Origin: Zygophlyctis sp. KS116
Taxonomy: Eukaryota > Fungi > Chytridiomycota
Direction of reading: 5' to 3'
DNA length: 15,179 nt
NCBI GenBank assembly: GCA_054661495.1
Contig: BAAFSQ010000239.1
Location: 1 to 15,179, forward strand
Part shown: positions 1-15,179 of the stretch, piece by piece
How positions within the stretch are numbered: position 1 is the first letter of the stretch
Layout of the letters: each line of letters begins with the position of its first letter
Translations under genes and position numbers: made by a program
Notes under the pieces: generated by a model
Seen by the model: the letters and a program-made list of their open reading frames with translations, nothing else
Databases searched by the model: none
Told to the model about the DNA's origin: nothing

Positions 1-241
1 TTTCGTCTTTGGTGGAGTTTTTCTTTTCCGAATTGTGCTTTTCGTTTTTTTTCTTATCGACGTTCCCAGCATCTTGTTTCTGTTCTGTGTTGATCACCGA
101 TGAATTTGCCCCAGGGTAGGTGATCTTCCCATCCGAGGATAATTTGCTGTTTACAGGAACACTGCCGGTTGTGGGAGCTGATTGTACAAAATTTTTAAGC
201 AAAGTTATGATAATAAACTGTAATCCAATTGAAAGTTTCAT
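1..241 (-). CDS. Secreted protein of unknown function, 5' part only (runs off the left edge)
   Basis: Not in the ORF track. ATG at 241 on the minus strand, open to base 1: MKLSIGLQFIIITLLKNFVQSAPTTGSVPVNSKLSSDGKITYPGANSSVINTEQKQDAGNVDKKKNEKHNSEKKNSTKDE. Signal-peptide-like start (MK, hydrophobic core, VQS|AP). Divergent from URA3 with a 137-bp gap. Confidence 0.75.
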   Translation of the reverse strand, partial: MKLSIGLQFIIITLLKNFVQSAPTTGSVPVNSKLSSDGKITYPGANSSVINTEQKQDAGNVDKKKNEKHNSEKKNSTKDE

Positions 242-378
242 TGTATTTTTTAAAGGTATTGCGGCATGAGAAATCTATAAATAGACCAATACGGTCTTGC
301 GGCAGCTTGATTAGCTGCGGATCAGCAGAGTACATCAGTAGTGTTTAAACCTCTTGATTTAACCCTTCCTGAGGACCG

Positions 379-1167
379 ATGAAGAGTTACAAGGAACGAG
401 CAGCTGATGCATCTAATCCAACGGCGAAGACTCTTTTGGAACTTGTTGAAAGAAAAAAATCCAATCTCTGCATTTCTGCTGATCTGATTAAAGCACAAGA
501 TGTTTTGAATCTTGCTGAGAAATGTGGGCCTTATATAGCTGTTTTAAAAACTCATATTGATATTTTACAGGATTTTACTCCTCAGTTCACAAAAAAACTA
601 TCTGATCTCTCTAAAAAATATGATTTTATGATTTTTGAAGATCGTAAATTTGCAGATATTGGAAATACTGTAAAGCTGCAATACTCTTCTGGCATTTATA
701 ATATATCCTCTTGGTCTGATTTCACCAATGCACATGTTCTACCCGGTGAAGGAATCATTCAAGGTCTTTGTGAAATTGGAATGCCTTTAGGTAGGGGTCT
801 TTTATTATTAGCAGAAATGTCTTCAAAGGGAAATTTATTGACTCCAGATTATGCTAAAAAGACTGTTGAAATGGCAATCAACTATTCTGATTTTGTTTTT
901 GGGTTTGTAGGACAGCATAGATTAGATCATCCTAATCATGATTTCGTGTACTTTTCTCCTGGTGTACAATTGGAAAGTTTAAATGACTCTTTAGGACAGC
1001 AGTATCGAACCCCAAGACAAGTGATCTTAGAGTCTGGAAGTGATATTATAATTGTTGGAAGAGGAATTTATGAGCACCAATCTAAAATGGAAGAAATGGC
1101 AAAAATCTATCAAAAAGCAGGATGGGATGCGTATTTAGAAAGATGTAATTTGATTTTATTGTCCTAG
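379..1167 (+). CDS. URA3: Orotidine-5'-phosphate decarboxylase (fungal monofunctional type), intronless, 262 aa
   Basis: LKTHIDI, FEDRKFADIGNT (catalytic DxKxxD), RGLLLLAEMSSKG, LGQQYRTP, IIVGRGI and AGWDAYL motifs. Confidence 0.98.
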   Translation: MKSYKERAADASNPTAKTLLELVERKKSNLCISADLIKAQDVLNLAEKCGPYIAVLKTHIDILQDFTPQFTKKLSDLSKKYDFMIFEDRKFADIGNTVKLQYSSGIYNISSWSDFTNAHVLPGEGIIQGLCEIGMPLGRGLLLLAEMSSKGNLLTPDYAKKTVEMAINYSDFVFGFVGQHRLDHPNHDFVYFSPGVQLESLNDSLGQQYRTPRQVILESGSDIIIVGRGIYEHQSKMEEMAKIYQKAGWDAYLERCNLILLS

Positions 1168-2026
1168 AATATCTCCCAATTCTTCACTTCTCGCAATAGC
1201 AGCTTCTATACCCTTTGCAAAGACATGATCTATCTCTAGACTTAACATTTTATCTATTCCTGCTTGAGTGGTTCCATTTGGAGATGTCACCTTTCTCCTA
1301 AATTCTTCTGGTGTATCTTGTTCATTAGCGATCAACATACTCCCAGCTCCTAAACATGTCTGAGAAGCTAATCCTCTTGCAACCTCATACGGCAGTCCTC
1401 TTTCTACCCCAACTTTGGTCAAAATCTGTACAAGCAAAAAGAAATACGCAGGACCAGATCCTGAAATTCCAGTTACTACATCTAAATTTTTTAATATATA
1501 AAATAAAAATACCAATCAGACCTTCATTCTCTAACCAATAAGTTTTTTTAGAAATTGATTCCATAATCTCAAATGCCCAATTCTTTTGTTGATCAGAGAC
1601 TGTTGGAGACGCATAAAGTCCTGATGCACCCTGATTCAAAAGTGCCGGAGTATTTGGCATGACTCTAACAACTGCTAATTTATTGTCTAGTCCACCTGAA
1701 GCCCATTTAATAATATCTTTAATTTGAATTCCAGCAACAATCGATAAAATCAATGGATTTTTTTCTACTAAACTAGATGCCAAAGGCTCAAGAACAGCCT
1801 TTAAGATTTGAGGTTTTACAGCTAATACTAACACATCCAATTTCCCATTTTTGATCAATTCCAGATTATCAGAAATCACAGTTGCGGTAGGAAAGAGATC
1901 TGAAAGACGTTTTACAGATTCCGGCATCGGCTCTGAGATCCAAATAGAATGATTTTTTTCTAGACCAGTAACCATTGCAGATCCCATATTCCCGCCTCCA
2001 ATAAATCCAATCGTTAGTTTGTCCAT
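1156..2026 (-). CDS. PRO3: Pyrroline-5-carboxylate reductase, 2 exons (2026-1513, 1481-1156), 279 aa
   Basis: IGFIGGGNMG, LAVKPQ, SIVAG, VRVMPNTP, SGSGPAY and VTSPNGTT motifs. A 31-nt GT-AG intron at 1512-1482 joins ENEGLI-DVVTG in frame. Confidence 0.96.
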
Positions 2027-2040
2027 TTCAACTAATAGGC

Positions 2041-2077
2041 AGAGGTTTGAATTCTAGGAGAGGTGCCACAAATGACT
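2041..2077 (+). repeat. Direct repeat, left copy (pairs with 3048-3104)
   Basis: 2053-2077 TCTAGGAGAGGTGCCACAAATGACT vs 3080-3104 TCTAGGAAAGGTGCCACAAATGACT (24/25). 2041-2052 AGAGGTTTGAAT vs 3048-3059 AGAGGTTGGAAT (11/12). Confidence 0.9.
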
Positions 2078-2243
2078 TTTGATTTGCTTTCAATCTGCAT
2101 GTCAATATATTTCATATGAAATTAATCAAAGATTTGAGACTCGGCTAGCGTTGTTCCAGATTAAGCATGAAGAGATTTTAGATCATTAATCGACAGTTTG
2201 CACTTTTCAACAATTAATGCATGCATTCAACCGCCTCTTCTGC

Positions 2244-2251
2244 TATATAAA
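2244..2251 (+). promoter_or_regulatory. Candidate TATA box (TATATAAA) for the 2340 ORF
   Basis: Consensus TATA about 90 bp upstream of ATG 2340, preceded by CCGCCTCT. The AT-rich background lowers specificity. Confidence 0.35.
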
Positions 2252-2339
2252 CCTTTGTTTGAGGCAGGTAACTGTCAACTTAGATTCAGGGACCTGATTT
2301 GACCGGGGAGCATAACGAATTCTAACGGTTAGGAATGGC

Positions 2340-2948
2340 ATGGATGAAAATAATATTTCTTGTTTTCCAGTCAAAGGCCATTACTACTGTCCTCAAAAAA
2401 AAGAAAAGAAATGTAAGAAGACGAAAAAAGGTCGATCTAATAGCACTTTTGCAAAGTTCGCTGAAGTAAAAGCGCATTTCAAAGAATGCTCTGGCACAGA
2501 TGTCAATCTTATTGCAATTACGACAAATAAAGAGTTTGAAGAGGATGCTGAAATAGTTATTTCTTATTTAAGCCATGCTAGACTTTACAAATGTGGAGAT
2601 CCTGATTGTGGAAAGGAAATGAAGCAATTCCGGAATGCCATTGATCATGGACAAATTAAACATGATGGGAAATCTTTTCATGTCCAGGAACTCGCTACGG
2701 GTGCTGCCTCTGAATATTATGGGAAAATAATCAAGAACCCATTTCATGAACAAATTAAACTATCAGAAGAAAGAGCCAGACTTAAATTGGCTACAGTAGA
2801 AGCGAGAAAAAAAAAGCTAGAAGAAGATGCTGAAAAAATGGAGGATATTAATCAGTTTCTAATGAATCGAAATCTTAAAAGGAGTTCTACTATAGAAAGT
2901 GATTTGTCTGATTGGACAGACGCGTCTTCACTCGTGTCTATAGAGTAA
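2340..2948 (+). CDS. Intronless orphan protein with a C2H2 zinc finger and C-terminal coiled coil, 202 aa
   Basis: YKCGDPDCGKEMKQFRNAIDHGQIKH fits C-x4-C-x12-H-x4-H. A possible degenerate C2HC finger near the N-terminus (CPQKKEKKC...HFKEC) contains an NLS-like Lys tract. Charged helical stretch EERARLKLATVEARKKKLEEDAEK. Confidence 0.7.
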   Translation: MDENNISCFPVKGHYYCPQKKEKKCKKTKKGRSNSTFAKFAEVKAHFKECSGTDVNLIAITTNKEFEEDAEIVISYLSHARLYKCGDPDCGKEMKQFRNAIDHGQIKHDGKSFHVQELATGAASEYYGKIIKNPFHEQIKLSEERARLKLATVEARKKKLEEDAEKMEDINQFLMNRNLKRSSTIESDLSDWTDASSLVSIE

Positions 2949-3047
2949 ATAATTTTAATTTTTTACATTCTTTACTTAATTCCATCTATTGGCATTTATT
3001 CATGACTCTTTCAAGATTGGGGTGTGAGATGGAGTGAGGGATTTTCA

Positions 3048-3104
3048 AGAGGTTGGAATATCTTTGAGACTAGAGGCGGTCTAGGAAAGGTGCCACAAAT
3101 GACT
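3048..3104 (+). repeat. Direct repeat, right copy; contains the start codon (3099) of the CS/SEL1 gene
   Basis: Matches 2041-2077 except for 2 substitutions and a 20-nt extra segment (3060-3079). Confidence 0.9.
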
Positions 3105-4496
3105 GCAACTTGTGTTTCTAAATGGGGATATCATCTTAACCAGAGCCTAGAGTCATTCAGCATTATTTTTGACAAATTAGATCCTGAAGTAAATTCTAAT
3201 GATATACAGGTTACATGTACTCAGAATGGACTGTTAATTACTTTGAAAGAAATGATTCTCATAAAGGTATGATCATTGGTTGTCATTGTAATCATTAGGG
3301 TACAACATTTGGATCAATAGTTCCTGATTCTTGCACTTGGCTATTAGAGTCGCCAAATTCAGTCTATAAGCAATTATCAGTTTTTATAGACAAGGAAGAA
3401 GGAAATACTTGGCCGATTCTAATAAAATCTGGTTTAATGTCTGCACAACCATCAGAATTAGATCCGCATTCACTCTATATTTTAGCAAGCTCGGTTTTGG
3501 GTCATGATGCAAATACGGCATTCAAGTTATTCAAGTATGCAGCTGATCATGATGATATATCAGCATTACTGAAATTAGGGGCTTGGTATCATTTTGGGAA
3601 AGAAGGTGATTTTCATTTAATTAAACATTAGAAGTTCCAGATGTGATTCCAGTAGAAAAAAATGCAAAAGAGGCATTAAAGTATCATACAGCAGCTGCTA
3701 GGCTTGGTTCAGCTGAAGCATGTTACTTTTTAATGTCGTCAAATATTCATGGTTCTAATGGATCTAGTAAATCTTTTTCAGATGCTGTTGAATGGGGTTT
3801 AATGGGTTTATTACAACCATTATTAAAGGAAGAACTACCCGATATTTATATTCAATTAAATTGGGAATTAGGACTTTTGTATAGTATTTTAAATTCAAGG
3901 TTTTAATTATTTTAGTGGAAGGTGGGTATGGATTGGGTGATCCAGCTCCTGATATCTCTTTGAAATATTGGAAATTATCTTCAGATGCAGGTCATGCACA
4001 TTCAATATGGAATTCAGGTATTTTCTATTTTAATGGATTTGGAACAAACCAAGATATTGTTAAAGGATTACAAATGATACAAAATGGGATGGAACTGAAT
4101 CCAGACTTGAAATTTCCACCGCAATTATCTGATATGAATCAAAAACAAATTGACATCTTGATAAAGTTGGTGAGTAAATCTCAAAAAGAAGATCAATTTT
4201 TAGATATTGATCAGCTGGAACAGTTAATCAAGATGGCAAAAGATCCACAAGTAATTGCAATGAATCCTCGAATCTTCAAGAGATTAGTAGAAATTACTCA
4301 AAAAAGTTTGTTCGAGAATAAGCTGAATGCAGAGGTGGTTGTTTCATTAGCATTACAAAGTTCTCAAAGTAGAAAGTCTGATCTTTCTATGGATACTAAA
4401 GGATATTCTTTTGCATCATCTCCTGCTCTTTGGATTGGTGTTCCAATTGTGCTTATTGGTTTTTATACGCTTGCAAAGAATAGAAGGTGGATTTGA
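3099..4496 (+). CDS. CS (p23/NudC-like) domain + SEL1-like repeats + C-terminal tail anchor; 4 exons (3099-3266, 3299-3605, 3632-3883, 3916-4496), 435 aa
   Basis: Introns 3267-3298 (32 nt), 3606-3631 (26) and 3884-3915 (32) join four ORF pieces in frame. IKGTTFGSIVPDSCTW...VFIDKEEGNTWPILI is a CS-domain signature. AFKLFKYAA..ALLKLGAWYHFG, ALKYHTAAARLGSAEA and YWKLSSDAGHAHSIWNSGIFYFNGFGTNQD are SEL1-like. Ends with ALWIGVPIVLIGFYTLAKNRRWI (TM helix plus short basic tail). Confidence 0.85.
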
Positions 4497-4510
4497 AACT
4501 TTCCGATCAA

Positions 4511-6272
4511 ATGAATTTCATTATTTTCCTTTATTTCCTTCTAGAATTCGCATCTGCTGAGATTCCTGCATGGAAGCGAAAGAATTCTAAATGGCCATTT
4601 GTGAATCTCCCAACTCCAAAAGTGGTGCCGATCAGTTATATTGATGATAGCCTTGCTTATCGTGATAAGTTAGGACGGGAACGATATTTTAGAGGATTAA
4701 ATGTTGTTTATAAGGGGCCGCCATATCATCCAATGACAGATGAGTATGATCGCAGGTATTCTTTTAATAAGGACGATATTGAATTTCTTGCTTTTCTAAA
4801 TGTCAACGTAATAAGGTTGGGCGTAATGTGGCCTGGAGTCGAACCTGACCGAGGAGTTTATAATCTTACATATATACAACAAATCAAAAAAATCTTTGAT
4901 ATGTGTCTCGAAAAGGTATGGAATCATTATTAAATCCTAGGGAATTTACATAATCATCGATTTTCATCAGGATGATTTGTCCGAAAAATATTGTGGGGAA
5001 GGAGTGCCATTATGGGCTGCTGATTCAAGTGGGGGTAAGTATCACAATTTTTACAGTTAGCGTACTTGCCACTAATTCATCCTACGAGATATAAATTTCG
5101 TAAGCTAACTTTGCCTCATTAAATAGCGTTTCCATTCAGTTTTAAACCATACTCAAACTTATCAAAGGAAGGAATTCCTCTAGGTATTTTATAGATTTTT
5201 ATTTGCAGAGAGCGATTGTGCCAAGATGGATTGGCCGTACTATCAATTGACAGTAGAAGGCGCAAGGGCTTATCAGAATCTATATGACAATTATAATGGA
5301 ATCAGAGATTCATGGGCAGCCTACTGGGCAAAATTGGCTCTGGAATTTTCATCATATGAGAATCTTTTAGGATATGATTTAATGAATGAGCCATTTGCTG
5401 GGGATATTTATCGTAACCCATTTTTACTTTTACCAGGTTTTGCTGATCGTATAAATCTACAGCCATTTTTTGAAGAAGCTGCTCGAGCTATAAGAAGATT
5501 TGATGACAAGACAATTATAATGATTTCTGGAATTACATGGGATAATTTCAACTATGGATTTACTGATGTACCGGGTGGTCAAGATTATAGTAATAGAACT
5601 GTGATATCATATCACTATTATCCTGCTGGGCCTAATCTATTCTCAAGTGGATTCCACTTTCGCCAAAGGTTATCTGATGCCAAAAAATTGAAATGCGGTC
5701 TTTTTCTAAGTGAATTTGATGGCCCAAAGTAATTTCAATTTTCTAAAATTTAGTACGATCGGAAGAACTTGGGATGTTATAGAAGTGGCAGATAAATATA
5801 AGCAAAGGTACTTTATTTATTTGATGATTGAAGCTGGTCCACATGGCAATATAAACCCTTTTATCCCATCACTGGAGCTGGAGATGAATTACTAGATCAA
5901 TTTACAGGAGACTTACGCTGGGACAGAGTTAGATTTTATTCCAGGACATTTCCTCACGCGATTCAAGGTCATATCATTCAATATTCTACATTTCATAATC
6001 GCACATCTGGTAGTTTTAGTATGCGTTTTTCTGCCAATACAGAATCCCAAGGCCCTACTGAAATTAGAGTAAATCCAAAGTATTTATTATATTATGAATT
6101 AACTTAAAGGATCTGGTATCCCAAAGGTCTTGTCATCAATTTAATACCATCTTCCAAAGCATTTGCATATTATGATCCATCGGTTAATGAAAACCAGATC
6201 TTGCTATACTTTACTGAAAATACCCGGACAGGAGATGAAATATATGTAGAAATACTCCCAAAGAATGCATAA
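4511..6272 (+). CDS. Secreted GH5 endoglycoceramidase-like glycoside hydrolase; 8 exons (4511-4915, 4941-5034, 5061-5099, 5127-5183, 5209-5728, 5754-5807, 5834-6079, 6110-6272), 525 aa
   Basis: Signal peptide MNFIIFLYFLLEFASA. Motifs GRERYFRGLNVVYKGPP, NVIRLGVMWPGVEP, GIYIIIDFHQD, CGEGVPLW, GYDLMNEP (acid/base), SYHYY, FLSEF (nucleophile), SWSTWQYK and RTFPHAIQG (start of the C-terminal beta domain). Seven GT-AG introns of 25, 26, 27, 25, 25, 26 and 30 nt keep the frame. Confidence 0.9.
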
Positions 6273-6342
6273 TAATAGATCATTTTATAAGATGATGTCC
6301 GACCGGTCCTTGGAAAGCAAAGGGCGAGGCTCTGTTTTAGTT

Positions 6343-6945
6343 ATGGAGCTTAAGTCTGCATCATCTGATTGGGAATGGAGGCCTCAGAAGAGAAAAGCAT
6401 TTGATGATGTTGAGCTGCGATATAGCAAAATCTCAAAAGTAGAGTCTGACGAAATACTCAAAGAGAATAAGATTCAATGTTGGTATTCACCCCGATGCAC
6501 ATCACTCTCTGCATTTTCATCGTTTATGGAATATGAAGAGCATTACAAATCTTATCATGAAAATCTATGTTCTCAATGCAATTATGTTTTGCCTACTTTG
6601 CATTTATTGCATCTTCACTTGCTGGAAAAGCATGATTCGTTCTTTGCTACAAAGTGCGTCACAACCAAATGTTATGAATGTTTTGTTGAAGATTGTAAAA
6701 AGAAATTTAGAAACTCAAAGGATCGGATCAGACATTTGATTAATGCACACAAGTTTCCCCCAAATTTTGATTTTAATGTCATCAAAGGTCTTAAATTACA
6801 AATTTCAGGCAATCAAATCCAGGAATCTCGAAAAGAAATTATCAACTCAAATGATATAGATCAAGATTTAAGTAGTTTCTTTTCTAAATTATCTATTCCC
6901 AGATCAGTACAACTTTTAAAGAACAAGACAAAAACTGCCAGTTAA
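6343..6945 (+). CDS. ZNF511-like C2H2 zinc-finger protein, about 200 aa (start could be an upstream in-frame ATG at 6265/6292/6295)
   Basis: Three fingers: CWYSPRC..YEEHYKSYH, CSQC..LHLHLLEKHDSFF, YECFVEDCKKKF..RIRHLINAHKFPPNFDF. The EKHDSFF and HKFPxNFxF tails are typical of the ZNF511 family. Confidence 0.85.
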   Translation: MELKSASSDWEWRPQKRKAFDDVELRYSKISKVESDEILKENKIQCWYSPRCTSLSAFSSFMEYEEHYKSYHENLCSQCNYVLPTLHLLHLHLLEKHDSFFATKCVTTKCYECFVEDCKKKFRNSKDRIRHLINAHKFPPNFDFNVIKGLKLQISGNQIQESRKEIINSNDIDQDLSSFFSKLSIPRSVQLLKNKTKTAS

Positions 6946-6947
6946 TT

Positions 6948-8256
6948 CTAAATTTCAGGTATTAGGATATATGTAGTCTTTCTATAATCCCGGTATTCTT
7001 TGCCAAAAAAGTCAATTAAAGCAGTTTCTTCAGTTACGATTCTATCTGAAAAAAACTTTGAAAGAATTTTGATATAAGCGACCAAACACAAAGGATTCAT
7101 TAAGATTATTTGTAATGCTATAGCCCAATAAAAAAACCCAGTATATGACGGATGACGAAAATACTTGTAAATTCCAGTTTTAACCAATTCGTGTCCTGAA
7201 ACTTTTGTGATTCGAACAAGATGAGTAAAATTAGATTTTGCAGTTAACATTGCTAATGAACGGATGAATTGTCCCAATAAACATAAAACTATTGCTACAT
7301 TTGTCATCCAATTCCAAGATTTAAGAGAAGGAAATAAATACCATTCAATTGCATATTCTAAAAGACTTGCAAATGTTGCAAAAGTATATTCAGGACTATG
7401 ATTTAGCAAGAATGCAGATAATGTGACTTGAGTAGAATTTACAGCAATACAAACATATTCCAAAAAATGAAAAATGGATAGAAACGCAATATAAACTCCC
7501 AATCCTTTTAAAGATGTTAAGACCGACATTACAATTCCTAATCCAGTAAAAAGACCCAAGAAAGAAGCTCTATGAAAAACACTCTGTCTTGTATGATCAA
7601 AAGATATCAATGTCATATTTTGAACAGGAATAGTAAGCTTTGGAACCGCTTCAACCAATATTTGATCAGAGAGTAGTAACCATAAGAAATACAACCCAGA
7701 AAATACTCCATTCAATATCAAACAATGTCCAATCCAACCTAAAAAAGTAATCTTAATTAATAAAGAATTCAATTGTACTTGATCCCTGATTACATTTTCC
7801 AAGTCTGTTCTTTTCAGGTATTTCTTTGTCTGAAATGATAGATATTCCATACAATATACAACTGAACGCAAGATTATTGACATTATAACAAGAACGATCC
7901 CAGTCTTCTTTAATGGAATGTTACGCCAGTATAATCCTTCCAGTAATGCAACAAAAATAAGATAATTCCGGTTCAAAGGTTCCATTAAGCCTTGAATTTA
8001 GAAGATCAAATATCAACTTACAAGACAAATCAGTTGATTTCGGGTCTCGGGCGGTGCAGAGAGTATAATGAAGAAATATCTCAAAACAGAGCAAGAGTCC
8101 AGAGAGTGCGATATCAGAATTTACAATTCGATGTATTCCAATAGCGCTCCCAAGTAATATTCCAAGTCCCCAACCGACGGACGCAGTCCATGCAGGCAAC
8201 ATAGGATTTGTGCAAGGTTGAGAGTCACTAATAATTGCAGAAGAAAATGATTTCAT
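6948..8256 (-). CDS. STE14: Isoprenylcysteine carboxyl methyltransferase with an N-terminal degenerate ICMT-like domain; 2 exons (8256-8022, 7990-6948), 425 aa
   Basis: The C-terminal 222 aa (from Met at 7616) carry FHFLEY, FLLNHSPEY, GQFIRSLAM, NFTHLV, HELVKTGIYKYFRHPSYTGFF and FFSDRIVTEE..LIDFFGKEY. A 31-nt intron 8021-7991 (GTAAGT...CAAG) joins the 7921..8256 ORF in frame. There is no stop between the two halves. Confidence 0.9.
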
Positions 8257-9592
8257 AAGATTATATTTGCCAAGCTAAACAATATAAGAAAAGAATAATA
8301 TTTCAGAGTCCCAGAGCTGGTAGCAGCTTGCTTAATTACGGGAGGCGTAGGAACTGAACCGGGAGGGGTGGGAGATGCCCATATGATTCTAGATTCTAAA
8401 CTTGCCAAATCTTGTTTAAGTGCATTTAAAACCGGTCCATCCATTGCACCTGCATCATTTCCAAAAGGAGAATTAATACCTGTTCCAGTATCTCCCATTG
8501 ATGCAAAATCACGCCAAGTAGTCTCTTCAAACTTTGTAAATTCAAATGTACAGACACCCTTTAGTTTAGGATAAGTATCTAAAAATGTAGAATTGAGATA
8601 CTGTCTCCACCATGCTTGTTTAATAGCAACTCTACCAGGGCCTTTATCTAAAGAATACCAATAATTATTATCCAATTTAGCTAAATGAAAAGTAGAACCA
8701 GTTTCAGTTACTATAAAAGGTTTACCACCTTTAGAAACTGGTTGAGGTGCTCCTCCAATTCCAGATCCTGAAAACATTTCATAAAAATGAAAAGTTGCAT
8801 TATAAGCCAAATCTCCAATCATTATTGCTTCAAATTTCCCAGGAGGAGGTAAAACATTTTGTTCCCATGGATACTCTTTTCCGTAATGATAGATTGAGAA
8901 TCCTACCCAATCTACCCAATCATCACCTGGATAGTATGGTGAGTATGGATCATCTGATAAAATTTAGAATTACTTTAAATACCATTGATATCTAGAACTT
9001 GATCATTGTTAGTGTCCAAGAGATAGAATTGTGAAGAATCTTGAGAAATAAAGTATTTTCCTAAAGGAAATGGATAGCCATTCCCAGAATTAGGAGCCCA
9101 AATAAATGCAATATTTTGAGAGTTATTTGTAGCATTTCTAATAGTGCCAACTACCCATTTCCAAGAATTTAGAAAATCTAAAGGTCTTTGACCATATGAA
9201 AACCAGTTCCCATTCATTTCAGAAGCATATCTTATAAAGATCCTGATACCTTTGTTTACAGCTTCTACAATTTTTAGAGTTAGAGTTTGTAAAGCAGCTT
9301 CAGTCACTGAATGAAATCCATCGATCGGATAAATTGTCATGTAAGCTATTGCATTTGTATCTGTAGCATGAATCTGATTGAAGAAAATATCAATTTCCTT
9401 TGGCTGACAATCATCGGTCAAGTTAAAGTCTGACTGAAAAAAAGGCAATTTCGCATTCAATCGCTGATTAATCGACACTGGATTGTCTCCATTTAATCTT
9501 TCATACCAAGGTCCGAAAAGGATCTTTCCTTCAGGAGGTTCAAGTGGAGCCAAGGCTGTCAATGTCCCCATCATTAAAAGGAAGAATATCAT
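8253..9592 (-). CDS. GH26 glycoside hydrolase (mannanase-like), secreted, probably GPI-anchored; 2 exons (9592-8983, 8953-8253), 436 aa
   Basis: Signal peptide MIFFLLMMGTLTALA. Motifs IRYASEMNGNWFSYG (acid/base), FIWAPN, YYPGDDWVDWVGFSIY and KPFIVTETG (nucleophile). 29-nt intron 8982-8954. Pro/Ser/Thr linker, then AATSSG and a hydrophobic C-terminus. Confidence 0.9.
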
Positions 9593-9649
9593 TTTATTAA
9601 AGAGGCGGAGCACAAGCAAATCCGCACATCAACGCAAATCAACGCCTCC

Positions 9650-10470
9650 AGGTTCAGGATGGTTTAGCCTCAATCTTGATATTATAGAGATTTTATATAA
9701 ACGCTAAAAGAATCTGACAAGTCGGCGATTCAGCAAGATCAGGCTAAACCTTTTCTTGTTGTCTATTGTACCAAATATCCTGCCATAATCGTTTGCAAGT
9801 TTTTTCCTCAAGATTTGAAAGATCTGTACGTATAATAAATATTCCATTGTATAGTATGACTTTGATTCTTTGACCATTTCTTTTCTCAATCGAGTAATAA
9901 TTCGCGGATTTACCTTATCAAAACCAATGTAAGGATATTGCAATTTTAAGAGTTGAGTCGACGCTTTACTACACGTCTCTAAATGGAGAAATATATGTCT
10001 TTCATATACACAGCGGACGACTAATCGACAAGAGGTCAATTTTATATTAATTTAACAAGTTTGCAAATTCTGTAATTATTTTCTGAATTTAAATGAAAGT
10101 AATCTTTTTGGCAATCAACTCTCTGGTCCAATTCCTGCTTTGATTGGAAATATGACAACATTGCGCAATCTGTAATTATTTTCTGAATTAAAATTGAAAG
10201 AAGAATCGAAGCCAATCCTTTAAATGGAACTTTCACCCCAAGATGTGCAATGCCTATCACTTTGGAAGAATGTTCGCATAAATTGTGGCAAGTGGTCTTT
10301 TGATGGAAGGCCTGCAGGCTTATTTAATTCTTCAAACTGCATAAATGCAAACAATGCATTAAAGTCTGCCTACTATATTCTTCCAGATACTAGTAAACAA
10401 TATGTCGATATTGCATTTATTAACTCTGTGAACGCTGGTCTTTGGGCGATAGTATAAGTCAAATCATTTC
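9650..10470 (-). pseudogene. Probable degenerate coding relic of unknown family (boundaries approximate)
   Basis: Protein-like minus-strand fragments in shifting frames with internal stops, e.g. AQRPAFTELINAISTYCLLVSGRI**ADFNALFAFMQFEELNKPAGLPSKDHLPQFMRTFFQ and DLSNLEEKTCKRLWQDIWYNRQQEKV*. I could not build a clean model with 25-32-nt introns and did not recognise the family. Confidence 0.25.
10061..10207. repeat. Imperfect ~45-bp direct repeat, two copies 100 nt apart
   Basis: Identical 21-mer TCTGTAATTATTTTCTGAATT at 10069-10089 and 10169-10189, with similar flanks (TTGC on the left, AAA(T)TGAAAG..AATC on the right). Confidence 0.85.
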
Positions 10471-10640
10471 ATCATGAACCATTACAAAAAAGTAAATGAA
10501 CATGAATCTTGATTGATGTTGAAAAATAAAGAATGGTTTATGAATAAAATTTAGTAGGATAACTTGAAAAAACTTAGGTTAGTCTGTACACTTAAGTCAC
10601 CGTTAAATTTTAAAAAGTAAAAGGGTCTGTTATCAGTAAA

Positions 10641-12116
10641 ATGGATCTTGATCTTTACAAAAAACATAATCTATCAAAGCTCATCGAGAGGGAAATCTAT
10701 GGAGATGGACAATTGGAGACGGAGAAAGAATACAATTTAGAATACAGATATTCTGATAAGATCAAGAATTTGAACATTGCATCATTGGATAAGAGGTAAA
10801 TTCACTGCTTTAAACAATTTTAGAAAAGATAAATCTGATAGAGCAACCGTCGAACAAGTCTTGGATCCTAGAACTAGGATTATATTGTTCAAGATGTTGA
10901 ATAGAAATGAAATTAAAGAGGTTAATGGATGTATTTCAACTGGCAAGGAAGCTAATGTTTATCATGCTGTAACAGACTCTAATGACCATCGAGCAATTAA
11001 AATTTACAAGACGTCTATTCTTGTTTTTAAGGATAGAGATCGTTATGTTTCTGGGGAATTCAGGTTTAGAAATGGATATAACAAGTCTAATCCTAGACAA
11101 ATGGTAAAGACATGGGCAGAAAAGGAAATGAGAAATTTGAAAAGAATTTATGCTTCAGGAATTCCATGTCCGGAACCACTTTTACTTAAAATGCATGTTT
11201 TAGTAATGTCATTTATTGGAAGTAAAAATGGTATTGCTGCTCCAAGGTTAAAAGATGTGGTTTTTCAAGATGAATTAGAAATATTTGAGGCTTATAGACA
11301 ATTAATAAGGAATTTATGGATTTTATATCATCATTGTAAACTAGTACATGCTGATTTAAGTGAATATAATCTATTGTAAGTTTTTTTTATGTAATCAAAG
11401 ATATTATAAGAAAATTGTTTACATGATTGATGTTTCTCAGTCTGTAGAACATGATCATCCACATGCATCTGAATTTTTAAGAAAGGATTGTATGAATGTA
11501 GTAGATTTTTTTTCAAAAAGACTCTCTAGAAAGATTTTTACTCTTAAAAAACTCTATGATTTCATAGTTTTGGACTCTTTAGGAATTAAAAAAATACTAG
11601 AAACAGAATCAAGATTAGATTTGGAGTTGGTTGATGCATATTTTGATTTAGAACATGAAAAATTGGAAAATGAAGTTCTTGATTCAAATAATGATCAAGT
11701 CTGTGAAGAAGTTTTTAAAAAGATTTACATTCCTAGATCATTAAATGAATTACCAGATGTAGAAAAGGTTTTTCAAAAGATAAACTTGAATAATTCTTTA
11801 GAGGTAATGATTTTTCAACTAATAATAGACTGCATATAAAGAAAACGTGGAAAATATGCTCCAAATACAAACAGTACCATCTTGTATTAGTGATGATTCA
11901 ATTTCTGTTTCAGAATCACAAGATTTTGAAGAATCGTGTTCAGAGTCTAGTCAAGACAAGAGTAAAAGAGTTTGCAAAAAGGATGAAGACAAGAGTTTGA
12001 AAAAGGAAAGAAAAAAACAAGTCAAGTTGGAGAGACAAGAAAAACTCAAAACAAAAGTTCCAAAATCTGTAAAGAAGAGAAAACAAAAACTATCCATGGA
12101 AAAAAGGAAAAAATAA
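10641..12116 (+). CDS. RIO1: RIO1 atypical kinase (40S maturation); 4 exons (10641-10795, 10824-11375, 11401-11803, 11829-12116), 465 aa
   Basis: Motifs [80 protein letters not shown] and [12 protein letters not shown]. Acidic then Lys-rich tail. Introns of 28, 25 and 25 nt. Confidence 0.97.
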
Positions 12117-12180
12117 AAACTAAAACAGATTTATTGGGATTTCTACAAGTTACAGTTGAAATAGCACTAGGGCTTCCTGT

Positions 12181-12726
12181 ATGAAAATCCCAAAACATTT
12201 AGGATTAGTTTTCAAGGATTGCCCTGTTTATTGGACTTTAATTGACTGGAATGAATTAATTTCTTTTTTAATAGATTCTAATATTGAATATTTAACTTGC
12301 TACACTAGACTTGGATGGGAAGATGTATTACCAATATTAACAAATCTCCCAGTCACAGTTTATAAATCGGACAAGATTTTAACTAATGATCATCAAGTAT
12401 GCATTAACAAGTACAAATCTCTTTCAATCTCATTTATTGATTATTCGGACTCTAAACCAAAATTAGCTGCATTAACAAGACAATTATGTACTTTAAAAGG
12501 AATTATATCTCTAGAATCTATTCAAGATGATTTAAAGTTGTTTCCAAGTCTCAATTTATTACTTTTGGAGATTGATAAAGACTTGAATGGTTTCCCACCA
12601 TTATCCCTTGGATTTACTGAAATCTGTGCATTATCAAGTTTAGATGATAGTGTTTATGGATTCATGGATGGTATTAAGAGAGGAATACAGCGATACTCTC
12701 AAACAATTCAAAGAAATGGAGTTTAA
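12181..12726 (+). CDS. NUS1: NUS1/NgBR-like non-catalytic subunit of cis-prenyltransferase (short form, 181 aa)
   Basis: KIPKHLGLV at the start, LNLLL..LNGFPPLSLGFTEI, and C-terminal RYSQTIQRNGV with the RxG motif. Divergent, with no N-terminal TM segment visible. Confidence 0.75.
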   Translation: MKIPKHLGLVFKDCPVYWTLIDWNELISFLIDSNIEYLTCYTRLGWEDVLPILTNLPVTVYKSDKILTNDHQVCINKYKSLSISFIDYSDSKPKLAALTRQLCTLKGIISLESIQDDLKLFPSLNLLLLEIDKDLNGFPPLSLGFTEICALSSLDDSVYGFMDGIKRGIQRYSQTIQRNGV

Positions 12727-12794
12727 CTATAATTTTAGAGTCTTAGAGTCTTTGAATAAAGGTTAGAGTATTTTAGGTGTGTGTTGGTAGTCTT

Positions 12795-13481
12795 ATGGTC
12801 AACAAAAGTCTGTTATCTAAACTAATCTCTAAAAATGATGAGTGGTCAGACTCAATGACTGATCAAGATCCATCTTTTTTCCATAGGTATAGTGAGTCAC
12901 AATCACCCGAGTATATTTTTAAAATTAATTATTAGGATATTGTGGATTGGATGTTCGGATTCTAGAGTTCCTCCAGACGTGGTTTGTCAGACTCAACCTG
13001 GTAAACTGTTTGTTCATCGAAGTATATTCTTAAAATTCATTTTATAGATATTGCAAACGTGATTGCACTTTCAGATTTAAATGCATGTTCGGTGATTCAG
13101 TATGCAGTTGAATATCTAAAAGTAAAACATATTATTGTCTGTGGACATTATGGATGTGGAGGTGTAAAGGCTTCTCTTTCTAATGCATCTTTTGGTCTTT
13201 TAGATGAATGGATCTCTCATATTAAAATTAATACAGGGGAAATCTTAAAGTCGGATTCTAGTTTTAATGAAAAGTTTAAGATGGCGGTTGAATTAAACGT
13301 ATTGGCATCAGTTCGTAATTTATCGTGTATGCCGCTGATACAACAAGTTTGGAATAATAGTCAGAGATTGGATATTCATGGCTGGGTCTATGATATTAAA
13401 GATGGAAAGTTGACTGATTTGGGATTTGATGTTGGTTCTATGATGGATTTAGATGGACTAGGGGCAGATAGAAAATACTGA
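12795..13481 (+). CDS. NCE103: Beta-class carbonic anhydrase; 3 exons (12795-12910, 12936-13021, 13048-13481), 211 aa
   Basis: [16 protein letters not shown] and LFVHRNIAN are both rebuilt across introns 12911-12935 and 13022-13047. Also [24 protein letters not shown] (Zn ligands) and [11 protein letters not shown]. Confidence 0.95.
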
Positions 13482-13725
13482 ATGAATTCAATAGTAAAAA
13501 TTAATAGTAAATCTGTTAAACAAGGCTTTCGTTTGACTAATCATCCTTGGCTGCCTAAATCATTCAAATTCATGTGTGAGGGATTTAGGAGTAAGATTCA
13601 ATATCAGAGTGTCTGCATTTAATGATCATTTCAATCATTAATTCTGACATTTTCTTTCAAATAACGTTCCGACGTTCCAAAGGAAACAAAGTTGAAACTC
13701 TAAACTCTGCAAAAACAATGATAAT

Positions 13726-14277
13726 TTATATACTGGTTTCATCATCAATCTCAATCGGTTGGTGAGATTGAGCAACTGCTGGCTTTGTAATCCGGCCTTT
13801 TTCTACTGCACGCTTCTGCGCCATTGAAGCTTGAAATGACGAACAACGTCCAAAGCATTTGATGTTACTTTCGATCTCATAATTTACATGACATCCTTCA
13901 AAATTAAAGAATTGCCGGTCAAGGATTTGAGAAAGATAATCGATCGCAGTCTTCTTAGCAGAATCTAAATCAATATTCAGTGCAGTACTTAGCCCCGTAT
14001 TCCATTCTTCTTTGGATTTTAGCAGTTTAGGATGAGTTGCTGGTCCATCTTCTGTTCAATTTGTATATATTCTCTGATAGATATAATCCTTGGCCTCCCA
14101 ATCTTGGAACCGACAGTTTTATCATGACGATTTCAAAGTGTTTTCATTGGCTGGTGCGTAATTGGAGTCATGATCATGAGTAGTAGTATAGATAGAGCAC
14201 CGAATGATACCGTTTTATTTGAATAAGAGTTTCGTGTATTTTCATCGGCATTTACATGACTGAAATTTTGTTATTTA
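13726..14277 (-). pseudogene. Degenerate ORF with in-frame stops; N-terminal part resembles a WRKY/GCM1-fold (FAR1/MuDR-type) Zn-binding domain
   Basis: A single minus frame reads FQSCKCR*KYTKLLFK*NGIIRCSIYTTTHDHDSNYAPANENTLKSS**NCRFQDWEAKDYIYQRIYTN*, followed by 109 stop-free codons (14055-13729, TEDGPATHPKLLKSKEEWN...IEIDDETSI*). The domain call is tentative. Confidence 0.45.
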
Positions 14278-14358
14278 AGGTCGACTAAGATGTATACAAA
14301 TGATTAGAGACTTCAAAATTTTGCAACTTTTGATAAAATTTTTGCGCTTCACAGAAAA

Positions 14359-15179
14359 ATGATAAGGCCATTACAATTGAATAGTTTTAGAGGAATTCTA
14401 GTCCGATGGTTTCATGATTCTACAAGGACTAAACTCGAGCCATTGTTTGTTCAGTATATGGACACTGAGCCTATTGAAGTTGACCCAGTTGGATGCAAAA
14501 CAGTTTCTGCTTTCATTGAAAAAGCTCAAAAGAAGTTCTCACCTGAACTGGACGAATTTCCACTCAACAAGTTGACTCTCCATCGCTACACTGGCACCAA
14601 ACTCAGACCAGGACTCAAAATTTCTGAATTAGTGAAGCCTCCCTTTCAAAACGATGACAGCAGTCCACTTCTCATTAGATATGCTGATGCTCTGCTTCCG
14701 CTCCCCCAAAAGACCAAGAAGTCTCATCATTCTGAAGAAAGAAAGAAAAGATGGGACGAACTTAATCTCATTCTTATTCAAGCAGAAATTGATGCTGCAG
14801 AAAAGAGTGGAAAGAAGAATCTCAAGGGGAGTTCTGCATATTCATCATTGAATTGGAGTCTCATTTCTCCTGTATATGACCACATCATGCATGAATATTC
14901 TCAAACTGTCAAAGAAGTTCCTCAAGAAACGATGGATTTGTTGCATAATTATATTGTCACTCTCACAAGACGTTTGAGCTCGGTTACCACTGGTAAAGAA
15001 TCTCAACGGCTGCACTTTATAGCTCCCATTCTTGTCTATGTTTCTGACCTATTTGGACCGGAAGATTCTATCCAGATTGTTATTGAAGAAGATTTGAATG
15101 GAGTCAATGTCAAAGCTAATGGGCATTTCGAATTCATGCTCAAACGCAAAAACAAGAGAATATGTATAGTCGAAGCCAA
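14359..15179 (+). CDS. Crinkler (CRN)-type protein: ubiquitin-like header + restriction-endonuclease-fold C-terminal domain; intronless, 3' truncated by the window
   Basis: Not in the ORF track. 273 open codons from ATG 14359. Header LFVQYMDTEPIEVDPVGCKTVSAFIEKAQKKFSPELDEFPLNKLTLH...LRPGLKIS...NDDSSPLLIR. Effector part ERKKRWDELNLIL...AYSSLNW...TGKESQRLHFIAPILVYV...IEEDLNG...ANGHFEFMLKRKNKRICIVEA(K), a PD-(D/E)xK-type ExK signature. Confidence 0.82.
   Translation, partial: MIRPLQLNSFRGILVRWFHDSTRTKLEPLFVQYMDTEPIEVDPVGCKTVSAFIEKAQKKFSPELDEFPLNKLTLHRYTGTKLRPGLKISELVKPPFQNDDSSPLLIRYADALLPLPQKTKKSHHSEERKKRWDELNLILIQAEIDAAEKSGKKNLKGSSAYSSLNWSLISPVYDHIMHEYSQTVKEVPQETMDLLHNYIVTLTRRLSSVTTGKESQRLHFIAPILVYVSDLFGPEDSIQIVIEEDLNGVNVKANGHFEFMLKRKNKRICIVEA

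What the first reader, a model, noticed from the sequence alone, without database searches (positions are those of the whole stretch)
6948..8256. STE14/ICMT built as an internal tandem: a dead ICMT-like domain fused to an active ICMT (covalent pseudo-dimer)
Seen: after removing one 31-nt intron the gene is a single 425-aa frame, nearly twice yeast Ste14 (239 aa). The C-terminal 222 aa are a complete ICMT. The N-terminal 203 aa are colinear with ICMT segment by segment (N-half vs C-half): GWGLGILLG vs ASFLGLFTG; FLHYTLCTARDPKSTDLSCLM vs FLEYVCIAVNSTQVTLSAFLL; VALLEGL vs ASLLEYA; GIVLVIMSIILRSVV vs AIVLCLLGQFIRSLA; FLGWIGHCLILNG vs FFYWAIALQIILMN; LLSDQILVEA vs FFSDRIVTEE. The N-half has lost HxLVxxGxY, RHPSY, the SDR arginine, the EE pair and the terminal helix. 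It keeps a glycine zipper G28-G32-G36-G40 (8175-8137), whereas the active half has only one GxxxG there. Established: yeast Ste14 oligomerises, and its TM1 G31xxxG35xxxG39 motif (LGILLGIFVG) is implicated. Inference: the duplication fixed an asymmetric pseudoenzyme/enzyme dimer in one chain, with the dead half acting as scaffold, lipid/substrate holder or regulator. I know of no description of this architecture but could not search for one.
Basis: partly seen in the sequence, partly recalled or inferred. Interest (0 to 1): 0.85.

Follow-up and report, generated by a model that had tools for sequence, protein, structure and literature searches.

The report
Chytrid Ras methyltransferase with dead twin
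In one large branch of chytrid fungi, the enzyme that methylates Ras-type proteins (ICMT/Ste14) is a double-length chain in which a catalytically dead copy is fused in front of the working copy, which gives a natural way to test why the yeast enzyme is reported to need a partner while the animal enzyme has extra helices instead.

Summary
Confirmed. The gene (8256-6948, minus strand, one 31-nt intron) encodes 425 aa: a complete ICMT preceded by a degenerate ICMT copy. The window's own dead half is not significantly similar to ICMT by itself. Relatives settle it: Spizellomyces, Powellomyces, Rhizophlyctis, Polyrhizophydium, Homolaphlyctis, Globomyces, Boothiomyces and metagenomic chytrids carry the same tandem; their dead halves match ICMT (HHalign 99.2%, E 8e-20). 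The window's intron sits at the ancestral ICMT intron site and phase, and the dead half is under purifying selection. Named tandems fall in the Rhizophydiales+Spizellomycetales+Rhizophlyctidales clade (Entophlyctis helioformis aside); five other chytrid lineages have single ICMTs. All 21 dead halves scanned lack the SAM-pocket motifs. An AlphaFold model of a full-length relative (pTM 0.86) superposes on 8-helix beetle ICMT from residue 7-8, so the dead copy's first helix apparently sits where the animal-specific M1 does. Best reading: a covalent pseudo-dimer with a structural dead half. The four-glycine zipper is local, not family-wide. No transcript or assay evidence; no description found in the searchable literature or earlier in this scan.

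The parts
8022..8256 (-). Exon 1: residues 1-78 of the dead ICMT copy (first two predicted membrane helices, equivalents of ICMT M3-M4)
   Evidence: conserved at 51-62% identity in L003/L004, omega 0.23-0.56 in distant pairs
8137..8175 (-). G28-G32-G36-G40 glycine zipper in dead-half helix 1 (clade-specific; first Gly family-wide)
7991..8021 (-). 31-nt GT-AG phase-1 intron at the site of ancestral chytrid ICMT intron 1 (just before S/A-F-L-L-N-H)
7617..7990 (-). Exon 2, 5' part: rest of the dead ICMT copy (M5-M8 equivalents; SAM-pocket connector replaced, M8 cut short) and linker
   Evidence: omega 0.15-0.55
6948..7616 (-). Exon 2, 3' part: complete, motif-intact ICMT/Ste14 catalytic domain
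7143..7193 (-). HxLVxxGxY..RHPSY cofactor-pocket motifs of the active half
7026..7043 (-). M8 arginine and EE pair of the active half (beetle R246, E250, E251 by alignment)
8253..8256 (-). Stop codon of the upstream gene overlapping the ICMT start codon (ATGA; TAATG in three relatives)

Best explanation
This is the organism's only STE14/ICMT orthologue. An ancient DNA-level tandem duplication, probably once in the ancestor of Rhizophydiales+Spizellomycetales+Rhizophlyctidales, fused two 6-helix ICMT units in one frame (shown by sequence, intron positions and distribution; single origin inferred). The C-terminal unit methylates prenylcysteine with SAM (inferred from intact motifs). The N-terminal unit lost the SAM pocket, the M8 Arg/EE and the terminal helix and cannot methylate (inferred from motif loss in every member). 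It is kept because it folds in the membrane in the same orientation and packs its first helix or helices against the first helix (M3) of the active unit, the surface covered by M1-M2 in animal ICMT and, by report, by a second subunit in yeast Ste14 (inferred from a predicted model). So the chain is a covalent, asymmetric pseudo-dimer whose dead half is a structural partner that supports the fold or activity of the live half.
For: Dead half is ICMT-derived: Spizellomyces self-match E 2e-15, Polyrhizophydium E 3e-9, profile-profile 99.2%, E 8e-20; a dead-half profile run on 1.84 billion proteins returns ordinary ICMTs. Intron marker: window intron at ancestral site and phase; Powellomyces dead half keeps introns 1 and 2. 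One open frame across the junction in window, P0020, L013, L017. Motifs absent in 21/21 dead halves, present in 10/10 full live halves. Omega about 0.15-0.56 in dead half vs 0.18-0.26 in live half. AlphaFold of P0020: pLDDT 85, pTM 0.86, parallel helix pattern in both halves; aligns to beetle ICMT over 262-263 residues, rmsd 3.1-3.2, model 7/8-429 against chain 2/3-276, whereas the archaeal ICMT without M1-M3 aligns only to 240-426 (one search gives 275 aligned to an arthropod ICMT). Animal-type M1 weakly matches dead-half helix 1 (score 20.3, E 1.4e-3, 0/60 shuffles) and not M5-M8. Clade support from PMC9457484.
Against: No transcript covers the gene; no assay. The packing comes from one model of a relative, read only through aligned ranges, and AlphaFold may be biased by the beetle structures (released January 2018). 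A model of the window's exon-2 dead part alone was poor (pTM 0.38) and matched only generic hairpins. The whole six-helix dead unit is kept although only its first helices would be needed for this contact. Dead halves share only about 23% column identity with no invariant residue. The gene tree is unresolved (AU p 0.37 for one clade).
Confidence: 0.55

Rival explanations
1. Entrenched relic (constructive neutral evolution): the fusion gave no new capability. After fusion the N copy decayed because the homodimer interface was already satisfied in cis, and it is now kept only because deleting or misfolding it would harm the chain. The C-half would still work alone by homodimerising.
For: No invariant residue and fast divergence of dead halves; live halves keep their own M3 glycines invariant; sister lineages do well with a single unit.
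Against: No loss of the dead half was seen in any named genome of the clade checked at DNA level, though a start-codon shift could remove it; the N-terminal residues are strongly conserved in the window's clade.
Confidence: 0.2
2. The dead half is a ligand-binding or regulatory pseudoenzyme: it holds prenylated substrate or lipid, or docks partners (Rce1/Ste24, GTPases), and hands substrate to or tunes the active half.
For: All six helices are retained and confidently modelled; the M6 arginine (beetle R173 by alignment) is the majority residue in dead halves and an M4/M5 glutamate is often kept; the SAM connector is replaced by a new helix (130-142 in P0020).
Against: That arginine is lost or Lys in several members; FHxxEY, FLLNH and NFxH are gone in all; no invariant pocket residue.
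Confidence: 0.17
3. In the window's own clade the N-terminal half is not the ancestral dead ICMT but an unrelated membrane domain, or the upstream exon is not part of the product.
For: Direct similarity to ICMT is not significant; fragment model uninformative; no RNA coverage.
Against: Colinear matches of both exon pieces to the dead-half profile, 0/100 shuffles; intron at the homologous codon and phase; same length and position as in other tandems; Met at 7616 not conserved (Ile in P0004, absent in other chytrids); intron conserved in four loci whose exon-1 frames stop shortly after it if unspliced.
Confidence: 0.05

Closest known systems
Fungal Ste14p / 6-helix ICMT (Saccharomyces; single-unit ICMTs of Synchytrium, Polychytrium, Cladochytrium, Anaeromyces, Mortierellaceae)
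   Same: Each half begins at the M3-equivalent helix with the same upstream motif; the live half has all family motifs; ancestral intron positions shared.
   Different: Two units in one chain, the first without cofactor pocket. Yeast Ste14p is reported to oligomerise between chains (Griggs et al. 2010, PMID 20202940; title seen, content from my own knowledge).
Animal ICMT (Tribolium 5V7P/5VG9; human)
   Same: Live half aligns to M3-M8; in the model the dead half's N-terminal helix region occupies the M1-M2 region. [quoted passage not shown]
   Different: Animals add two helices; these chytrids add a whole six-helix degenerate unit.
Tandem pseudoenzyme-enzyme proteins (JAK JH2-JH1 and GCN2 pseudokinase-kinase; from my own knowledge)
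   Same: Internal duplication with a dead N-terminal copy next to an active C-terminal copy.
   Different: Those are soluble kinases with shown regulatory roles; here an intramembrane methyltransferase, with no regulation shown.
Paired ICMT genes at the Rhizopogon vinicolor B mating locus (PMC5473757)
   Same: Duplication of ICMT in a fungus.
   Different: Two separate genes flanking a locus (abstract), not a fused dead-live chain.

Membership tests
ICMT/Ste14 (C-half) | PF04140 above curated cut-off | tested here: met
   100 bits vs cut-off 24
ICMT/Ste14 (C-half) | HxLVxxGxY, RHPxY, RIxxEE, FHxxEY, NFxH motifs | tested here: met
   present in window and 10/10 full live halves
ICMT/Ste14 (C-half) | ICMT fold | tested here: met
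   relative P0020 model vs 5vg9: Z 24.7, rmsd 3.1, top of 48,161 chains; window sequence vs 5vg9 E 4e-56
ICMT/Ste14 (C-half) | SAM-dependent methylation of prenylcysteine in the ER | not testable with these tools
   needs assay
ICMT homologue (N-half) | Profile homology to ICMT | tested here: met
   family: HHalign 99.2%, E 8e-20; window clade only through the dead-half profile, E about 1e-3 per exon, 0/100 shuffles, plus intron marker
ICMT homologue (N-half) | ICMT fold of the N-half on its own | tested here: inconclusive
   helix pattern parallels the live half in the full model; window exon-2 fragment model pTM 0.38, generic hits
Active ICMT (N-half) | Cofactor and catalytic motifs | tested here: not met
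   0/21 dead halves carry any of six motifs
Tandem pseudoenzyme-enzyme | One chain, dead copy under purifying selection | tested here: met
   open frame across junction; omega mostly 0.15-0.56; protein-level expression not shown
Tandem pseudoenzyme-enzyme | Dead copy changes activity or stability of the live copy | not testable with these tools
   needs truncation and complementation
Ste14-type GxxxG dimer interface | GxxxGxxxG zipper conserved in dead-half helix 1 | tested here: inconclusive
   four Gly invariant in window clade; family-wide only the first Gly is nearly constant

The most novel reading that the evidence does not exclude
All eukaryotic ICMTs need a second M3-like helix packed on M3 of the catalytic unit, and evolution supplied it three ways: homodimer (yeast), a short added M1-M2 hairpin that may itself be a partial M3-M4 duplicate (animals), and a whole dead twin (these chytrids). 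The chytrid chain would then be a ready-made model of the unsolved fungal Ste14 dimer, and the dead unit may also have become a lipid-binding regulator.
Probability: 0.35. Interest if true: 0.78.

Novelty: new variant of a known kind. Interest (0 to 1): 0.62.

Why it matters
ICMT is the only enzyme for the last step of Ras/Rho CAAX processing and a drug target. Whether and how the six-helix fungal enzyme works as a dimer, while the animal enzyme was solved with extra helices, is open (own knowledge). A natural single-chain dead-live pair makes this testable with simple truncations and gives a construct for a dimer structure. It is also a membrane-enzyme pseudoenzyme kept across three fungal orders, a possible molecular marker of that clade, and it is hidden in databases: Pfam sees only one domain and at least three public annotations cut the dead half off.

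Tried and rejected
Direct BLASTP, Pfam and HHalign of the window's N-half against ICMT: not significant. RNA support: three metatranscriptome runs gave four short contigs in neighbouring genes, none in the ICMT gene. Word-based search with the Spizellomyces N-half found only one more Spizellomyces. ESM Atlas feature search with a dead half: scores under 0.9, ICMT clusters among the leads only. Fold of the window's exon-2 dead part: low confidence, generic hairpin hits. Gene tree of live halves: unresolved, neither shows nor rejects one origin. Primary papers on Ste14 oligomers and the beetle structure are not held; searches for ICMT with chytrid or Batrachochytrium found no paper. Rejected: assembly artefact (same architecture in cultured-species genomes and independent metagenomes); adjacent pseudogene (open frame, selection); start at Met 7616 (not conserved); retro-duplication (dead half keeps introns). 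As the operators asked, the spliced model was searched exon by exon and the joined 425-aa protein was never searched or folded; the full-length structure is therefore of a relative (P0020).

Full report
Observation. The minus-strand gene has exon 1 at 8256-8022, a 31-nt GT-AG intron at 8021-7991 and exon 2 at 7990-6948, 425 codons in all. The last 222 residues are a full ICMT (PF04140 100 bits; E 4e-56 to beetle ICMT). It is the only STE14 orthologue found in the assembly; the other PF04140 hit is a 212-aa distant paralogue at 28% identity. The intron is supported by conservation: four related loci have it at the same codon and phase, 25, 25, 26 and 31 nt long, with conserved coding sequence on both sides. 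No RNA contig covered the gene. An earlier scan note on genome-wide 24-30 nt introns in this genome agrees with this size.

Is the N-half an ICMT copy? Within the window alone the match is not significant (BLASTP E 0.6-1.6; HHalign E 0.014 and 0.074). Relatives decide it. ICMTs of 396-472 aa occur in Spizellomyces, Polyrhizophydium, Globomyces, Boothiomyces, Rhizophlyctis rosea, Homolaphlyctis (partial) and several metagenomic chytrids. In Spizellomyces the N-half matches its own C-half at E 2e-15 over 186 columns. The profile of six N-halves matches the ICMT profile at 99.2%, E 8e-20, over 175 columns, and the same profile run against 1.84 billion proteins returns tandems and ordinary ICMTs, plus three repeat-rich false hits. 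The two exon pieces of the window's clade match the enlarged dead-half profile in the right order (scores 24.7 and 26.2, E about 1e-3, each above all 100 column shuffles). An independent marker agrees: chytrid ICMTs have a phase-1 intron just before S/A-F-L-L-N-H (Powellomyces, Anaeromyces, Polychytrium, Cladochytrium), and the window's intron is phase 1 at the aligned codon of the dead half; the Powellomyces dead half keeps this intron and the next ancestral one. The duplication was therefore at DNA level.

Distribution. Three genomes annotated with a short ICMT have an unannotated dead half directly upstream: Powellomyces hirtus, GCA_025526955 (Gorgonomyces by my recollection) and Entophlyctis helioformis; in the last two the frame runs on into the live half. 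No dead half was found upstream in Polychytrium, Cladochytrium, a Chytridium-like record or Anaeromyces; Synchytrium proteins are single (DNA not checked). The named tandems belong to Rhizophydiales, Spizellomycetales and Rhizophlyctidales, the one strongly supported multi-order chytrid clade in PMC9457484. E. helioformis is filed under Chytridiales by NCBI, but its dead half is of the Polyrhizophydium/Homolaphlyctis type and I recall it grouping with Rhizophydiales. The gene tree is unresolved and does not reject one origin. Batrachochytrium was not found in the searches and is untested.

Dead but kept. None of 21 dead halves (some partial) has HxLVxxG, RHPxY, RIxxEE, FHxxEY, FLLN or NFxH; all 10 full live halves have all six. 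In the window's clade dN/dS is 0.15-0.56 for the dead half in distant pairs against 0.18-0.26 for the live half; dS is near saturation, and the one close pair gives 0.20 for exon 2 but 1.0 for exon 1 on 8 changes. The Met at 7616 is not conserved. The four-glycine zipper is invariant in the window's clade, but family-wide only the first glycine is nearly constant. The M6 arginine (beetle R173 by alignment) survives in most but not all dead halves.

Structure. A full-length intronless relative, P0020, gave pLDDT 85 and pTM 0.86, with a parallel helix pattern in the two halves; the cofactor connector of the dead half is replaced by a short helix and its last helix is cut short. This model superposes on the 8-helix beetle ICMT over 262-263 residues at rmsd 3.1-3.2, from model residue 7-8 and beetle residue 2-3, while the archaeal ICMT aligns only to residues 240-426. 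Since sequence homology to the beetle chain starts at about residue 55-63, some 40 residues of the beetle M1-M2 region are matched by the dead half, starting at its first helix. The M1-M3 region is described as animal-specific and as packing on M4 and the M4-M5 junction (PMC13007279). Animal-type M1 also shows a weak, short sequence match to dead-half helix 1 and to fungal M3 but not to M5-M8; this is a lead only. Limits: only ranges are reported, not contacts; one model; possible memory of the beetle structure; the model of the window's exon-2 dead part was uninformative.

Mechanism. Shown: duplication, fusion in frame, loss of catalytic motifs, retention under selection across three orders. 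Inferred: the live half methylates prenylated CAAX proteins; the dead half inserts in the same orientation and covers the M3 face of the live half, the place taken by M1-M2 in animals and, from my knowledge of Griggs et al. 2010 (title only seen), by a second subunit through the TM1 GxxxG motif in yeast. I put this structural pseudo-dimer reading at 0.55, an entrenched relic with no added function at 0.2, a ligand-binding or regulatory role at 0.17, and a non-homologous or untranslated N-half in this clade at 0.05. The first three are not fully exclusive.

Novelty. Dead-live tandems are known in other enzyme families, so this is a new variant of a known kind. It is of real interest to ICMT and pseudoenzyme specialists because it makes the fungal dimer question testable with truncations. 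Interest 0.62.

Noticed in passing
window 8253-8256; L003 2707-2711; L004 296-300; L005 2730-2733; L006 near 1117: The stop codon of the upstream same-strand gene (GH26-like, hydrophobic C-terminal tail) overlaps the ICMT start codon in all five loci of the clade: ATGA in two, TAATG in three. Unusual in a eukaryote; either extreme compaction with the promoter inside the upstream gene, or stop-restart coupling on a shared transcript.
   Followed up: partly
window 6945-6948: The convergent C2H2 zinc-finger gene ends 2 nt from the ICMT stop; the same neighbour is kept in L003, L004, L005, and a C2H2/DUF7565 gene lies upstream and divergent in Powellomyces.
   Followed up: partly
L003 2941-2965, L004, L006, window 7991-8021: Orthologous intron of only 25, 25, 26 and 31 nt, against 39-359 nt for ICMT introns in other chytrids.
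   Followed up: partly
L007 1745-2500, L013 2027-2580, L017 1490-2350: Public gene models of Powellomyces hirtus, GCA_025526955 and Entophlyctis helioformis omit the dead half; Spizellomyces sp. 'palustris' model P0065 appears to retain an intron in it.
   Followed up: yes
animal-type ICMTs P0010, P0151, P0038 and others: Their M1 starts with a P-V-F-E-G-K-V-A-L pattern like the fungal M3 start (P-I-L-D-G..N-V-A-L), hinting that animal M1-M2 arose by partial duplication of M3-M4; weak scores only.
   Followed up: partly
P0002 and P0004: RHPSY reads CHPSY in two close relatives, a change at an otherwise nearly invariant arginine.
   Followed up: no
L002 1312-1950 (G000:C253): Second, intronless 212-aa ICMT/PEMT-family gene, 28% identical to the live half; looks like a different subfamily.
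   Followed up: no
P0108 (675 aa, Logan): A longer ICMT with an N-terminal ICMT-like start (TPQNVALY) and a large insertion; may be another tandem type.
   Followed up: no
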